Below are positions 1 to 64,000 of a DNA stretch of 64,000 nucleotides, in pieces; positions within the stretch are counted from its first letter, which is position 1; each line of letters begins with the position of its first letter. The position numbers and the translations under genes were made by a program. The stretch comes from a virus (taxonomy: Duplodnaviria; Caudoviricetes). Under the pieces are notes generated by a model. It made no database searches and was not told where the DNA came from. It was given only the letters and a program-made list of their open reading frames with translations. The stretch is from the IMG/VR virus record IMGVR_UViG_3300031998_000064, positions 5,533 through 69,532 of that record; one strand, written 5' to 3'.

Positions 1-1868
1 GAAGCTTGATCAAGTGTATTAAGCAACTTCGTCGCCCATACACTAAGATTATTATTCTTAGGATCAAATGCCTTACTTAATTCCTGACGAACAGCTTCGA
101 TTTTTTCTCCAATTTGTTTTTGCAATTCTTCGGTATTAAGATTAGCTTCGCCTTCTTTTGTTTCTAAAGAGGTAAGCTGATTCATATTCTGAATAGCTTG
201 ATTTAATGTTCCCAACAATGCATCAGCCCAAGGCTTAATGCTTTCAGGATTAAACATCTTAGCATAATCATCAGCCAATGTCTTAAAAGCCTCAGAAAGA
301 TTTTTAGAAACTGACTCTTTTCCGATTTCTTTTTGCAATGACTTAAGCTGGCTAATTGAATCTTTGAGTTGATTTATGTAATTTTCAAACAAATTCTTTG
401 CAAGTTTATCCTTTAAAACTTCAATTGAATTGACTTCTTTATTACACTCTTTTATAAATGCATTAACTTTTTTCTTAAACGCATCTTGGTTCTTTTTAGT
501 TAATGTAACTTTAGGTTCAACATCAATCGGGCTATCTTGAATCTTACGAAGCTCTTCTTTTACATCAGCAACAAAACTTCTTATCATGCTTGCGGCTGTT
601 TCAGTTTGAATATCTACAGTAAACAACATAGCATTATTTACTTGCTTATTAATCCTGTCGATTAACTTTGACATATTTTCTGTCATTTCTGTATACTTCA
701 AACTTTCAGCTTCTGACATACCGCCTTCAATAGCTTCTTTTGCGGTTTGTTGCATCTTAATTAATTCTGCCTGTAATTCATTTAAAAGTTTTTGATTTCC
801 TCTTGATTGATAAGCGGAAACTAATTGAACTTCAATTCTTAATGGAGTACTTTCAAGTTCTCTATTTACATCACTAATTAATTGTAACGCTTCTTCTTTA
901 ACAGTTGCGCGAGCATAACCATCAATATGAACTGGGATAGTAATTTTATCATCTTTATTTTTAGATTGAACAAAAATCTTTGATAAATCACCACCGCCAA
1001 GCTTAGAATATTCGTTCTGTATTTCTGCCTTTCGTCTTGCAATTTCTTTTAAAATACCTTCTAAACGATCAGATATTTCTTGCTGAAGTTCGGCTAAACC
1101 TGACTTACCAATCTTGGTTTGTCCCCAATTCGCATCTAATTTCATTATGGTATTAATTAGTCTTGATGCATCAGTTCCTAATCTTGATATTTCAAGTTGT
1201 AATCCGGAAATCATTGATTCTTTATCTGCCTTTGATTTCCTTGATCTTGTAATAATATCTATTTCATTTAGCTTTTGCTTATATAAATCATATTTTGCGA
1301 TTAAATCTGTTAACGCATCTTCTGAAGACTGATAAGGTTTTGTACCTCTTTGATTTATTGTTTTGTCAAATTCTTCAGTATATTTTCTTGCATTTTCTAA
1401 CTGAACATAATAATCTTTTAGCGTTTTAAGTTGTTCTTTATCAACAAGAGTAATATTGTTGCCAAGATGAGAAATGGCTTTTACCGCATTATTTATGACA
1501 TCAACAGTATTATTAACCGTTGTATCAATTTCCTGCATCTTATTTAAAATGCCGTCACGTTTGTTTTTAGGAGTTGCCTGAAGTAGTAATTTAAATGCAT
1601 TCTGCAATTCTTTAACAGCTTTAGTCGTATCAGCTAACTGTTGCTTTGCAGCATCATCAAGAACCCCTCCGGTTATTCTATCTATTTCACTTTTAAGCTT
1701 TTTAAGTTTGTCTTTAGCGTTATCAAATTCATCTTCAAAAGCTTTAGACAAACCAATTTTATCACCAAAATCTATACCTTTTAATTGGTTTTCAATATCT
1801 TTTACGTAACTTTCGACATCTGTTTTAAAACCAATATCAATTAAAATTCCGTGTTGTTTATCTGCCAT
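1..1868 (-). CDS. Probable tape measure protein, N-terminal part (runs off the window edge)
   Basis: Open frame from ATG at 1868 (MADKQHGILIDIGFKTDVESYVKDIE...) after a GGAGG RBS, with no stop to the window edge. Long helical K/E/Q/L-rich sequence at the distal end of the tail operon. Absent from the ORF track because it is truncated. Confidence 0.6.
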   Translation of the reverse strand, partial: MADKQHGILIDIGFKTDVESYVKDIENQLKGIDFGDKIGLSKAFEDEFDNAKDKLKKLKSEIDRITGGVLDDAAKQQLADTTKAVKELQNAFKLLLQATPKNKRDGILNKMQEIDTTVNNTVDVINNAVKAISHLGNNITLVDKEQLKTLKDYYVQLENARKYTEEFDKTINQRGTKPYQSSEDALTDLIAKYDLYKQKLNEIDIITRSRKSKADKESMISGLQLEISRLGTDASRLINTIMKLDANWGQTKIGKSGLAELQQEISDRLEGILKEIARRKAEIQNEYSKLGGGDLSKIFVQSKNKDDKITIPVHIDGYARATVKEEALQLISDVNRELESTPLRIEVQLVSAYQSRGNQKLLNELQAELIKMQQTAKEAIEGGMSEAESLKYTEMTENMSKLIDRINKQVNNAMLFTVDIQTETAASMIRSFVADVKEELRKIQDSPIDVEPKVTLTKKNQDAFKKKVNAFIKECNKEVNSIEVLKDKLAKNLFENYINQLKDSISQLKSLQKEIGKESVSKNLSEAFKTLADDYAKMFNPESIKPWADALLGTLNQAIQNMNQLTSLETKEGEANLNTEELQKQIGEKIEAVRQELSKAFDPKNNNLSVWATKLLNTLDQA

Positions 1869-1872
1869 ATCT

Positions 1873-2433
1873 TTATCCTCCTATGGTTAAAGTTTTATAT
1901 ATCTCACGATCTGCCCTTGCAAATCCATCTTTCATATACACATCCTTATGTTTTACAAACGTATCTCTTGATGCAAAAATCTCCTCTAATGGTGAGGGAT
2001 CCATAACAGGAGGGATCACACTAAAAGAATACGGTTCATATATCATTCCACTCCTTTGATTTACTCCACCAAATGCTGATGCCACACCATGGAATCCATG
2101 ATAAACCATATCAAATACCTGTTCTTTAGGATCTTGATAATAATCTTCCATGCTTTCCGGTGAAAGTTCAACACCGCCTCTAATAATCTGATTATGTTTA
2201 TTTTCATAAAACTTCTTAAATGAACGTTTTCGAAAATTGTCATAATGCCTATTATAATATATAGGATCATAATCCTGATAAAACATTTCTATAGCGATAG
2301 CCGCACTTGTAGTTATATAATCTCTTGCCTTAGTAGCCATCCCTATGCAAAAATTTTTTCCATAATTTTTTAAATCTTCATAAAGTTTATCAGATATCTC
2401 AATAGTCTGATTATAACTTGTTTTCTTTCCCAT
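1873..2433 (-). CDS. Hypothetical virion/tail-associated protein
   Basis: ORF track 1873..2442. Likely start MGKKT at 2433 after a GAGGTG RBS. Directly upstream of the tape-measure-like gene. Confidence 0.6.
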   Translation of the reverse strand: MGKKTSYNQTIEISDKLYEDLKNYGKNFCIGMATKARDYITTSAAIAIEMFYQDYDPIYYNRHYDNFRKRSFKKFYENKHNQIIRGGVELSPESMEDYYQDPKEQVFDMVYHGFHGVASAFGGVNQRSGMIYEPYSFSVIPPVMDPSPLEEIFASRDTFVKHKDVYMKDGFARADREIYKTLTIGG

Positions 2434-2464
2434 CAATCTCACCTCTGTTTATAAATTATTGTAG

Positions 2465-2507
2465 TGGGAGAGTAGCGACTCGAACGCTACATTACCGTTG
2501 TTCTCCC
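2465..2507 (-). ncRNA. Mini tRNA-like element (acceptor stem + T-arm, no D-stem or anticodon arm)
   Basis: Minus strand reads GGGAGA-ACAACGGTAAT-GTAGCG-TTCGAGT-CGCTAC-TCTCCC-A: 6 bp acceptor-like stem, 6 bp T-stem, canonical TTCRANY T-loop. Confidence 0.6.
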
Positions 2508-2510
2508 TTG

Positions 2511-2538
2511 AAAAAAGACGCAAGAATAATCTTGCGCC
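2511..2538 (-). terminator. Intrinsic terminator
   Basis: Minus strand GGCGCAAGA-TTAT-TCTTGCGTC followed by TTTTTT. Confidence 0.7.
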
Positions 2539-2623
2539 TTAACATTACGGTAACGGCAATCACCGTCACCTCAGCCTTTTCCACGCAAAGGATGGATAGG
2601 CAAAAACTGTTGAAATTTTGGTT

Positions 2624-2716
2624 TTAAGGTGTTTTAGGTGTTGTCGCTTCACCTATCATCATGCGGTTGTTATCGGGAGATATTGTTGAGCCATAGTTAT
2701 ATGTATTCCCAAACAT
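2624..2716 (-). CDS. Possible 30 aa peptide (MFGNTYNYGSTISPDNNRMMIGEATTPKTP)
   Basis: AGGTGA RBS 7 nt upstream and the same strand as its neighbours. Very short. Confidence 0.3.
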   Translation of the reverse strand: MFGNTYNYGSTISPDNNRMMIGEATTPKTP

Positions 2717-2766
2717 TCCACATCACCTTCTTTCCTCTCCTAAAATGGTTATTTTATGGGGTTACA

Positions 2767-5700
2767 CTAACGATAGTAAATATATATGTCAGCAGATGAA
2801 GTTACATCAGTATCATTTGCATAAACATTCCCTATTTTTATAATACTTTTAGTCGCTATTAATGATGCACCATACTTTGTTGTACTGGTTAAATATGCGC
2901 CATTTCTGAATCTTTTTTCTGAATCTGTTAAATATATTTTGGGTATATTAAATATAAACATATTATCATTATAATCTATAATAGCGCATATTTCATTATA
3001 TTTTGATGGTAAAGTAATATCAACACTTCCATTTTTAAATGCTAAAGGTTTCCATGATAAAAAATTATCACTAATCAGATTCACCGTTTCACTTAACTGT
3101 TCAACATCCGCATGAGTAGCCAATTCGCCGTTGTGGTAAGCCAACTGAATCTGTGAGCCGTTAGTTGACACATAATTATATCCCGATGAAAGTGCGATTT
3201 CATGCGGGGTTAACTGAATGTAAAATGGAGTGGTCAATGGATAAATAAGTTTTGTTCCTGTCAACGCCGTTTTCAGAGATGCTTCATCCGTGTATCGGCT
3301 ATCTCGAATATAAATATTGGAATTTCTTGCCGATATTTGTGCGTCCGTTCTGTCGCTATCAATATATGCTTTTCCGCTTGTTTCGTAGCACTCACAAAGC
3401 CAATTTAAACTTGCTATACTTGCCGTCATGTCTGAAACGGATGAACTATATCTTTCGTATGTACTATTGTAACTATACGCTAAATCACCCATATCCTTTT
3501 CGCCATGTGTAACCTTAAACTTACCCGTTCTAACATCCAATTCACCATAATACACCGTCTGCCCCAAACTCTCCGATAAATCTGTGGTTTTATGGTATGG
3601 TTCATAGGTGGTAGCACTTGCTGATTCTTCAAGTTGAGTATTTGAAATTTGTGAAGGTGTGATAGTGCTATCATCATTAAATGCTACTCCTATTATGCAA
3701 TAATTTGCATTAGCGGGTGTTGTGATAGTTCTATTATTTCCTGATACATAACCGTCAGCGCTTATGTATGATGGAGAACCATAGGCATTAGTTATAAACC
3801 ATAAAAAAGCAATTTTTAAATTACTACCTGTTACACTGAACGTATACTGTGTACTAGGTTTAACTCTAATAAAATCATTAGACGCTAATCTCCATGTTGA
3901 AGCTTCTGGAACACCATCTGAAAAAGCTCTCTGTACAAAATTTCCATTACAAAGATTCTTCCCACACGATAAAACCTCAATTTTATCATACCCACTGATT
4001 GCCCGTACATTGCTCGGTGACGGTGTTCCACTTCCTGCCTGTATCGGCTCAAAGGTGATTATCGGGTTTTTAGCTATCTGTGCCGATTTGAGGTTTGCGA
4101 TTGATATGGGATTGCCACTTGCACTTGTGGTGGTCATATCACCCGAAATGCCTGAATCTGTGAGGTTGCCGCTAGCATTTAGTCCGGCTATATTTCCATT
4201 CGTAGGTGATGTTACCTTATCAGCTTTTCCGCTAATATCCTGATGTTGTGTCAGATAATCGCTATGCTTATGACCACTATCAACAAGATTTCCGTTTGCA
4301 TCAAGTCCGGCAAAATTACCCGAAGTAGCCGAAGTAACCTTGTCGGCTTTGCCTGTTATATCGGGTATCTGACTTGTAGTAGCGTAGCTGTTAGTATCAA
4401 CACTACCATCGTTCTTCATAAGACCACTTGTAGATGACTTTTGGATATAATTTGACAAATCAACCATACCCGAAAGTAAGTCAAACTTATATGAAGCGTT
4501 GTTCTGCGTACCAACATCCACGATAACTACGTTGTCACCGATTTCTATGGTTTTTCCTGCGCCTTCAACGAAATCACTTGTAGTCACACCGCTATCGGTC
4601 ATGTTGTAAACGTTGCCAAGATTACTTACAATCAGCAAAGCAGGTAACAACTCGGCACAAGTTTTGTTACCAGATGGCTTATAAACACCGCTTATGGCAC
4701 TATCAACGTAATCGTGTACCGCATCCGAAGTAACCAAATCGGATGAACCGTCAACTACAGAATTAACATAATCTTTGGCAGATGCCGTTCCGAGCGTAGG
4801 CTTATTCTTAATAAAATCAACCTTTGTATTATCGCTCTGATTCCAATCGCTTTGAACCTGTGCGTCAGGAATGGTTGGCTTGTCGGAAAGATCATTGTAA
4901 GAACCACTAAAATCAGATTTTCCGTTCCAAGTAGTTTTCTCTGTGTCGGTTACAAGCCTGTGAGTGCTATCATCGTTCAAGTCAGCCAAATCATCAGGAA
5001 TAGTAGGCTTATTAGTCAAATCCTCATAATCACCGCTAAACAAAGCCGTATCATCGGGTAAAGCACCTACATCCTCGGCATCAAGAACAACTACACCTGT
5101 CTTGCCATTTACTGAATCTACGGCACCGCCACCGCTACCACCTTGAATAGCATAGTTAGTACCGTCAATACCTATGCTTGTAAGGCTTGCCGTTGTGTTG
5201 CCGGGATTCGCTACAACACTCGGTATGGTAGGTTTATTTTGAATATAGGCATCTGAATCTGTATCGGTTTCATTCCAATTAGATTGCACGTTTGCCTCGC
5301 CTGCACTCCAAGCTGTTTTTTCAGTATCTGTAACAGTTCTATGTGTTGAATCATCAGATAAATCGGAAAGAGCTGTGGGAATAGTAGGTTTGTTTTTAAT
5401 ATAATCCTTTTTAGTATTATCACTTTGATTCCAATCAGATTGAATTTGTGCGTCCGGTATGGTAGGCTTATTCTTAATATAATCAACCTTACTGTTATCG
5501 CTTTCATTCCAATCTGCTTGCACTTGTGCATCAGGAATCGTAGGTTTATTTGTTAAGTCAGTATACGAACCCGAGAAGTCGCTTTTAGCATTCCAATTTG
5601 CCTTTTCAGTATCTGTTACTAATCTGTGAGTACTGTCATCACTTAAGTCCGCTAAATCATCAGGAATACTTGGCTTATTAGTAAGATCCGTGTACGAGCC

Positions 5701-7236
5701 ACTAAAATCACTCTTAGCATCCCATGTTGATTTTTCCGTGTCTGTAACAAGACGATGTGTACTGTCATCAGATAAATCAGACAAAGCTGAAGGCACATTA
5801 CTTACATCAGCTTTTGCGTCAAGCTGATCTTGTACATTCGACTCTATACCGCCAAGAGTATTAAGTTCTGATACTGTAGCGGTTAGTCCTGTTAATGTAG
5901 TTGCTTCATCAGAAGCATTTACAATACCGTCATTATTAGTATCATAAATCTCTTTTAACATATCGCCAGTAGAAGTTCCGCCACCTCCACCTGACGAATT
6001 GATCGTAACTTTCTTGTTAACTGTATCGGGAACAAGCGTTACGTTAGTTCCGGCAACAAGTTCAAGAACATCTTCACCACTTGCCGTTATTTCAGTACTT
6101 GCAATTTTGATTTTCTTATAGGCATCACTAACTGTACCGCCACTTTCATTTGCGTTTTCAAACTTTTGTGTAGTAGAGTTATACTTTAATATCTGACCAT
6201 TCTGAATATTGCTGATACTGATATCATCTAAATCAGTTAGCTCATCAGGTATACTTGGCTTATCTGTAAGGTCATTATATGATCCACTAAAATTAGACTT
6301 ACCATTCCACGTAGACTTCTCCGAATCGGATACAGTTCTATGCCCCGAATCACTTTGAAGATCTGCAAGGTTAGGCTTATTAGTCAAATCAGCATAAGAT
6401 CCACTAAAATCTGACTTCCCATTCCATGCTGTCTTCTCAACATCGGTTACAAGACGATGAGTTGAATCATCATTTAAATCTGCTAAATCATCCGGTATAT
6501 CGGGTTTATTAGTTAGGTCATTATAATTACCGCTAAACAACGATGGTTTGTTTTTAATATAACTACCATCTGTAGGATCTGTAGTATTCCAGTCTGCTTG
6601 AACATTCTCTGCAGGATTATTCCAACGTTCTTTATCTGCATCAGTTACAAGCCTATGTGTAGAATCGTCTTGAAGGTCTGCCAAATCCGTAGGTACTGAG
6701 CTTTGTGTAGCAAACAGATTGTCAGCCTCAGTTTTTGAATATGTCTCCGTTTTAGAATAATAATTCGCAACCAAATGATCTATAGTTTCATATCCTATAT
6801 CATCATAAAGTTGCGAAAACTTTGTTGGTATATCAATACCTAATTGAGCCGTAGTTTTATTACCTTCAAGTGTCACACCATTAATTTGAGGTTTATTAAC
6901 TAATTGCCCATATTCATTGATGCCAACTTGTTTAACTATAAACTTATCGTCAGCATAGTTTACATTATATAATCTTACCCATTCACCATCTTCAATTCCG
7001 ACAATCTGTCCGACATAAGTATCGGTATTAAGATTAAGATTATATTCAGCTACTACAACACTTGGATACACATCAAGCCTACACTTCATTCTTATTAAAG
7101 ACTTATCCTCTTTAATAAAGACAACTTCATGTGTATCCTTGGTATATACGGTGTCATAGGCGTTTAGTTTCCCGCTTTCAAGTCTGTCAGCTATATCGGC
7201 AAAATTCATATAGCCCGGTTTATTTCTGTCAGCCAT
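2767..7236 (-). CDS. Large repeat-rich tail fibre / minor structural protein (1489 aa)
   Basis: 7 copies of DLxDDSTHRxVxDxEKxxW(xxKSxFSGxYxDLxxKP), 5 copies of VQxDWNxxDxxxxxYIxNKP, 2 copies of GKADKVTSxxxGNxAGLxxxGNLxDSG, a GDMLKEIYDTNNDG motif and a beta-rich C-terminus. Located in the tail region. Confidence 0.7.
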   Translation of the reverse strand: MADRNKPGYMNFADIADRLESGKLNAYDTVYTKDTHEVVFIKEDKSLIRMKCRLDVYPSVVVAEYNLNLNTDTYVGQIVGIEDGEWVRLYNVNYADDKFIVKQVGINEYGQLVNKPQINGVTLEGNKTTAQLGIDIPTKFSQLYDDIGYETIDHLVANYYSKTETYSKTEADNLFATQSSVPTDLADLQDDSTHRLVTDADKERWNNPAENVQADWNTTDPTDGSYIKNKPSLFSGNYNDLTNKPDIPDDLADLNDDSTHRLVTDVEKTAWNGKSDFSGSYADLTNKPNLADLQSDSGHRTVSDSEKSTWNGKSNFSGSYNDLTDKPSIPDELTDLDDISISNIQNGQILKYNSTTQKFENANESGGTVSDAYKKIKIASTEITASGEDVLELVAGTNVTLVPDTVNKKVTINSSGGGGGTSTGDMLKEIYDTNNDGIVNASDEATTLTGLTATVSELNTLGGIESNVQDQLDAKADVSNVPSALSDLSDDSTHRLVTDTEKSTWDAKSDFSGSYTDLTNKPSIPDDLADLSDDSTHRLVTDTEKANWNAKSDFSGSYTDLTNKPTIPDAQVQADWNESDNSKVDYIKNKPTIPDAQIQSDWNQSDNTKKDYIKNKPTIPTALSDLSDDSTHRTVTDTEKTAWSAGEANVQSNWNETDTDSDAYIQNKPTIPSVVANPGNTTASLTSIGIDGTNYAIQGGSGGGAVDSVNGKTGVVVLDAEDVGALPDDTALFSGDYEDLTNKPTIPDDLADLNDDSTHRLVTDTEKTTWNGKSDFSGSYNDLSDKPTIPDAQVQSDWNQSDNTKVDFIKNKPTLGTASAKDYVNSVVDGSSDLVTSDAVHDYVDSAISGVYKPSGNKTCAELLPALLIVSNLGNVYNMTDSGVTTSDFVEGAGKTIEIGDNVVIVDVGTQNNASYKFDLLSGMVDLSNYIQKSSTSGLMKNDGSVDTNSYATTSQIPDITGKADKVTSATSGNFAGLDANGNLVDSGHKHSDYLTQHQDISGKADKVTSPTNGNIAGLNASGNLTDSGISGDMTTTSASGNPISIANLKSAQIAKNPIITFEPIQAGSGTPSPSNVRAISGYDKIEVLSCGKNLCNGNFVQRAFSDGVPEASTWRLASNDFIRVKPSTQYTFSVTGSNLKIAFLWFITNAYGSPSYISADGYVSGNNRTITTPANANYCIIGVAFNDDSTITPSQISNTQLEESASATTYEPYHKTTDLSESLGQTVYYGELDVRTGKFKVTHGEKDMGDLAYSYNSTYERYSSSVSDMTASIASLNWLCECYETSGKAYIDSDRTDAQISARNSNIYIRDSRYTDEASLKTALTGTKLIYPLTTPFYIQLTPHEIALSSGYNYVSTNGSQIQLAYHNGELATHADVEQLSETVNLISDNFLSWKPLAFKNGSVDITLPSKYNEICAIIDYNDNMFIFNIPKIYLTDSEKRFRNGAYLTSTTKYGASLIATKSIIKIGNVYANDTDVTSSADIYIYYR

Positions 7237-7248
7237 TTCAACACCTCC

Positions 7249-7809
7249 TTAAAGTACTATCTTAAGACCATTCTCGTCTATATTTGCAACCTTGGCGGCT
7301 TCAATATTCAGCCTCTGATTAATATCAGCAATCTGAGCTTCAATCCTTGCAAGGTCACTTTGGTCGATACTACCCGTCATTTCATCAGAATTATAAATCG
7401 GAAGTTTACATATCTGAGTTGTCAGCATATATACCTTATCAACTTCATCAATAGTCTCAACCTTTGTAAAGGTTAACTTAAGACATACATACCCAACAAT
7501 GGATGTGAGAGTAGTAGTAATCTGTATTCCGTATGATATATAATCATCATTATAAGGCTCTTCATCCATGACCAATGTTTGAGAACCTATTGTTTCATCA
7601 GGTAACATATATGTCAGTACAACATTAAATTCACTAAGATCAATACCCTCGTAAAATTTAGGTACCAAAACCCTAAGCGGATTCATAAGCGAGTCATACT
7701 GATATATAGGTACGATGTTTGTGAGGCGGATTGTTTTGTCCTCACGCATAAGAACATTCATCATGTCAATTAATCCTTTCTGCAAGTTGGGGGCGTTCAA
7801 TAGTTGCAT
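7249..7809 (-). CDS. BppU-like baseplate upper protein N-terminal domain protein
   Basis: YQYDSLMNPLRVLVP...DLSEFNVVLTYMLPD...YGIQITTTLTSIVGYV pattern resembles BppU N-terminal domains; adjacent to the fibre gene. Confidence 0.45.
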   Translation of the reverse strand: MQLLNAPNLQKGLIDMMNVLMREDKTIRLTNIVPIYQYDSLMNPLRVLVPKFYEGIDLSEFNVVLTYMLPDETIGSQTLVMDEEPYNDDYISYGIQITTTLTSIVGYVCLKLTFTKVETIDEVDKVYMLTTQICKLPIYNSDEMTGSIDQSDLARIEAQIADINQRLNIEAAKVANIDENGLKIVL

Positions 7810-8863
7810 GACATAATACCATTGCCCTCATCTCGTCAACTTCTCGTATAGTTCCCTTTGTGTAATATTCTCCGGTTACTATATCCCAATAATCTTCAAT
7901 TACTTTTATCTTAACAATCTGTGGTTTAAATAAAGGTTTAGCAACCTTAACAGGATCGCCTAACTTTTCAAACCATTGATTTAGTATATCCTCTTTATCT
8001 TCAGACCACTTGACCTTAGGAATCCTGTTATATATTTTTTGTATATCAATACCTTTCATATCAAGCGGTACTTTATAACCCAAAACTCCATCCTTAATGT
8101 AATCAAAGCCCGGAATATCTGTTACAATGACAGGAGTTCCAACTGATAAAGCTTCTCTTACCGCAAGACATAAAGCTTCCGTATCGCTTAATTGTACAAG
8201 ATAATCAGCATCAGCTATCCAATCAATAACATCATAACAAGGTTTCATTACAATAACTTCGGGATATTCTACACTTAAATCAAATTTATCATTGGTAAAT
8301 ATTTTCCAATCAAACTTAATATTCGCCTCCCTTAAAAGAGCCATAAGTTGATATATTCGGTTCTTACCCTTTTCGATAGACAAACGTGTAGCTGATACCA
8401 AATGTAATACTTTATTTGGCTTAAAATCTGGTTGAAGTGTTCCCTCAATCACATCACATTTACACTTAAATAAATCAGCAAACGAATCTCTTGCAAACTT
8501 ATTGATACATATAAACTCATGCCCGATATGGAAACTTGGTTTCACATTTGCTATTCTCATATAATCCTTATAATCACAATGTATGATTGAATATGTTTTC
8601 TTGGCCTTAATATTCTGAGGATAATCAACCCAAGAAGCCGTGTTATTTACGGCAACATCACACACATATTCTTTCTTAGGATCAAGCTTTTCTAAATGTG
8701 CATACGGAAATAAATGAGCCGCCTGATCCGTATCTATTTCTTCATAAAGGACAGTAATATCATAATAGTCCCTCAACGAATAACAAAAATTATAAAGAAA
8801 GGTTTCAACTCCACCAATCTTATATATCTTTCTGTGAAATAATATTATTTTTTTCTGTTTCAT
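7766..8863 (-). CDS. Glycosyltransferase (GT-B/GT4-like)
   Basis: N-terminal IGGVETFLYN, SATRLSIEKG, and ADYLVQLSDTEALCLAVREALSVGTPVIVTD (EX7E-like signature). Confidence 0.85.
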   Translation of the reverse strand: MKQKKIILFHRKIYKIGGVETFLYNFCYSLRDYYDITVLYEEIDTDQAAHLFPYAHLEKLDPKKEYVCDVAVNNTASWVDYPQNIKAKKTYSIIHCDYKDYMRIANVKPSFHIGHEFICINKFARDSFADLFKCKCDVIEGTLQPDFKPNKVLHLVSATRLSIEKGKNRIYQLMALLREANIKFDWKIFTNDKFDLSVEYPEVIVMKPCYDVIDWIADADYLVQLSDTEALCLAVREALSVGTPVIVTDIPGFDYIKDGVLGYKVPLDMKGIDIQKIYNRIPKVKWSEDKEDILNQWFEKLGDPVKVAKPLFKPQIVKIKVIEDYWDIVTGEYYTKGTIREVDEMRAMVLCHATIERPQLAERIN

Positions 8864-9962
8864 CCTTTTTATCCTCGTTAATCCATAAAACTCTTAAAAC
8901 TGCCTCAACAGTATCATCTATATCTTTTATTGTTACGTTTTTAGATAATGAAAATCTCACAGCATTACGAGCCGTTTCTTCTGTATATCCCATTGCTAAC
9001 ACAACGTGTGACGGCTCTGCTTTAGCACAAGCTGATCCCGCAGACGCCATAATCCCAAATTCATTAAGCTTTGCTACCATTGGTCTATCAAATGACATAT
9101 AAACATTATTAGGCAATCGCTTTTGTGTAGAGCCAAGTATCCGACCATAAGGTTGAAGTCGATGCATAAGCATATCCCTCATATCTTTCATTTTTGTATT
9201 ATCTCTATCAAGGGTTTCAAAAGCTGTCTTAAGACAAGCAATTCCTAACACGTTTTCTGTCCCACCAACTAATCCTTGTTCTCCGAATATCACAGGATCA
9301 ATCTCAATACCATGCTTAATATATAAAAGACCTGTCCCCTTGATACATCCGATTTTCTGACCGGACATACTAAATGCATCAACATAAGACAAGTCGATAG
9401 GATAGTAAGGTATATATTGAGTTACATCACTATGATAAATACCGCCATATATGTGAACAAGTTTACTTATCGTGACATAATCCTGAATAACACCACACTC
9501 ACCGTTAGCCATTTGAATAGAGCATAAAAATTCTCTTTCATCTTTTTTCATTTGCCAACATATATTCTCAAGTGCACCCTCACAAATTGTTCCATCTTGA
9601 TATACAGGAATTTTATATACCTCTCGCCCATGAGCCTTAAGATAGTCAGCAAGTAGCAAAATATCTTTATGTTCAATTTCTGACACCACAAGAGCGGCAT
9701 TAGGATGCTTATTCATATAACCTTGTATAAATATGTTATTACTCATAGTGGCTCCAGACGTAAACAAAATTTCATCGTCTTTATCCGCACCAAGTAACTG
9801 TCTTATAGACTCCCTCGCACCAACCACAACTTTAAATGCCTCACGTCCATATGTGTGAATAGAAGAGGGATTACCATAAGTAAACAGCATATCGCTTAAT
9901 GTTTTTATAACATCAGGAGAAGGACAAGTTGACGCAGCATTATCAAGATATACCATCATCAA
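8820..9962 (-). CDS. iscS: Cysteine desulfurase (IscS/NifS family, PLP-dependent)
   Basis: YLDNAAST, GNPSSIH, FTSGAT, MANGECG, SGQKIG (PLP lysine; Q in place of the usual H), GGTENV and SAGSAC (catalytic Cys). Confidence 0.9.
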   Translation of the reverse strand: MMMVYLDNAASTCPSPDVIKTLSDMLFTYGNPSSIHTYGREAFKVVVGARESIRQLLGADKDDEILFTSGATMSNNIFIQGYMNKHPNAALVVSEIEHKDILLLADYLKAHGREVYKIPVYQDGTICEGALENICWQMKKDEREFLCSIQMANGECGVIQDYVTISKLVHIYGGIYHSDVTQYIPYYPIDLSYVDAFSMSGQKIGCIKGTGLLYIKHGIEIDPVIFGEQGLVGGTENVLGIACLKTAFETLDRDNTKMKDMRDMLMHRLQPYGRILGSTQKRLPNNVYMSFDRPMVAKLNEFGIMASAGSACAKAEPSHVVLAMGYTEETARNAVRFSLSKNVTIKDIDDTVEAVLRVLWINEDKKDETEKNNIISQKDI

Positions 9963-10197
9963 TCACAGCCTTTCGTGAGTTTTTCCAATCCTCGTAAATC
10001 TTTTTGGTTTCTTCCCGATTGTAATAAAAAACAAGGCACTTATTACCCTTTTCGTTTTGTGTAACCTTAATATCAACAGGATAGAAACCATTCTGCATAT
10101 AATATATACATTGGTTTAAGTTAAGTAACTTTACGGTTTGAAAATAATCATACTTTCGTCCGGTTACAGTACTCATTCTTAGGAATTTGTCTTCCAT
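9943..10197 (-). CDS. Small phage protein, DUF5659-like
   Basis: LLNLNQCIYYMQNGFYP...KCLVFYYNREET pattern; similar in style to 30953..31147. Confidence 0.45.
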   Translation of the reverse strand: MEDKFLRMSTVTGRKYDYFQTVKLLNLNQCIYYMQNGFYPVDIKVTQNEKGNKCLVFYYNREETKKIYEDWKNSRKAVIDDGIS

Positions 10198-10210
10198 TCT
10201 CAGCACCACC

Positions 10211-10687
10211 TTATTTTTCAGCATCTTTTTCTCCCGTCAGTAACGATAATTTAGCAAGATCAAATATCTTATTCTCAAAGTATGATACAAGGTCACGCTC
10301 ATTAGCAATGTAATCATCTACTGCCATATTAAGCAGAGAAGTATATTCCTTACGTTCATCTTCAGGAATGCTTTGTATCAGTATTTCAAACGCACCAGCT
10401 TCTTTAAGAGCATCATATGAAGTAATAAATTCTTCATCAGAAATCTCTATATCTGTATAACTCTTAATAAGATTTACAGCAAATAGTATATATCTTGAAA
10501 TAGTATTCTGCTTATGTACCGGAACTGATTCGGGGGTTTCCTTATATTCCATTGTTGATTGAGCAAGACTCTGACATTTTGCCATCTTTTCTGCAAACGG
10601 CACGTACTTTCTTACAACACGCTTTTTACACTCAGCTCCCTTATCCTTTGCCATCCTAAAATATCCAATAAATTCATCAATTTTCAT
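10211..10687 (-). CDS. Hypothetical phage protein
   Basis: 158 aa ORF tightly coupled to its neighbours. Confidence 0.7.
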   Translation of the reverse strand: MKIDEFIGYFRMAKDKGAECKKRVVRKYVPFAEKMAKCQSLAQSTMEYKETPESVPVHKQNTISRYILFAVNLIKSYTDIEISDEEFITSYDALKEAGAFEILIQSIPEDERKEYTSLLNMAVDDYIANERDLVSYFENKIFDLAKLSLLTGEKDAEK

Positions 10688-11172
10688 TATTTTATCTCCT
10701 TTTCATCGAAAAAATGTAAAACGGCATAGCCAAGAGCAATGCTGTCTGCAACGTCATCACCCTCGTCTATGCCGAGTTTGTCTTTAATATAATCGATGCT
10801 TGCCTGTTTTAATTCGGCTCGCTTCTTCTTACCTTGCTGTATCCCGGCATACTTACGCCATTGTGAGGGCGATATTTCATTATACTCACAATCATGAATA
10901 AGACACCAAGTTCGTACCGATCCAAGAATCTCACATAGTTTTCCAACCATATCAACATTTGATCCATGACCTTGGGGATGTTCTATCCATAGTATATTTG
11001 GTTTCCATTCATTAAGCAATTCAAAAATCTCTTTAATCATTTCGTTCATACGCTGAAAAGTATCCTTAATATTTGACTTACTTATCAGTTTATGCTTCTT
11101 ATACTTTCCATTCACAAATAATGTTAATGCACTATTGTTAGTGGAAGTATCACAACTTACAAATTTAGTCAT
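10687..11172 (-). CDS. ruvC: RuvC-like Holliday junction resolvase
   Basis: SCDTSTNNSALTLF (catalytic D), LWIEHP (E), ISPSQWRKYAG and DDVADSIALG (D/D). Confidence 0.8.
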   Translation of the reverse strand: MTKFVSCDTSTNNSALTLFVNGKYKKHKLISKSNIKDTFQRMNEMIKEIFELLNEWKPNILWIEHPQGHGSNVDMVGKLCEILGSVRTWCLIHDCEYNEISPSQWRKYAGIQQGKKKRAELKQASIDYIKDKLGIDEGDDVADSIALGYAVLHFFDEKEIK

Positions 11173-11686
11173 TTGTGTCTCCTTTTAAATCTCTTATCGC
11201 ATCTTCCTTAGTCATATAGACTTTCAAATTATGAATAAACGGCTCAACCTCATCAATAACATATGAGTTGCCGCCGTTTCTCACATATTCATCATAAGCA
11301 TACTTAAAGTCCTGCTTATCTTTTTCCAAAATGTATTGGTTACGCCTTGCTTCTTCATAAATTGGATGTATTATGTTTCTTAAAACTACGGTATTAACAT
11401 TCTTTTGACCTTTCATATATGTTTCTACTGTATTAACAATATTGTCCAATTTCTGTTCGATAGCATCAAGTTTAGTGTCAAGTTCCTCAATGCGTTTACT
11501 TTGGCCCGAAATTGTTTCGCTTTCAAGTTCCTTACCACGCCTACGGTCATAATATTTTTTAAACTTTCCTACAACCCATACATAGAATTTTTCGATAAGT
11601 ACAACTACCGCAGCTAAAAAAGATATAGCCAGTAAGAATGATCCTACGCTATCGGCCTTTGTAATGTAATCGATTATTTCTTTCAT
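11165..11686 (-). CDS. Membrane protein of the lysis module (one N-terminal TM helix, coiled coil)
   Basis: SFLLAISFLAAVVVLI helix and YDEYVRNGGNSYV motif; start overlaps the endolysin stop (TAATG). Confidence 0.55.
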   Translation of the reverse strand: MKEIIDYITKADSVGSFLLAISFLAAVVVLIEKFYVWVVGKFKKYYDRRRGKELESETISGQSKRIEELDTKLDAIEQKLDNIVNTVETYMKGQKNVNTVVLRNIIHPIYEEARRNQYILEKDKQDFKYAYDEYVRNGGNSYVIDEVEPFIHNLKVYMTKEDAIRDLKGDTND

Positions 11687-12498
11687 TAGTAATCGCCCTC
11701 CCATTTAAAGCCAAGTTTTGTTGCGGTATTTTTACCGATAATACCATCAGCTTTTAAACCGTTATCTGTTTGAAATCCCTTAGTAGCGGACTCTGTTTTA
11801 GATCCAAATACACCATCAATACTGCCGGGATTATAACCCTTGTCAGCTAAAAGTATTTGAGCATCTTCAACATCATCACCACGCATGTAAGGATTAGCAA
11901 GATATAAATCTCTCTTAAGTATAGGCTTGGACGGTTCAGGTGAAGGAGAGTCTGAATACCAATCAGGACGAGCCGCATAGCCCCAACCTCTTTCGGCAAT
12001 AACTGTCTTAACTACTCCAACATCATGATTTTTAGACTCAACTGCATACTTATTATCAATTGCATATCCAATATGCCATTTATTATCTGAACTACCCATA
12101 AACAGATAATCGCCTGCTTTAACATCACTTAAAGCAATCTTTTTACCATGTGCCTCTGTTTCTTTAGTGCCAACTATATATTTCCATATTCCGTTAGCGT
12201 TTGTATCTGACTTTAGAAGATTATGAGAGAGCAAGAAGGCTATACCAAGGCCGGAACAATCTTCTCCATGAATGTCAAAAATATTAACACCATTCTTTAA
12301 TCTTTTTTGTAAAAGAGTTAATACTCGGTCAGTATTATCAAGAGCTGCTTTATCCGTATGATCATCTTTTTCCATGTTACAGAGTTTCGGCATTTGTTCT
12401 ATGAATAATTCACCATTGCCGCCCCAAACATAAAGGTCGATCCCTACACGGCTCTCAAGATAATCAAGCCATTCTTTAAGAGTTACTGTCTTTGCCAT
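11686..12498 (-). CDS. Endolysin: NlpC/P60-like catalytic domain + peptidoglycan-binding domain
   Basis: YVWGGNG...DCSGL...HIGY catalytic motifs; C-terminal RGDDVEDAQILL...GYNPGSIDGVFGSKTESATKGFQ...DGIIG (PG_binding_1). Confidence 0.85.
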   Translation of the reverse strand: MAKTVTLKEWLDYLESRVGIDLYVWGGNGELFIEQMPKLCNMEKDDHTDKAALDNTDRVLTLLQKRLKNGVNIFDIHGEDCSGLGIAFLLSHNLLKSDTNANGIWKYIVGTKETEAHGKKIALSDVKAGDYLFMGSSDNKWHIGYAIDNKYAVESKNHDVGVVKTVIAERGWGYAARPDWYSDSPSPEPSKPILKRDLYLANPYMRGDDVEDAQILLADKGYNPGSIDGVFGSKTESATKGFQTDNGLKADGIIGKNTATKLGFKWEGDY

Positions 12499-12688
12499 CT
12501 TCATCAGCCTCCTTAGTTTCTTTCTTGCCCGCTTGTGTTCCGAAATAGAAAGAAATTATCATAATAAATACTGATAAAAATTCCTGACCACTAACGACTC
12601 CTGTTACTGATAAATAAGCAAATACCGCTGTTAACACAAAAGTAACAATACTTTTAACATCAATTAACTTTGCAAGCTTTTTTAACAT
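12476..12688 (-). CDS. Holin
   Basis: About 70 aa, two hydrophobic helices, IISFYFGTQ motif and charged C-terminus; directly upstream of the endolysin. Confidence 0.75.
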   Translation of the reverse strand: MLKKLAKLIDVKSIVTFVLTAVFAYLSVTGVVSGQEFLSVFIMIISFYFGTQAGKKETKEADEDGKDSNS

Positions 12689-12727
12689 AACAATCGCTCC
12701 TTTCATTATTTTATTTTATTAATTTAG

Positions 12728-12758
12728 AAAAAGGAGAGCAGTTATCCGCCCTCCTTTT
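12728..12758 (-). terminator. Intrinsic terminator
   Basis: Minus strand AAAAGGAGGGC-GGATAACT-GCTCTCCTTTTT. Confidence 0.6.
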
Positions 12759-12779
12759 CAAAGTTCAATCATAAAAATA

Positions 12780-13190
12780 TCATCTGTTTAATTCATCCAT
12801 CATTCTTTCAATGATGTCAGCCTCACGGTCATCTCTGGCATCCTGATACATAGCATTAAGTTTTGCCATCATATCATTATCCCTTGAATAACCTCTTGTT
12901 CGAGAACTGTTGCGTCTCATAGACGATCCGTAACGCCTATTCATTCCGGAATATGTTCCGTTAATGTTATAAGTTCCATCTCTTCCCGAACTGCCATTTC
13001 CCATATCAGATTGGTCAATCATGAGAATGCTCTTTCTTGTAGAAGCAATAGTATGCGTAAGTTTGTCAAGCATATCAATATCTTCTTTTGAAATAGTACT
13101 TTCATCATTGTCCAATTTCTTATTAAGATCATGCAATTCTTTTGTTGCACATTCATAACTGTTTTCTAATTCTTCACATGTATCATACAT
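12780..13190 (-). CDS. Hypothetical protein (cassette gene 6; helical, GRDGxY/RGYSRD motifs)
   Basis: 136 aa ORF with RBS. Confidence 0.7.
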   Translation of the reverse strand: MYDTCEELENSYECATKELHDLNKKLDNDESTISKEDIDMLDKLTHTIASTRKSILMIDQSDMGNGSSGRDGTYNINGTYSGMNRRYGSSMRRNSSRTRGYSRDNDMMAKLNAMYQDARDDREADIIERMMDELNR

Positions 13191-13207
13191 AAATTCTTAT
13201 CCTCCTT

Positions 13208-13663
13208 TCACGCTATCCTATTGATAACAAGGTTTGCATTTTCAACTAATACACTTGTTGCAGGGGTATCGGTAGTATTTGGTGCAACAACATCTACGGA
13301 CAAATTAAAACAACATCCGCGAGGGACTTGAATTATTGCCGTACTTGTTACATTGCCAAATTGTCCTGCAGCCGCAGGAGTTATTACCGCTCTACTTGTT
13401 GGTCTTTCTTCACCATTAGTTGTTATTGCAACTGCAATTGGCACAACTGTTGCTCCAGTTGGCAATGCAATATTAGAATTAAATACAACTTGATATGTAG
13501 CGAATTGTGCACAAGGATTATTTACGATACCACGTAGTATAAAGATACCTGTTTCATCCTCATGGTAAACCAACCCACGCTTACAAGGTATGGAAGCAGT
13601 GAATACAATTGGAGCATTAAGACTAACACTCTGTTGCGCGTTTGCTAAATATTCAGCCGCCAT
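13208..13663 (-). CDS. Hypothetical beta-sandwich protein, BclA-C/C1q-like (cassette gene 5)
   Basis: MAAEYLANAQQSV...GIFILRG...YQVVFNSNIA...GNVTSTAIIQVPRGCC...ANLVINRIA; likely start at 13663. Confidence 0.5.
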   Translation of the reverse strand: MAAEYLANAQQSVSLNAPIVFTASIPCKRGLVYHEDETGIFILRGIVNNPCAQFATYQVVFNSNIALPTGATVVPIAVAITTNGEERPTSRAVITPAAAGQFGNVTSTAIIQVPRGCCFNLSVDVVAPNTTDTPATSVLVENANLVINRIA

Positions 13664-13677
13664 ATCGTAACACCCCC

Positions 13678-14502
13678 TTACGCACCACATCCACAACCAT
13701 AAGTGGGATAAGCACAATTAGGATTCTGAACTATATATGCGGGCATAGCCACCGGACGAACATACTGTTCAACCAAAGTTGCTTGTTTTTCCTGTCCGGC
13801 AAGAATCTGCTGTGTCTGAAGATTCTGTGAAGATGCGAGTTGTGCCATATTAAGCTGCTGTCTGAGATTTTCATTTTCTCGTCTTTCAGCCTGAAGTTCT
13901 TGAGCGCAAAGTTTATCATTAATACCACGAATACCATCAAGAATAGCCTGAGTATTAGCTGTGCTATTTGTAAGCAAATCACGAACTCCAAGGTTAAGGG
14001 CATTACGGTCTGCACAACCCTCTGTTGCAATATTATATTTAAGGTCAGCAATTGACGCTCTGTTTTCGCAACAACAATTTTGTAAAGCTGTCGCAATATT
14101 ATTCATCTGACCTGTGACAGCAGTAACATCAGCAAACCTCTGATTCATTGATGCTATCTGATTTTCATATGCTGTCTGCATCTGATTCATAGCTCTATTA
14201 CAACCGGCTACTTCTGCATTTGCGAAGCCATTTGTAAGAGAACTCTGAATACCACTAAGCTGTCCTGTAAGAGCAGCCTGATTAAACCCTGCTTGAACAC
14301 CTTCATCAGTTCTCTGTGAAGCTGCTAATAGCCAAGGGTTTGCCCCATTGTTACTATTGTTTCCCCATCCATTTCCACCAAACATTCCAAAGATAAGGAA
14401 CAGTATAATCCATGATCCCCAATCTCCACCGAGACCGCTTCCACCATTGCCATACATAGGTGTTACTGGCATAATCATGCCTTCATTTCCATTAGTTATC
14501 AT
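13678..14502 (-). CDS. Gly/Asn-rich protein with a TM segment and Cys-rich motifs (cassette gene 4)
   Basis: GNGGSGLGGDWGSWIILFLIFGMFGGNGWG, heptad-like A/N/Q repeats, LQNCCCENR and C-terminal CAYPTYGCGCGA. Confidence 0.75.
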   Translation of the reverse strand: MITNGNEGMIMPVTPMYGNGGSGLGGDWGSWIILFLIFGMFGGNGWGNNSNNGANPWLLAASQRTDEGVQAGFNQAALTGQLSGIQSSLTNGFANAEVAGCNRAMNQMQTAYENQIASMNQRFADVTAVTGQMNNIATALQNCCCENRASIADLKYNIATEGCADRNALNLGVRDLLTNSTANTQAILDGIRGINDKLCAQELQAERRENENLRQQLNMAQLASSQNLQTQQILAGQEKQATLVEQYVRPVAMPAYIVQNPNCAYPTYGCGCGA

Positions 14503-14599
14503 ATACTTTCTCCTTTATGATTATTATATTTATGCAAAATATCCTAACCATCTTTTCAGTTGCGCGCTTACCAATCCGATAATCAGAATATTGAACATA

Positions 14600-14815
14600 C
14601 TATTTCTGATACGGATTTTGTGGTATTAAACCACTATTCATCAAGCCTTTATATTGTGAATATGCTTGATTATATTGTTCTTGAGTAAGCTTCCCACTGC
14701 GGAGAAGATAATTAATCATGTCATCTGGGTTAGTTATATTATTAGGTATATTGACACCCTTACCAGCCCATGCCTGAAATGGGTTCTTTAAAAAAGACAT
14801 CAATCCTTCAAACAC
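14600..14815 (-). CDS. Small hypothetical protein (cassette gene 3)
   Basis: 71 aa, NPDDMINYLLRSGKLTQEQYN; coupled to the upstream gene. Confidence 0.65.
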   Translation of the reverse strand: MFEGLMSFLKNPFQAWAGKGVNIPNNITNPDDMINYLLRSGKLTQEQYNQAYSQYKGLMNSGLIPQNPYQK

Positions 14816-15222
14816 TATCTACCACCGCCTTTCTTGTCAAACTTAGGCTTATTAGTGGTAAACTGTTCAAAGAGTTTCTTTAACTCTGCGATATCATTCT
14901 TTAAGCAATCCACTTCATTTTCTAATCGACTTGGTTCTTCCATTTTTTGAGGTTGTGGTTGAACCTGTTCTTCTTTCTTAAATACTGAAAATACATAACT
15001 TTCATTAGGTGCAAAACCTAACGATTTCGTATAAAAATACGTCCCATTTTGATCTTCAAACACCAAATGATTACCCGGTGCTATAGGCCATACTTCAGCC
15101 TCATGTCTATCTTTTACATAATTATAATTATATGTAGAAGCATAAACTTGATTTAACTGTTCCTGTCTTTGTTGCGCCTGATAATTCTGATATGGCATTG
15201 GTTGTTGATAATATTGATACAC
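14815..15222 (-). CDS. Hypothetical protein with Q/Y/P-rich N-terminus (cassette gene 2)
   Basis: 135 aa, YVKDRHEAEVWPIAPG...FYTKS. Confidence 0.7.
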   Translation of the reverse strand: MYQYYQQPMPYQNYQAQQRQEQLNQVYASTYNYNYVKDRHEAEVWPIAPGNHLVFEDQNGTYFYTKSLGFAPNESYVFSVFKKEEQVQPQPQKMEEPSRLENEVDCLKNDIAELKKLFEQFTTNKPKFDKKGGGR

Positions 15223-15605
15223 TAATCATCTTCCTTTCTGAAATAAAATAATACTGTCCGGTCACCACTATCCCATGTGTCAATATAAAAACCATCAACT
15301 ACGGCAACTGCGTGCTGACCATCGCCCAAAATATATTTTCCATACTTATGATCTCTTGCAAATTGTCTAACAGTATAACATAATGGACAAGTGTTAGGCA
15401 GAATATGTCTTGAAAAACCATGAGATAGAAGATAAGATCCCCACACAACATTTGCATTTGGCATATCTTTCTCGGTATAACCTTCAGCCATTAATTCTAA
15501 ATATACCTCATCCCAGTCCTTTCCTGTTACCGTAACAGTTGCTCGAATAACACAATCATCAACATTTTTGTTGTATGGGTTAAAGTTCTTTTGTATAAAT
15601 CCCAT
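15222..15605 (-). CDS. Putative papain-fold/C39-like cysteine peptidase (cassette gene 1)
   Basis: Likely start MGFIQK at 15605. NPYNKNVDDCVIRA (Cys), GQHAVAVVDG (His) and DTWDS (Asp) occur in catalytic-triad order. Confidence 0.45.
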   Translation of the reverse strand: MGFIQKNFNPYNKNVDDCVIRATVTVTGKDWDEVYLELMAEGYTEKDMPNANVVWGSYLLSHGFSRHILPNTCPLCYTVRQFARDHKYGKYILGDGQHAVAVVDGFYIDTWDSGDRTVLFYFRKEDD

Positions 15606-15689
15606 ATTAAACTCCGTTCTAATGCTCCCTAAGGTAGTAGCACACCACCACCTTAGACAACATAATACAAAACATAATGACAACCCGAA

Positions 15690-15845
15690 TCATTTACTCG
15701 GACGATCGTTATGTAATCTATTCGGTTTCAAATAATGCATATCATAATAAGACTTTGCAGCCATTCGTATAAGCTCGTCCTCATCAGACATACATTTTAA
15801 TACTTCATCTAAAGGAACTAATTTCCATTCATCTTTCTTATCCAT
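15690..15845 (-). CDS. 51 aa hypothetical protein
   Basis: MDKKDEWKLVPLDEVLK...; GGAGAAAAAGGA RBS region upstream; below the ORF-track cutoff. Confidence 0.45.
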   Translation of the reverse strand: MDKKDEWKLVPLDEVLKCMSDEDELIRMAAKSYYDMHYLKPNRLHNDRPSK

Positions 15846-15862
15846 TCCTTTTTCTCCAATAC

Positions 15863-15893
15863 AAAAAGGGCGATAAACAAATACCGCCCTAAA
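15863..15893 (-). terminator. Intrinsic terminator
   Basis: Minus strand AGGGCGGT-ATTTGTTT-ATCGCCCT followed by TTTT. Confidence 0.6.
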
Positions 15894-15895
15894 AA

Positions 15896-16195
15896 TTATT
15901 TTTCTGTTTTCTTAACCACAGGTTTCTTTTCTTCAGGCTTTTCTTTCAGTTTCTTTACAGCTACCAAAAGGTCGGGATTAGTAACCTTGTTAAGATCAAT
16001 ACCCTTAAGCATTTCGTTTGCCTGTTCTTTAGTTATATAACCAAACCAAAAAGGATTAAGAGTATCAAAGATTTTTTTACAATCTTCACTATCATACTCA
16101 TTCATCCAATCAGGAGCGCCAATAAAATCAGCGCAATTGGGGCAATAACGATACTCTTTACCACAGGTATAACATATTTTATTATTTTCAGCCAT
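15896..16195 (-). CDS. Small zinc-binding phage protein
   Basis: CYTCGKEYRYCPNC motif; follows the major tail gene. Confidence 0.7.
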   Translation of the reverse strand: MAENNKICYTCGKEYRYCPNCADFIGAPDWMNEYDSEDCKKIFDTLNPFWFGYITKEQANEMLKGIDLNKVTNPDLLVAVKKLKEKPEEKKPVVKKTEK

Positions 16196-16215
16196 CGTAA
16201 TTCCTCCATGTAATC

Positions 16216-16245
16216 AAAAATAAAGGGTGTCAAAAGACACCCTTT
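16216..16245 (-). terminator. Terminator after the major tail protein gene
   Basis: AAAGGGTGTC-AAAA-GACACCCTTT hairpin, with a T-rich tail on the minus strand. Confidence 0.65.
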
Positions 16246-16260
16246 TATAACCTGTCAAAA

Positions 16261-17103
16261 TTACGAATTTACGACTACTGCGGTTGTAACTGCGTTCTCG
16301 AGCGGGAAGTATACTGTGAAGAGAACAGGATCGGTTGCACAGTAGTTAACGTTAATGTTACCATTGAATGACATATTCTGCTCATCAGAATTGAAACTAA
16401 GAGTAGTTTCAGGTGAAGGAGAGAATGAAGGTATATTAACGTAGCAAGCACGAGGCGTATCGTTACAAGGATCAATGTATGAGCAGTAGAAAGTAAGATC
16501 CTGAGCAACAGGGAACTTGTTTGCAAGATTCTCCATCTTGAAGCCCTCTGTTCTACTTCTTGTATACATTACAAAGTAAGAGAGAGGCTTGCCTGTTCCA
16601 GAAGCCGGAACGGTGATCTTCTTATTGGTAGCATCATACAGATATGTATAAGTGCCAGTAGACTCATCATATGTAGGATCGCCAGTAGTAATCTTTGTAA
16701 GATCCTCACCGTTGATACCGTTTGCAAACAGAGCCTTAACCTTGATAGTTGTAGCATCAACGTTTGCATCAAGAGTATAAGCTGCAGAGCCAGCACCGAT
16801 AAGTTCGATACGAGGCATGTTGATAGGTGCAGTAGAAGTAGCAACCTTAATATCTGAACCGGAAGCGTTGTTCATAATCATAGGGTTAAGGAATGCATTC
16901 TCGGCATTAACAGTACCCTGCTTAGACTTATAAATACGTCTTACAATGTTACCCTTCTTATCCGTGATATCAGAACTCTCAGAAGTAATCTCGATAGATG
17001 CATTCTGAAGCTGATCAAGGGTATAAAGGATATTGCCACTAAAGTCTCTACTGATACCATAAAGGATTTCATCAATAGCAATATTGCCTAATTTAATAGC
17101 CAT
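16261..17103 (-). CDS. Major tail tube protein
   Basis: 280 aa, T/N/S-rich beta-type sequence, strong RBS, own terminator, and position after the head-tail genes. Confidence 0.65.
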   Translation of the reverse strand: MAIKLGNIAIDEILYGISRDFSGNILYTLDQLQNASIEITSESSDITDKKGNIVRRIYKSKQGTVNAENAFLNPMIMNNASGSDIKVATSTAPINMPRIELIGAGSAAYTLDANVDATTIKVKALFANGINGEDLTKITTGDPTYDESTGTYTYLYDATNKKITVPASGTGKPLSYFVMYTRSRTEGFKMENLANKFPVAQDLTFYCSYIDPCNDTPRACYVNIPSFSPSPETTLSFNSDEQNMSFNGNINVNYCATDPVLFTVYFPLENAVTTAVVVNS

Positions 17104-17141
17104 TATTATTTCCTCCTTATGTGAAATAAAATAAGAGGAAC

Positions 17142-17963
17142 TTATGCGTCCCTCATGAAGTTAAATTGTTCTTTATCAATTTTGGATGAATCTATCATCC
17201 CTGAGTAACTGCCCTTAAGTAGAGCAGTAGTATTCTCGTATATCTGCAATCGCTTGACACTATCATAGAACTCACATATATTTACGTGTCGAAGCTCCAT
17301 AGGTCTGTACTTAAATCCGGGGTGGTTTACGCAAGCGGAGATTAACGGAAGAATAGAAGTGTTTTCCTCTTTTTTCTTCGTTTTCTGTGCAATCTCTAAT
17401 GCTCGTTGATCCTTATGAAGATACCATTGCTTTAACACAGGATCATCCGTAATCTTTTCATCAGGATACATATTAAATACAGCTCTAAGATATTGTGCAA
17501 AATGCTGATATACTTCTTCGTTTATCTCAATATTATCTTCTTTATCCCATAAAACTACTGTTTCAGCCTGATCGGGTAATTGCTTTTTATAAAGCACGAA
17601 CTTCTTAAAGTCCAAATCCCCGAACATTAACTTTGAAGCCTCACTATCAATTTGAGGATAGAGCATACAAAACAATTCAAAATCACTAAGCGTGTTCCAA
17701 TCCAATTTCAATTCGTCCAACATAAGGCGATAAGAGGTAGTATTGGTTACGAAAATTCCTAGTGTGCTGTAGAATTTTTTCTCACCAAGTTCCATAATGT
17801 CACCTACCGTGGGAATCTCAACTGTAATAGAACCTTGTGCTGATTCTAAATCAATAACGTATGGTTTCCCGAAATACATCTGAAGCTTATCAAACTCAAA
17901 TTGCTGATAACGATATTTCCGTTTAATACTAATCTGTTTGCCATCTATAACTTCCCTACTCAA
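17142..17963 (-). CDS. Conserved phage protein (tail-associated)
   Basis: 273 aa ORF in the morphogenesis operon. Confidence 0.6.
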   Translation of the reverse strand: MSREVIDGKQISIKRKYRYQQFEFDKLQMYFGKPYVIDLESAQGSITVEIPTVGDIMELGEKKFYSTLGIFVTNTTSYRLMLDELKLDWNTLSDFELFCMLYPQIDSEASKLMFGDLDFKKFVLYKKQLPDQAETVVLWDKEDNIEINEEVYQHFAQYLRAVFNMYPDEKITDDPVLKQWYLHKDQRALEIAQKTKKKEENTSILPLISACVNHPGFKYRPMELRHVNICEFYDSVKRLQIYENTTALLKGSYSGMIDSSKIDKEQFNFMRDA

Positions 17964-18559
17964 TAAACCACATCCTTATTAGCAGTATCGGAAATATATT
18001 CGCCATGCGGCCTTAAAGCAGTCTTAACAATGTTGTTGTCGGTAATCTGCTCAAAAACCAAAGTACGGCAAGCATACTTAATATCAACGGTTGATGCTTG
18101 GTCAGAGATAAGATGTATCTGCTTACCAAAATAATTTGTCCAATCAAACTTATTTAAGATTAGCGCAGCAAGCAAGTCATGTTTGGCTATACCCGTATCT
18201 GCATCTTTAATAAGCTTTTGCTCCGAGATAAGATAGAAGATTATATTTAGATTCTTTCTTGTACTGTTGGTGTCATAACGCCTTTTTTCATATGACGTTT
18301 CAAAACAAATAAAGTTAGAAGCCTCTGATTGGCTAGGTGAGATAAGATAATACGGTAAGATATTGACACCAAAATATGCATCCGCATTCGTCATATCATC
18401 CTCAACCAATGGCTCCAGCTCTTTGTTATCAAGCACATGAAGTATATATTTATCGCCAAGAAGAACTTCCTTTATCTTCTCCTTAACTTTGACATCATCA
18501 CAGTCAGGGTTATTTTTAAAGACAAGTAGTCGTTCTCTATCAGCATCTGTCCATGTCAT
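17960..18559 (-). CDS. Putative tail terminator / tail completion protein
   Basis: 199 aa; position in the operon and a LxFEQ C-terminal pattern. Confidence 0.45.
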   Translation of the reverse strand: MTWTDADRERLLVFKNNPDCDDVKVKEKIKEVLLGDKYILHVLDNKELEPLVEDDMTNADAYFGVNILPYYLISPSQSEASNFICFETSYEKRRYDTNSTRKNLNIIFYLISEQKLIKDADTGIAKHDLLAALILNKFDWTNYFGKQIHLISDQASTVDIKYACRTLVFEQITDNNIVKTALRPHGEYISDTANKDVVY

Positions 18560-18571
18560 AATAATCCCTCC

Positions 18572-19762
18572 TTATAATGCCACTACTGATATATCAAACT
18601 CTGTTGTGATGGGTTCAACTTCAGTAGTTATATACTTTACTGTCATTACTTTATTTATCCATAAACCATTATTAGGTAACTTAACCTTAATTTGGTTTGC
18701 ACTAATACCTGAAGTTGATATAGTCGGCTCTATTTCTGCGCCATCTATCCAAAAGCTCCAAGCTCCCTCTTTAAACGGTAGAGGTATACCTTCCTCATCA
18801 TAAAAGTCAATTGTAAACTTCTTATAACTTCCCCCGACTTTAATCTCCTGTGTTCCAGTACACAAAATAACCCCCGTTGTGGGAGTAGGAGAGGGGTTAT
18901 ACTGTTCGGGTGTAACAGGCTTCTCATAATAATCAGCCCATAACCCAACTACGTTTCCATGTTCGTCTTTCTCTATATAATCCTTGTCAGGATCAAAATG
19001 ATCTTGAGCAAGTGTTATTAAAGCACATCCGGGCAAATCCGTTCGGTTAACTTTAGAAACGTGCCATGCTCGACACTCTTTCTGATCAACATTTGCATCT
19101 ATTAAAAAGCGTTTATTATACCATATTGCTTCTGTTAAACGTGAGAGCGGAACTATGAACTGTTGTTGATCTTCAACAGATTCTACTTTGTACTTAATCC
19201 ATAGGCCACTATTGTACGAATTTTGGCTTCTCAAACAAACTGGTATTTTATACATAACGCTATCGATAATAGCATCAAGTACATAATCGCACCTTAATAT
19301 TTCGAAATTAGGAAACTGTGGATCATTAATATTTGCAGTGGCGCATACAAGCCAACGATTCCAAATGCCATCACGATTTTGTATATCTACATATAATCCA
19401 ACCGGGTATTCCGCAGAATAACGGCTCCTAAAGTATTCATCATAATAATCCACTACGCATTTTTGATTTGGACGCATCTGCAAATGATATGTGATAGCGT
19501 CCTTAGCTAAAGTCTGTTTTGACGCAACGATATATTTGATATCCATAGGAATCTTATATTCATCCTGTTCCGGATGAAGATCGACAAGCTGAGTATAATG
19601 GGTGTCATGATTCCAATCATAGAAGTACCCAATCCGACTTTCAATCTCGTTGTCCCATGTATATTCCTCAATCATATCTGATTGCATCTTATGAACATTT
19701 CCGATATGTTTCTCACCCAATATCCTTGGGTAACTCCGCAGAGTTATCATGTTGTCGCCCAC
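18572..19762 (-). CDS. Head closure/stopper-like structural protein with C-terminal Ig-like domain
   Basis: 396 aa; C-terminal TQEIKVGGSYKKFT...WSFWIDG Ig-like stretch. Confidence 0.45.
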   Translation of the reverse strand: MGDNMITLRSYPRILGEKHIGNVHKMQSDMIEEYTWDNEIESRIGYFYDWNHDTHYTQLVDLHPEQDEYKIPMDIKYIVASKQTLAKDAITYHLQMRPNQKCVVDYYDEYFRSRYSAEYPVGLYVDIQNRDGIWNRWLVCATANINDPQFPNFEILRCDYVLDAIIDSVMYKIPVCLRSQNSYNSGLWIKYKVESVEDQQQFIVPLSRLTEAIWYNKRFLIDANVDQKECRAWHVSKVNRTDLPGCALITLAQDHFDPDKDYIEKDEHGNVVGLWADYYEKPVTPEQYNPSPTPTTGVILCTGTQEIKVGGSYKKFTIDFYDEEGIPLPFKEGAWSFWIDGAEIEPTISTSGISANQIKVKLPNNGLWINKVMTVKYITTEVEPITTEFDISVVAL

Positions 19763-20075
19763 CTCCTATTTTGTCAATGATGTTATGGGCTTCAAATATA
19801 TTCTTGCGGAACAACTTGAAGTTACAATCTTTCTTCTTAAATTCGTCAAGCGTTTCCTGCAACTTGATTAACAGCGATATAACAAGAGGATCATATTCAA
19901 ATATCTCATTAAGACTGCCAATATAACGCAGTACGGTATCAAAATAATTTAAGATTACGTCATAATCATAGTCTTTTTCTTTATAGATTAATAACCAATG
20001 AACCTTTTTATGTAATATCACCTTATGCTCTTCGAATTGCTTTTCTGTAAAATTTCCATACTTACCTTTAATCAT
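19713..20075 (-). CDS. Hypothetical phage protein
   Basis: 120 aa coupled ORF. Confidence 0.65.
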   Translation of the reverse strand: MIKGKYGNFTEKQFEEHKVILHKKVHWLLIYKEKDYDYDVILNYFDTVLRYIGSLNEIFEYDPLVISLLIKLQETLDEFKKKDCNFKLFRKNIFEAHNIIDKIGGGRQHDNSAELPKDIG

Positions 20076-20539
20076 GATTCTCCCTCCACATAAGCATTAT
20101 TATAGGAGCCATGATCTCTGATAAAACCGAATAGGTCACTTTTACTTTGCTGTGTCATAGCATGAAGCTGATCCATATGATTGGCTTGTGAAAAATACTT
20201 CTTTTCTCCGCTTCCAAAATATTGTGCTGTGTTTAATAGCGAATTGTATTTCTCACTTGACCACTTCCATGCGACACCTATACCAAACACTTCAGCAACA
20301 AAATCCTTATCGGAATCTTCGTCTTTTAAAGAGTTCTTTAACTCAAAAGATATCGTTTCAATATTCTTATCAAACGACAGAGATGTAAAAAGTTTACGCA
20401 CTCTGGGATTTGATTTGACCGATATCAACCATTCGTTCAACTTCTGCCTTGCCTCTACCTCATCGACCATTACTAAATCATACGCTTGAACTTGAGCCAA
20501 GAATCGTGAGAAGGCGGCATCATAATTGACAGAGAGCAT
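20072..20539 (-). CDS. Putative head-tail adaptor
   Basis: 155 aa helical ORF two genes after the capsid gene; KYFSQANHM motif. Confidence 0.45.
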   Translation of the reverse strand: MLSVNYDAAFSRFLAQVQAYDLVMVDEVEARQKLNEWLISVKSNPRVRKLFTSLSFDKNIETISFELKNSLKDEDSDKDFVAEVFGIGVAWKWSSEKYNSLLNTAQYFGSGEKKYFSQANHMDQLHAMTQQSKSDLFGFIRDHGSYNNAYVEGES

Positions 20540-20554
20540 AACTTACACCATCCT

Positions 20555-21094
20555 TTACGCATCTGCATAACAGTTAAACAGATCTGTCCCCAAAATTTCA
20601 TCAAGAGCTTTAATCTTTGTAATACTATCAAGCGTTTTATCCTGCACTTTTTGAGCCGCAATAGATTTCAAACTATTTTGAATGCCCTTAGGAAGCTTTC
20701 TGACAGTACGTTCAAAAGAAATATTGTCAAGATTAAACATCTTATCAATGTCTTCTTGTGACAATACATTTGCATAAACCTCTGCAATATTTTTGTTTTC
20801 CGGAAGATTTACAAACTCCTCATCCTCAATAATAAAAAGAGGATCAAAGATATAACGGCTCTTACTATACTGAGCGGCCTTAAGATCCTGATACTCAACA
20901 GGAGTCTGATCTCCATAATTAGCCCATGTATAATATCTTCTTGTCTTGCCACCAATCATTATTAATTCGCCTGCAGTACAAGAAGTAGTCATAATCTCTT
21001 CATCCGGTGCATATTTTTTCTTTTCAATTTTTTCAACTTCTACTTTAGGTTCAACAACCTTTTTAACTGTATTTTTTGTCTGCTTAATTGCCAT
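20555..21094 (-). CDS. Hypothetical protein following the major capsid protein
   Basis: 179 aa ORF. Confidence 0.7.
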   Translation of the reverse strand: MAIKQTKNTVKKVVEPKVEVEKIEKKKYAPDEEIMTTSCTAGELIMIGGKTRRYYTWANYGDQTPVEYQDLKAAQYSKSRYIFDPLFIIEDEEFVNLPENKNIAEVYANVLSQEDIDKMFNLDNISFERTVRKLPKGIQNSLKSIAAQKVQDKTLDSITKIKALDEILGTDLFNCYADA

Positions 21095-21119
21095 CGTTTT
21101 ATTCTCCTTTTATTCTTCT

Positions 21120-21156
21120 AAAAAAGAGAGGACGGATGTCTTACCCGTCACTCTCT
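21120..21156 (-). terminator. Terminator after the capsid gene
   Basis: Minus strand AGAGAGTGACGG...CCGTCCTCTCTTTTT. Confidence 0.65.
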
Positions 21157-21171
21157 GAAATGGACATTTTA

Positions 21172-22296
21172 TCAGCCACTAATGCTTGAAGTAATATTCC
21201 AAATACCAAACAGTCTGCTGATAATTACGCCGATACCCATCTTAACCTGATAGCTGTAATCGATTGTGTTATCAGTATTCTGACTGCCATTGCCTTCCTT
21301 AATCTCAGGATCGCCCTCATAGAACACCTTAATAAACTTGTTATCTGCAACAGGCATAATCCAAAGCTTATCATTTGCAACAAGTCTTGTAGTAGTATCA
21401 TTGTCAGCAAATACCTGAGGTATTTCTGCAAGACGAACACCTTCGAACAAGCCTACACGTCCGGTTGTATATCTCTCTTCCTTTTCTTTCTCACTGATCC
21501 AAGAAGTCTCCTTAAGATTTGCAAGCTTAGAAAGAGCAACCTTTGTACCCATAATTACAACATCAGTTCCGTTTACGGTCTTAACATCGTCAATAAGCTG
21601 AACAAGAGTATCCTTTGTAGCGTCAGAAAGAGGGCCTGTCTTAACCCACTGTCCGCCTGCCGGAAGAGAAGAACCTACAGTACTAAGAGTAGCATAGATC
21701 ATTCCAGTAAATTTCTTGTCAAATGCCTCATAAACCTTCTGTACGAATGAAGCCCAATCAACCTTTCCTGCAAGGAAACGCTCAAGCTCCACATAGATAC
21801 CTGCGGCATATTTATTTACCTTTACAGAGAAAGACTGACCTTCGCCCAGTCTCTGCCTATAAATGTTAGTATGATCGTTCGATACCTCAGATACAGAAAG
21901 AATAACTTTATCAGGTGTATAGAACTCGTTTGTATCACCAAGTGCAGCGTTCTTTACCTCAACAAATTCATTGAAGAAAGGATTCTCGCCCCAACCGGTA
22001 ACGATAAGCTTATCAACGATATCTTCAGTTACTTCGAATATATCAATTTTCTTTCTCCTAAAAGCACGTCTAAGTTCCTTACCCTTTGTTCCTACAGGGA
22101 CATCAAGTACTTCGAAGAACTTTTCACGAATTTTATCGTTTGCTTCATTAACAGAAACTTCCTTACCTTCGGTATTGAAAATTCTGCGTCCAAGACCAAG
22201 GTCAGTAGTTAACTGAGTAAATGCTTCAAATGTGAATTTTGCATCACGCTCAAAAACTTCAGCAGTATGCTGATTTGTAAAACTCATCTTTGCCAT
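21172..22296 (-). CDS. Major capsid protein
   Basis: 374 aa, biased high-expression codons, terminator after it, and the canonical position after portal/protease/decoration genes. Confidence 0.75.
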   Translation of the reverse strand: MAKMSFTNQHTAEVFERDAKFTFEAFTQLTTDLGLGRRIFNTEGKEVSVNEANDKIREKFFEVLDVPVGTKGKELRRAFRRKKIDIFEVTEDIVDKLIVTGWGENPFFNEFVEVKNAALGDTNEFYTPDKVILSVSEVSNDHTNIYRQRLGEGQSFSVKVNKYAAGIYVELERFLAGKVDWASFVQKVYEAFDKKFTGMIYATLSTVGSSLPAGGQWVKTGPLSDATKDTLVQLIDDVKTVNGTDVVIMGTKVALSKLANLKETSWISEKEKEERYTTGRVGLFEGVRLAEIPQVFADNDTTTRLVANDKLWIMPVADNKFIKVFYEGDPEIKEGNGSQNTDNTIDYSYQVKMGIGVIISRLFGIWNITSSISG

Positions 22297-22318
22297 TATA
22301 TTATCCTCCTTTCTTAGA

Positions 22319-22798
22319 TTACTGTACCTCTACCTGATACTTTGAAGTGTCAACAGATACAGAAGCCTCAACAGTAGGGGTTCCATCAAAGCCCTCTTCT
22401 GAAAGCTCAAATACATCACCCGGGAACAGAGGATATGCACGTACAATGTCACCATTTGCATTGTAGAATGTGCTTTCTGCACTCATAGGTGTAGTCCAAT
22501 CGTAATATGTAGTAGGTGTGGTAAGTACAAGATAAGCGTTAGCTGCAGTAAGAACTTGTACATAGAAATTGCCGTTAGGTGCTTTCTCCTTTAAAATCTT
22601 ACCTGTAAAAGTAGTAGGTACAGCCATAGCATAAACCTGACCACTGATATTTGCACCTTTACCAATTATGGAACCATTATCAAGGTCTTTTGTGATCTTG
22701 ATGTCAACAGTGCCATGTCCACCGAATCCCTTAGTAGCAGTAAGACTTGTGCTACCAGCTACGGCGTGTTTTACAATATTAATAACACTCTGTGCCAT
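22319..22798 (-). CDS. Head decoration/stabilising protein
   Basis: Likely start MAQSV at 22798; small beta-rich ORF between the scaffold and capsid genes. Confidence 0.5.
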   Translation of the reverse strand: MAQSVINIVKHAVAGSTSLTATKGFGGHGTVDIKITKDLDNGSIIGKGANISGQVYAMAVPTTFTGKILKEKAPNGNFYVQVLTAANAYLVLTTPTTYYDWTTPMSAESTFYNANGDIVRAYPLFPGDVFELSEEGFDGTPTVEASVSVDTSKYQVEVQ

Positions 22799-22811
22799 CG
22801 TATATTCCTCC

Positions 22812-24392
22812 TCAATCAAAAATACCGCCATAAGCGGGAGTAGTTGTGTTGTCATCACTCTTCATCATTTCAAGATGAATCACAGGCTTAAAGCCTGTTT
22901 CAGCTTTCTTCTCAAAGCTGAACTGTTTGCCCTGACGAGCATACTTGCCAACAATTGCGTCAGCCTTTTCAATAATCTGTTCTTTTGAATACTTATCAAT
23001 CTCATCAACTAATGTCTTATATTCATCAGTTTCTTTAATTGAAGCATATTCAGCCATAACCGCCATTCTCTCATTATGAGCAATCTCAAACTCTTTATTA
23101 GCCTTATATTGCTTAAGTTCGGCACACTCGGCCTTAACAGCCTCGAACTCAGCCTTTTCGGCTTCAAGTTTGTCTATCTGCTCTTGAGTAAGATACTTTG
23201 CAAATATTTCAACACGTTCACCATCAAGAGCAAAATTATCGCCCTCACGAGTAAACTTTTGACGGTAATGCTTATCTGTAAAATAACCATGCATTTCGGT
23301 ATATCCATCTTCCTCAAAAGTGTTTGTGAAGAAATAATCTTCATCACCATATGCAGTATTAACCAACTGGAATATCGCATACTCTTTATCAGAAAGGCTT
23401 AACCCAAACTCCTTACGGTCAACAATATCGCCTTTGCCATCAACAATAGCAAAAACCCTTTTCCCGGCATTAATATCGCATTCTGTTGATTCAGGCTCCG
23501 GCTGACTTTCTAATTCAAATGTCTCTGTAAACATCTGTTCAAGATCTTCATCCGAAAGTCCTTCGTATTCAAAAGTTATATCTTCAGCAGTCTTTCCGTA
23601 CTTCTGAAGTAATTCTTCAAACTTGGTCACAGCCGTTCCTCCTTTCTCCAATTTTTGGTAATTGGAGAGTGTATTATTCAGCTTCTCCAAAATCTCAATT
23701 AATTTGTCATCTTTAGAAAACTCAGCCTTAATATCATCAAGGCCAAATTCACTACCAGCCATACCCGGCTGTTTATCAGCACCAAGCAATGTTAAGCCAG
23801 ACACATAATAGTCATCCAAATTAACAACTTTATTCTTTGCATCATAAGAGTATGCTCTTATTGAAAGTTCTACAGAACAATCAACATCGCCTCGTCTATC
23901 AAGGATTTCCATAACATCGCTACAATACTCTGCAAATATATATCCTTTTGTAATAGCTCTGTTAACCTTTGCATCTTCATCATATTCAGATGATGCTCTT
24001 ACGATTGCGCCAACAGGTCTTTCATCATAGACAACTTTTTTCTGACCATCTTCCTCAACAACATGATAATCATGTGCGCCAAAATCAAGCTCGCCATCTT
24101 CATTTTGTACAACGTGTGCAAGAATAGGACGATAGTTAGCGGACGGAAGATTCTTTTGGAATATGTCTTCCTCAATATTGCTTTGATTGAGATTTACATG
24201 GTCATGGAATGCTTTAGCCGTAAAAGGTGCTAATCCTTCTAAATGTTGATTATCATCTTCCTCTTCTTTACTAAAAGTAGCAGGCATTTCGATAACTATC
24301 TCATGACCATCTTTATGGCTGTCGAAGCTGTAGAGTTTATTTTGCTCACAAAATGTAAGCAGGTCTTCTACTGTAAGAATCTTTTTGGCCAT
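22812..24392 (-). CDS. Prohead protease / scaffold fusion
   Basis: Likely start MAKKIL at 24392. HDHVNLNQS...SVELS...GLTLLG...PGM protease-like N-terminal half; acidic coiled-coil C-terminal half. Confidence 0.6.
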   Translation of the reverse strand: MAKKILTVEDLLTFCEQNKLYSFDSHKDGHEIVIEMPATFSKEEEDDNQHLEGLAPFTAKAFHDHVNLNQSNIEEDIFQKNLPSANYRPILAHVVQNEDGELDFGAHDYHVVEEDGQKKVVYDERPVGAIVRASSEYDEDAKVNRAITKGYIFAEYCSDVMEILDRRGDVDCSVELSIRAYSYDAKNKVVNLDDYYVSGLTLLGADKQPGMAGSEFGLDDIKAEFSKDDKLIEILEKLNNTLSNYQKLEKGGTAVTKFEELLQKYGKTAEDITFEYEGLSDEDLEQMFTETFELESQPEPESTECDINAGKRVFAIVDGKGDIVDRKEFGLSLSDKEYAIFQLVNTAYGDEDYFFTNTFEEDGYTEMHGYFTDKHYRQKFTREGDNFALDGERVEIFAKYLTQEQIDKLEAEKAEFEAVKAECAELKQYKANKEFEIAHNERMAVMAEYASIKETDEYKTLVDEIDKYSKEQIIEKADAIVGKYARQGKQFSFEKKAETGFKPVIHLEMMKSDDNTTTPAYGGIFD

Positions 24393-24424
24393 ATGTAAAT
24401 TCCTCCAATTAAAAAACACCTGCA

Positions 24425-25456
24425 TTACAATTCTGCAAGTGTCGTTTCTTTAACTTGTTTGATACCATTCTCGTCAAAATACTGTCCGATCTTATCATCG
24501 GCAGATATATCAGTATACAGATTTACCATATCAGCAGATTCCCAACCAATAAGTTCCTGAACAACATCTGTAGGAATATTGTTCTTTCTGAACTCTGTTG
24601 TTGCATAATGTCTTATACTATGCCAATAAAAATCCCTGCCTGTTAATTTAGTAAACCATTCAGCCCACGTATCAAAGGTATCAACTGATACGTGTTCATT
24701 CATATCTGTAAGTTTAGGAAAGAGCCATTCGCTCTCTATACCTTTTTCCTTACGCTCATCCATCCATAATTTTAAATATGGATCGAAAGATTTTTTTAAT
24801 ACATAAAGATATAAAAGTTTTCCGTTAACGCCTCTGCCTTTAGTAACAACCTTTTCGGGCGTTTTATATAAAGAACCATGAATCACATTATCATCTGTGA
24901 AATATGAAACCTTAAACCTTGTCAGTTCCGACTTTCTTCGGGCAGAACTCATTGCAAGGCTTAAAGCACACGCAGCCTCATACTTCTTTGACTCAACAAG
25001 CTTATCAAGCAATTGCTGAAGTTCTTCAGGTTCAAACACGGTTTTTTCACGCACCGGAGTATCAACCGGAGATTCTATCTTTCTTATTACAGAACGATAG
25101 TCTTTAAATTCCTCTTCCTCATCCAATATGTTTTCAATAAAGTTTGAAAGAGAGGAGAGCGTTGCCTTAACACGTCGGATTCTTTTAGGACTCCATTGCC
25201 ATTCATTTAAAGCATTATTCTGAAATTTTGCAAACTCTCTTTTAGTAATCTTGATAAATGGTTTATTATCATTATAGTCAAAATTCCAACAAAAGAATAT
25301 ATTCAGGTCATTACCATATTGATCAATGGTAGTCGCAGCTTTACCGACAGATTTTAAATATTCAGTAAATTCCTTTTTTAGAAATTTATTTTGAGCATCA
25401 ATCTTATCTAAAGAATCTTTAGAACAGATTGTATTATAAACTGTTGTTCTTGCCAT
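24425..25456 (-). CDS. Tyrosine recombinase (XerC/integrase family)
   Basis: SSARRKSEL (R), TKGRG (K), WHSIRHY (HxxR), IGWES and VNLYT (Y). Confidence 0.85.
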   Translation of the reverse strand: MARTTVYNTICSKDSLDKIDAQNKFLKKEFTEYLKSVGKAATTIDQYGNDLNIFFCWNFDYNDNKPFIKITKREFAKFQNNALNEWQWSPKRIRRVKATLSSLSNFIENILDEEEEFKDYRSVIRKIESPVDTPVREKTVFEPEELQQLLDKLVESKKYEAACALSLAMSSARRKSELTRFKVSYFTDDNVIHGSLYKTPEKVVTKGRGVNGKLLYLYVLKKSFDPYLKLWMDERKEKGIESEWLFPKLTDMNEHVSVDTFDTWAEWFTKLTGRDFYWHSIRHYATTEFRKNNIPTDVVQELIGWESADMVNLYTDISADDKIGQYFDENGIKQVKETTLAEL

Positions 25457-25463
25457 CCTTATA

Positions 25464-26963
25464 TCACCCCTTATCTCGGCTTTTATCACCTTCATCAGAG
25501 AGATCTTCAGGATTCGTTACAGTAGGTCTGCCCGCATCTTCACTACTTTGTGTATTAGCACTCTGAGGTGGCTTAAACAGATTATTGATATCAAGCATAT
25601 CATTAAGCCTCGCCATTGAAACACTTTCAACTTCACTAAATCCATTTAAGATATTAATAGTTAACGGAACAGGCGCACCATATTGATAATCTTTCTGTAG
25701 ACTCTCTTTATACAGATTCTTTGTATAAGGAGATATTGGCAGAAGTTTAATCCTACAATTATTCTTTTTCTCGAAATTAACCAAACGGTTAAGATTATTC
25801 TCAACCTGTGGTCTTATCAATCTTGCGCCATATTCAGTATCAGATATAAGAACACTAAGCCATCCGATAGTTGTTGAAATATTCAAGCTGTTAAGTATTT
25901 GTGCGCCACCCGAACTATTATATAAATTCTTTGTTGCATTCTCAATAATATTAACATCAGCAGCTTGATCCTTCTCAAAAGCTATAGGCTCAATCTTTAC
26001 CGGGCTTATAAACGCACCAACATATTTAGGTAACGCTTCGCAAGCCCTATCATAATATTCATTGACTGTAGCCATATCAACCTTAAAGTCATCCGGCTCA
26101 TCACCTTTGGTATCATTGAAGAAGTTCAAAAGCTTATAAACCGAAGCTTCATCTTTATCTGCCTGCAAATCTTCTGTATCAGCAAGATTAATAATACTGT
26201 TAAATAACGGTACATAGGGTGGGAGAGGCATAGTAGGATCATCAATATTAACTTTGATAACATACGCCCTATCGTCATCCATGTGCATCCAACGGTTATT
26301 ACGAGTATCCTTTTGGTACTCATTATACAAACGAGTAAAAGGTTCGCCATACATCTCAAGCAAATCTTGTCGAGAATCAAAGTATGACATATCCATAGCA
26401 AAACCTAATGTTCCGTCAGCGTATATTGTATCAACATATGCATAATTATACGGAATAGGCAATATGAATATACCTTCGTCATCTGAATACCATACACCAA
26501 ATGCTGTATCTTCACGCCATGCTATAATTGACATCTTGGTTATCTCGGCCTGAATATTAGAACGTTCCAAAATATTACAAGTTGCCCAATAATCTTTTAG
26601 CGTCTTAGCTTTATCTTTACTTTTCTTTGTCATATCCATGATAGGAATAACCTGACGTAAATTAACATCAACCATCTGTGCGTTATAATGTATAAGCTTC
26701 TTATACGGATGTGATCTCGTATATAAAAAACGGCTTAACTCTATAAGCTGTTTATAGTTAGCCGCCGGATTCTTAAGATACTGTCTTAACTTCTCTCTGT
26801 TAAAAGTTGTATAAGTTCGGGTTTCCGCTTTCTTGGGATCCCAAACCCTCATTGCTTCTTGTGTCTTTGCGAAATTTTCGATAGCGGTATGATTTTTATT
26901 ATACCACTCTCTTAATTCAGTTACGGAAGTGCCCGACTTGGCACTGTTTTGTTTTGTTGCCAT
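25464..26963 (-). CDS. Portal protein
   Basis: 499 aa directly after the large terminase gene; acidic disordered C-terminus. Confidence 0.7.
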   Translation of the reverse strand: MATKQNSAKSGTSVTELREWYNKNHTAIENFAKTQEAMRVWDPKKAETRTYTTFNREKLRQYLKNPAANYKQLIELSRFLYTRSHPYKKLIHYNAQMVDVNLRQVIPIMDMTKKSKDKAKTLKDYWATCNILERSNIQAEITKMSIIAWREDTAFGVWYSDDEGIFILPIPYNYAYVDTIYADGTLGFAMDMSYFDSRQDLLEMYGEPFTRLYNEYQKDTRNNRWMHMDDDRAYVIKVNIDDPTMPLPPYVPLFNSIINLADTEDLQADKDEASVYKLLNFFNDTKGDEPDDFKVDMATVNEYYDRACEALPKYVGAFISPVKIEPIAFEKDQAADVNIIENATKNLYNSSGGAQILNSLNISTTIGWLSVLISDTEYGARLIRPQVENNLNRLVNFEKKNNCRIKLLPISPYTKNLYKESLQKDYQYGAPVPLTINILNGFSEVESVSMARLNDMLDINNLFKPPQSANTQSSEDAGRPTVTNPEDLSDEGDKSRDKG

Positions 26964-26977
26964 TTACGGCTCCTCCT

Positions 26978-28738
26978 TTATGCCAGTAAACCATATCGTC
27001 TTAACTGCGGCTTACGTATTTTGAATTTATCAACGATGTTACCTGTGTTTTGATTTTTAGGTTTAAGGTTTTTGCTCAACTCTTGTATAACCCAATAACC
27101 ATATTCAAATGAAGAATATCTATCCTTACGCATTCCTGTCTTTTCGTGAACTTTAATAAGATTATTAGACATCTCATGTTCAAGGTTAATCATCTCATTT
27201 ATAAGAAATGTAGTCTGAATATACGGAAGTTTAATTTGCGTCTGCATATTATCTGTTAACTTTTTATAATGATTAATCATACTTGGCAATTGTGACTCAA
27301 TAGTATCTTCACTCTTTAATAAGTTAACATATCCATTTTGGATACCATTTCTAAGTGCAAGCAACATAGCACTATTTGATTGTGCCGTTGCTTTGATTGC
27401 CCAAATTGCCTTTGCTGCACCTTTTACCTTACAACGTTCTGCCATTTCTGCATTATTGCAACAACTAAGAGCAGGATATGTTGTTCCATACATAGGATCA
27501 TATCTGTCCGTCATAAGAAAATCATATACACCGCTTCCCGCACCTACACAATCCAGTGCAATATAATCACAATTATATTGATAATAAAATCGCATAATCA
27601 ATAATCCCAACTCATCAGTAATTAATCCTTCTTGTGTTTCAATATATACAATATTATCCATATATCTATGTGAACTTGTAGGTATTGCTGAATGAATAAT
27701 AAGTGCAGAAGCATCATTATCGTGTTTTCGTGATGCCATAAGAGCAACGTCCACAGATAACACTCTTAGTTCGCCCTTTTTCTTTTCGGGAATCTTTACG
27801 TTATTAATACGATAGTATTCAAGTGGTAGAAGAGCATCGTTTAAAATTCTTCGCTCATCCATCATTTTATAAGTGAACAATGCATCTTCAGCACTACCGT
27901 AAAACAGGCCAAGTCTTTCCATAGCGTAATTTACTTCGTTGAAAGTTACATCAGCCATTTCGTTTTCTATTGTTTGTCGCATTAATAATCCTTCTCTAAT
28001 TGAAAGCATATACGGCAAATCACACACAAAAAATTTTAAATTAGGATCAAGCATATTAGCAAAATATGATTTTACTTTTTCAAACATTTCCGATTGTGCA
28101 TAAAAGGCTGAAGACATATGTATTTCTTTATTGACTTCTTGTAAATGAGCATATTCCGGCTTATCAAGATATCCGGGTTGTCTTGGCGTGCCACACATAG
28201 GTCGTAATGCACTTGCAACAATTCTATCAGGAACCATTCTAGACTCATCAATAATTAAAATATTTGCTCGTCCGCCTCTTGCCGAATCCGATGCAACAAC
28301 AACTTCAATACTTGAACCACACTTAAATTCTATCAGACAATTATTATCACCTGTCGAAAATCTTTTTATCTCTGCACAAAGTAATGGACTTTCATGCATA
28401 AGCTCATCGGTAATTTTTTTAACTACAAACTTTGCCTGTTTGAAAGTTGCACTCGCAACCTTTATTTTTGTCTTTGGAAATAACAAACATCTAATAACAC
28501 AAAAAATAGCTACTAAATATGTTTTTCCTTGAGATCTTGCGGCGACATAATAAAAATTATCAAAATGCATCATGCACCACAATAATATTTTTTGAAACCA
28601 CTTCAGTTTTATATTTAAATAATCAGCAGCAAATCTTTGTGGATTTGCTCTATAATATGCCGCTCTCCATGCAATAGTGTTCATAATCTTTGTCGTTTTA
28701 TCTTCTTGCAATTGGCGATCTGACTTTTTTACAGTCAT
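26978..28738 (-). CDS. Terminase large subunit
   Basis: Walker A AARSQGKT, Walker B ILIIDESR, nuclease VLSVDVA and RKDRYSS. Confidence 0.9.
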   Translation of the reverse strand: MTVKKSDRQLQEDKTTKIMNTIAWRAAYYRANPQRFAADYLNIKLKWFQKILLWCMMHFDNFYYVAARSQGKTYLVAIFCVIRCLLFPKTKIKVASATFKQAKFVVKKITDELMHESPLLCAEIKRFSTGDNNCLIEFKCGSSIEVVVASDSARGGRANILIIDESRMVPDRIVASALRPMCGTPRQPGYLDKPEYAHLQEVNKEIHMSSAFYAQSEMFEKVKSYFANMLDPNLKFFVCDLPYMLSIREGLLMRQTIENEMADVTFNEVNYAMERLGLFYGSAEDALFTYKMMDERRILNDALLPLEYYRINNVKIPEKKKGELRVLSVDVALMASRKHDNDASALIIHSAIPTSSHRYMDNIVYIETQEGLITDELGLLIMRFYYQYNCDYIALDCVGAGSGVYDFLMTDRYDPMYGTTYPALSCCNNAEMAERCKVKGAAKAIWAIKATAQSNSAMLLALRNGIQNGYVNLLKSEDTIESQLPSMINHYKKLTDNMQTQIKLPYIQTTFLINEMINLEHEMSNNLIKVHEKTGMRKDRYSSFEYGYWVIQELSKNLKPKNQNTGNIVDKFKIRKPQLRRYGLLA

Positions 28739-28740
28739 TA

Positions 28741-29787
28741 TTAATCACCTTCCTTACCAAAGATACGAGCGTAATTATCTTCGTTTAACGCTTCAGTTGT
28801 TTCACTAAGCGGTTGAACTTCAAGTTGTCTAGCCTCTTTTTCATATTCTGCTGTATAAACATTTTTAATTCCTAAAGCTAAAGCAATCCAACCAAAGAAT
28901 ACCTTTAATAAATGCCATATACCATCCACATCTTTAAATTCAGGATCAGCTTCCGGCACAGGTTTAGTATCCTCCCATTGCTCTAACAATTCTGAAAACG
29001 TATAAGCATCGCTAATACCATTGCCAACATTTTGTTTTGGTTGAAGTTTTGCACTTGCCATAAATGAATCAAGAGCCGCCAACTTCTTGGTAACGTCTTT
29101 GCCAGCTTTTCTGTCTTTATCTATCTCAAGCAACTGCTGACATATTTGAGTAACATATATTTCTTGTGACTTACTATCAACCTGAGTCCTTGCTCTAAAA
29201 TCATCAAACTGATCTTGAAGAAACAAGTAGTCACCCTCAGTATATCCTGCGCCAAAAAGCTTCTTTATTTCACGCCTTGCTTTGCGATTAGTTTCAAATT
29301 CATACCCAAGATCATTTTCACTGCCAAATGAACTATCTGAAAAACGCATCTGTTTAAACTGCGGTAAACTTAATACCGAAGCTAACATTTGCTGATAGGC
29401 AGTTTTACCTCTTGAGACTTCACTATTTTTTATACTATCAAGACAAGTCTTATACATCTCTTCAAAAAATGGAATATCAAGCATACTGAATACACGAATA
29501 GTTTTTGTACGATTATCAATCCTTCGCTTAACCTTAGCATCATAATCCGTTGCTAAATCTAATAAACACTCTTTACATATTGGGAAGAACCCCATAGAGA
29601 AATTCTCATTCTTATAAAACTTGTCAACGTTATACCATTCTCCACATACGGGACAACGATATATTTCCCCCTGCAAAATTGAAGTCATCTGATGAGCCAA
29701 CTCAATATAATTCTTACGAGCTGATTCAACACCCAATCTCTTTACAGAGGAGTCCGGTTTTGGAAGCAATAACTTCAATCTTCTCAC
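28741..29787 (-). CDS. Zinc-finger protein upstream of TerL (possible small terminase-like protein)
   Basis: CPVCG...FYK...PICKEC; FLQDQFDDF...DSKSQEIYVTQIC; position upstream of TerL. Confidence 0.5.
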   Translation of the reverse strand: MRRLKLLLPKPDSSVKRLGVESARKNYIELAHQMTSILQGEIYRCPVCGEWYNVDKFYKNENFSMGFFPICKECLLDLATDYDAKVKRRIDNRTKTIRVFSMLDIPFFEEMYKTCLDSIKNSEVSRGKTAYQQMLASVLSLPQFKQMRFSDSSFGSENDLGYEFETNRKARREIKKLFGAGYTEGDYLFLQDQFDDFRARTQVDSKSQEIYVTQICQQLLEIDKDRKAGKDVTKKLAALDSFMASAKLQPKQNVGNGISDAYTFSELLEQWEDTKPVPEADPEFKDVDGIWHLLKVFFGWIALALGIKNVYTAEYEKEARQLEVQPLSETTEALNEDNYARIFGKEGD

Positions 29788-29804
29788 TCCTTTTAATTCA
29801 ATTT

Positions 29805-29832
29805 AAAAAGGGTAGGAGAGCACCTACCCTTT
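29805..29832 (-). terminator. Intrinsic terminator
   Basis: Minus strand AAAGGGTAGG-TGCTCT-CCTACCCTTTTT. Confidence 0.65.
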
Positions 29833-29927
29833 AACGGATAACAAATTCGGTGGTTATCCTCACCGTTAAAATATAAGCCGAGCGATCAACTTCGGCGTGA
29901 AGGGTTTACGCTTAAACCCTTGTTGTC

Positions 29928-30917
29928 TTAACTTACTTTAACAGGTGGTTCTTCACCATGTCTTAACCAATAATAACCACCTGAAATTATATTTCTATTA
30001 TTTAAACAATAATACAAAGAACGCATATTGTTTTCTTCACAAGCTTGTTTTTTAGAATCATATGATTTAATAAATTTCCAATTCAAATCGTATTGATCAA
30101 CTGGTTGTGTACATGCCAATTTAGTAGTATATTCATCGAATGGGTGATTATGTAATCTCCAAATATACCCATTAGCAATTCTTTTATCACCGTGGCATAC
30201 AGCAGATATTAATTTATAACTTATCCCAGTTTCTTGATTTGCAAAACGAGCGCTTTTAAATGTTTTAATATATTGGCCATCTTCGGTATACATATCTACA
30301 GGAACATTATATCCCCCTTTTAATTGTCTCCCTGAAGATTTTTTCCACTCTAATCCATCAGTAACACTTACCCATGTTTTACGAGTTCTAATATCGTTAA
30401 TAGTACGAGTGGATACATTATATTTTTGAGCAATATTTTCATCATAATCACCATTTTGAAAAGCTTTAACAATTTCTAAAACTTGTTGATTTGTTAATTT
30501 AGCATTGTGAGCATCTTCGCCTTTAGATGAAATTTCTTTAAAACGTTTACTTCGTTTTTCTTTAGATTTAATCAATTGTTCTTCTGTATAATTAATTAAC
30601 GTATTTCCACCCGTTCCACCAATAGTTTTATTATATCCAAAATTGCTATTAGTAGTATTAAATTGATTTATCCAATATTGTTCTTGTATGTTTAAAAAAG
30701 ATTGTTCGCATTCTTCAACAATATAAAAAGAAAAATTATTTTCTCCATATTTCTTCCATGACCTAATAAAATGTGTATTTTCTTGTTTTTCGTTTCCAGT
30801 ATTTAAATAATGTTTATGACTTTCCCAACGTTTATATATGTCAACACTTTGTCCGATATATTTTTTACCATTTATTATGTTTTCAATACAATAAATTCCA
30901 CATATTTTATCACTCAT
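29928..30917 (-). CDS. Free-standing GIY-YIG homing endonuclease with NUMOD/HTH repeats
   Basis: CGIYCIENIINGKKYIGQS...RWESH...EQYWI...GYN; C-terminal VDMY..DGQYIKTFKS and VDQYDLNWKFIKSYDS repeats. Confidence 0.85.
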   Translation of the reverse strand: MSDKICGIYCIENIINGKKYIGQSVDIYKRWESHKHYLNTGNEKQENTHFIRSWKKYGENNFSFYIVEECEQSFLNIQEQYWINQFNTTNSNFGYNKTIGGTGGNTLINYTEEQLIKSKEKRSKRFKEISSKGEDAHNAKLTNQQVLEIVKAFQNGDYDENIAQKYNVSTRTINDIRTRKTWVSVTDGLEWKKSSGRQLKGGYNVPVDMYTEDGQYIKTFKSARFANQETGISYKLISAVCHGDKRIANGYIWRLHNHPFDEYTTKLACTQPVDQYDLNWKFIKSYDSKKQACEENNMRSLYYCLNNRNIISGGYYWLRHGEEPPVKVS

Positions 30918-30952
30918 TTACAACCACGCCTTTCTACAATAAAATAAGTGGA

Positions 30953-31147
30953 CTACCTATTGGCAGTCCACTCTGTTAAGTATTTATCAAGTTTTTTATC
31001 TTTGATATATATCCAAAACAATTTTTGATTATTTGGATTTAAAGCTGCTATTTTATATTTCACGCCATGTTGATATAAAAAGTTTCTTAAATTAAGAGAA
31101 TAACAGCAATATATTATTTCTTCACCCAAAATAATCACCTCACTCAT
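30953..31147 (-). CDS. Small DUF5659-like protein
   Basis: CYSLNLRNFL...G...NPNNQKLFWIY. Confidence 0.5.
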   Translation of the reverse strand: MSEVIILGEEIIYCCYSLNLRNFLYQHGVKYKIAALNPNNQKLFWIYIKDKKLDKYLTEWTANR

Positions 31148-32349
31148 GATAATTCAACATTAAATATTGAATCAATTTCACCTTCATTGTCTGTAACAAT
31201 AATCGTTTGGTTTGCACGACCTGTTAATCTTTTTTGTATACAATAGTCATCACCAGATCCTGCTAAAGAACCGGACTGAATAACTTTTAAACCTTGTACT
31301 TCTTTATACATAGGGCTATGTTTATGCCCACAAAGAATTGCATACGGAAAACTACCTAATGCCATAACAAGCTTACTAATACTTGTGTCGCTTGTATCTG
31401 TCATATCACCATGTGTTAATACATAATCTTTATTGCGAACTTTAATCTTTGTTACAGTTGAATCAAGATTATTGGTAATAACTTGTATATTAGGGATATG
31501 CGATGTAACTTTTGAAACGCACCAAGTAATAAGTGAATCAAGTCGTTCGTCCTTAATATCTTTTGTTATATCCGCAATAATACGCGAATGGTTGCCGGCT
31601 ATACCAGCAACGGTAACATTAGTAAAATAACCAGCAAGTTCGGTTACAAAATTCGAAATTTCATCAATAGCTAATTTTACCTGATCAATTAAGTTTTCAC
31701 GATTTGAAACTTGAATACTGAGATGGTTATTTCCTGAAATTTCATCACCAAGCAAAAAAACATAAGCATCTGAAATGTCTCCGTAAAGATCTTTTATTTC
31801 GACTATTTTATCCATATACTCTTCAAGTCTTTGATGAGCTATCTCGCTATTATATTCACCCCAAGCACTTTGAAAACATTGGCCTAAATGTAAATCTGAT
31901 AAATTAATTAACATACATCTCTGACCATTATTTTCTATAGGCTTAAAAGTTAAAAATTCCTTACGTCCAATTGTCTGTAGCTGTTGAGCAAGATAATCCA
32001 TCTGCTGATCAAATCGAGCAGTAACATAATTCTGCGACTGCCAACACCTTCGCTCATCTCGATACGCAATCTTGAGTCTTTCTAATTCTCGCTTCTGTTC
32101 GAGATATCTCTTTTCAGCTTCGCCATCTGTCTCCTTACTGAATACCTCATCCTTAAACAGTTTGGCCTGCTGATACTTTTTCCTATACGCTGAACTCGTA
32201 TAGTACTCACCTTCGTCCCGAAGTTCCTTGTTCAGTATATCAGCAACCTCATCCCAAGTAATGTCTAACACTCCCGAATCTTTAGCGGAACATATGCGCC
32301 ATATATATTGGGTTTCGGTTTCTCCGGGTTGCCGTCTGGTATCAATCAT
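31144..32349 (-). CDS. Calcineurin-like metallophosphoesterase
   Basis: SDLHLG, LGDEISG, AGNHSR, THGD and GHKH motifs. Confidence 0.85.
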   Translation of the reverse strand: MIDTRRQPGETETQYIWRICSAKDSGVLDITWDEVADILNKELRDEGEYYTSSAYRKKYQQAKLFKDEVFSKETDGEAEKRYLEQKRELERLKIAYRDERRCWQSQNYVTARFDQQMDYLAQQLQTIGRKEFLTFKPIENNGQRCMLINLSDLHLGQCFQSAWGEYNSEIAHQRLEEYMDKIVEIKDLYGDISDAYVFLLGDEISGNNHLSIQVSNRENLIDQVKLAIDEISNFVTELAGYFTNVTVAGIAGNHSRIIADITKDIKDERLDSLITWCVSKVTSHIPNIQVITNNLDSTVTKIKVRNKDYVLTHGDMTDTSDTSISKLVMALGSFPYAILCGHKHSPMYKEVQGLKVIQSGSLAGSGDDYCIQKRLTGRANQTIIVTDNEGEIDSIFNVELS

Positions 32350-32531
32350 TAAACCTCTTCTTCAACCTTTGCCGAGGTTGATATATCGAATGGTGTATTA
32401 CCATAAGCCTGTTCAAGCTGTTCTGCAAGGTTAATCTCTTCACCATCTTCGTTTATAAACTTGCCACCATTTGCAGTTAAAAGCTTGAATTTTCCGCTAG
32501 TAGTTGTAACTTTTTTAAAATTCTCCATCAT
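32349..32531 (-). CDS. Small acidic phage protein (YonK-like position)
   Basis: About 60 aa, coupled upstream of the phosphoesterase gene. Confidence 0.5.
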   Translation of the reverse strand: MMENFKKVTTTSGKFKLLTANGGKFINEDGEEINLAEQLEQAYGNTPFDISTSAKVEEEV

Positions 32532-32544
32532 TTTTTCTCCATTT

Positions 32545-33165
32545 TTATACGATTTCTTCAAATTTTTTAACGATTTTTGCGATATGATATTTCTCGATTT
32601 CCTCTTTCGTTAAATACCAATCCTTCTTTCGATTCTTGTTAAAGGTAGCAGCATCAATTTCTGTATGAGAAAGAATGTAATCCTTCATCTCATCAAGCTG
32701 TCGCTGATAAGCCTTTTGAGCCTCGCGCACCTCCTCAGCATTGCCTTGGAAGGCAACGGATCCCTCATGAACAAGCAAACTGCTGTGCTCAAAGACATAA
32801 CGTCTTTTACCCGCAAGAAATAATAAGAAACCTGCACTCATAGCTGCGCCAGTTGCTATTGTTACAATAGGGATGCGACTTGATTCAAACAAATCACATA
32901 CGAAATTAGACTGACTTAAATCACCACCAAATGACATAATATATACATACAATGGTTTTAACTGATCTTCAGGTATATCCTTTTCCTCAACATTCATACG
33001 GATAATTGTCTTAGCAAGTTCCATTAATCTATAATCTTCTTCAACTTCATAGTCTATAAAGAAAACCCGACTCTTAGCCAATTTCCAGTATTCATATTCT
33101 TCAGGGCTTGGTAATGTCATATTTTTTATACCATCCGACATAATAAAAGCTTCAAGATCTTGCAT
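32545..33165 (-). CDS. clpP: ClpP-like protease subunit
   Basis: YIMSFGGD, ATGAAMSAGFLLF (catalytic Ser), LLVHE (His) and DWYLTKEE. Confidence 0.8.
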   Translation of the reverse strand: MQDLEAFIMSDGIKNMTLPSPEEYEYWKLAKSRVFFIDYEVEEDYRLMELAKTIIRMNVEEKDIPEDQLKPLYVYIMSFGGDLSQSNFVCDLFESSRIPIVTIATGAAMSAGFLLFLAGKRRYVFEHSSLLVHEGSVAFQGNAEEVREAQKAYQRQLDEMKDYILSHTEIDAATFNKNRKKDWYLTKEEIEKYHIAKIVKKFEEIV

Positions 33166-33168
33166 ATT

Positions 33169-33456
33169 TTATTCCTCCTCAGATAAAAATTCCTTCTTTG
33201 CCGTCTTAAAAAACTTGAACTTTGGTTCAACGTGTGCCGGAACAAACTTGGTTTTTCCATCAGGACAAGGCTTATCGATTGCCTTAAACTTTGTTAAGCT
33301 AAACTTGCCAAAGCCTGCAAGATAAATCTCTTCGCCACCCTTAAGTGTCTCAATAATTGTATCAAACATCTCATCAATAACAATTTCCATATCAGCCTGT
33401 GTCATTCCGCTGATTTTCTTCTGTGTTCTTCTGATTAATTCTTTTTTGTTAATCAT
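33169..33456 (-). CDS. hup: HU-family DNA-binding protein
   Basis: MINKKELI...LKGGEEIYLAGFGKF...VPAHVEPKFK. Confidence 0.85.
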   Translation of the reverse strand: MINKKELIRRTQKKISGMTQADMEIVIDEMFDTIIETLKGGEEIYLAGFGKFSLTKFKAIDKPCPDGKTKFVPAHVEPKFKFFKTAKKEFLSEEE

Positions 33457-33567
33457 ATCATTTTCTCCTTGTAATCATTATTCTGGAACTGTTTCCTTTT
33501 CCATCATATCTTGGATTTATTATACTATGCTACTTACCCCCACTTAAACGAGATAAGTAGCATACCT

Positions 33568-35194
33568 TTAATTTATCTGTTGTACAAAACAATCAAGAAA
33601 TGCTTGAGGATTAACCTCATACAGTGTTTTTAAAAGTATTGGTTTGTTAATATCTAACTTTGTTTTACTGTTCTTTGTTTGTTCCGGAATACGAAATGCT
33701 CTATTTATAAGCCAATACATTAGTCCCGAATAATTTTTTGTAATGCCAGTTCTCCTGATATCCTTTACTAATTCATCAAAATTGTTCATCAATAAAATAC
33801 ATCTATCACTAAACCACATATCATATTGATTTTTTTGTGTTATTTCAAATTCATTTAAATCAATCGCATATTTTTCAATCAGCTTTTCTATTTTTTCGCT
33901 GCGTCTACGAGTCTCTTTGTTTTCACAAGGCTTTAGAAATTGCTCGATGGGTATTGTAGCAATTCCGCTTTTATATTTATTCAACTTAAGTTCTGACATA
34001 TAATTCATAGGACATCTTAAGTTAGAATTTATTTTTTTCTCTAAACGCTCTCGATTTTCTTTTTTACGTTTTTTCATTTGTTCGATTGATCTATTTTTTC
34101 TTGTATCTTTTTTAACCACTTTCCAAAAGAGTGGCAGTCCATTTTGATTAATATCAAGCTGAGACTTTATATATCGGATCTCATTTGGTATATCCAACTC
34201 AAACTTTTTCTTCGCACTATCTATTGCAATCTGAGCAACTGTCGCTAAGATACATACAGCATCTTGATATTTTATATCATCAAAGTTGTAAGTATATGTC
34301 AGAGCTATCTGTGCAAGGTTTGAAGATTCACCAATAGATAATTGTGATGATGCAAGAATATTATCTACTGTAGCAAAATCTTTCGGGACATTATTATATT
34401 TATTCTTTTCTTTAGGTATCAGATTAACAATTGTCGGATACTCTTTGTAACATTTTCTTGCATGTTCAACTATATCAGGCTGATTAGTAGTATAGAACTG
34501 GTCGCTATCTTGATCGCTGCCATTTGATCTTTCCTGCATACAAGTATGAATCATATTTACGGCAATACATAATCTACCAAATTTGAAATATCTATCAAAA
34601 TATGGATGATAGTGATTATGCAAAAAATCCAAGTTGTTACGACTGTTGAATGGTGATCTGAATGATGCAAGAAATTCTTTATCCCTAAACTTTTCACACC
34701 AACATTGTATCGCATTTTCTTCAACGTTAAATGTTTCATCTTTTTCGATATCCTCACCTACCGCATGAAGCAACATGGCGTATGGCGAACCAACTATCGT
34801 TAAATTATCCGCATTTTGAATTACTTCACCTGACTTAAAAACATTAACGTATGATTCTATAATTTTTCTTCGCCTGTCCCTAAAGTAAGAACTATAAACA
34901 AAATCCGGATTATGCTCCGCAAGTGCAATAAGTACATCATAATCGTTTGCAAAGTTTACATTCTTCCTTAGGTATTCAAGAAACACCCGATTATCTTTTT
35001 TCAGCTTGTCTATATATATAACGCTTCTTGCCGTCACCTCTGGCATTGTATCTAAATCGAGAGCGTTAATCATTTGGTATGACATCCTCTGTACATCACC
35101 CAACTTACTTTCGTGTGTTGTTTTAACGATGCCCCATTTATTGTGGTTCTTACGTACCCATGATGCCCAATAATCAAAAGTAATGTTAAAATTG
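33568..35194 (-). CDS. YonO-like single-subunit RNA polymerase, exon 2
   Basis: The frame extends upstream of the ORF-track start to the predicted 3' splice site. Contains FRSPFN and GSDQDSD (DxDGD-type metal site) and AQIAIDSAKK. Confidence 0.75.
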
Positions 35195-36055
35195 CATTTA
35201 TTATCCTAAAGGCTCTTTATCCTTTAGTTCTTATGATTTCTCATAAGATTAGACTATATCATCACCTTCGGCATTATCCGTTCAGGTGTCGGATTTCGTG
35301 GATGGATTATTGCTTGACTGCTCACCATCTAGTCGTTGAACCTTCTGAATTACTTTAATGTCTTTCATTCAGAGTGGTATATGGTTAGCATAGAAAATAA
35401 TTAACAAAATTCAAAATGATAGCCTTTAACAAACTGTTTGTTTCCATGACAGCATGATGATATTGCTGAAATTGGAATATTATATTTTTCAGATGCTTCT
35501 TTTTGACTATTTAATGTTTCAATAAAATTCATAAATTTGTCAAAAATATTAATAGGTTTCATTAATTTTTTAGCTCGTTTCCATTGTAAATCATTATATG
35601 TGACATTATTATACTGATTAGTACACCATTCAAGATTATCCATATGATTGTTTGTACTATCCTCATCTTTATGATTTACTTGTGGCAAATTATCAGGATT
35701 TGGTATGAACGCTTTAGCAACAAGTCTAGCAACTAAACAACGTTGTATATGTTTTGGATTGCTTAATGTAACCATTATTTGTAAATAATTATTACGATGT
35801 TTATTATATTGTTTTTGAAGTTTTAGTATTTTACCCGGTTTAAATTGCCATTTCCCTGTCGAATCTAATATTCTTCTATCTAAACTTCTTACTCGTCCAT
35901 ACGAAGATACTTCATATCCATCAAATCCATCAATTGGCTTCCAAATTTCATCTGAATTATAATTATCATTTTGCTCCATATTATTTTCCTTAGCCTTCCA
36001 CTATTAACCCGATGTTTTTAATTAATCATTTCTGATTAACTGGCCCAATTTGTTA
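35195..36055 (-). mobile_element. Group I intron (861 nt) carrying an HNH endonuclease
   Basis: Core motifs TTCAACGACTAGA and GATGATATAGTCTAA, and a P9 hairpin CTAAAGG/CCTTTAG. P1: exon UGGCU pairs with intron GGCCA with a U-G at the splice site. P10: AAATTG/CAATTT. Terminal G present. Splicing restores the frame MKWL/NFNITFDYW. Confidence 0.85.
35401..35979 (-). CDS. Intron-encoded NUMOD4-HNH homing endonuclease
   Basis: [20 protein letters not shown] (NUMOD4), [31 protein letters not shown] (HNH) and a C-terminal IENR1-like motif. Confidence 0.9.
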
Positions 36056-37002
36056 AGCCACTTCATCACACTTTCCGTACATATCAGCTTGATATCCTTA
36101 ACCTTAACATCCCTGCCAAACATATCCTTAACCGTTGCCGTATCATAATCGGTCTCAAACCTCTCACGCATAAACAATTCAATATTGGTATTGAACGCTG
36201 CACACTTGGTCATGTGGTTTCTAAGCAGGACATATCCATCGGCCCAATCGGGGAAGATGCTTGAATCAATCAAAGCTTGACCGTCAAATATACAATTTTT
36301 CAGTTGGTATGCATCCCTCTTTTTAGCAACACAGTGCTTGTCGGCATCCAACTCGATCGTTACCGCAGGAGCCGTCATGTACGAATCGACATCCTTAAGC
36401 ACAAGTACTTGGTCAGGATCAATCTCAATCGTTCCAACCATACCCGATGTAATGAGAGATTGGTATGCTCCAAGCTGAATTATCGGAGCATTCTTATCGG
36501 GAAGCTTTATATTCATAGTCAAAAATTCATGTGCCTTATCATAAAGCGAATCTCGGATGAACATACACGTTCCTTTTTTGGCCTTGCCCGGAGTCCTATA
36601 TAACATTTTATAATGGATCTCAGTATCCTTATATTTGACTGTCACTCCGTCTTCGTAAAAGATTTCTCTCAAGCGTTCCTTTTTTATCTCGATACATTTA
36701 TCTTTGTTTTTTTCGATATTGTCAAGGATCTCCGTAGCCTTATCCTCAGCATATATCTTGGGTATCTTCTCCGTTAGTTCTTTATACCCCTTGGTTTTAT
36801 ATGAGAATGCAAGACATATTATATCTCTTGAACTCCCGTCTTTGCGAACTTCCATGCCTGATTCGACCAAGAAATCTTTAAATAGGCTGTTCGACAGCAT
36901 CGCCGTTTCCGTATCGGGATATTGCCTAAAACCCCAATAACATTCATACAAGCTCGCAGCTTCATAGTTTTTTATCTTTATTCCGTATTTAGACATCATC
37001 AA
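36056..37002 (-). CDS. YonO-like single-subunit RNA polymerase, exon 1
   Basis: YKMLYRTPGKAKKG, IFDGQALID and LLRNHMTKCAAF. 947 nt (315 codons + 2 nt) joins exon 2 in frame to give about 857 aa. Confidence 0.75.
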
Positions 37003-37153
37003 TCACCTCTGTAATGATGATATCCTTGATGTCCTCTACAAGTTCCGCAACCTCAGACATCCTTATGCCTACCTCTGTTCCAAATTGGACTAGGCGAGCT
37101 TCAATCTTATCTGTTAAATCATCAATTCTGGTCGGTTCATTTAATCCGACCAC
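36989..37153 (-). CDS. 54 aa acidic hypothetical protein, first gene of the left arm
   Basis: GTG start after an AAGGAG RBS; the stop overlaps the RNAP start. Confidence 0.5.
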   Translation of the reverse strand: MVGLNEPTRIDDLTDKIEARLVQFGTEVGIRMSEVAELVEDIKDIIITEVIDDV

Positions 37154-37188
37154 TAATTAATCACACTCCTTTCTCACCCTACGATTGA

Positions 37189-37217
37189 ATTTTATCATAA
37201 AGTCAAATTTTTGTCAA
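37189..37217 (-). promoter_or_regulatory. Sigma-A/70 promoter driving the RNAP gene (left arm)
   Basis: TTGACA-17 nt-TAAAAT with a TG extension. Confidence 0.8.
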
Positions 37218-37224
37218 TACCCTT

Positions 37225-37515
37225 TAATTAATATTTTGGTAATATATATATCAATATATTAAGATTAGTATATCTAGTAATTATATATATGATTAATATA
37301 TTATATATCAAATCATTATATATTATATTATTATATAAGATTAGATATATCTATATATTATATATTTATAATCTAATCATATAATTATGATTAAAATATT
37401 ATATATATAGATTATAGATAAAACTATAGTACTGTATAAGTTATAGTATATAGTGTAAATTTATACTTTACTAACTAAGTTATAGTTTAGTATATGTTAT
37501 AGTTTATTATTTTTA
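37225..37515. other. Extremely AT-rich TA-repeat tract at the point of gene divergence (candidate replication origin)
   Basis: About 290 bp almost free of G/C, with TATA/ATAT/TAGAT/TAGT iterations and no ORF. Confidence 0.45.
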
Positions 37516-38025
37516 GCGTTGACCATCGCACCATCGGTGCAAAAAGGTAATGTGTTACATATTACAAAATGGTGATCGGTTTGTGCGGTGTGTGTGGGAA
37601 AAGTTTGGCGGTTGGCTGTTGAGTGAATGGACAAAGAGGCGAGGTGCGAGTAGGGGCGATGTGCGTGTTGTAAGCAGAGAGAGGGGGTTCAACGATAAAA
37701 ATGGGTTAAAATGGAATGTGAGATTTATGTGCAGGGAGTGGTATTTTGATGTTCGGTGTGTAGATGGAATAGCTGTGATCCCCCACGGATGCGTGTCCGG
37801 GATGCCAGTTTTTAACAGCCCCTCACGGCTCAGCTCGGCTCCTCAGCTACTCCTCGGCTCTGAGTGGTAAAAATGACCATTTTCACCACCACACCATTTT
37901 TACCACCCCAAAATGAGATCAAAATTTTTGTGTCTATGATTTAGCTGTCATCGACACGGAGTGTGTGGCGGTGGCACCCACATCACATCACGTTGCCCCA
38001 CGGATAGGGGCGGAGAGGAGCGCAT

Positions 38026-38517
38026 ATGATAGACGCAAGCAAGTACACACAGACACAGGTAGCCGACAACGAGGTCACAATCGCAGGAGTAAGCTTCGGC
38101 AAGCTTACGGACACGGATGCAGAGCGCATAATCGCGATCATACGCGGTATGCAGTCGGGCGCAGAACCCGGGAACGCACGGACACAGGCACAGGCAAGCA
38201 AGCCCGAGCCTAAGCGTGAGTACGAACCCGCCACGGACGTTACGTTGCCCATCACGGTCACGAAATGCACAAAGACGCAGTTCGCGTTCACCCTCGGGTA
38301 CGGTGGCGGACGTGCAGGAGCAAAGCTCCTGATACGTGAGGCTGGGTTCGCATGGAACGCCGACCTTAAGGCGTATGCAGGCACACCTAAGCAGGCAGAG
38401 GCACTCGGACTTGCGCTTGCAAAGGGCAACGCCACACTCAAGGTGTCCGCAGCAAGCGTACAGGCAGGGCGCGATAAGGCGGCTGCAAAGGCTGAGCGTA
38501 AGGCGAAGAGAGCGTAA
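38026..38517 (+). CDS. GC-rich first gene of the right arm, basic Ala/Lys-rich C-terminus
   Basis: GGAGAGGAG RBS, 163 aa, terminator overlapping the stop codon. Confidence 0.75.
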   Translation: MIDASKYTQTQVADNEVTIAGVSFGKLTDTDAERIIAIIRGMQSGAEPGNARTQAQASKPEPKREYEPATDVTLPITVTKCTKTQFAFTLGYGGGRAGAKLLIREAGFAWNADLKAYAGTPKQAEALGLALAKGNATLKVSAASVQAGRDKAAAKAERKAKRA

Positions 38518-38534
38518 GCTCTCTCCCCTTTTTT
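38507..38534 (+). terminator. Intrinsic terminator
   Basis: AGAGAGC-GTAA-GCTCTCT followed by CCCCTTTTTT. Confidence 0.6.
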
Positions 38535-38547
38535 GTGTGTAATACAC

Positions 38548-38593
38548 GCGTTGTAAACCGGGATACGTGAGGTTCGACTCCTCACACAACGCT
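38548..38593 (+). ncRNA. Mini tRNA-like element (acceptor stem + T-arm)
   Basis: GCGTTGT-AAACCGGGATAC-GTGAGG-TTCGACT-CCTCAC-ACAACGC: perfect 7 bp and 6 bp stems with a canonical T-loop. Confidence 0.65.
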
Positions 38594-38637
38594 TTAAGAG
38601 TTACCGCTTGAGCTTTAGAGCGGATCATACACGGGTT

Positions 38638-38690
38638 ACCGTTCAGCCTTAAACGGTCAAGGGCTTGCAATTCCCGGTTGAAAATTGCAC
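38638..38690 (+). ncRNA. Structured element, possible pseudoknot (related copy at 44379)
   Basis: ACCG...CCTT/AAGG...TGCAATT...CGGTTGAAAATTGCAC. Confidence 0.3.
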
Positions 38691-38694
38691 ATTA

Positions 38695-39300
38695 TCACGG
38701 ATAGCTTAACGACAGTGCGACCAAGTAGGTTGTCGTTGAAAGCGCAACACGAAATTCGATTGTAACGGCGTGATTAGGTAGGCAAACATATAGTATGATA
38801 AACCGACATACGACTTAGACCTGCCAATCAAATCCGAGCCGTGTGAAAGGGGTGTGAATAGTTGCGTGAGTAGACCAAACAGACCGTGTACTCCACATAA
38901 GCGGTACACACGTTGGTAGCGGTTGGTTCCAAATTCAAGGTGTTCGTTTAGTGAACGGCACTCAAGATATGGGTAAGAGGCACGGATGAAGTCGGACGGG
39001 CGAGTGCAGGTGATAATGGTATCGCAGTAACAGGCTTCAAGCATCTGTCACTAAAAGATGTGTGATAGTCCTTGCGAGCAAGAAAGTGGTGTCGCGAGGA
39101 AAGGTCATATGGTGTGTTACGAAATAAAGTTATTGCGAGATAAACACGAAAGGGCGATTGGCTAAACCCAAGTAGTCATAAGGTCATCAAGTGCGGATGC
39201 GAATGGTTGAAAGGTGAGCGAGAGTGCAGGTTCGAAAGCCCTTACCAACGCACTGTAAGATTTGATTAGTTGTCAGCGTTAGCGTAAGTATCATCCGTTA
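38695..39300 (+). ncRNA. Large structured ncRNA, ROOL-like (about 600 nt; ends approximate)
   Basis: No credible ORF. Many hairpins (AACGACA/TGTCGTT, GTATG/CATAC, GTGTAC/GTACAC, CATCT/AGATG, TTATT-GCGA-GATAA). 5'/3' closing pairings (38697-38715 with 39270-39297). The blocks ACAGTGC..GTTGTCGTT, ATAAGCGGTACACACGTTGGTAG and AGCCCTTACCAA resemble ROOL RNA sequences as I recall them (not computed). Confidence 0.65.
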
Positions 39301-39468
39301 ACAATAAAAGTTACCGGATAAACGCTTGCAATAACGGTGGGAATTGTGATATGATTATAGTGTGCGTTCGGGAGTGCGTTCCCTATCCTCGATACTGGGC
39401 ATTACGATTACTGATGATAACACGATTCCACTCGGCACAACCCCCGAGCTAACAGTGGTCGTATTTAT

Positions 39469-39559
39469 AGGCGATAGTAGTGGACGGGCATAGGCTTTTA
39501 ATGCTTATGTGATAGGCTTAACCTATCTTAACTATCGGGTTCGAGTCCCGAATCGCCTG
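39469..39559 (+). tRNA. Degenerate tRNA / tRNA mimic with Lys-type anticodon loop CTTTTAA, no D-stem and a long extra arm
   Basis: Acceptor AGGCGAT/ATCGCCT; T-arm TCGGG-TTCGAGT-CCCGA; stem GCATAGGC/GCTTATGT; extra arm GATAGG/CCTATC; no encoded CCA. Confidence 0.55.
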
Positions 39560-39580
39560 TTATGAAAGGTGGTGATATAT

Positions 39581-39811
39581 ATGACTGGTATTAAATGTGA
39601 CCAAGAACGGCTTGAACGTGTCTGTATAAATCGGGACAGATGTGAGCCGTTTAACACCGACGTGAAGCCCATAGCCGAGCTAAAATTTTATAGCAAGAAT
39701 AAATGGGCATTAGTTACCGATAAGAAAACAACGTATTACGAGGACGGCTATTACGCATGGATCGACATGCAAGTGGCGACAGGCTTAATTAACCCAATGG
39801 GCGACAAATAA
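39581..39811 (+). CDS. Small hypothetical protein
   Basis: AGGTGGTGA RBS; followed by a terminator. Confidence 0.6.
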   Translation: MTGIKCDQERLERVCINRDRCEPFNTDVKPIAELKFYSKNKWALVTDKKTTYYEDGYYAWIDMQVATGLINPMGDK

Positions 39812-39833
39812 ACACCTGCGAAGGTGTTTTTTT
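39810..39833 (+). terminator. Intrinsic terminator
   Basis: AAACACCT-GCGA-AGGTGTTT followed by TTTT. Confidence 0.75.
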
Positions 39834-39861
39834 AATACACAAAAATGAAAGAGGTGAGCAT

Positions 39862-40527
39862 ATGACACTTGAATACTTATTGGAACAGCTCGGATATGAG
39901 CTGGCAGACAACATTGTAAGGCGTTGCAAGGAAAAGCTTGACAAGATTGTTAAGCGTCCGGGTACAAAAGAAGAGTATATCCGCAAGGTAAAGCGGGTAA
40001 TTGCAAGGGAGGCGTAAAAAATGAACGCAGTGAAAAAATACATCCGTAGCAAGGGATATAAGCTTGAGAGCGACTATCCTTATATGCCACTTGAGAACGG
40101 ACTTCAGGCGGTTGTGGTTGATAGTGAGAACGTGACTATTTACCACTATTACGTACAGACAGGCGGTTATATTACGTCTTTCAATCGTAACGGAAGTCTT
40201 GCGTGGGAGGATAACGAATGAGAACATTCAGAAATCGGGCGTTACTTGATAATGCTATTGCGTATTTAATCACACAAGGCAATACCGTGAAGCTAACGAA
40301 CTTGACGGCTTTATCGGTTGGATATTATATGTATGAAAGGAGCGACAAGGGAAATGGGAAAAGTGCTTAAGATCGTCAAGGGAAAACTGGAAAAGGTACG
40401 GAAATGCGACAACGAAAGCATCCGCCGTATGATAACGGAAACGGCAAGGGAAATAGGTGTCACCCTAAGGGAAAAGGACATCAAACACGCTGTTGAATAC
40501 CTGCGTTACGGAATGGCGATATGGTAG
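39862..40527 (+). CDS. Run of small early ORFs (39862..40017, 40021..40221, about 40218..40370, 40318..40527)
   Basis: Each has a GAGG-type RBS or a coupled start; no recognisable family. Confidence 0.55.
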
Positions 40528-40553
40528 ACCAAACGAAAAATTTAAACTTTTGC

Positions 40554-40583
40554 TTGACAACACCCAGATAATGGGTGTATGAT
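40554..40583 (+). promoter_or_regulatory. Sigma-A-type promoter with a palindromic spacer
   Basis: TTGACA-18 nt-TATGAT; the spacer contains the inverted repeat ACACCCA-GATAA-TGGGTGT. Confidence 0.65.
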
Positions 40584-40622
40584 AGCACCAACGGAAAAAT
40601 TATAGCTTGAAGGAGAACGGAA

Positions 40623-41312
40623 ATGATATTTAATATTTCAAGGTCAGAAGACCTTAAGAAAATGCCACTTAAAGACCGATTTATACTTTCTTTAATGAAA
40701 GCGAGAGCGTCTTATTATTTCGAGGACGCTATTGTTGATATCCTTGTCGAAAAGGAAGACGATAGTGTAAATCTGTATGTCCCGGAAAGGGATACGGCAT
40801 GGGATGTATGGTATGCAATCCGTCAGCTCCATGATTCCGAATATGGAGAAATGACGAAAGACGAAGCTAACAAAATAGACGAATTGGCTAAAGAAATTGC
40901 CGAGGAGACACTTATCCGAAACGGATGGAAAGGAAAATTGGAATGAAACACATATTAACATATCTCGCAGTTGCACTATTTCTCGCGGGCTTTATAATGC
41001 TTGCAATCGAACTACCAATGGAAGCATCTACTTGGGACATCATAGCGGTAAACGGTGGGGGCGTAGCTTTATTATGCACATCCTTGCTGATATTATCCAA
41101 GATACCTGAGGATGACTCGGAACAGAAAGGAGGGAAATACTATGGCATATGACGAGGTAACAAATATCGACGCCTACCGCAAATTTGCGGAAAAGGCTGC
41201 GGTAGAACTATTAGGTAAAACAAGGGCAAAGGCGTTTGTGCAACGGATATATGATGCACAGACGTCAGCAAGCATCAGTCGAATTATGACCGAGGTAAGG
41301 AGATCAATATAA
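40623..41312 (+). CDS. Three small ORFs (40623..40946 acidic; about 40943..41152 two-TM membrane protein; about 41142..41312)
   Basis: ORF track plus RBSs. Confidence 0.6.
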
Positions 41313-41523
41313 TATATAAAATCGATATGGGTGACCATACAGAATTGTGGTCATATCGTTCGGTAGAGGCGTTCTATCGTAACAACGTAGACCATTCCGA
41401 ATATAAGGACTTTGAGGAGTGGCGAATAGATATGGAACGGCAAGGGTTAATGACGCTTATTGCATAAATATGCAAAGTGTTTTGTATTTTTATACCAACA
41501 GAATAATTAAAGGAGAACAAAAA

Positions 41524-43392
41524 ATGGAAGCATTAAAATTGGTCAACACAATTGTTGATGTCGCAAATGAATATGGGCATAAGGCAGAGCAAAGTGGTAC
41601 GGAAATATTTGCTAATACCTGTTTTGAAAACAAGGCAAATCTTACAGAGCATCTGCGGAAGTCTCCTTATTGGGACGAGGAGCAAATGGCAATCATTCTG
41701 AAGTCCGAATATTCAAGGGATTTTGATAGTAACCTGATTGACGGATTTTTAGATTGGCTTAACATTACAATGGATAAAAGAGCTGCAAAATGCCCTGCAA
41801 ATGTAATGTACTGCAAATTGAACGAAGAAAGACGGTATTGGAAATATCAATATAATCTTTATTATGGCTTAAATGATTACGATGCTTTACTTAAGCGGGG
41901 CGAGGCGTTTACTGAATGGTTAGAATGTTCTGACAAAATGAAAAAGATACCCGGCAAAAATTGGAACGGAAACTTAGTTGATTGTGATCTCTATGAAGAG
42001 TTGCGTAAGATAAACACGTTAAGAAAAGTTATCGACTCACTTAAACAAAGACAGTCTCAGTTTATAACTGAGGAAACAGAAACTATTGTACACGAACGGT
42101 TTCCGGAAACGAAATGTGTTGTGGGGCAGAAATGTTCCAAGGTTATCAATGCAATCGGAAAAACGCTCGGTCTTCATGCGGAACCTGATTGGAACCGTGA
42201 GTTCGCAAAGGTGGCTGACGGTTTTAACCCGCTAAAGTATGAAACATACACAATCGTATCCGTCAATCCGCTTGACTTTTTAACGATGTCATTCGGACAT
42301 TCGTGGGCGTCTTGTCAGACAATCGATATTAACAATATACGTCCTAATAACGGAGAAAACCATTATCACGGAATGTATTGTAGCGGTACCACTTCTCTTG
42401 CGGAAGATGAGTATACCGTTGTGCTTTACACGGTAAGTAGTGATTACGATAATCCAACGGAAATGTGGCGAGCAAACAAACTCCGTAGATGTCTGTTCTA
42501 TATATCGGGCAACGGAGAAATCCTCGGACAGAGCCGTGTATATCCTGACGGACGCGACGGCGGTGATGCGGGTATTGCATCACAATTTAGAGCAATTATG
42601 CAGGATATAGTTGCTCAATGTTGGGATATTCCCAATATATGGACAATACGCAATGGCGGAGACGTATGCTCGTTTCTTAAAAAAGACGGTGGAGCAACGT
42701 ACTATCCGGACTTCCAAAAGTATTTGGATGTTAATGTGTCGTTGAATAAAGAATTTAACGAATTTCCCGCAATATATATCGGGAAAGCTCCGATATGTTT
42801 ATCTTGTGGAAAGGAACACAACGTTACTGACATATTAACCTGCAAAGAATGTGCAGGGATAGAACAATGTTATGAGTGTGGATGCGACATTCATTTAGAT
42901 GATGAAAATTACATCTATGACGAGTTCACAGGTCGTTATTATTGTTGCGAATCTTGTGCATACGAAAGAGATGTCCATTATATCGAGAATGCAGATCATT
43001 GGACATCAAACCCTGACACATTCTGTGATGGATATAACGGTAACTATTATTACGATACAGATTGTGACGTCCGTACCAATGACGGACACGCATTCTATAC
43101 GGAACATAACGCAACTTGCGCAGGATATATTGAAGCTCAAGACCAGAATGGCAAATCAGTATGGACAAAAAAGGCATATACATTTTTCCATGCTGACGGT
43201 AACTATTATACATATCCCGAAAACATAAAGATACCAAATGATGGAGGCAAAGAAGTTCACATCGGAGATATTGTTATGACGATACGGGAGTTTGATGATA
43301 GGGGGCATCGGCTGTTCCCTGTATACACCATAGGAAAAATTGATGCCATATATGAGAGAGATAGATTACCATATAGGATACAGAACTTGTGA
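41524..43392 (+). CDS. Large conserved phage protein with multiple zinc-ribbon motifs
   Basis: Likely start MEALK at 41524; WASCQTI, YCSGT; CLSCG..CKEC..CYECG..CCESC. Confidence 0.7.
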   Translation: MEALKLVNTIVDVANEYGHKAEQSGTEIFANTCFENKANLTEHLRKSPYWDEEQMAIILKSEYSRDFDSNLIDGFLDWLNITMDKRAAKCPANVMYCKLNEERRYWKYQYNLYYGLNDYDALLKRGEAFTEWLECSDKMKKIPGKNWNGNLVDCDLYEELRKINTLRKVIDSLKQRQSQFITEETETIVHERFPETKCVVGQKCSKVINAIGKTLGLHAEPDWNREFAKVADGFNPLKYETYTIVSVNPLDFLTMSFGHSWASCQTIDINNIRPNNGENHYHGMYCSGTTSLAEDEYTVVLYTVSSDYDNPTEMWRANKLRRCLFYISGNGEILGQSRVYPDGRDGGDAGIASQFRAIMQDIVAQCWDIPNIWTIRNGGDVCSFLKKDGGATYYPDFQKYLDVNVSLNKEFNEFPAIYIGKAPICLSCGKEHNVTDILTCKECAGIEQCYECGCDIHLDDENYIYDEFTGRYYCCESCAYERDVHYIENADHWTSNPDTFCDGYNGNYYYDTDCDVRTNDGHAFYTEHNATCAGYIEAQDQNGKSVWTKKAYTFFHADGNYYTYPENIKIPNDGGKEVHIGDIVMTIREFDDRGHRLFPVYTIGKIDAIYERDRLPYRIQNL

Positions 43393-43453
43393 TAATTACT
43401 GGTTCTATTCAAGGGATATGTTTGTTGTCTGTAAAAGGGAAGGAGAATAAAAA

Positions 43454-44371
43454 ATGAAGAGAGAGATAAGTAACTTTATATTGCTCTGTAAACAGAGTCA
43501 AATTGAATTGAAGGCGTTGTTAGTGAATTTTCTTAAGGTAAAGGGATATAACCCGATAGTAGATGACGGTTATATTTATGCAGAGGGTTCGGATGTATGT
43601 TTAACCGCACACCTTGACACAGTTCATAAAGAACTTGTGAAAAAGGTAAATGTAATAAAAGACGATATTGTTTCCTCGCCACAAGGCATCGGTGGAGATG
43701 ACAGGTGTGGTGTCTATATGATTTTAGAGATCATAAAAAAGGGTTTTCATCCAACAGTTTTGTTCTGCGAAGATGAAGAGATAGGCGGTATCGGAAGCAA
43801 TAAGTTTGTACGGACACGAAGAGAAATGCCTGTGAAGTTCTTTATAGAGCTTGATAGAGCACACGCAACGGATTTAGTGTTTTATAATGATGACAATATT
43901 GAATTTCACGATTGGTGCGAAAAGGTAACCGGATACAAAACCAATTATGGTTCGTTTTCAGATATTAGTCACCTTTGTCCACACTTTGAAATAAGCGGAG
44001 TAAATGTGTCTTGCGGTTATTATGGCGCACATACTCTTCAGGAATATGTAGTATTTAGCGAAATGGAAAACAGTATAGAAGCAACCATTAAGCTCATTGA
44101 AGCTGCAAAGGAACTGAGCGAACCTTGGAAATACAAAGAAACTCCGCTTAAATTCTGGGACACAGGCTATTCAGATTATAGCTGGTATGGTGAATGGGCT
44201 TTTATTACAGAGGACGGCGAAAAACACGAGGCTTATGGCACAAAGCTTTCCGAAGCCGTAGGGGAATTTCTTATGGAAAACCCCGACATCAAATGGAATG
44301 ATATCGTTGACTATTATAATTATGACGAAATTTATTTTAGATCACAATTTAAAAGGCAGGCAAAGGTTTAA
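43454..44371 (+). CDS. M20/M28-family zinc metallopeptidase-like protein
   Basis: AHLDTVH, GGDDRCG, EDEEIGG, IELDR, SDIS and YYGAHT metal-ligand motifs. Confidence 0.8.
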   Translation: MKREISNFILLCKQSQIELKALLVNFLKVKGYNPIVDDGYIYAEGSDVCLTAHLDTVHKELVKKVNVIKDDIVSSPQGIGGDDRCGVYMILEIIKKGFHPTVLFCEDEEIGGIGSNKFVRTRREMPVKFFIELDRAHATDLVFYNDDNIEFHDWCEKVTGYKTNYGSFSDISHLCPHFEISGVNVSCGYYGAHTLQEYVVFSEMENSIEATIKLIEAAKELSEPWKYKETPLKFWDTGYSDYSWYGEWAFITEDGEKHEAYGTKLSEAVGEFLMENPDIKWNDIVDYYNYDEIYFRSQFKRQAKV

Positions 44372-44378
44372 GGTAACA

Positions 44379-44416
44379 AACCGCCTCTTAAGGTGTGCAA
44401 GCGGTTAAAATTGCAC
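44379..44416 (+). ncRNA. H-type pseudoknot in an intergenic region
   Basis: AACCGC/GCGGTT and GTGCAA/TTGCAC, two perfect 6 bp stems in pseudoknot order. Confidence 0.4.
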
Positions 44417-44476
44417 AGCCGTCGTGGGTAGGGAGTATAAACGCACTCTAACAGAAAACTCAAAGGAGAACAAAAA

Positions 44477-45256
44477 ATGACAAAAATGGAGTATGCAAGA
44501 GAAATAGCATTAGCAGTTAACGGTGAGATTAAGGAAGTAGAAAAGGCAAACGGTGTCAAGCTTATTGGAATTACCAAACGGACGGAGAGCGGAAAGGTCG
44601 CTCCGAATGTTTATATTGATCAGGCTTACGAGTATGGCGAGCCTATTGAGGAAGTAGCTGTCAAGATACAGCGTATCTTTGACGCCGAAGCACCGGAAAT
44701 CCCTAACGTAGATGATGTTCTTATCTATGAAAAGGTAAAGCCGATGCTTAGGGCAAGGCTTTATAACTCGTCAACCAAGGCAGATGTGTTTAGGTCGGCA
44801 TCTGAGTACGGCTTTGATGACCTTATCATAATTCCTTACGTACAGTTGAATATTGAGATGTCGGTCAAGGTAACCAACGATTTAATTGAGCGTTGGGAAG
44901 CAGACGCAAACGAAGTACTTGAAATTGCTATGAAAAACTCTATGCAGGATGTAGAAGAGAAGTCTATGGCAGAAATGTTCGGATTGCCTGAAGAAGCACT
45001 TCCCTCGCCTATGAGAGTTGTAAGTAACTTTTCAAAGATGCACGGAGCAATTGGTATTCTCGGAAAGCTTGCGGAACTGAAAGAGCGTTACGGTAGCTTT
45101 ATGGTTATTCCGTCAAGTATCCATGAGGTAATTGTTGTTCCTACGGATAGCAAGGATGACGCCTTTACGAAAATGATAAAGGCGGTCAACGAAGGACAGG
45201 TAGCTCCCGAAGAGCGACTTGGAAGTCACGAATATTATTTTGGAGAGGTGGCATAA
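44477..45256 (+). CDS. DUF5688-like protein
   Basis: VEKANGVKLIGI...APNVYID...IPSSIHEVIVV...LGSHEYYF pattern. Confidence 0.6.
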   Translation: MTKMEYAREIALAVNGEIKEVEKANGVKLIGITKRTESGKVAPNVYIDQAYEYGEPIEEVAVKIQRIFDAEAPEIPNVDDVLIYEKVKPMLRARLYNSSTKADVFRSASEYGFDDLIIIPYVQLNIEMSVKVTNDLIERWEADANEVLEIAMKNSMQDVEEKSMAEMFGLPEEALPSPMRVVSNFSKMHGAIGILGKLAELKERYGSFMVIPSSIHEVIVVPTDSKDDAFTKMIKAVNEGQVAPEERLGSHEYYFGEVA

Positions 45257-45289
45257 GCCACTTCTCCTATAATGGAAAGGGGAAAACTT

Positions 45290-45892
45290 ATGAAGATAGC
45301 AAAAGAACGGATTATCTTTGACAATTACAATCCCGATAAGTACTATCCCGATGCAGATGTAAGAGAAGCACTTTTAGAATGTGACGGATACTCGGAAGAT
45401 GAAATATCTGAAAATGACATTTGGGAAAGACGTAATTTTGAAATGGAAACTTGGTGGGACGATGAACAGATGATGCTTAAAAATTTCTTTGATGATAAGA
45501 CAGTTGTTATGTCAGGTACAATCGGACGTTGGAACGGAATTAAAAGAGGTTGTGATATAGGTGACTTTTGGAAACTTTTTGGCGATATTACACAGGATTG
45601 TCACTATTGGAAACTGTATGATATGAATGGACATTTTTACATCACCTGTTCGCATCATGACGGTACAAATTGTGTAGAAATCAAAGTGGTTACCAATAAA
45701 GGGATCGATTATCTTGAGCGTTGTAATGAGGATTGGAGAACACCTAACGGAAACCAGCTTATGAATAAATATACACGCTTGCCGAGATTTGCGGAAAAGG
45801 TATTCGGATGTAAGGCAAGAGAGTATGAAGAAAGCACAAAGGAAAAGTTGATTAACAAGCTGAACAATAACGCAAGGAGTAATTACGTATGA
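45290..45892 (+). CDS. Conserved hypothetical phage protein
   Basis: GTIGRWNG...HHDGTN motif; RBS before 45290. Confidence 0.65.
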   Translation: MKIAKERIIFDNYNPDKYYPDADVREALLECDGYSEDEISENDIWERRNFEMETWWDDEQMMLKNFFDDKTVVMSGTIGRWNGIKRGCDIGDFWKLFGDITQDCHYWKLYDMNGHFYITCSHHDGTNCVEIKVVTNKGIDYLERCNEDWRTPNGNQLMNKYTRLPRFAEKVFGCKAREYEESTKEKLINKLNNNARSNYV

Positions 45893-46119
45893 TAAATAAA
45901 GAATTTGCACAGGCGGTTGCAAAGATAAAAGGTGACCGTAGCATAAGACAAATGGCTATTGACACAGGCATAGCACCATCTTACATATCGGGCATACTTA
46001 AACGGAAGTATTACCCGACACTTAAAATTCTTAAGCGAATGACCTTACCTCAGAACAAACCGCAAGGAAATGTAACAATTTTGGATTTGATTTATCTCGT
46101 TAGAGAGGATGATGAATAA
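45889..46119 (+). CDS. XRE-family helix-turn-helix regulator
   Basis: SIRQMAIDTGIAPSYISGILKRKYYPTLKIL. Confidence 0.8.
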   Translation: MINKEFAQAVAKIKGDRSIRQMAIDTGIAPSYISGILKRKYYPTLKILKRMTLPQNKPQGNVTILDLIYLVREDDE

Positions 46120-48196
46120 TGATAACGGAAAAGACATATACACTCAAAGACTATGAAGATGTACGACATAGTAACATCTTCTACAAAAAGGAAAATACAA
46201 ACATCCGGAAAGAATACGTTATCGAATATTGTGATGATGCTTGTAAACTAAACCGCCTCGGGTTACTTCCCGAATATGGCGGGCTTGAACTTGATGATGT
46301 GTATCACAGCATCAAGTTTAAGGAAGATGGCAACGAGCGATTCTATTCATTTGATGGAATCGCAATCGAAAGGTATATCGGATACCTTTTCAATAGTAAA
46401 ATCGTGGATGTAAAGATGTGGGAAAATATCTATGACGGTGAGGAGTTGATTGAAGAACGCTTCTTTGAATTTCCTGCTACATTCTGTCACGAAACGGCAC
46501 GAAAGGTTGCAAAGGATATAAAAGATGCGTATGACAGGGAAAGACAAGCTAACGAAGAGTTACTAAAAGAAAACGAGAAAATGAAAGCGTTTCTTAAAAA
46601 GTATAACGCTTATGAAAGATATAGAGAGGAGAGTAACGTATGATAAGAGAAATCTTGAAAATGGCTATGCAGAACGGCTACAAGGCACTTATGTGCAAGG
46701 GTAAAGAGGGTTACGGATTTCTGATTACGCCCAACGGAAACGTGATGATGATAAACGAGGAGTACTTCAGCGGTTATAACATATCGCTGAAGTATGTTCC
46801 CTCGGCAAAGTCGGGGACAGGGTGTGCAGCTTATAACCAATATGATGCTCCTACGGAGTACACAATGGAGTTGATTGCGGAAAAGGAGCAGGAATTACTT
46901 AAATGGGCGAAGCGAATGAAAGTTCAATTTTATGACTCACCTGAGGCGTTCATTAGGTGGTATGAGAAGTTTTACAATACAAAATTAGAGGAGGTGGCGT
47001 GATGATTTATATATCATCAGCATCACAATGGTGCATCGAAACCAACTATGGCTACGGTTGGGAAAAGGAAAGCAGCTATGACACAAAGGAAGAGGCTGAA
47101 AGGGATTTGCCCGAATATCAGCTTCTTGTAAAGAGCTTCGGTGGAAGTTGCCGTATCCGAAAGGTGGTGAGCAAATGAATTATATCTGCGGGAAATTAGT
47201 GTTTGCAACCGAAGACGAAGCAAACGCCTATCGTAACTTAGTAATGAAAGAAACTCGGCACGTTTTGGGTATCTTTAAGACAGACCGAAAGGTAACGCAT
47301 ACTTTCCGGTTAGAAAGAAAAGAGGTGAGAGCATGAAAAGGCTTTATTGGGATTACAAAGGCATTATCCGTAAATGGATTAACGGAAGGTGGTATGTAAT
47401 ATGATTGAATGGGACGGTTATGTAAATCACGGTAAGACAAAACGAGGCGATGAGATAGTGCGAATGTCCAAAAATGGAAATATCCGCATTGTTTATCATC
47501 CATTCGCAATACAAGGTAGATATTCAATTGAACGCTTAACAACAACAAACTATTGGGATCGTTTTCACGATGCAAAATACAGTAGCAATTCATTAAGTGA
47601 AGTTGAGCGTTCAATTAAATACGCAGAAGATACACCTTTGGAGGTATGAGTTATGAAGAGCGAGGTGATATTATGACACGAAAATATAAACTTGTTAATT
47701 ACTTTGATGTTTGGGGAAATGAAAAGGACGGTTATGAGGTAAATAACCTTTGCACAGAAGCAGATGACTTGTGGATTGATGATTCCTGCACAATGAAAGA
47801 AATCGCACAATTTCTCGTGACAATCGGATTCCTTGCAACAAGCGATATGAGAAGATTATATCTGCTTGATGACGGAGATTTAATTGAGATTTACCAACGG
47901 AAAGGAATGTATCCGTTAGGAAGATTAGAGGTGATGATATGACATACAGACAGGCAATAAAAATGTTTAAAGAAACCTACGCTGACCTTTATGAAAATGA
48001 AGCGGACTACTGGACAGCTCACGAATGTTTGGCAAACTTCACGGATATACTTTGTAAGAACGGAGATATAACGCAGAAACAGTACGATACTTGGGATACT
48101 CCGTTCCCTTATGGACAGCGGTTAGGAGTCCGCAAGGTATATGTATCACTTAGGGATTGCAAGGGCAAAACAATACCCAAAAGAATAACAAAATAA
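46119..48196 (+). CDS. Cluster of small coupled ORFs (46119..46643, 46640..47002, 47002..about 47178, about 47175..47336, 47389..47649, 47673..47942, 47939..48196)
   Basis: ATGA-type overlaps and GAGG RBSs; no family recognised. Confidence 0.6.
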
Positions 48197-48211
48197 AAGG
48201 AGGATTTTATT

Positions 48212-48601
48212 ATGAGTAACTTTGAAAATGATTTAACACAGATGGAAACTGATTTCACAAGAGATTTTGTAACAATTTTAACTTATGCGGATGTTCCTAA
48301 TTATAAGGATTACCGCTTTGTTTTCCCGAGTTTCAATCCTGACACACCTTGCGATGTACTTGATTTAAGTGCAAGGGCAGGAAACTCTTTGAAGCGTAAA
48401 GGGATCCACACATTTGGTCAGCTTCTTACAGCAGAACTCCACGATATTTGGGGATGTGGTAAGAAAGCGATAAAGGAAATCCGAACAAAATTCATTTCTT
48501 ACATCTATGCAGGATATACAGATGAGCAGAGAAAGAGATTTTGGAAAGACACATTTGAAGCAACGGCAGAGAAGTATTCGGAAATTATTAATATAGCTTA
48601 A
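48212..48601 (+). CDS. Protein with an RNA polymerase alpha-subunit C-terminal domain
   Basis: LDLSARAGNSLKRKGIHTFGQLLTAELHDIWGCGKKAIKEI matches the alpha-CTD pattern LxLSxRxxNxLxxxGIxTxxxL...GxGxKxxxEI. Confidence 0.75.
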   Translation: MSNFENDLTQMETDFTRDFVTILTYADVPNYKDYRFVFPSFNPDTPCDVLDLSARAGNSLKRKGIHTFGQLLTAELHDIWGCGKKAIKEIRTKFISYIYAGYTDEQRKRFWKDTFEATAEKYSEIINIA

Positions 48602-48614
48602 GGAGGATAGGCCA

Positions 48615-51438
48615 GTGAAAGAGATTAAGGACGTAAGAATGATTGAGGAAATCAAAGGTTATGAGGCAAGTGACGGAACATTCTTTAAGAGTAAGGAAGA
48701 ATGTGAGAAGTATGAGGGAACTGCTAAGGCGGTGATAAGGCGGAATTTTAAGCGTCTTATAATTGGAGAAGAATTTCCGGAGTGTCATATATGGGAACGC
48801 TTCGGGTATGGTAGTGAGGAATTTAATTTAGCAATAATCGAAATTAAAAATGAAGATGATTTAAGAGCTGTAAATATGCTTGCTGAATTAGAGAAATGTG
48901 GATCGGTTTCACCTGATTATATTGGAAAGCGTGTATTGGTTAGCATAGGATATAATGGTGAATTTGATTGTAACCTTTGTCCTCGTACAGAAGAAGAGCT
49001 GATTAAACAGTTCAAAGAAGACATCAAAAAGTTCTTCCACCCTAAGGCAAAGGAGAGTGATAAAAATGACGAAAGCAAGATGTAAGCTTGCGGCTGAGTG
49101 TCGTGGTATTCATTGGTATGGAGAACGAAAATGGCTTAATAGTATGGTCGGATATGGATATGAGTTCTTTACACCAAACGGAACAGGGTTCAGACAGGCA
49201 AACACACTTGAAGGGAGCTATAAACAGATTATGGAGTTCCCGAAGATACGGAAAGGAGATAGAAGATGAATTACGTAACGCAGATTAATGAACATTTGTT
49301 TCTTGTTTATTCTGATATGTCAGGCATAGATTTTTACGTCTATGTCTGGACAGAATCATTGACAAACGAGGCTATGGAAATTGCAGAAGCGGAAATTGAT
49401 AAATGGGTTTCCAATGACACATATGTTGGCTTTATCGAATGTGTTAAGAACGCACTTGAGGCAAAGGGAATTGAGGCAGATTATTACGGAAAGGTGGAGT
49501 GAAGATGAATATTTATATCAATCCTCAAAGCAAAAAGAAGCAGGCATGGAACGTAAGAGTAGACGGACGGCTTTTTGAAACATCAGAAACAAAAGAACGT
49601 AGAGATGAAATTGTAGAAATCTTAAAGACTATGTATCCTAATAGCACGATTGAAGTACAGAAAACATATGTGAAAGTGAGGTAAATGTTATGGTAGTACA
49701 AGTTAGCGTAGATATTGCGGTAGCTGATGAGGATTGTAGCGGAAATGATATTGCAGAAACAGTTGCGGAAACGCTTGAGCAATTCGACTATACAATACTC
49801 GGTTCAGAATGGAGAGCAACATGGACAAATGATGGATATGCAAACGGTGAACCACCGATTTCATCAGATTAATTAAGTGAGGTGAGAGTATGACAGTAGG
49901 AGATTTAGTAACGGTTATGTGTGAATTTCCCGCAGGAACAACTGTAAAAGTAAAAGAGAAGACAGGTATGATCATTGATGTTTCTAAAAACAATGATTGT
50001 TTAGTACGGCTTACAAACGGAGATGAATGGGTTTTCTCACCTAACGATAATGAAATCCGGCTTGCAACAGATGAGGAAATCAGAAACGCACTTGTAGAGT
50101 GTTTATAAAGGAGTGTGATGCTATGACGGTAACAATACGAGAAGAAAATGTAAATGATTACAATGTTTATATTGAACAAGATAAATACTCAACTAATTAT
50201 AAAGTAGGAATAGCAAGACTTATAAATGCTTGCTATGGTAGGGTAGGACGAATAATAAATCTGCATTACTATCCTACATTAAAGCAAGCGAAACAGAGGT
50301 ATAGTTACTTAAAACAGAAAGCGAAGAGAGGAGAGTTTTAATGGATGAGCGGATTTGTCCTGTCTGTGAAAAGACAGTAGAGCGACACGATATGTTATTT
50401 ACAAGAGATTGTCACGGTATTGTATTCAGGCTTGTATGTTATGAGTGCTATGACAAGCTTATGGAAAAGGGATATGACGGTGAGTATTATACTGAGGCTG
50501 ATGAGTGTATTGAGTATGATTATTAAAATGTAGGTTTGAAGGGAGATAAAAATGGTAAATAAGGGAGACAAATATATTTTACATTCTTTGAACGGAATGG
50601 ATTATAAGGTTGAAGTTGTTAATGTTAATTATTGTAGACCTCCTGAAGTTTTTTATGCTTGTGAGCTTATTGATGGTAATGGTGTAAGTTACTACGAAAC
50701 AAAAGGCGATTGGTATTTTTGCGGTAATGATTTCTTAGAGAAATGCGAAAAGGTAAATAAAAACTAAATTTTAAGAAGGGGAAAAAATTATGGAAATCGG
50801 TGATAATATCTTATTCAAAGGAAAACCTGCATTTATAGCAGACAAATGGAATCCTCACTTGCTAAACCCTAGTATTTTCAAGGTTGGTGAGGTTGGATAT
50901 GCAATAGTAACTAAAGAAGATAGCAGAACATACATTTGTTGTAAAGAAGATGAAAAAGATATGATTTTACAATAAAATCTGACTTTTAAAGAAAGGGGGT
51001 GACAATATGATAGACATTGATGATTTTATGCAAGAGTATTATGATACAGCACCACCGCATATGTTCTCAGTAGAAGAATTTACCGAATGGAAAGAAAACA
51101 ACGGTATACAAGAATGGGATTATCCTTTAGAAGAATACAAGCATATTGCGGAAAACAATATTGAGTGTGTATCTGTTCGGTTTTTAGATAATATGGGTGG
51201 TGAAGAATACAGATGGTGTGAAATTCCGGCAGAAAAGAAATATCCGGATTATATTGTAAGAGATGTGCGTCAGAATATGGGATTGGAACCTGACGATACA
51301 TCGAGAGATTCGGAAATCTTAACAATGACACCTGCAGAAATCTTTGATAGGTGGTTGGAATGGCAAGGAATTATCGGATATAGTCACAGAATTTTGAGTG
51401 CTATTGAAGAAATCTTTGATATTAACTTGGATGAATGA
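48615..51438 (+). CDS. Cluster of about 12 small, mostly acidic ORFs (48615..49085 through 51007..51438)
   Basis: Dense same-strand ORFs with RBSs; 50341..50526 has a CxxC...CxxC motif. Confidence 0.6.
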
Positions 51439-51452
51439 AAGGAGAAAACATT

Positions 51453-51725
51453 ATGAAGCAGTTTAACAGCGAGTACGTAAGTACAAAGGAACTTGGAACA
51501 CTTAGTGACGGACGGAAGGTAGAGCTTGGTCACTACAAGGACAAGGACAGCAACAAGGAGTATGCCGAGAAGATTTATCTGACAGGCGAGTACACAACAA
51601 AGAATGGCGAGAAGAGGTCATTCGTCAATGCAACAGGGCTGACAATAAAGGATCTTGCAGAAATGCAGAAAATTGATTTGTCAAGCTTTAACACAAAAGA
51701 GTCAGCATCGGAAATGTTTGACTAA
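51453..51725 (+). CDS. Small PC4/YdbC-like ssDNA-binding protein
   Basis: KELGTLSDGRKVELGHY...GLTIKDLAEM resembles the PC4 fold. Confidence 0.4.
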   Translation: MKQFNSEYVSTKELGTLSDGRKVELGHYKDKDSNKEYAEKIYLTGEYTTKNGEKRSFVNATGLTIKDLAEMQKIDLSSFNTKESASEMFD

Positions 51726-51786
51726 TGCACACCGACACTAATGAAAGAGTTTGAAAATGTGTGTCATTTATGAAAGGAGAACGCTT

Positions 51787-52647
51787 ATGGCAAAGGTTAT
51801 CACAACAATTAAGAAGATTGCAACTTTAGGTAAAAGAGAATTGCGGTATACGGATATTGAGGGAGAAAAGAAGTATGATATCCGTGCTTGGAGCGGAGAT
51901 AAGTACGAAGAGGGTATACGTTTTTCGCAGGAAGAAATTGATCAGCTTTACAAGGGAATTAAGAGTGGCAAGGTTCCGTTTGAGATTGGTAACAAGCTGT
52001 GTGTTATTGACGGTGACAGTTATGCATTATCAGTACTGTTCAATGGTCGCACTTATGTAAGACCGTTTGCAACAAAGAAAGAAATGGAAGCATTGTTAGT
52101 TATCCTTGATACCGCAAAGGACAATCTACTTGAGTATGAGGTAAAACCTAAGACAACGAAAGTAGAAATTGAAGAAGTTGACGATGATGCGGATGATGAT
52201 ACTGCAGATGAAGAGAAAGAAGAAAAGAAATCGTATGCTAACGCATATGAAAAATTTAAGGATCAGTTTGAGAAGTATAGAAAGAGTCAGCCGGAGAATA
52301 GGCAGAAAGGTTATGAGCTGACACACAACATTATCCTTGAACACATCAAGGATGTGATTGCAATATCTGACGAGTACAACAAGAACGCTATGCAGGAATG
52401 GAAAGATTCACATAAGATGATGATGTTCTGTCAGGATAAAGCGTTTGAAAATGCTGAAGCGGTTATGAATGTAGCCACAAGGGAAGAAGCAAACGAGCTT
52501 ATGTTCCAGTTCGTTGATGAATATATCGGAGATACAAGCGATAAGCCTCAGCCTAAGTCAAAGTCAAAAGCAAAGTCACATACTGTAAAAAAGAAGGATG
52601 TTGAAATTCCTAAGGAGCTGAAGAGAAAGCTTGTAGGAAAGGGGTGA
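51787..52647 (+). CDS. PC4/YdbC-like N-terminal domains + PcfK/AcrIIA9-like C-terminal domain
   Basis: KKIATLGKRELR...KYDIRAWS...GIRFSQEE (YdbC-like), an acidic linker, and a helical C-terminus FCQDKA...EEANELMFQFVDEY; lies upstream of the PcfJ-like gene. Confidence 0.5.
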   Translation: MAKVITTIKKIATLGKRELRYTDIEGEKKYDIRAWSGDKYEEGIRFSQEEIDQLYKGIKSGKVPFEIGNKLCVIDGDSYALSVLFNGRTYVRPFATKKEMEALLVILDTAKDNLLEYEVKPKTTKVEIEEVDDDADDDTADEEKEEKKSYANAYEKFKDQFEKYRKSQPENRQKGYELTHNIILEHIKDVIAISDEYNKNAMQEWKDSHKMMMFCQDKAFENAEAVMNVATREEANELMFQFVDEYIGDTSDKPQPKSKSKAKSHTVKKKDVEIPKELKRKLVGKG

Positions 52648-52651
52648 TGTT

Positions 52652-53020
52652 ATGGTCTTCTACAAAGAGGTTCATAAATACAACGGTAAGTACTATTCCC
52701 GATATGATAACGGATATGAGTTTAAAATTGGTGAAGTATGTACAGCAAAAGGTAACTATATCTATGGCACAGATACTATAGAAAATGTACTTGACTATGG
52801 TTATGTGCCGTTTGATATGGCAATTTTGGAAATGGAAGTGATTGGTAAATATCACAAGAATGGTTATGTAATAACCACAAGAAAAGTTAAAGTGTTAAGA
52901 GAGGTGAATATCGATGAGAGATATAACATTAGCGGAAGAGAAATGGTTGCGGACAGAAGCAATGCCGAATTATTTAATCTACTCCAAGCCAAACGGAACA
53001 GTTTATTGTCAGAAATGTGA
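52652..53020 (+). CDS. Hypothetical protein
   Basis: FYK...YSRYDNGYEFKIG...AILEMEV pattern. Confidence 0.5.
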   Translation: MVFYKEVHKYNGKYYSRYDNGYEFKIGEVCTAKGNYIYGTDTIENVLDYGYVPFDMAILEMEVIGKYHKNGYVITTRKVKVLREVNIDERYNISGREMVADRSNAELFNLLQAKRNSLLSEM

Positions 53021-54452
53021 AAGCGAATATGATGCAGAACAGTTAGAAACTCGTAAGATTGGTGCGGTAATAAAGTGTCCGTGTTGTGGTAAAAAGGGCA
53101 AAGTAAAGAACGCAAAATGTACGGCTAATTGTTACGAAGACGGAACAGCAATCATCCCGGATAAAGATGATGACGATTTAATATTGAGATATTTCCGTGT
53201 TCAGCGACATTTTGAAGAAGGTTGGCGAAAGTATACGATTAGTTATCGTGAAAGCTTTAGAGAAAGATGGGATGCTAATGGACATCTTACTGTAACGGAT
53301 CGTAGATGGGAAGAAGATGAATGGAAACGGTGTAAGTTGCCGTCATATGGTTATCAAGTAAGTTGGTATACACATAGACCGTTAGGCACTCATACTAATC
53401 TGCCAAATCAAAACGTAAATATATATACAGAAAACATTACATGTTATCTCAAGGGAACGAAGCTTGAAAGAATGCCGATGTATAAGATTTTGAACGGTGT
53501 CAAGTTAACAAGTAGATATGATGTGTATTCTGTTTATTATGACGCATTCAATGGATATGTAAACTTTTTTGAGTATATCTTTAAGGTTGGTGTAGATAAT
53601 TTAGCACTTCAGTTAGTAACAAAGAATGCTTATAAGTCTATTAAACCGGAAGAAAAGTCGCTGATAAATATGTTATCGCTTACAAAGGAAAATTATAGAG
53701 AATTACTTCAGCTTGGCAATAAGGCAACTTTAAATGATCTTAATCGCCTACAGAAGTATACAGAGTTTAAGCTTGTTAATCAGCGTGATAGAGAAGTGTT
53801 TGATAAATTTCTTGCTAATGATACATATAGTGCAGAAACGTTATTAAAAATACTTCCGATGTCACTTAATAAGTTTGGACGTTGGGCAGAAACACAAGAA
53901 AAGTTTGATACACGTAGTTATATTGACTATCTAAATATGTGTAAAGAGCTGAGTTTAGATATGAAAAACACGTTTGTATCTATGCCAAAAGATATTGAGT
54001 CAGCACACAATATGGTAACAGATATGTATAACGAAATGAAGTTTGACATTAAGCTTAAGAAATATGCGGATGAAGCTAATCAGTATAAGAGTGAGTACGA
54101 AAAGATTGTTCCGATTAACATTCAGAAGTATAAATATGAGAATGATCAAATGGAAATCGTTGTGCCGAAGACAACACGTGAGATTGGACATGAGGGTTAT
54201 AAGTTAAGACATTGTGTTGCTCAATATATGGGTGATGTAGTGGCGAACAAAAAGACAATCCTGTTTGTTCGGAACAAAAGCGAACTTGATGTTCCATTCT
54301 TTACGATGGAAATTATCGGCAAGAAAATAACACAATGCAAGGGATATAGGAACTGTCCAAGACCGAAAGAGGTTGAGAAATTCCTTAAATCTTTTGCAAG
54401 AAATAAGCACTTATCAATCGCAAGGAATGAACACTTTGCAGCAGTAATGTAA
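52914..54452 (+). CDS. PcfJ-like protein
   Basis: N-terminal CQKC...CPCCG; YIDYLNMC...PKDIESAHN; EGYKLRHCVAQY...ILFVR...PFFTMEI...QCKGYRN. Confidence 0.8.
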   Translation: MRDITLAEEKWLRTEAMPNYLIYSKPNGTVYCQKCESEYDAEQLETRKIGAVIKCPCCGKKGKVKNAKCTANCYEDGTAIIPDKDDDDLILRYFRVQRHFEEGWRKYTISYRESFRERWDANGHLTVTDRRWEEDEWKRCKLPSYGYQVSWYTHRPLGTHTNLPNQNVNIYTENITCYLKGTKLERMPMYKILNGVKLTSRYDVYSVYYDAFNGYVNFFEYIFKVGVDNLALQLVTKNAYKSIKPEEKSLINMLSLTKENYRELLQLGNKATLNDLNRLQKYTEFKLVNQRDREVFDKFLANDTYSAETLLKILPMSLNKFGRWAETQEKFDTRSYIDYLNMCKELSLDMKNTFVSMPKDIESAHNMVTDMYNEMKFDIKLKKYADEANQYKSEYEKIVPINIQKYKYENDQMEIVVPKTTREIGHEGYKLRHCVAQYMGDVVANKKTILFVRNKSELDVPFFTMEIIGKKITQCKGYRNCPRPKEVEKFLKSFARNKHLSIARNEHFAAVM

Positions 54453-54467
54453 GAAAGGAGAATAATT

Positions 54468-54824
54468 ATGGGATACAGAAGTGAGGTTGCTATTAGATGT
54501 CAGAAGAATGCATATGAGAAATTTGCAAAGGCTTATAAAGGTTGTGAACCTGATAATGTTTATAGTAATGGAGATGATGATTATTTACTCTATTGGAGTT
54601 GGATAAAGTGGCACGACGATTTTCCGGAAATTCAAGCAATCAATAAGGTTATGTCTGAACTTGATCAAATATTTGATGGAAATAGCGAAGATGTTTATGA
54701 CAATCATTGGGGATACAAATTCTTGCGAATAGGTGAGGATGACTCCGATGTTGAGGATCAGACAAACTGTTATGACATTGAGTTATGGATGCGAAGAGAA
54801 ATTGACTTAAGCGATTTTGTATGA
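54468..54824 (+). CDS. Acidic hypothetical protein (MGYRSEV family)
   Basis: MGYRSEV...KWH...FLRIGEDDSDVE. Confidence 0.65.
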   Translation: MGYRSEVAIRCQKNAYEKFAKAYKGCEPDNVYSNGDDDYLLYWSWIKWHDDFPEIQAINKVMSELDQIFDGNSEDVYDNHWGYKFLRIGEDDSDVEDQTNCYDIELWMRREIDLSDFV

Positions 54825-54840
54825 GAAAGGGGGTGAAATT

Positions 54841-55029
54841 ATGAAGACAAGAAATCACAAAGAGTTCACATCGCTCCTATCAAAGAACGGTTTTATCCTT
54901 GTTAGGGTAAAGGGTAGTCATGAGATATGGAAGCGAAACGATAGGGAAACAATCGTAGTCCCTTGTCACAATGTCAACTTTATGATTCAGCATAGGTTGA
55001 TCAAAGGTTATAAGTTAAAGGAGGCGTGA
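54841..55029 (+). CDS. hicA: HicA-family mRNA interferase (orphan)
   Basis: LSKNGFILVRVKGSHEIWK...TIVVPCH (GSH catalytic motif); no HicB partner nearby. Confidence 0.8.
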   Translation: MKTRNHKEFTSLLSKNGFILVRVKGSHEIWKRNDRETIVVPCHNVNFMIQHRLIKGYKLKEA

Positions 55030-55030
55030 G

Positions 55031-55225
55031 ATGAAAGAATATACAATTGTATATGAGTTCAAAGGTAAAAAAGAAATAATGTATGTGCCTGCTCGAAATC
55101 CACAAAATGCGGTGGATAAATGTTCCGCAATATATATTTATAAAAATTTCCCAAATTGTGAACGTATTAATATCTTAACGGTTGCAGAAATTGTTGGTGG
55201 TTGGGAACAGAAAACGACACATTAA
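55031..55225 (+). CDS. Small protein, paralogue of 61070..61294
   Basis: MKEYTIVYEFKGKKEIMYVPARNPQNAV...ILTVAEIVGGW. Confidence 0.65.
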   Translation: MKEYTIVYEFKGKKEIMYVPARNPQNAVDKCSAIYIYKNFPNCERINILTVAEIVGGWEQKTTH

Positions 55226-55260
55226 ACAACACATTGAACGACACATTGAACAACACATTG
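55213..55260 (+). repeat. 4 x 12 bp tandem repeat AACRACACATTR
   Basis: aacgacacatta-aacaacacattg-aacgacacattg-aacaacacattg directly before the RBS of the DUF932 gene. Confidence 0.85.
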
Positions 55261-55275
55261 AAAGGAGAATTTATT

Positions 55276-56211
55276 ATGTCAGCTAACGTAGAAAGTATGT
55301 TTTTTGTAGGGAGAGAAAAGCCTTGGCACGGTCTTGGAAGATCAGTAGAGTCAGCACCAACAAGCGAAGATGCAATCCGGTACGCAGGATTGGATTGGAA
55401 CGTAGAACAGCATCCTATTTTCTTAGGGAACGGAATTAAGATTATGGGAAATTACGCAAATGTAAGATCGTCTGACGGTCGGGTACTCGGTATTGTTGGT
55501 GAGCGTTACAAGATAGTGCAGAACCGTGAAGCGTTTGAATTTACAGATGCACTTCTTGGTGAGGGTGTTAGATACGAAACGGCAGGATCATTAAAGGACG
55601 GCAGGACGGTTTGGTTGTTAGCAAAAATGCCCGAAAACATTGAAATCCTTGGTGATGAGATAGAACCTTATTTAGTATTTACAAGTACTCACGATGGAAG
55701 TGGAGCGGTAAGAGTAACAATGACTCCTGTTCGAGTTGTATGTAACAACACTCTTAACCTTGCACTCCGTACCGCAAAGCGTGTTTGGTCAGCAAGACAT
55801 ACGGGTTCAATACAGAATAAGTTAGACGAAGCAATGGAAACGTTAAAGTTCGCTAACAAATATATGGAAGCCACGAAGGAAACAATGGAAGAGTTGCATA
55901 AAGTAAAGTTATCAGATGTAACCTTATATAGAACTCTTCAGAACATTATTCCTATTGGAAAAGATATAACTGACAGACAGAAAGAAAACCTCAAGCGTTT
56001 ATCGGATGATATCTTATACAGATATAATAATGCTCCTGACTTAACAGTACTTGATAGAACTGGAGCAAGATTAGTTCAGGCGGTTGCTGATACAACAAGC
56101 CACATTACTCCGTTAAGACAGACGGCAAACTACAAGGAAAATCACTTCAAGAGTATGCTTGACGGAAACGATTTGCTTGACAGAACAGTAAATATATTAC
56201 TTAGTGCTTAA
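55276..56211 (+). CDS. DUF932/DUF945-family phage/plasmid protein
   Basis: MSANVESMFFVGREKPWHGLG...YETAGSL..GRTVWLLA...HDGSGA...PVRVVCNNTL. Confidence 0.85.
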   Translation: MSANVESMFFVGREKPWHGLGRSVESAPTSEDAIRYAGLDWNVEQHPIFLGNGIKIMGNYANVRSSDGRVLGIVGERYKIVQNREAFEFTDALLGEGVRYETAGSLKDGRTVWLLAKMPENIEILGDEIEPYLVFTSTHDGSGAVRVTMTPVRVVCNNTLNLALRTAKRVWSARHTGSIQNKLDEAMETLKFANKYMEATKETMEELHKVKLSDVTLYRTLQNIIPIGKDITDRQKENLKRLSDDILYRYNNAPDLTVLDRTGARLVQAVADTTSHITPLRQTANYKENHFKSMLDGNDLLDRTVNILLSA

Positions 56212-56239
56212 CAAGTTGGGGCATAAGCCCCTTCTTGTT
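56210..56239 (+). terminator. Hairpin, possible terminator
   Basis: AACAAG..GGGGC-ATAA-GCCCC..CTTGTT. Confidence 0.4.
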
Positions 56240-56253
56240 GGAAAGGAGCAGAA

Positions 56254-56493
56254 ATGACAAAGGAAGAACAGAATAAAAGATATGACGAGCTTGATGATAA
56301 GTTTAGTTCGTTGTCAGATCATGAAAAAGATTTTATAACATGGTTAGCATTAGATAGATTAATTGCTCAATATAAGACTGAAGCTGCCAAGGCGGAAAAG
56401 ACAGAATCGGATTTATATTATCAATTATATCTAAAAGATGCTTTGGAACAATTAAAAAGAGTTAGAGAAGCATTAACTTATAAGTTGTGGTGA
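56254..56493 (+). CDS. Small helical hypothetical protein
   Basis: 79 aa with RBS. Confidence 0.6.
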   Translation: MTKEEQNKRYDELDDKFSSLSDHEKDFITWLALDRLIAQYKTEAAKAEKTESDLYYQLYLKDALEQLKRVREALTYKLW

Positions 56494-56506
56494 AAGGAGA
56501 AAAAAT

Positions 56507-57163
56507 ATGGGACAGAGATCACAGATTTATGTAAGGTGGAATGAAAGAAATGGTGATATGTATTTAGTACCACGGTATTATCAATGGAATTACGGTACCC
56601 GAATGATAAGTCGAGCAAGAGGTATTATCGAGTGGCTTAAAGGTAGCGGAACATATCTTGATTGCGGAAATGAAGAAAAGTTACGCAGAATAATGGATAT
56701 CAACTTTGATTACAAGGATGTTGTTCTTGGACATGACATTATCAAGGAATGGAAAGAATATTGTAATGGTTTAGATTTTAATGATACAGTTTTCTTCGGT
56801 CAGGACAACAATGATGGTAAGCTCTTAATCGATATGCATATTGATTGGGGAGAGAACGAAGAAAAGATAACATTTAAGTATGCATTTCTTACATATGAAG
56901 ATGATTCTCCGGTTATGAACGGAGATGAATATATGCAATGGGATGAGGGCGGTTATGAAGATACCGAGTATAAAGTTTGGCGTGATAATCCGTATCTTAA
57001 AAAAGAAATTAAGTATACCGAACGAAATATTAAATGGATTGACAAACACGCAAAGCTGATGACGGCAGAAGAAGTTAAGAGATTTACAAGTTATAATTAT
57101 GCGGCTGATATGGGATTATTGATTGAGATACCATTCACGTCAACCACCCCGACCTACGGCTAA
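56507..57163 (+). CDS. Hypothetical protein (MGQRSQIY family); C-terminus altered by element insertion
   Basis: The last codons (STTPTYG*) are read from the inserted element; the reconstructed empty site gives ...EIPFTVY*. Confidence 0.75.
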   Translation: MGQRSQIYVRWNERNGDMYLVPRYYQWNYGTRMISRARGIIEWLKGSGTYLDCGNEEKLRRIMDINFDYKDVVLGHDIIKEWKEYCNGLDFNDTVFFGQDNNDGKLLIDMHIDWGENEEKITFKYAFLTYEDDSPVMNGDEYMQWDEGGYEDTEYKVWRDNPYLKKEIKYTERNIKWIDKHAKLMTAEEVKRFTSYNYAADMGLLIEIPFTSTTPTYG

Positions 57164-57481
57164 TGCCTTAGTGGTCGGAGTTTGCAAAAGCTCAGATTGA
57201 CTACTCTAAGTTCTTCAAGAACTACGTTATTTGTGTTATCACACCTATGGATGATTCCCAAGTCCGTAGCAACTGTGGAGGCTCTGTAAACAGTTCTGTT
57301 GGGTAGGAACGGTCAACCTCAAGTGACCGATTACGGCAAGCACTTATAACATTGAGGAAGGGAAACAAACTTTCATAAGAAAGGGAAGCCACTTGCGAGT
57401 AGGCTTTAAAGGTAACAATAGGAACGCCGTATAACCGTAATTCATCCTATCACCTGTAGAGGTGGGGGATTTCTTGCTCAC
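57139..57481 (+). mobile_element. Non-autonomous IS200/IS605-type (IscB-family) element: HEARO/omegaRNA plus end hairpin, iscB deleted
   Basis: Starts GTCAACCACCCC...ATTGAC. Contains CTAAG..CTACGTT, ACACC..GGATG..TCCC.AGTCC..GCAACTG, CTCTGTAAACAG, GGGTAGGAAC and AACATTGAGGAAGGGA. Ends AATTCATCC..CACCT-GTAG-AGGTGGGGGATTTCTTGC. TCACG at both junctions. Confidence 0.85.
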
Positions 57482-57489
57482 GGTATATT

Positions 57490-57519
57490 AAAGGAGATGT
57501 GTAATGCATCTCCTTTTTT
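57490..57519 (+). terminator. Intrinsic terminator (original terminator of the 56507 gene)
   Basis: AAAGGAGATG-TGTAATG-CATCTCCTTT followed by TTT. Confidence 0.75.
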
Positions 57520-57550
57520 ATTACAAAAATTTAAAAGGAGATTAAAACTT

Positions 57551-58252
57551 ATGGGAAAAGCATTTTGGAAGAAAGAAACAGTACGGAAACACGCAAAGCA
57601 GTTAAAGGCAAGGCGAGATGAGTTACTGAAGATTGTTAAAGAACTTCATGTAAAGCTTCAGCAGGGCAACGAAAAGACAGGTAAGTTATGTTGGACAATA
57701 TCACTCTTGCCGATTGTTGATTGTCCTTACTGTTCGGAATGTATGTATGAATGTTATGACTTGAGAAATGATTGTTACATAGAAACTGTCAGAAGCGACA
57801 GATGTAAGAACTCAGCAATCCATAAGGCAGATCCCGAACGCTTTTGGAATGAGGTTGATGCAGAAGTTAAAAGAAATTTTGCAACGCAGCTCCGTATCAA
57901 TGTTGGCGGTGACTTAGCTGATGATGATTTTGCTTATGTAGCAGAGCTTGGAAGACGTAACCCTAAAACGATGATCTTATTCTTCACTAAAAATTATAAA
58001 GGGATTAATGCTTTCCTTGACTCTCAAGCGTTTCCTGATAACGTAAGACCGATTATGAGTTGCTGGCAGGGAATGGAAATGGAGAATCCTCACGAACTTC
58101 CTTGTAGTCATGTTCTTTATGAGGACGGAAGAACAACGGCTCCATCTTTTGGTGGGTATTATTGCAAAGGCAACTGTACAAGGTGTGCGTTCTTTGAGGA
58201 AGGTTGTTGGAAACTAAAGAAAAATGAACACGTTATATTCCATGTACATTGA
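57551..58252 (+). CDS. gp88-like protein (radical-SAM-like, Cys-rich)
   Basis: GNEKTG...SLLPIVDCPYCSECMYECY; LRINVGGD; FFTK; CKGNCTRC...C. Confidence 0.65.
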   Translation: MGKAFWKKETVRKHAKQLKARRDELLKIVKELHVKLQQGNEKTGKLCWTISLLPIVDCPYCSECMYECYDLRNDCYIETVRSDRCKNSAIHKADPERFWNEVDAEVKRNFATQLRINVGGDLADDDFAYVAELGRRNPKTMILFFTKNYKGINAFLDSQAFPDNVRPIMSCWQGMEMENPHELPCSHVLYEDGRTTAPSFGGYYCKGNCTRCAFFEEGCWKLKKNEHVIFHVH

Positions 58253-58266
58253 AGGGTGGTGCTGAT

Positions 58267-58746
58267 ATGAAAACATATAAGCTGTTTAGAGTTAAGAACG
58301 GAAAGTTGTATCCGTTATATGTTCTTGCAGATAAAGAAACACCAATAGGCAAGACACTTAAGGCAGAAATTGGCGAGTTGAAAGATGAAACTCATGTTAA
58401 GGCAAAGGGGTGTGGCGGTTCGTTATCGCTTCGCCCCGGATATCATTCCTGTTACGTTCCGTTCACTAATTGGATTGGTAAAAAGGCAGATGACGGAACA
58501 TTGATTCAAAGAGCTGATACAGTTTGGTGTGAATGTGAAGTTGTTGGTAAAGAACAGATTGTTAAGGAACGTAACGGATTAAGGCATCTGCCGAGAAGTT
58601 GGTATCACTTTAAAACCAACTCAAAACAAAAAGAACCATGGGTTATATCGGATAACATCAAAGTTGTTCGAGTATTAAGTGACAAAGAAGTTGCAGAAAT
58701 ATGTAAGGCAAACGGTTATGAACCGCAGAGAAAGGAGAAAGTATGA
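58267..58746 (+). CDS. Conserved hypothetical phage protein
   Basis: YKLFRVKNGKLYPLYV...RPGYH...VWCECE...WVISD. Confidence 0.7.
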   Translation: MKTYKLFRVKNGKLYPLYVLADKETPIGKTLKAEIGELKDETHVKAKGCGGSLSLRPGYHSCYVPFTNWIGKKADDGTLIQRADTVWCECEVVGKEQIVKERNGLRHLPRSWYHFKTNSKQKEPWVISDNIKVVRVLSDKEVAEICKANGYEPQRKEKV

Positions 58747-61700
58747 AATTTAATAGTGGAGCAGAAATGCTTAAGGTTATTTTAGACGGTACAGACTTAT
58801 ATAATCCTGAAAAGGAAACATATGTATTTGTTTATAACGATGCAGGTTCGATTGCATATTATTCGATTGATGAGATAACGGCAGATAGATTGGCTGATGA
58901 AGCTGAAGAATATGGAGATTATTGGAGTGGATTTCTTGGTATCGGTGGTTATATTGCTGACGATCCGTCTTATGATTTCTTCAAAGAAGGTGATTATAGC
59001 AATCTTGATTGGTGTAATGATAATTATAGTGGTGAATGGATTGATACCAAGGATTATGGAAAATAAAGAGGTATAAATATGGAAGAAAAATTAAATGCAC
59101 TTAATGAAACGCTTATAAAATTAGAAGCTGCGACAAATTTTCCGCATGATCAGATTCGAATACGGATAGAAAACGAATATTTTGCAATAGATATTGAGGA
59201 TGAAACTTGGGATAATTACTTACATTTTGACGAGGTAATTGATATATTAACCGATTTATTCAGAGGCATTGCATTAGGTAAAGGAATAGAATGGAGGTAT
59301 CGGGGATGAATATAACAATTGCTGAAGATCAGAAAATGTTTTTCTCACCATTCAGAATCCTTATTGAAGATACTAACGAGTTAAATCAAATTGCTGATGC
59401 AAGACAAAAGGCTCACGGAGAGGTTACATACTTCGACTATGATAATCCGGATAACAATTATGACGGTTGGTATGATTTTTATATTGATACAAACGGAAAA
59501 GAAGTGACATCTATGTATTATGAGAGCTTCGGTTCATACATAGATAAGATAGAACTTACTGAAGAAGATAAGGTTTCGCTAATACAACAGATAGTTGATT
59601 ATTATGGCGGCGAAGATGAGTACGAAACAATATGTGAAAAATGGAGGTTATGATTATGAGAATTTATTATGTAATGAGTTGTGATGAATGGAAAAGCTGT
59701 GACAGTATGAGGCTGAAGCTGTTAACTACGGATGAAGAAAAGCTCCGTAAGTATATTAGAAAGCAGATTAAGGAGGAAAATTTCTTTTACAACGGAAACA
59801 CAGTAAATGAAATGCTTAAGAATTTTGATGAGGATTGGCAGACAAGTAATATAGCTGATATTAATAGTCTGTTGGAATATGGCTGCTATAGTTATTCTGA
59901 TGACGGAGAGGAGATTTGATATGACAGTAAGGGAATTGGCACTAATACTTAAACAGTATAAGGATCAAGATGCAAAGATACATATTGGTTGTCAGGGTTA
60001 TACAACAATGGATGATCCTGACGATGAGTATGAGATAAGCGTTGTAAAGTGTAAGGGCAACGTATTGATAAGAGACAACAATGGATATTATGAAAGATGA
60101 AGATTAGGGGGTATATGCATGAACAAACTTCAAAAGGAACTTTACGAGAAACATGGCAAGGCTCGAATGTATGTATTTTATAATCGGCAAACCGGAAAAA
60201 CAGTTAACTACAAAGTGTACAATTCACATCGGAAGTTAATTGTTACAACAGACGATTACAATTATGCGGAAAAAATATTAATGGATAAGGGGTGAGGTTA
60301 TGGTACAACAGTTATTTTGGCTTGAACCAAAAGAGAAATGGCAGAGTAGAGGTTATGCTAATAATCAGTGGTTAGTTGTTGATTATGGCAAAAAGCAATA
60401 TCGTTATAATGTAGGGATGTATAATCCTACAGAGGGCGTGAACTCAATTAAGGTGAGTAGTAAAGGAAGCATAAAAGATTATATAAGTTATCTTCAGAGA
60501 CATGGCTTCGACCAGTTGACAAATTAAAGATTATGAGGTAAGATTAATGACGGATAAAAAGGAGGTTTTAAGATGAATGTTTTGTGTGTATGGGAAGGAA
60601 ACCTTTGTAGTGTTCCTACTGATGATGCTGAAAGTGGTTGGTATCCTGAATACGAAGATGCTAAAATTTTAAAGCAAAATTGTAATATTAATGAAGATTA
60701 TGGCTTATTATATGATAAGCTAGAAAATTTTGAATTTCAACTTGTAGAAATGAGTCATGACGGATTTCAACCAATGTATAATGCATATGATTCAGCGGCA
60801 ATGGAAATTATGATTGCATTATTGACTGAATTGAAAGCTTATTATGTATCAAAAGAATTTGAATTTATTAAGTGTGTTAAGGGCTGTTATCGAGTAGAAG
60901 ATGGTTGGAATATAAAAGGTACAGATAAAAACGGAAATGATTTTGGAATCTTTATATATGATTTATTTATAGATGACAATATTTCAGAAGATGAATTGAA
61001 ACATTTGGCATTTTTAAAATATGTAGAAGATTGCGATTTTAAAAAACTTAGAAGGTGGTGATGATTAAAATGAAAGATTATGTAGTTGTATACGAACTTA
61101 AAGGCAAAAGAGAGATTGCTTATATAACCGCTCAAAATCCACAAGATGTAGTTAATAAGTTTTATGCTACATATTTGTATGAGAATTTCGCAAATATTTA
61201 TAAAGGTCATACAACCATTAATGATTGTGACATCTTGACAATTGGAGAGGTTGTTGGTGGATGGAAAAATAAATATAAGGAGACAGAGGCATGACGGCAA
61301 AAGAACAGGCGTACAAACATGGGCGTGAAGACGCTCAACGGTTAGCAAGGGAAGGAGAACCGAAGGTAATGAACAAGGAAAAGGCAAAATGGTGGGTTGA
61401 AATGTTGTTTACTATCAAGGAATTTGAAGAGACTGTTGCGGATAATGCAGATCGAGCTGCGGAAATTCGAGAGGCACGGAAGTATGTTGTTGAATGTATT
61501 GAGAAAGCGGGGGATGAGGGATGAAAAATTTATGTCGAGCGTTATCTTGGATAGTTCTGCTTTGTGGAATATTTGGATCATTATATATTGCTGAAGCTTA
61601 TGGTCTTGAAGTTAAAACTTCGACAATAACTGCCAAACGAAATTGGGGATTAACAATAGGAATTTATATTGGAGCAATGATATCGACATTAGTCATATTT

Positions 61701-62889
61701 GCTATATTAGGTGCATTAGCTAAAATCCTTGAGCGATTGGAGCCTAAAAAGGAAGAACATAATGAAATAGAGCAGGAAGAAAGGTGATTCAATATGGTAA
61801 TAGTTTATAATGAAGAATTAGAATCATATTATCAAATATTAATAGGAGCAAATAGTATTTATGATGAATGTGATATTTATGAGGTAACAGATGAGTTGTT
61901 ACTTGATAATTTATCCGGGAAATATGACAATGGTATTCAGGCATATCGAGTTACTGATGAATGGTGGCAAAATTTCAAAAAGGAAATTGAGGAATGGTTA
62001 TATTCGGATGGTGTCATATATCAATATGATGAGGATCGGTTTTATGAAATAATGAGAGCTGATCCTTTGTATAACGTATACGATTTACGAGGTACTTTAG
62101 ATTCTGAAGATGTTACAATGGAATATATAAAAAATTATTATAATAGAACATCTGAATATAGAGATTTAAAAGAACATGAAATTACTCCTATTCCTGCTCC
62201 GTGCTGTAATTTTCGACACGTATTACAAAAATGGTCAGGAAAAATATAAATGAGGTGATTGTATGATTGAAATTGCAATTATATTTTTAATTGGCAAAAT
62301 TATTTTAAAACTATATAAGACTAATGCTGATAACAATGCTATGATTCGTGGCAAAATTGACAGTAGATCCGAAGATAATTTAACTTATGTTGATGGTAAT
62401 GCAAAAATAAGATTATTATCAAATAATCATCTTTGTATATATGAAACATTGCCTAACGGGTGTCGGGTATTAAGGGATATACAAACGAATGATATAATTA
62501 AAAATTATACACAAGAACAAAATCAGAAAGATTATTATAATAGTTATCAAAAAGCTATTAAAAGCGGCAACAAAATTTTTTGTTATGATTTTAATACTCA
62601 TGAAAAAGATAAGATAAAAGGGATGCGTTATTTAAATATTAATACTGGTGAAAAATATGTTATCCGAAATTTTAACGCTATACCCTTTTATGTTAATATT
62701 GAAACAGGAAAAATTTTAGGAGTTGTTGATAAGACAAAAATACATAGTCAAAATGTAGAAAAAATAATAAAATCATATAGCCATTTACAAAGAATTGAAA
62801 AACAGAAATCTTTTCAGGATGTAGGTAAATATTTTTTTAATGCATATTGGCATATTGCAGATGATTGTTGTTATTGTGGAAAATATTAA
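58743..62889 (+). CDS. Cluster of small, mostly acidic ORFs (58743..59066, 59079..59309, 59291..59653, 59641..59919, 59879..60100, 60300..60527, 60573..61061, 61070..61294, 61291..61524, 61521..61787 membrane, 61794..62249, 62263..62889)
   Basis: Dense coupled plus-strand ORFs with RBSs; AT content rises toward the right. Confidence 0.6.
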
Positions 62890-62907
62890 ATAAAAAGGAG
62901 AACATGT

Positions 62908-63375
62908 ATGATTACTCAATATGAACTAGTATTAAAGGATCAAATTTTATCATTAAAAGCCAAAAAAGAATTTGATATTTTAGGTATGATAACAGAAATT
63001 GATGATGCGGTGGAGTATATTGTTGAAAACTGTGAAATTAGTAATCTTGCAGTAGAAAAAGCTTTTGTTTTAGCTTTTAAAAATGGGATTTTTGAAAGTT
63101 TTATTGAAGTAGGTGTTGGTGATCATAAAACAGTATCTATTCCTTTGTCGTCTTGCTTTAAATTTTTATTATTAACAAATGCGGATGAATGTATATTTTT
63201 ACATAATCATATAAAAGGAAGTCCAATTATGCCGAGTCAAGACGACTTATCATCTCATGCTCAAGAAGAATATATTGCAAATTTGTTAAATATAAAGATT
63301 TTAGCAAATGGTATTATCCAAGATAAAACAAGATGGTTTGATATTATTTCAAATGAAGAGAGGTGTTTGATATGA
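62908..63375 (+). CDS. RadC-like JAB domain protein
   Basis: VEKAFVLAF...IFLHNHIKGSPIMPSQDDL (HxH-x7-S-xx-D JAMM motif). Confidence 0.75.
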   Translation: MITQYELVLKDQILSLKAKKEFDILGMITEIDDAVEYIVENCEISNLAVEKAFVLAFKNGIFESFIEVGVGDHKTVSIPLSSCFKFLLLTNADECIFLHNHIKGSPIMPSQDDLSSHAQEEYIANLLNIKILANGIIQDKTRWFDIISNEERCLI

Positions 63376-64000
63376 ACGGTAAACTTGAAGTTGAAAATAA
63401 AATAGAAGAGAGAATTAAACATAATCTTAATGGTTGTCCTGATTATGTATATGATTGGTATATGAATCTTAAAGCAAATAATAATACACCAGCGACCTGT
63501 TATGATTATCTTAACAAAGTAAAACAGATGCTTATGTCGTATGACAACATTCCGGATGTTAAAGCGTTAACACAAAGACACACAATTGAATATTTTGATA
63601 CCATACAAAAAATTAAAGACAAAAAAGGGAACGTAAAATATTCTTCGTCTTCTTATCAGCAGTCGGTTTGGTGTGCATTATCAAACTTCTTTGATTACTT
63701 ACATAAGGTAAGACTTATACCAAATAATTATATGGAAACGATTAAACGTCCTAAAAACAAAGATGAAGAAAGATTAAAGCAGGAGCGTGTACTTCTTACA
63801 AAAAGAGATTTTCATAATATACTGAAAATGGTGGATAAAGGTGTTGGAAATCCTACGGCAAAGAAACTGCAAAGTAAAACACGGTCAAGAGATAAATTAA
63901 TTATCTGTCTATTTATGACAACCGGCATGAGAAAAACTGCTCTGACAGAGATAAATATTGAAGATGTCGATTTAGATAATAAGACCTTACAGATAATCGA
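63372..64000 (+). CDS. Tyrosine recombinase/integrase, N-terminal part (truncated by the window edge)
   Basis: ATG at 63372; SAM-like N-terminus, then RDKLIICLFMTTGMRKTALTEINIEDVD (catalytic Arg box). Confidence 0.85.
   Translation, partial: MNGKLEVENKIEERIKHNLNGCPDYVYDWYMNLKANNNTPATCYDYLNKVKQMLMSYDNIPDVKALTQRHTIEYFDTIQKIKDKKGNVKYSSSSYQQSVWCALSNFFDYLHKVRLIPNNYMETIKRPKNKDEERLKQERVLLTKRDFHNILKMVDKGVGNPTAKKLQSKTRSRDKLIICLFMTTGMRKTALTEINIEDVDLDNKTLQII

Follow-up and report, generated by a model that had tools for sequence, protein, structure and literature searches.

A conserved mimic of the tRNA top half in the late genes of a tailed phage: a candidate RNase P/RNase Z processing signal

tRNA-like folds in longer transcripts

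The enzymes that process the 5′ and 3′ ends of tRNAs also cut polycistronic transcripts, both in the tRNA punctuation of mitochondria and at tRNAs embedded in bacterial operons. Bacterial RNase P and RNase Z require only the stack of acceptor stem and T-arm together with the elbow, and not the anticodon arm. The tRNA-like domain of tmRNA joins acceptor stem and T-arm to a D-loop analogue that has no stem and docks on the T-loop. Plant mitochondria contain t-elements, defined as non-canonical tRNA-like folds that keep an acceptor stem and the T-arm motif, which direct the cleavage of mRNAs by RNase P and RNase Z (Forner et al. 2007, PMC1920247; Hanic-Joyce et al. 1990, as cited there). In MALAT1, the upstream RNA owes its 3′ end, protected by an adjacent structure, to RNase P, and RNase Z releases a small tRNA-like RNA (PMC4919922). 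The known non-tRNA substrates of RNase P adopt tRNA-like folds; in bacteria and phages they include operon mRNAs, riboswitches, 4.5S RNA, tmRNA precursors and phage-induced regulatory RNAs (PMC4919922).

We analysed a stretch of DNA of 64,000 nt (the window) from an uncultured rumen or gut phage, corresponding to bases 5533-69532 of a linear virus record of 69,532 bp with 36% G+C. On its minus strand, at 2465-2507, we observed a 43-nt element, here called E1, that consists of the top half of a tRNA only. E1 has the structure by which t-elements are defined (PMC1920247), being a non-canonical tRNA-like fold that keeps the acceptor stem and the T-arm motif, and like the t-elements it is organised around that motif and would lie within a longer transcript, next to an mRNA end. 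t-elements, however, are found in organelle genomes, mostly as degenerate cloverleaves of larger size, whereas E1 is a 43-nt top half in the late operon of a phage with a bacterial host. The RNase P and RNase Z cuts that make mRNA ends have partly been demonstrated for t-elements and are proposed for E1, and E1-type folds, unlike t-elements, often have a terminator-like hairpin upstream.

The mascRNA and menRNA modules of MALAT1 and NEAT1 resemble E1 in being tRNA-like folds inside a long RNA (PMC4919922), and a hairpin at 2540-2511, immediately upstream of E1, would take the protecting role of the structure adjacent to the MALAT1 cut. These modules are part of eukaryotic nuclear lncRNAs and carry an anticodon-like arm, whereas E1 has no such arm and no match in Rfam. 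tRNA punctuation uses functional tRNAs; E1, without an anticodon arm, cannot decode, and folds of its kind mark two junctions in 69.5 kb. The non-tRNA substrates of bacterial and phage systems likewise present tRNA-like features, in mRNAs or phage RNAs, to the RNase P of the host, but their sites are idiosyncratic and, according to the review, include no conserved, covarying module of acceptor, T-arm and GG (PMC4919922). tmRNA has a long pseudoknotted body, a tag reading frame and a CCA-Ala end, whereas the two halves of E1 are joined by 11 nt. Particular to E1 are its slot in the late operon ahead of the tape-measure module of what are probably SPbeta-like phages, the frequent terminator-like hairpin upstream, and a second copy that heads an RNA-only locus. 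Full-text literature searches returned no account of anticodon-less mini-tRNAs between phage genes, the nearest finds being t-elements, mascRNA-type modules, bacterial Y RNAs and RNase P mRNA substrates; the E1-type element is apparently unpublished.

The fold and its genomic setting

Read 5′ to 3′ on the minus strand, E1 opens with the first strand of a 6-bp acceptor-like stem (GGGAGA at 2507-2502, paired with TCTCCC at 2471-2466), which is followed by an 11-nt connector including GG (2501-2491) and by a 6-bp T-stem (2490-2485 with 2477-2472) that carries a canonical 7-nt T-loop, TTCGAGT (2484-2478), on a G-C closing pair; the element ends in a discriminator A (2465). All 12 pairs are Watson-Crick, without a mismatch, and the 6 + 6 bp equal the 12-bp length of the acceptor/T stack of tRNA. 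The features of a T-arm are present together, namely a 7-nt loop of the form TTCRANN, the G53-C61 closure and stacking on the acceptor stem over about 12 bp, while a D-stem, an anticodon arm and a CCA after the discriminator are all absent. The minimum free energy fold of the minus strand over 2455-2600 is exactly this structure (z = -4.7). The earlier note had claimed a mini-tRNA mimic on this strand at 2465-2538, and both the letters and the energy fold bear it out: E1 is a real, structure-selected mimic of the tRNA top half.

As the earlier note had also described, the element is preceded on the minus strand by a hairpin with a run of six U's and then 3 nt. This terminator-like hairpin (2511..2540) has an 11-bp stem at 2540-2515 and its U-run at 2516-2511, with CAA between the end of the U-run and the start of E1. 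A G+C-rich hairpin with a U-run immediately behind it is the signature of an intrinsic terminator, and this hairpin shows it; a simple terminator scan did not list it, in our reading because an extension of the stem consumes two of the U's. E1 itself is followed by ACTACAAT and not by a U-run, and in this respect does not qualify as an intrinsic terminator. Further upstream, at 2545..2600 on the same strand, folding predicts two more hairpins. On the other side, a leader of 31 nt (2434..2464, minus strand), A/U-rich and with a Shine-Dalgarno sequence, runs from the discriminator to the next ATG, and folding the E1-type elements together with their leaders revealed no conserved sequestration of the Shine-Dalgarno sequence.

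The occurrence of such folds was compared with chance by a strict scan, which accepted Watson-Crick pairs only, a TTCRANN T-loop and a stem sum of at least 12 bp. Over the 69,532-bp record the scan returned two sites, E1 and a second copy at 38548-38592 (E2), while 500 dinucleotide shuffles gave a mean of 0.006 sites and not one shuffle with two or more. Tolerating one mispair across the whole record brought up the same two sites and no more. Because a looser scan, with G-U pairs allowed and a stem sum of 11, expects 0.6 sites by chance, the significance of E1 and E2 depends on their perfect pairing.

Neither copy is a canonical cloverleaf, merely 11-12 nt lying between the 5′ strand of the acceptor and the T-stem, and searches for known RNAs were correspondingly negative for both. 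ARAGORN reported nothing at 2465-2507 or 38548-38592, and no tmRNA in the window; at E <= 10, neither the Rfam tRNA model nor the other tRNA mimics catalogued in Rfam 15 (mascRNA, the tRNA-like modules of Y RNAs, tmRNA and others) matched E1 or E2, and no Rfam family matched at 17 related loci. HEARO, at 57139-57370, is the one Rfam family in the window to reach its gathering score. We put down to hairpin noise a weak IS605-orfB-II match on the opposite strand, which scored 20.6 bits where 88 are required, and the weak GP20-b and DapZ matches near the hairpins.

The minus strand carries the late and structural genes of the phage, between about 37000 and 1, and the plus strand the early genes, from about 37550. 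Upstream of E1 is a tail-fibre-like gene of 1489 aa (2767..7236, minus strand; phrog_9729), a neighbour that differs between relatives. Downstream, the leader enters a gene of 186 aa (1873..2433, minus strand), without a family match, which stands immediately ahead of the tape-measure gene, where a tail-assembly chaperone would be expected, and has 20 homologues in rumen and gut metagenomes. The tape-measure reading frame (1..1868, minus strand) is at least 2466 aa long and runs to the contig end; its orthologues in relatives contain PhageMin_Tail, and wherever the contigs are readable a giant PF10145 tape-measure frame follows the 186-aa homologue. The earlier note had counted two genes between the element and the tape measure, which applies to some relatives; in the window there is one (186 aa, 2433..1873).

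Terminase, portal and an exonuclease are recognisable in the record. The cultured relatives of the portal all fall below 30% identity and are large Firmicute siphophages, SPbeta-like ones included, and the YomU, YonG and YonJ families are present in the metagenomic relatives. A YonO-like RNA polymerase gene (33568..37002, minus strand) is split into reading frames of 326 and 511 aa that flank an HNH/NUMOD4 frame. The 326-aa part (37002..36022) aligns colinearly with SPbeta YonO (E = 3e-6), and the 511-aa part matches a phage reading frame annotated as an RNA-dependent RNA polymerase. Unsplit orthologues of 860 aa stand beside a gene for an HU-like protein, with YonG and YonJ genes in addition in the relative L020; yonO in SPbeta likewise adjoins an HU-like gene. 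From this weak similarity and synteny we infer that the phage is SPbeta-like, with a YonO-type RNA polymerase, and we presume that the split polymerase makes the long late transcript.

Conservation, position and distribution

Visiting the slot of E1 in related phages, we observed the fold in at least six further lineages, with all changes in the stems compensated; persistence of the element and its stems in homologous phages was the comparative test that the earlier note had set itself, and the element passed it. Three relatives (L003, L004 and L005) carry an identical fold, including the hairpin at 2511..2540. In L009 one connector position has changed, and a different hairpin with a T-run stands upstream. 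L008 has two compensated pairs in the T-stem and no hairpin, its fold following directly on a gene for a GIY-YIG endonuclease. In L012, where the fold overlaps the upstream stop codon, compensated changes affect one pair of the acceptor and two of the T-stem, these two being counted against L008 as well. The fold of L006 and L007 follows immediately on a gene for a glycosyltransferase, and its T-stem is a different one that carries a bulge of one base. L018, with a chaperone of only 35% identity, has a hairpin and a T4 run ahead of the fold, whose acceptor is entirely different and includes a T-G wobble.

The two slots together provide seven distinct sequences (E1 and E2 of the window, L009, L008, L012, L018 and L021), for which pairs were counted across types by script since MAFFT could not align the acceptor types in register. 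All 84 stem cells are paired; compensated variation affects 10 of the 12 pairs, and the G-C closure of the T-loop never changes, nor does the loop motif. The four E1-type sequences taken alone have four pairs changed on both sides with 100% of cells paired, a result reached in 1 of 500 shuffles, and in slid registers their pairing drops to 50-65%. The wobble of L018, T-G on the sense strand, would read A-C, a mismatch, on the opposite strand, which argues for pairing in the sense-strand RNA. These patterns argue for selection on the fold rather than on the sequence. One part of the element departs from this: the E1-type acceptor (GGGAGA/TCTCCC with the A) is unchanged in five lineages whose neighbouring proteins are 54-63% identical, which hints at a sequence-specific need that pure recognition of shape does not explain. 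Covariance models built on the E1-type copies (R1 and R2) were too acceptor-specific, scoring E2 at 17-19 bits and missing L018.

The placement of the fold follows rules of its own. In every case it is on the coding strand of the flanking genes, and there is no room for a promoter, since the fold starts 3 nt after the U-run in the window and sits at or over the stop codon in L008, L012 and L006. The distance from discriminator to ATG is 28-33 nt in six of seven lineages (window 31, L009 33, L008 31, L012 28 and L006 31 nt), whichever gene comes next, be it the 186-aa homologue or an extra gene of 133-137 aa; the exception is L018, with a leader of 11 nt. The upstream genes are different in each lineage. 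Between the window and L003, similarity begins about 100 nt before the fold, in a block that takes in the two hairpins predicted at 2545..2600, and continues into the chaperone gene, while upstream of about 2600 pairwise alignment finds the sequences unrelated, as are the upstream genes. Since the block starts just before the fold, the fold appears to travel with the downstream module.

A recurring unit of terminator followed by mini-tRNA, as the earlier note had proposed, turned out to be frequent and not obligatory. A hairpin stands upstream in five of eight lineages, in one of these without a U-run, and in the other three, which have none, the fold abuts or overlaps the upstream stop codon.

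E2 (38548..38592, plus strand) is built from stems of 7 and 6 bp, a 12-nt connector with GG and the loop TTCGACT; its architecture is like that of E1 and its stem sequence unrelated. It too follows a terminator, at 38507-38534, which ends 13 nt before it, in agreement with the roughly 13 nt given in the earlier note. E2 is identical in L020, while in L021 every stem base has changed and the 7 + 6 architecture (13 bp), the loop and the GG connector are kept. No start codon follows E2 at a distance like that of E1. It instead opens a gene-free stretch of about 0.9 kb, which is closed by a degenerate tRNA-like gene of 93 nt (39468..39560, plus strand), called 'tRNA-Stop(tta)' by ARAGORN, as its one report in the window, and unmatched by the Rfam tRNA model. 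With counterparts of this gene in L020 and L021, the pair brackets a conserved gap of 0.9-1.35 kb in all three genomes; L022 has the same gap, with an ambiguous element and no tRNA-like gene. The gaps of different relatives share no sequence similarity. An identity of the gap after E2 as a ROOL or GOLLD RNA was considered and set aside, with no Rfam match at E <= 10 and a fold z-score of only -1.28.

The distribution of the fold is bounded. It is absent from the E1 slot of the distant relatives L010, L014/L019, L016/L030 and L017, and also from L013, which nevertheless has the same chaperone protein as L012. The slots of these fold-less relatives contain no tRNA, ribozyme or Rfam family, and hold a plain hairpin or nothing; in L017 the stem of the terminator repeats the E1 acceptor sequence, as though the inner part had been deleted. 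We found no mini-tRNA in SPbeta over 1-72 kb, which includes the tape-measure region, or in Enterocloster phage PMBT24, a cultured phage whose polymerase is homologous, and therefore no laboratory model. A pattern scan of IMG/VR for the E1-type acceptor with the T-loop gave no match outside the record itself, and six pattern matches in 185,579 species genomes all lacked the T-stem and were judged to be chance. A blastn search of the region against 50,697 phage records and single-protein scans of IMG/VR yielded no relative. An IMG/VR fragment (L001/L002) with a portal 77% identical stops short of both slots and contains no element.

A candidate processing signal and its alternatives

From these observations, we hypothesize, and consider reasonably probable, that E1 is a processing signal for RNase P and RNase Z in a long late transcript. 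It would act as a minimal tRNA mimic inside the polycistronic RNA, keeping the coaxial stack of acceptor and T-arm, with the GG of the connector docking on the T-loop in the manner of G18-G19 of the D-loop, and this top half would be what the host enzymes of tRNA maturation recognise. RNase P would cleave directly ahead of 2507, so that the upstream RNA ends in the hairpin at 2540-2511 as its 3′ protector, and a second cut, by RNase Z, would very probably fall behind the discriminator at 2465. Both cuts together would free a chaperone/tape-measure mRNA with a defined leader of about 31 nt; with RNase P alone, the mRNA would begin with a base-paired, tRNA-like fold as its protected 5′ end. In this way the expression and stability of the tape-measure mRNA would be uncoupled from the upstream genes. 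E2 may act likewise at the 5′ boundary of a gene-free RNA locus that the tRNA-like gene bounds on the 3′ side. The earlier note had suggested a regulatory device, and conservation and context do fit a cis-acting processing signal for the tape-measure module, while the obligatory pairing with a terminator falls away.

Such a signal presupposes that the late transcript continues through the upstream hairpin. The SPbeta enzyme YonO reads the late genes, all of them in a single operon, with little pausing; it has about a quarter of the size of a multi-subunit core, and the authors of the study expect it to be without most of the conserved domains, the flap of hairpin-dependent termination being discussed among them (PMC5467207). 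We infer from these traits that read-through of the hairpin, and division of the transcript after its synthesis, are plausible here too. An optimal RNase P substrate would have a 3′ RCCA and a U at -1, and the shortage of these aids speaks against the reading. No copy has a CCA; the genuine tRNA genes of a related contig (G003) encode no CCA either, which indicates that the RNase Z route is normal in this phage group and that the missing CCA does not exclude processing. The base at -1 is A, C or T, with A or C in most copies and rarely U. Against a processing signal we count that there are merely two folds in 69.5 kb, which does not amount to general operon punctuation; that no relative has a real tRNA or ribozyme at the slot, and hence no equivalence of such RNAs there can be claimed; that it does not account for the conserved acceptor of the five E1-type lineages; and that the leader of L018 is so short.

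That conserved acceptor, which together with the discriminator A exceeds what shape requires, speaks for an alternative that we regard as unlikely, in which CCA is added to the released mini-tRNA and the resulting small, stable tRNA-like RNA works in trans, as a decoy or sponge or as a primer. Its targets would be host factors that bind the acceptor end or the elbow (defence toxins aimed at acceptors, RNase P or RNase Z, the CCA-adding enzyme). The full mimicry of the elbow, with GG connector and canonical T-loop, would suit a stable RNA, and released tRNA-like RNAs such as mascRNA offer a precedent (PMC4919922). The acceptors of E2, L018 and L021 are, however, entirely different, which leaves them without a shared identity or target; the fold keeps to gene junctions, at a set spacing from the next start codon; the element has no promoter of its own and is present in one copy of each type in the record; and the release would itself presuppose the cleavages of a processing signal. 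The more specific proposal that freed, anticodon-less 'top-half' tRNAs with CCA accumulate and soak up defence toxins or enzymes, with GGGAGA/TCTCCC-A as their specific identity, we hold to be slightly more doubtful still.

The same start-codon spacing of 28-33 nt in six of seven lineages, with its A/U-rich leader, could also serve an element that is never cleaved, and the fold is stable and forms in its context. Uncut, it might block an exonuclease or, as a mimic of the elbow, contact the ribosome or another reader of tRNA elbows and boost or gate translation of the chaperone and tape-measure genes. We think this improbable: an internal hairpin gives no protection from a 5′-exonuclease unless an end is created beside it, no conserved pairing with the Shine-Dalgarno region was found, E2 has no start codon at a comparable distance, and a plain hairpin would be enough for a block, yet the T-loop, the G-C closure and the GG are conserved.

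A signal in the DNA, whether a hairpin or cruciform promoter for the YonO-like polymerase or a site of recombination or homing at the module boundary, has decidedly little to recommend it. The promoter of YonO is undefined (PMC5467207), the slot is a recombination boundary at which the upstream genes differ from relative to relative, and the GIY-YIG endonuclease gene of L008 ends right at the fold. Such a gene adjoins the fold in that lineage only, though, and the T-G wobble of L018, a mismatch on the other strand, as well as the TTCRANN loop, G-C closure, GG connector and discriminator, are features of tRNA as RNA. tRNA gene fragments are common in prokaryotic genomes, and tRNA genes as well as odd tRNA-like genes do occur in this phage group, but a tRNA gene in decay and without function, or the 3′ part of a tRNA deposited at an attachment site by site-specific integration, is the least credible explanation of all, given that both strands of the acceptor exist and covary, that not one of 84 cells is mispaired in lineages whose neighbouring proteins are only 35-63% identical, that the integrase-like reading frame (63363-63998) is about 61 kb from E1, and that the 185,579 species genomes contain no matching tRNA 3′ end or mini element.

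If the proposed cuts by RNase P and RNase Z are true, phages of Gram-positive hosts in gut and rumen would borrow essential tRNA-processing enzymes of the host by means of the cheapest mimic, of about 43 nt, and the system would be a bacterial-virus counterpart of the mitochondrial t-elements and of MALAT1/mascRNA processing. Such cuts would account for the division of the one giant late transcript made by a YonO-type polymerase, and for the separate 5′ end of a tape-measure message of 7-13 kb. The fold could then serve as a compact processing tag, driven by host enzymes, for engineered polycistronic constructs in Firmicutes. It would also constitute a new class for the RNA family databases, whose present lack of it makes phage annotation miss such sites.

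The gene-free gap between E2 and a tRNA-like gene

A gap without genes, 0.9-1.35 kb in length, is conserved in the window (38593-39467, plus strand) and in three loci of related phages, L020 (10562-11436), L021 (5535-6670) and L022 (5484-6758). In the window, L020 and L021, the mini-tRNA E2, an anticodon-less acceptor/T-arm fold, stands at its start and a tRNA-like gene at its end; the ORF upstream of the gap encodes 153-163 aa and is G+C-rich (58-61%). We find no sequence similarity between the gaps of distant relatives, and the fold z-score is only -1.28. Identity of the gap with ROOL or GOLLD was considered and is not supported by Rfam. The SPbeta yonK-yonN interval is an unannotated gap of 1.7 kb (SPbeta 59153-60833; L044 9153-10833), in which no mini-tRNA was found.

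The tRNA-like gene closing the gap (window 39468-39560, plus strand) is reported by ARAGORN as a 'tRNA-Stop' of 93 nt whose anticodon is UUA and whose extra arm is long, and the Rfam tRNA model gives no match to this segment even at E <= 10. L020 carries the same gene, and at the equivalent position L021 has instead a 'tRNA-Val(aac)', which likewise goes undetected by Rfam.

An RNA-only cluster in a related contig

A further mini-tRNA (49346-49308) is the first element of an RNA-only cluster on the minus strand of the related contig G003 (IMGVR_UViG_3300028797_002495, 49346-48299; loci L036 and L032). It is followed by two tRNA-like genes of roughly 110 nt, which have a common acceptor and inserts of about 50 nt in the anticodon region, and the last members are a genuine tRNA-Leu(taa) and tRNA-Gln(ttg). 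CCA is encoded in none of these RNAs.

Other features of the window

The YonO-like polymerase gene (33568-37002, minus strand) is split into ORFs of 326 and 511 aa with an HNH/NUMOD4 endonuclease ORF (35401-35979) between them; in L020 and L022 it is a single ORF of 860 aa. The segment 37200-37500, from which the late and early arms diverge, is extremely A+T-rich (11-12% G+C) and is followed by an island of 45-61% G+C reaching to about 41300, the whole genome having 36% G+C. Within the phage early region lies a match to HEARO, the IscB-type omega RNA (57139-57370, plus strand; 115.8 bits).

The E1 slot in related phages

In some relatives the chaperone gene is separated from the mini-tRNA by a member of a gene family that is missing from the window; its products have 133-137 aa and a conserved N-terminus, MKNY..PI..DNEELAEGVYATGSG (L009 5581-5994; L012 5581-5988; L008 2041-2442). 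In L017, the slot occupied in the window by the mini-tRNA E1 holds a terminator hairpin only (about 2290-2330). Both acceptor strands of E1 (GGGAGA/TCTCCC plus ACT) recur within its 10-bp stem, which encloses a 5-nt loop. This terminator looks as if it were a mini-tRNA that had lost its connector and T-arm, the deletion leaving a plain terminator.

Follow-up and report, generated by a model that had tools for sequence, protein, structure and literature searches.

A large structured phage RNA between two tRNA-like elements and its possible release from an early operon transcript by host RNase P and RNase Z

A family of large structured phage RNAs that is absent from Rfam 15 was found in the window, by which we mean the whole stretch of 64,000 nt that was analysed; the stretch comes from an IMG/VR virus record, and the RNA thus counts as phage-encoded. 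We put at roughly 0.55 the probability that this is a new RNA family whose members host RNase P and RNase Z release from a polycistronic early transcript by cutting at two tRNA-like elements, or brackets, a reading suggested by the sequence and its homologues. As in other large ornate phage RNAs, the RNA is longer than 500 nt, non-coding, phage-encoded and folded into a covarying structure of many helices. It sits in a rightward operon, with the gene of a conserved small basic protein on its 5′ side and small genes on its 3′ side, and the order of gene, tRNA-like element, large RNA, tRNA-like element and RBS with its gene is kept in nine diverged lineages. The features of the locus are as follows (homologous loci carry L numbers below).

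38026 to 38517, plus strand: gene for the 163-aa protein P0001, which adjoins the RNA on the 5′ side in every locus
38507 to 38534, plus strand: terminator-like hairpin with U6 from the terminator scan, overlapping the stop codon of the protein gene
38548 to 38593, plus strand: 5′ tRNA-like element (mini-tRNA), from sequence and pattern scan
38604 to 38623, plus strand: hairpin H1, directly 3′ of the 5′ element
38632 to 38689, plus strand: two hairpins (alifold helices 4 and 5) that form a variable sub-domain
38690 to 39018, plus strand: Domain I, closing helix 38690-38713 with 38991-39018
39022 to 39138, plus strand: Domain II, closing helix of 10 bp, 39022-39031 with 39129-39138
39150 to 39217, plus strand: Domain III, motifs aligned across lineages
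39219 to 39391, plus strand: Domain IV, long and irregular arm, closing helix 39219-39233 with 39378-39391
39398 to 39448, plus strand: Domain V, two hairpins (helices 34-36)
39469 to 39559, plus strand: 3′ tRNA-like element, from the ARAGORN call and sequence
39564 to 39575, plus strand: RBS GAAAGGUGGUGA, preceding the next small gene
39564 to 39811, plus strand: this RBS and the next small gene (76 aa, ATG at 39581), with a terminator behind it at 39810-39829

Positions 38518-39581 of the window are non-coding in every frame and under each single stop reassignment. Each type of stop codon occurs 5 to 12 times per plus-strand frame within 38536-39565, so that no reassignment of one stop opens a frame, and an alternative genetic code for this part was ruled out. 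The sole ORF of more than 60 aa in the non-coding stretch encodes 112 aa on the minus strand and has no Pfam or PHROG match. On the 5′ side, the hairpin part of the terminator-like feature occupies 38507-38524 and is followed by the U-run, and similar hairpins with U-runs were observed at L004, L005, L010 and L012. The hairpin is absent at L007, L011 and L013, where the tRNA-like element begins 0 to 14 nt past the gene. A hairpin with U6 between the protein gene and the 5′ element would lower read-through, which counts against excision from a shared transcript; it may represent a leaky terminator and/or the 3′ protective hairpin of a processed upstream mRNA. In L007, L011 and L013, the upstream gene ends directly at the 5′ element or within it; at L011 the overlap takes in the stop codon of that gene, which leaves little alternative to co-transcription at this locus. 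No promoter-like site was found immediately upstream of the RNA. At the other end, the 3′ tRNA-like element lies 10 to 90 nt ahead of the next RBS in the other loci.

The 5′ element consists of a 7-bp acceptor (38548-38554/38586-38592), a 12-nt linker (38555-38566) and a T arm with a 6-bp stem (38567-38572/38580-38585) and the loop UUCGACU (38573-38579), with U at position 73 (38593) followed by UU, and it carries no D arm, anticodon arm or CCA. Its homologues in L004, L005, L007, L008, L009, L011 and L013 differ in their acceptor and T-stem sequences, with compensating changes within the stems. The place of the linker is taken by a GNRA-capped hairpin in L004, L005 and L007 and by a long hairpin with a pentaloop in L011, while the L012 element, recognized by eye, has no T loop. 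A second mini-tRNA of the same design was observed on the minus strand at 2466-2507, after a terminator, which indicates that this genome uses such elements independently of the large RNA.

The 3′ element was called by ARAGORN as tRNA-Stop(UUA) at 39468-39560, and no other tRNA gene was called in the whole 64 kb. Its acceptor has 7 bp (39469-39475/39552-39558), a proper D stem is missing, the anticodon-like arm combines the stem 39490-39495/39503-39508 with the loop UUUUAAU, and a long variable arm (39511-39527) precedes the T arm (39535-39551) with the loop UUCGAGU; position 73 is G (39559), followed by UUAUG in place of CCA. Since the Rfam tRNA model does not match it at E ≤ 10 despite the ARAGORN call, the term "degenerate tRNA" is apt. 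Elements in the same place were found by scan in L005, L007, L008, L009, L010, L011 and L013 and by eye in L004 and L012, the last with the variant T loop UGUAAUU. Their middle parts are unrelated across loci, and those of L008 and L009 were called by ARAGORN as Val(AAC).

Taken as a pair, the brackets recur in all nine lineages, with covariation in the acceptor stem and the T stem. The scan for the tRNA-like pattern gave 19 occurrences in 13.9 kb of homologous gene-free stretches versus 20 in 259 kb elsewhere, an enrichment of about 18-fold, and the pattern is located at both ends of these stretches. All elements recovered by the scan have a T loop of the form UUCRAnY, or UGCAAnY in three, with a G-C closing pair. 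The brackets encode no CCA, have U-rich trailers and do not conserve their anticodon loops: the window shares UUA with L003, L008 and L009 both have AAC, and the hairpin loops of L004, L005, L007 and L010 are unrelated. Neither element is a canonical tRNA, the 5′ one for want of D and anticodon arms and the 3′ one for want of a regular D stem; both have the sequence features of mascRNA-type mimics, namely a 7-bp acceptor stacked on a UUCRANY T arm with a closing G-C pair and no CCA. Judged by these features, the brackets are tRNA-shaped elements and not decoders. The preliminary description, made from the window alone, had proposed about 1 kb lacking a credible ORF, a terminator 5′ of a 45-nt mini-tRNA (38548-38592) and a degenerate tRNA (39469-39558), all of which were recovered here. 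Its suggestion that two tRNA mimics bracket the locus, possibly as processing handles, gains support, as far as sequence goes, from the arrangement kept in nine lineages, the covarying stems, the missing CCA, the U-rich trailers and the variable anticodon loops.

The large RNA measures 876 nt between the brackets here and about 870 to 1140 nt in relatives, and its conserved core, which covaries, extends from about 38690 to 39448 and comprises several closed domains. The central paired RNA of the preliminary description is therefore real, with the limits originally drawn (38695-39300) replaced by those of the core; likewise, the second spacer at 39340-39462 is structured as described, and it belongs to the conserved core instead of forming a separate unit. 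In front of the core, H1 (helix 2) shows compensatory changes in L004, L005 and L010. The variable sub-domain behind it is missing in L005. The pseudoknot-like element that had been proposed here amounts to 8 nt of the mini-tRNA linker (38556-38563) that are complementary to the loop of the second hairpin (38672-38679), a pairing used in the MFE fold. A conserved pseudoknot was rejected, as the pairing is lost in L004 and the sub-domain is gone in L005.

Within Domain I, the motif GAUAAACCGAC (38797-38807) and the Shine-Dalgarno-like motif GAAAGGGGUGUGA (38845-38857) are both found family-wide and are colinear in L005-L013; the closing helix has 20 pairs, five of which changed on both sides, and the adjacent 4-bp helix has three such pairs. 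In Domain II, two nested helices (39059-39080 with 39090-39111) enclose a near-invariant 16-nt loop, AGCAAGAAAGUGGUGU (39077-39092), and in the covariance-model (CM) alignment both-side changes occur at all 10 pairs of the closing helix. The AAAGUGG loop with both nested helices, the stems differing in sequence, was recovered in nine of the 10 motif-carrying loci (eight lineages; absent from L010), and at random positions this heuristic has a success rate of 17.5%. Domain III contains a hairpin with the conserved loop GAUUGGCUAA on the stem 39152-39154/39167-39169, whose three pairs (helix 5, cross-lineage) all changed on both sides, followed by GUCAUAAGGUCAUCA (39175-39189), a conserved strand, and by another hairpin, which ends in GGUUGAAAGGUGA. 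For Domain IV, 13 pairs of helices 28-33 changed on both sides among close relatives. This domain also holds a sigma-A-like motif, TTGCAA-N18-TATGAT with a TG, at 39326-39355, which is present in the window, L003, L004 and L005 only and missing from five lineages that keep the RNA; the 3′ part could thus be a separate transcript in this subgroup. The first hairpin of Domain V holds the conserved strand GAUGAUAACACG (39413-39424), and the second, CUCGG-CACAACCC-CCGAG (39431-39448), has a family-wide loop and compensating stems in L007, L011 and L012.

The core motifs occur in the same order in all nine lineages. Among close relatives, the 253 pairs are 92.4% paired and 70 of them changed on both sides, compared with 31±4 in shuffles (0/500) and 7 to 14 when the partners were slid. 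For Domain II in the six or seven lineages reached by the CM, L011 in part only, 91.5% pairing was observed, with both-side changes at 26/40 pairs versus 15±2 in shuffles (0/500) and 7 to 12 with slid partners. These covariation figures are optimistic, because the pairs were counted on the alignments that gave the structure and the CM alignment leans to its model. For L007, L008, L009, L011 and L013, the best CM match falls within the gene-free stretch, on the plus strand and colinear. The strand follows from the abundance of G-U pairs and from the orientation of the T loops. The folding energy is marginally better than that of shuffles on the plus strand (z = −1.6; +0.1 on the minus strand), and local 200-nt windows gave unremarkable z-scores; thermodynamics being weak, the case rests on the comparative evidence.

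At the gathering score, no Rfam 15 family matches the window; 38400-39700 gave no match at E ≤ 10, nor did the nine homologous loci at E ≤ 1. The "ROOL-like" label of the preliminary description was therefore dropped, and membership of ROOL or of GOLLD (the model of its conserved 3′ domain) is not supported by these searches. That description had named the joint lack of a ROOL/GOLLD match and of covariation in homologues as evidence against it: the match is lacking, and the covariation is strong (70 vs 31±4; 26/40 vs 15±2). tmRNA was rejected, with no call by ARAGORN and none by Rfam, as were group I and group II introns and RNase P RNA (no Rfam match at E ≤ 10 or in the homologues), and no Y-RNA-like match was obtained at E ≤ 10 on 38400-39700.

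The protein encoded directly upstream, P0001, is conserved in a C-terminal domain of about 90 aa and has a tail rich in Lys, Arg and Ala. It has 22 homologues at E ≤ 1e-12, in whose alignment some G, K, W and R positions are invariant, and no sequence match in Pfam, PHROG or PDB. The AF2 model reaches a C-terminal pLDDT of about 75-90; in fold comparison, Foldseek gave nothing at E ≤ 0.001 and the highest Z reached with VIA-align was 3.8, and the Atlas comparison gave only leads below 0.9 (TraD, DUF5710). A gene-free stretch of 1.0 to 1.5 kb lies on the same strand directly 3′ of a P0001 homologue in 11/11 loci examined, which makes P0001 a candidate partner of the large RNA, and the same 11 loci adjoin a divergent YonO-like polymerase gene. 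The phages that carry the RNA are uncultured, come from gut and rumen and encode a YonO-type single-subunit RNA polymerase, the nearest cultured relatives of which belong to Enterocloster phages (28% identity). L002, a relative from IMG/VR with 78% nucleotide identity in the polymerase, has neither the protein nor the RNA in its 28-kb fragment. No match was found by blastn of 38000-40000 or tblastn of P0001 against 50,697 phage records, nor were relatives found by P0001- or alignment-guided scans of IMG/VR, JGI metagenomes and GTDB genomes. A scan of IMG/VR DNA with two core motifs yielded four loci, none of them homologous by blastn. The sequencing runs that contain the sequence are DNA runs from bovine-gut and gut metagenomes, with no RNA run listed; in four of them the variants were all L003-like, and no further lineage appeared.

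RNase P, RNase Z and the CCA-adding enzyme can all act on an acceptor/T-arm stack alone, and RNase Z has a preference for U. If the brackets are cut, the stretch would be transcribed jointly with the neighbouring genes, host RNase P would cut on the 5′ side of each tRNA-like element, and host RNase Z would cut past position 73. This would release the upstream mRNA, the mini-tRNA, the large RNA (about 38594 to 39468) and the 3′ tRNA-like RNA, as well as a downstream mRNA beginning a few nt ahead of its RBS, and the large RNA would then work in trans, possibly together with the upstream protein. In B. subtilis, precursors without CCA are cleaved by RNase Z on the 3′ side of the discriminator, and the presence of CCA prevents this cleavage; RNase P can also process precursors without CCA and is the first to act when the 5′ extension is long (PMC1874595).

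The conservation of the brackets fits equally well with brackets that stay attached as working parts of the RNA. According to this explanation, which we consider possible if rather unlikely, they are not cut off and form the working ends of one RNA of about 1 kb, with RNase P trimming the extreme 5′ end only and RNase Z and CCA addition acting at the extreme 3′ end only; such caps would block exonucleases or dock on the ribosome, EF-Tu, synthetases or tRNA-directed defence nucleases, in a way that resembles tmRNA or GOLLD RNAs with tRNAs. Apart from the presence of brackets at both ends in all lineages, the anti-Shine-Dalgarno duplex of GAAAGGGGUGUGA (−16.3 kcal/mol) agrees with it, as does a comparable site in eight of the nine lineages versus 1.3 expected, both figures depending on an assumed 16S tail that may not be the host's, which weighs against the argument. 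The invariant loop AAGAAAGUGGUG is one G off the phages' own RBS, AAGAAAGGUGGUGA, and GOLLD has been reported to bind ribosomes in pull-downs and to have tRNAs in its linker (bioRxiv 10.1101/2024.12.08.627333). However, an internal acceptor/T-arm with a U-rich, CCA-less trailer is an RNase Z substrate, and why the inner sites should be spared is not obvious; the middles of the elements vary (GNRA hairpin, bare linker, long arm), which argues against specific docking, and weaker Shine-Dalgarno-like sites at −9 kcal/mol do not significantly exceed those of shuffles (61 vs 51±7). The conserved element complementary to the anti-Shine-Dalgarno sequence hints at the ribosome. A more specific, doubtful idea is a ribosome-directed phage RNP, in which the tRNA-shaped ends, the element at 38845-38857, the RBS-like loop at 39077-39092 and the basic protein would dock on the host 30S or 70S early and redirect or shut down translation; if true, this would be the first function for a giant phage RNA.

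It is improbable that the stretch is a string of small separate RNA modules, that is, a degenerate island of phage tRNAs in which tRNA-like cassettes stand beside others. The fold consists of tandem, independently closed domains of 50 to 330 nt, extra tRNA-like matches occur within the L013 stretch and one sub-domain is missing in L005, as modules would allow; yet the motif order is identical in nine lineages, no tRNA-like element or terminator lies between domains outside L013, the domain-closing helices span 117 to 330 nt and covary, and the total length is kept at about 0.87 to 1.14 kb. The stretch is very unlikely to be mostly regulatory or decaying DNA, with a long leader from the internal promoter-like site and phage tRNA remnants and no trans-acting RNA. 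This would suit the promoter-like motif conserved in four loci, the weak folding z-score and the absence of the cassette from L002, but the 70 compensated pairs and the motif order are kept although the stretches no longer align by BLAST, and five lineages have the RNA without the motif. Slighter still is the chance of a very divergent ROOL or GOLLD member beyond the reach of narrow Rfam models: the setting is the same (phage, rumen or gut, tRNA-like neighbours, similar size), but neither model matches the window or the nine homologues at permissive thresholds, and these, being widely diverged, gave nine independent chances of a match.

The likeness to ROOL and GOLLD is thus in kind only, as a large structured phage RNA beside tRNA-like genes. 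All exceed 500 nt, are multi-domain, phage-encoded and accessory, and lie beside tRNA or tRNA-like genes; ROOL was first found in rumen samples, and the RNA described here occurs in bovine-gut and gut metagenomes. ROOL and GOLLD form RNA-only cages by cryo-EM. Unlike in ROOL and GOLLD, the elements flanking the present RNA are anticodon-less or degenerate mimics whose positions are fixed at either end, and the gene of a conserved protein always lies on its 5′ side. In MALAT1/mascRNA, MEN-beta and mitochondrial tRNA punctuation, a tRNA-shaped element within a longer transcript recruits RNase P and RNase Z and sets the ends of the long non-coding RNA or mRNA beside it, and mascRNA-type mimics, like the elements here, have no decoding features and no encoded CCA. 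Those systems are eukaryotic or organellar, whereas here two brackets lie in a phage operon and cleavage is only predicted. The stable RNAs of phage tRNA clusters, such as species 1 and 2 of T4, are transcribed early, lie among tRNA genes and are matured by host tRNA-processing enzymes; the flanks described here, in contrast, are not functional tRNAs. In tmRNA and the bacterial Y RNA YrlA, an acceptor/T-arm mimic with a reduced D region is likewise carried on a larger RNA, but the mimics here are contiguous mini-helices and not paired RNA ends, and there is no tag ORF.

The principle of tRNA punctuation is known from mitochondria and MALAT1 and, to our knowledge, has not been described as a conserved feature of any phage RNA family; a literature search found no earlier description of such a tRNA-punctuated phage RNA. 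Should cleavage at the brackets take place as proposed, the locus would be a bacteriophage operon in which tRNA punctuation frees a long non-coding RNA. ROOL and GOLLD are among the biggest RNAs without a known function, and the new family adds three handles that are lacking or loose in those: the fixed tRNA-like brackets predict exact RNA ends and a maturation route via host RNase P and RNase Z, the conserved and always adjoining protein is a candidate partner, and the conserved element complementary to the anti-Shine-Dalgarno sequence suggests a target.

The terminator, mini-tRNA and degenerate tRNA of the preliminary description were all found at their positions in the window, and the stretch lacks a credible ORF, as had been noticed, with all six frames non-coding, also under any single stop reassignment. 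The degenerate tRNA is unmatched by the Rfam tRNA model even at E ≤ 10. Since the folding energy is unimpressive (z = −1.6 for the plus strand and +0.1 for the minus strand, with local windows unremarkable), the single sequence of the window is insufficient to prove a structured RNA.

Features of the RNA locus (window coordinates)
38026–38517, plus: gene of P0001, a 163-aa protein
38507–38524 followed by U6, plus: terminator hairpin (sequence, terminator scan)
38548–38592, plus: 45-nt mini-tRNA with 7-bp acceptor, 12-nt linker, 6-bp T stem and T loop UUCGACU
38690–39018, 39022–39138, 39150–39217, 39219–39391 and 39398–39448, plus: RNA domains I to V
39469–39558, plus: degenerate tRNA, called tRNA-Stop(UUA) by ARAGORN

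DNA searches of phage records for relatives of the locus returned nothing. The GC-rich ORF just upstream of the RNA encodes a conserved, real protein (P0001) with 22 homologues, and the contigs encoding eleven of these were fetched. P0001 matched no fold or family; its C-terminal domain was confidently modelled as beta-beta-alpha-beta-beta-alpha-beta, followed by a basic helix. In every locus long enough (the window, L003–L005 and L007–L013), 1.0–1.5 kb without a credible gene follows the P0001 gene on the same strand, and the divergent gene arm lies 0.6–1.2 kb from that gene, this arm carrying a YonO-like polymerase in every locus that extends to it. The gene-free stretches have 44–55% GC, exceeding the locus mean in all except L004. 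Identity over the RNA is 98% for L003 and 72% for L004, while L005 is alignable in blocks and the remaining loci lie beyond BLAST alignment; core motifs were nevertheless recovered in the same order across loci by profile, E-INS-i and covariance-model comparisons, being, 5′ to 3′, GAUAAACCGAC, GAAAGGNGGUG, AGGYCUCAAG, AAGAAAGUGG, ACAAAUAC and the hairpin loops GAUUGRCWMA and CACAAYCC. In L004 (1055–1234), L005 (1270–1425) and L010 (4551–4727), the P0001 homologue is followed by an extra ORF of 51–59 aa with a good RBS, ahead of the 5′ tRNA-like element; the region of this ORF is alignable between L004 and L005.

The record measures 69.5 kb and is estimated in IMG/VR to be 44% complete, and the window covers 64 kb of it. 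The gene arm left of ~37.2 kb is on the minus strand, carrying structural genes together with a single-subunit RNA polymerase of YonO type (PHROG 8308, with a Pfam RdRP domain in a homologue), and the arm right of ~37.5 kb is on the plus strand, the two being separated by a stretch of 11–12% GC. The polymerase (33568–37002, minus) is split into ORFs of 326 aa and 511 aa by an HNH/NUMOD4 endonuclease gene (35401–35979), and is a single ORF of 860–866 aa in L003 and in L002, an IMG/VR relative; the pattern would fit an intron-borne homing endonuclease, and no Rfam group I intron matched the region at gathering score. The divergent region of 11% GC is separated from the P0001 gene by a 0.5-kb G/T-rich stretch (37500–38025, GC skew up to +0.55), which may be a leader, a second RNA or a regulatory region. 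Its 106-aa ORF has no family match, L002 has a similar stretch, and 0.5–1.2 kb without called genes precedes the P0001 homologue in every locus extending that far. The window sequence is present in bovine-gut and gut metagenome runs, and the RBS, GAAAGGUGGUGA, is of Firmicute type and fits a clostridial or Firmicute host; such a host is a guess, because the polymerase shares only 28% identity with its nearest cultured relatives, from Enterocloster phages.

Covariation across homologous loci, proposed earlier as a check, proved strong. In the four-sequence alignment of close relatives (A1), the 253 pairs of the RNAalifold structure, derived from that same alignment, are 92.4% paired, and 70 pairs changed on both sides versus 31 ± 4 in column shuffles (0/500) and 7–14 with the partner slid. 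The RNA folds into a succession of closed domains, with covarying closing helices that span 117–330 nt. A covariance model of domains II–III (R1, window 39018–39228) gave its best non-training matches within gene-free stretches in L008 (E = 0.003), L007, L013, L009 and L011, all on the plus strand and colinear. In the R1 alignment, which leans towards its model and supplied the structure, 91.5% of cells are paired and 26/40 pairs changed on both sides versus 15 ± 2 (0/500), including 10/10 in the closing helix of domain II. Around the near-invariant 16-nt loop AGCAAGAAAGUGGUGU (39077–39092), two nested helices of differing sequence occur in 9/10 loci, by a deliberately generous heuristic that succeeds at 17.5% of random positions. 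Although the independent lineages number only ~9, we consider a conserved, structured, plus-strand RNA to be established with high confidence.

Two further observations concern the RNA itself. Most of the 5′ acceptor strand of the 3′ element recurs in domain III as GGCGAUU (39153–39159), which RNAalifold pairs with the 3′ acceptor strand (39552–39558), possibly as an alternative competing with the tRNA-like fold, with one compensated pair in an unreliable part of the alignment. Domain IV contains a sigma-A-like promoter motif with extended −10 (39326–39355; TTGCAA, 18 nt including TGA, TATGAT), both hexamers of which are kept in L003, L004 and L005 and which is absent in L007–L009 and L011–L013; it may drive downstream genes in this subgroup, or may merely be conserved RNA sequence.

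The suggested ROOL or GOLLD identity was not borne out. Rfam 15 returned nothing for 38400–39700 at E ≤ 10 and nothing relevant in nine homologous loci at E ≤ 1, and membership in ROOL, GOLLD, tmRNA, introns and RNase P RNA was rejected at these permissive E-values. The sole match in the whole window lies elsewhere, a full-length HEARO (IscB omega-RNA) at 57139–57370 (115.8 bits, E = 3e-23). No prior description of the bracketed RNA was found in the literature, and among the large structured phage RNAs, a known kind, it forms a new family, set apart by its conserved tRNA-like brackets and dedicated upstream protein. The cassette is accessory, because L002, a relative with 78% identity in the polymerase, does not have it.

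A site with strong complementarity to the Firmicute 16S rRNA 3′ tail (≤ −14.5 kcal/mol) is present in the RNA of 8/9 lineages versus 1.3 expected from dinucleotide shuffles, and in most of them it falls at the homologous position of domain I (window 38845–38857). The eight are one conserved feature, not independent events, and the tail is one assumed for Firmicutes that may not be the host's. For these reasons, and because weaker SD-like sites are not enriched in the RNA overall, this complementarity should be taken as a lead and not yet as a finding. The invariant loop of domain II and the phages' own RBS differ by a single G.

The bracket pattern (7-bp acceptor, linker ≤ ~80 nt, T stem, 7-nt T loop and acceptor 3′ strand) has 19 matches in 13.9 kb of gene-free stretches versus 20 in 259 kb elsewhere, the latter mostly AT-rich chance matches. 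The 5′ element lies 0–32 nt past the P0001 gene in the window, L003, L007, L008, L009, L011 and L013, and is preceded by the extra small ORF in L004, L005 and L010. In every lineage (L004 and L012 by eye), 10–90 nt separate the 3′ element from the RBS that follows. The sequences of the acceptor and T stems change among lineages, with pairing kept. The middle part is variable: the window, L008 and L009 have a bare linker of 12–15 nt, L004, L005 and L007 a hairpin with a GNRA cap, and L011 a long, pentaloop-capped hairpin. In the 3′ element of the window it consists of an anticodon-like arm and a long variable arm, and in L008 and L009 a 10-bp arm presents 'AAC'. None of the brackets encodes CCA, and position 73 is mostly U, followed by UU(U). 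The earlier suggestion that these elements may not be decoding tRNAs is upheld by the variable middle part and the absent CCA. The reading of the 3′ element as a UUA suppressor was rejected, as it is not conserved and TAA is the phage's main stop codon.

The conserved features of the brackets are those by which RNase P, RNase Z and the CCA-adding enzyme recognise their substrates, and the variable ones are those required for decoding. In B. subtilis, RNase Z cleaves CCA-less precursors 3′ of the discriminator, and CCA blocks cleavage (PMC1874595). The 5′ bracket touches or overlaps the gene before it, and the 3′ bracket lies against the following RBS. The arrangement is most simply read as tRNA punctuation, in which a polycistronic transcript would be cut at the brackets; judged from sequence, we give this a probability of roughly 0.55. 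On this reading, the hairpin described as a terminator, located 13 nt upstream of the predicted RNase P cleavage site, would also protect the processed upstream mRNA. The main rival, that the tRNA-like ends are retained as functional parts of the RNA, appears rather unlikely.

A second mini-tRNA is located in the late arm (2466–2507, minus), with a 6–7 bp acceptor, an 11-nt linker and the T arm UAGCG-UUCGAGU-CGCUA. It lies 3 nt past a U6-tailed terminator hairpin, and the genes downstream of it lead to the tape measure. Since this element of identical design follows a late-arm terminator, it suggests that mini-tRNA-type elements may be general processing signals of the phage.

What the first reader, a model, noticed from the sequence alone, without database searches (positions are those of the whole stretch)
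57139..57481. Orphan omegaRNA/HEARO element lacking IscB, inserted at the 3' end of a phage gene
Seen: a 343 bp element with the hallmark HEARO/omegaRNA blocks from GTCAAC onward and an IS200/IS605-type terminal hairpin, with only about 40 bp where iscB should be (a possible remnant ...AGGAACGCCGTATAA). TCACG occurs at both junctions. Removing the element restores TTC ACG GTA TAT TAA (…FTVY-stop) immediately before a terminator, which pinpoints the insertion. Established: IscB omegaRNAs take their guide from the 5' flank and direct cutting of the empty allele; TnpA moves such elements without target duplication. Inference: this is a non-autonomous RNA-guide cassette whose guide (…GATTGAGATACCATTCAC) would program an IscB supplied in trans against sibling phages lacking the insert. 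The insertion is nearly silent because it changes only the last few residues of the host protein.
Basis: partly seen in the sequence, partly recalled or inferred. Interest (0 to 1): 0.75.

Follow-up and report, generated by a model that had tools for sequence, protein, structure and literature searches.

The report
IscB-less guide-RNA mini-transposon in phage
A rumen-type phage carries a 349-base leftover of an IscB (Cas9-ancestor) jumping gene that has lost its nuclease gene but kept a complete guide RNA and both transposon ends; this is a well-documented example of a kind of element already described, not a new system.

Summary
Rfam HEARO (the IscB omegaRNA) matches 57139-57370 full length at 115.8 bits against a cut-off of 83. 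It is the only copy in the 69.5-kb virus record, which has no HNH, RRXRR or Y1-transposase gene.

The element is 57139-57487 (349 nt), not 343 nt. It sits directly 5' of a TTAAA target (57488-57492). Seven related phage loci show the empty site, and all eight closest relatives of the host protein end …PFT-stop (one …PFN-stop), never …FTVY-stop. The TCACG "repeat" is a coincidence. The insertion adds seven residues (STTPTYG) to the host protein.

A full-length parent form exists in a Lachnospiraceae genome (L043) and about 20 metagenome or phage sites. It has the same omegaRNA (87-95% identity), a 427-aa IscB and the same left end. The window copy lost about 1.27 kb, from just before the iscB start codon to its last five codons.

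At least seven independent iscB deletions occur in this lineage, and all keep the whole omegaRNA. One 329-nt form sits at three or more sites.

The window omegaRNA has no broken base pair, but its left-end hairpin is weakened. Activity would need IscB and TnpA supplied in trans, which is untested.

This is a known kind (PATE-like elements carrying omegaRNAs, Meers 2023), and this scan has found it before on other phage DNA.

The parts
56507..57163 (+). Host phage gene (218 aa as it now reads). The native protein ends at Thr codon 57137-57139. The last 7 codons plus the stop (57140-57163, STTPTYG-stop) are read from the omegaRNA's first stem.
   Evidence: ORF list. No Pfam or PHROG family. 820 homologues, and the 8 closest end …PFT/PFN-stop. 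Synteny PcfJ-DUF932-small ORF-gene-GP88 in L010-L013.
57119..57138 (+). Guide-equivalent flank: the 20 nt directly 5' of the scaffold, which a read-through transcript would carry as the omegaRNA guide.
   Evidence: In the alignment of 25 omegaRNAs, conservation starts exactly at G57139 and the upstream 20 nt are unrelated between sites. The same 20 nt are present unchanged in empty-site locus L010. The last 18 nt carry 1-3 mismatches in L011-L013.
57139..57487 (+). The whole element, 349 nt: right end with omegaRNA, iscB remnant, left end. It is read here in omegaRNA orientation; the transposase's 'top strand' is the window's minus strand.
   Evidence: Empty-site comparison. TTAAA at fixed spacing in 113 of 137 sites with this left end. 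Alignment to the full-length element in L043.
57139..57419 (+). omegaRNA scaffold. The Rfam HEARO part is 57139-57370. Two further conserved hairpins follow, up to about 57419.
   Evidence: 115.8 bits. RNAalifold on 25 homologues gives 78 pairs, 25 with compensatory changes. The window has 0 of 78 pairs broken. All 7 paired-column differences from the nearest IscB-bearing copy (L148) keep the pair.
57146..57181 (-). Right-end subterminal hairpin of the transposon, which is the first stem-loop of the omegaRNA on the other strand. About 8 nt separate it from the right-end tip at 57139.
   Evidence: DNA fold of the minus strand gives -11.1 kcal/mol, z -1.8. Position at the transposon right end as described by Meers 2023.
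57420..57434 (+). Remnant of iscB: the last four codons plus stop (RNAV-stop). The deletion junction lies between 57419 and 57420. This stretch overlaps the inner part of the left end.
   Evidence: Alignment with L043, where the 427-aa IscB ends …IRNAV-stop at the same place. L148 and L149 show the native sequence up to the start codon.
57444..57470 (-). Left-end imperfect hairpin. Two stem positions are changed (C to T on the plus strand), which weakens it.
   Evidence: family of left ends. 97 of 116 copies have the canonical arm and the window variant is unique. DNA fold gives -7.1 kcal/mol (z -1.2) against -13.1 (z -2.8) in L043.
57488..57492 (+). Target site and predicted TAM, TTAAA (TTTAA on the transposase's strand). 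It is native phage DNA and contains the host gene's original TAA stop.
   Evidence: 113 of 137 distinct insertion sites. Empty alleles read AC+TTAA… in seven relatives, and L177 reads exactly AC+TTAAAG.
57490..57522 (+). Intrinsic terminator of the host gene (12-pair stem and T run). It now lies just 3' of the element, so the omegaRNA sits inside the gene's transcription unit.
   Evidence: The same hairpin follows the stop codon in the empty-site loci L010-L013.
57551..58252 (+). Downstream gene (Pfam GP88). Not part of the element; it marks the conserved right-hand neighbour.
   Evidence: Same neighbour in L010-L013 and L176-L178.

Best explanation
The 349 nt at 57139-57487 are an internally deleted, non-autonomous IscB-type IS200/IS605 element (the 'ISC' group).

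Shown:
- It keeps the transposon right end, which doubles as the 5' end of a complete omegaRNA, and it keeps the left end.
- It has lost about 1.27 kb holding iscB, from a few bases before the start codon to the fifth-last codon.
- It lies directly 5' (in omegaRNA orientation) of the family's TTAAA target, with no target duplication. That target overlapped the stop codon of a phage gene, so the gene now runs seven codons into the omegaRNA.

Inferred:
- The RNA is made as the 3' part of the host gene's transcript, because it lies between the coding sequence and the gene's terminator. It therefore carries the upstream phage sequence as its guide.
- If an IscB of the same lineage is present in the cell, it would load this RNA and cut genomes that carry the uninterrupted site next to TTAA(A). 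Possible sources are another element in the unseen half of this phage, a co-infecting phage, or the Lachnospiraceae-type host.
- Repair from an element-bearing copy would then restore or spread the element, as in homing.
- Movement to new sites would need a Y1 TnpA in trans.

Odds: I put identity and origin at about 0.95. I put the chance that this particular copy is still used in trans at about 0.5. The confidence given (0.6) is for the whole statement, including possible trans use.
For: - Rfam HEARO hit, full length.
- No HNH, RRXRR or Y1_Tnp in the record.
- Full-length parent in L043: HEARO 125 bits, a 427-aa RRXRR+HNH protein, the same left end and a TTAAA target.
- About 20 further IscB-bearing sites, including phages G002 and G003.
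- Empty-site alleles and …PFT-stop C-termini in relatives.
- TTAAA at 113 of 137 sites with this left end.
- omegaRNA covariation, with no broken pair in the window copy.
- IscB-less sister forms score as well as full-length ones on the HEARO model: 128-134 against 119-141 bits.
- The 329-nt form lies at three or more different sites, in L143, L156 (the same site as L166 copy a) and L166 copy b. So protein-less forms of this lineage do move.
- The terminator sits just downstream.
- The architecture matches published descriptions. Kapitonov 2016 (PMC4810608) reports termini shared with antisense TnpB elements and insertion 5' of the target. Meers 2023 reports HEARO bounded by the right end and PATE elements carrying omegaRNAs that need the nuclease in trans.
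Against: - No IscB or TnpA is seen in the 69.5 kb held. The record is only about 44% complete, so this is uninformative either way.
- This exact 349-nt allele was found only once; its deletion-junction sequence is absent from IMG/VR.
- The left-end hairpin has two weakening substitutions that no other of 116 copies has.
- The window's HEARO score is the lowest of the lineage (115.8).
- The window minus the element is 4 nt (one TTAA) shorter than the four closest empty alleles. In those siblings the guide match is therefore followed by TTAAT rather than TTAAA. The exact reconstructed allele is seen only in a more distant relative, L177.
- Expression, processing and IscB binding are untested.
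Confidence: 0.6

Rival explanations
1. Same origin, but the copy is now an inert relic. A one-off deletion removed iscB, and the element neither moves nor guides anything. It persists only because it does little harm at the very end of the host gene.
For: Only one copy of this allele is known. The left-end hairpin is weakened by two unique substitutions. The record has no IscB or TnpA. Its HEARO score is the lowest in the lineage. Other members are clearly dead ends: L161 lost one hairpin arm and L145 lost the whole left-end hairpin.
Against: None of 78 pairs is broken, and all paired-column differences from L148, L157 and L043 keep the pair. This would also be seen if the deletion is very recent. 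Protein-less sister forms persist, score as well as full forms and have moved.
Confidence: 0.3
2. The phage has domesticated the cassette as a weapon or regulator. The omegaRNA is kept by selection on the phage, for example to exclude sibling phages that lack the insert by using a host or helper IscB, or to modulate the 3' end of the host gene's mRNA. On this reading it is not merely a selfish hitch-hiker.
For: It sits inside an expressed unit upstream of the terminator. Sibling phages carry matching targets. Loss of iscB with retention of the whole omegaRNA recurs in phage contexts: L158, L166 and L154.
Against: None of the seven related phage loci examined carries it, so it is not conserved in the phage lineage. 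The same pattern is expected for a selfish non-autonomous element. There is no evidence for any benefit to the phage.
Confidence: 0.08
3. Chance resemblance or assembly artefact: the HEARO-like stretch is not a real insertion.
For: None beyond the record being a metagenome assembly.
Against: E 3e-23 against a curated model. 87-95% identity to about 30 independent copies from other samples. Clean junctions against seven empty sites.
Confidence: 0.01

Closest known systems
Protein-less, PATE-like derivatives of IS200/IS605 elements that still encode an omegaRNA (Meers et al. 2023, bioRxiv 10.1101/2023.03.14.532601: ISGst families of Geobacillus stearothermophilus)
   Same: Both transposon ends are kept, there is no protein gene, and the omegaRNA is retained and would have to be used by a nuclease encoded elsewhere. 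Mobilisation would be by TnpA in trans. The HEARO RNA is bounded by the right end.
   Different: This one is on a phage and belongs to a compact (427-aa) IscB lineage of rumen and gut Firmicutes. It is inserted in the stop codon of a phage gene. The paper's remark on PATEs names TnpB as the trans partner. No activity was tested here.
ISC transposons (Kapitonov et al. 2016, PMC4810608)
   Same: Termini are shared with IS605-type elements that encode TnpB on the opposite strand. There are subterminal hairpins, no terminal inverted repeats and no target duplication. Insertion is 5' of a short specific target when read in IscB orientation. All of this is seen here.
   Different: ISC elements as defined encode IscB, and this copy does not. 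The target here is TTAAA rather than the GTGG, GTRA and ATGA types listed in that paper.
HEARO RNA, Rfam RF02033 (the IscB omegaRNA); solved complexes of OgeuIscB (7utn, 7xht), HfmIscB (9k2z) and TbaIscB (9k30)
   Same: Full-length match to the covariance model. The IscB of the full-length sister element matches these solved IscBs at E 1e-37 to 1e-32.
   Different: No adjacent HNH ORF. The lineage's omegaRNA extends about 50 nt beyond the Rfam model with two extra covarying hairpins, as Meers 2023 noted for their IscB RNAs.
Free-standing and intron-borne homing endonucleases of T-even phages (marker exclusion); 'transposon non-restorative homing' as set out in PMC13565253
   Same: The proposed outcome is the same: the allele lacking the insert in a co-infecting relative is cut and converted.
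   Different: Recognition would be by an RNA guide, and the nuclease is not encoded by the element. This is purely inferential here.

Membership tests
HEARO RNA / IscB omegaRNA (RF02033) | Scores above the family's gathering cut-off over the whole model | tested here: met
   115.8 bits against 83, model positions 1-211 of 211
HEARO RNA / IscB omegaRNA (RF02033) | Conserved secondary structure supported by covariation | tested here: met
   25 lineage members: 78 pairs, 25 with compensatory changes. The window has 0 broken pairs
HEARO RNA / IscB omegaRNA (RF02033) | Lies directly upstream of an HNH/RuvC (IscB) ORF | tested here: not met
   No HNH or RRXRR in the record. The ORF is present at the homologous position in L043, L148, L170 and others
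HEARO RNA / IscB omegaRNA (RF02033) | 5' end coincides with the transposon end, so the guide comes from the flank | tested here: met
   Conservation starts at G57139 and the flanks are unrelated between sites. Empty sites break at the same base
HEARO RNA / IscB omegaRNA (RF02033) | Binds IscB and directs DNA cleavage | not testable with these tools
   Needs biochemistry
IS200/IS605 family, ISC group | Subterminal imperfect hairpins at both ends, no terminal inverted repeats | tested here: met
   Hairpins at 57146-57181 and 57444-57470. The left-end hairpin is weakened in this copy
IS200/IS605 family, ISC group | Insertion next to a specific 4-5-nt target without target-site duplication | tested here: met
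   TTAAA at 113 of 137 sites. No duplication relative to the empty alleles
IS200/IS605 family, ISC group | Encodes IscB (ISC) or TnpA (autonomous forms) | tested here: not met
   Neither is in the element or in the record. It is therefore filed as a deletion derivative, not as an ISC proper
PATE/MITE-like non-autonomous derivative | Both ends retained, no protein-coding capacity | tested here: met
   349 nt, with only ORFs of 56 aa or fewer and no support for them. The ends align to the full-length element
PATE/MITE-like non-autonomous derivative | The protein-less form itself is mobile (several copies at different sites) | tested here: inconclusive
   This 349-nt allele is seen once, and its junction is absent from IMG/VR. 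The sister 329-nt allele with one shared deletion junction is at three or more different sites

The most novel reading that the evidence does not exclude
Near-exact loss of iscB with retention of the whole omegaRNA has happened at least seven times independently in this one lineage (9 of 29 resolvable sites), several times on phages. This may be a selected strategy rather than decay. On that reading, guide-only 'hyperparasites' ride on phages and use IscB made by co-infecting phages or the host to cut sibling genomes that lack them. That would amount to RNA-guided marker exclusion between phages at almost no coding cost.
Probability: 0.2. Interest if true: 0.65.

Novelty: new member of a known kind. 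Interest (0 to 1): 0.35.

Why it matters
This is a base-exact natural example with four things in hand: the filled site, several empty sites, the full-length parent with its nuclease, and a series of independent nuclease-less derivatives. That makes one question directly testable: do guide-only elements exploit IscB in trans, and can they bias inheritance between co-infecting phages? The lineage also offers a compact 427-aa IscB with a predicted TTAAA TAM. It does not reveal a new mechanism.

Tried and rejected
It is contradicted by eight protein C-termini and seven empty loci.
- TCACG as a target duplication is rejected. The right-hand copy is conserved left-end sequence.
- Deletion-junction 20-mer in IMG/VR: 0 hits.
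- A generic HEARO pattern with fixed spacing: 0 hits in IMG/VR. The pattern was probably too rigid.
- Two lineage patterns gave 0 hits in genome contigs and IMG/VR. They used variants (CCTATGG, GTCC) that later proved rare, so they say nothing about absence. The invariant 22-mer then found 34 metagenome loci and 2 IMG/VR loci.
- blastn of the region against the INPHARED phages found only the left end in MT835474.
- Pfam and PHROGs gave nothing for the host gene.
So I could not look for IscB or TnpA elsewhere on the contigs of L156, L161 and L166. The 139.8-kb relative (L010) was not searched beyond the 6.6-kb locus.
- Idea that the TTAAA target generally coincides with a stop codon: it holds only for the window and L043, 2 of 18 sites, so I dropped it as a rule.
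- Microhomology at the deletion junction: a 4-nt match is possible, but the junction does not fit exactly. I left this as unproven.

Full report
**What is there.** The window is bases 5533-69532 of a 69.5-kb IMG/VR virus record that CheckV rates about 44% complete. A scan of the whole window against Rfam gives one match above a gathering score: HEARO (RF02033), the IscB omegaRNA. It lies at 57139-57370 on the plus strand, scores 115.8 bits against a cut-off of 83, and covers model positions 1-211 of 211. It is the only copy in the record. The record has no HNH domain, no RRXRR domain and no Y1 transposase. The HNH and Y1 searches rang in the control genomes; the RRXRR search did not. So 'omegaRNA without iscB' is correct for the DNA held, but more than half of the phage genome is unseen.

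**Surroundings.** The RNA starts inside the last codons of a 218-aa ORF (56507-57163) with no Pfam or PHROG family. It is followed by a 12-pair intrinsic terminator at 57490-57516 and then a GP88-family gene (57551-58252). Upstream lie PcfJ and DUF932 genes.

**The right-hand end and the true boundary.**
- The last 70 nt or so match the tnpA-proximal end of a tnpA-tnpB IS605 element in the human-gut phage MT835474.
- They also match six IMG/VR contigs and more than 120 places in bacterial genomes. Nearly all of these are rumen or gut Firmicutes such as Butyrivibrio, Lachnospira, Eubacterium, Ruminococcus and Sharpea.
- In those elements tnpB runs antisense to the window's omegaRNA. This is the arrangement Kapitonov et al. 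described for ISC and IS605B pairs (PMC4810608). [quoted passage not shown] The window's right-hand end is therefore the left end (LE) read backwards.
- Across 137 distinct sites with this LE core, 113 have TTAAA exactly 10-14 nt after …TTGCT.
- The element therefore runs to 57487. TTAAA at 57488-57492 is the native target, which is the predicted TAM for IscB.

**Empty sites.**
- The host protein has 820 relatives. The eight closest (64-92% identity) all end …PFT-stop, one …PFN-stop.
- Seven syntenic loci from other samples carry the uninterrupted site. The four closest read …CAC + TTAA + TTAAAGG, followed by the same terminator.
- The window minus 57139-57487 reads …CAC + TTAAAGG, giving TTC ACT TAA (…PFT-stop). 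That is one TTAA shorter than the four closest alleles. A more distant relative (L177) has exactly AC + TTAAAG, and this short stretch varies among relatives.
The TCACG 'repeat' is a coincidence between the host's …TTCAC plus the RNA's first G on the left and conserved LE sequence on the right.
- The insertion replaces the stop codon and adds seven residues (STTPTYG) read from the RNA's first stem. The threonine codon changes silently.

**The parent element.**
- Among the bacterial loci that share the LE, one carries an omegaRNA 88% identical to the window's over 277 nt. This is L043, an uncultured Lachnospiraceae genome.
- That omegaRNA scores 125 bits on HEARO. A 427-aa RRXRR+HNH protein follows it, distantly related to the solved IscBs.
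- The protein ends …RNAV-stop inside the same LE, next to TTAAA.
- Alignment shows that the window copy is this element minus about 1.27 kb. The deletion runs from just before the start codon to the fifth-last codon (L148 and L149 give the native bases up to the ATG).

**The lineage.** An invariant 22-mer of the RNA finds 34 metagenome loci and two more IMG/VR phages.
- About 20 distinct sites carry IscB (79-95% identical to that of L043).
- One of these is a 96%-complete 112-kb phage (G003, the L157/L170 contig). It shares proteins with the window and has no TnpA.
- TnpA is present in other phages with this LE.
- Nine of 29 resolvable sites lack IscB, through at least seven different deletions:

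| Form | Where | What is left |
|---|---|---|
| 349 nt | the window | last five codons of iscB |
| 329 nt | three or more flanks: L143, L156 (same site as L166 copy a), L166 copy b | no iscB sequence; whole LE kept |
| 300 nt | L161 | deletion cuts into the LE hairpin |
| about 385 nt | L158 | last 17 or so codons of iscB |
| about 460-470 nt | L154 | ATG plus three codons fused to the last 37 or so codons |
| about 410-428 nt | L142 | variant LE |
| length not measured | L145 | no LE hairpin at all |

- Every one of these forms keeps the omegaRNA to within a few bases of the iscB start.
- Their HEARO scores (128-134 bits) equal those of full-length copies (119-141 bits).
- L158 shares structural proteins with the window, and L166 has Sak4 and DnaB PHROGs. 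Several short forms therefore sit on phages.
- The 329-nt form has one shared junction at different sites. This shows that a protein-less form of this lineage has moved.

**State of the window copy.**
- RNAalifold on 25 members gives 78 pairs, 25 of them with compensatory changes. These include two hairpins beyond the Rfam model.
- The window RNA breaks none of the 78 pairs.
- Against the nearest IscB-bearing copy (L148, 94.7% identity) it differs at 15 positions. Seven are in paired columns, and all seven keep the pair.
- The LE hairpin has two C-to-T stem changes that no other of 116 copies carries. It folds at -7.1 kcal/mol against -13.1 in L043.
- The guide RNA therefore looks usable, but mobility by TnpA is doubtful.

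**Mechanism.** Shown: origin, boundaries, target, loss of iscB, an intact RNA fold, and a position inside the host gene's transcription unit. Inferred from the published behaviour of IS200/IS605 OMEGA systems:
- The host gene's transcript supplies guide plus scaffold.
- An IscB made elsewhere would cut the uninterrupted allele next to TTAA(A).
- Recombination with a filled copy would restore or spread the element.
- Sibling phages carry the 18-nt guide match with 0-3 mismatches. In the four closest, the TAM position reads TTAAT rather than TTAAA.

**Novelty.** Protein-less IS200/IS605 derivatives that carry omegaRNAs and depend on a nuclease in trans are described (Meers 2023). Homing into co-infecting phages is discussed as a possibility (PMC13565253). 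This scan has already reported several IscB-less omegaRNA mini-elements on other phage DNA. One of its notes describes the intact IscB element whose flank I met as L169. This is a new, well-resolved member of a known kind. The recurrence of near-exact iscB loss in one lineage is the only feature that might repay further work.

Noticed in passing
L166 (metagenome contig Ga0326514_10000045), minus-strand copies at about 5630-5960 and at the locus end near 12000-12220: Two copies of the 329-nt IscB-less element lie about 6 kb apart on one phage-like contig (Sak4-like and DnaB-like PHROG hits). They have different right flanks.
   Followed up: partly
L154:5349-5915 and 8650-9397: A full-length ROOL RNA (Rfam RF03087, 252 bits) lies about 60 nt upstream of another IscB-less omegaRNA element. 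A seven-tRNA array follows about 2.5 kb downstream.
   Followed up: no
L145 (oriented), just after the omegaRNA: The omegaRNA plus the first three iscB codons is fused directly to the last two bases of the left end and the TTAAA target. This deletion removed the nuclease gene and the whole left-end hairpin, leaving a stranded guide RNA.
   Followed up: partly
L164 (contig of 136.7 kb): The IscB reading frame is split at about codon 128 into two overlapping tblastn pieces in different frames. This is probably a frameshifted iscB.
   Followed up: no
L003 = MT835474.1 64188-72258 (human-gut phage): An unannotated tnpA (135 aa, Y1_Tnp) plus tnpB (384 aa) IS605 element, whose left end is 84.5% identical to the end of the window's element.
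   Followed up: partly
window 1-64000: The Rfam gathering-threshold scan of the whole window returned only HEARO: no ROOL, no tRNA and no group I intron. The PF01844 HNH search of the whole record found nothing. Earlier first-reader notes on this window propose a ROOL-like RNA at 38548-39559 and an HNH-carrying group I intron at 33568-37002. Neither has support from these two searches, though weaker or divergent matches were not looked for.
   Followed up: no
L010:4907-5842: The closest long relative (139.8-kb contig) carries a DNA methylase gene two genes downstream of GP88. The window and L011-L013 have other small ORFs at that position.
   Followed up: no
L043:3144-4385 (minus strand): In the Lachnospiraceae genome the full IscB element is also inserted in the TAA stop of a gene (cytidylyltransferase plus HD domain, 413 aa), in the same frame relative to the RNA as in the window. 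Both host proteins therefore end at the same stop inside the RNA's first loop. Only 2 of 18 sites show this.
   Followed up: yes
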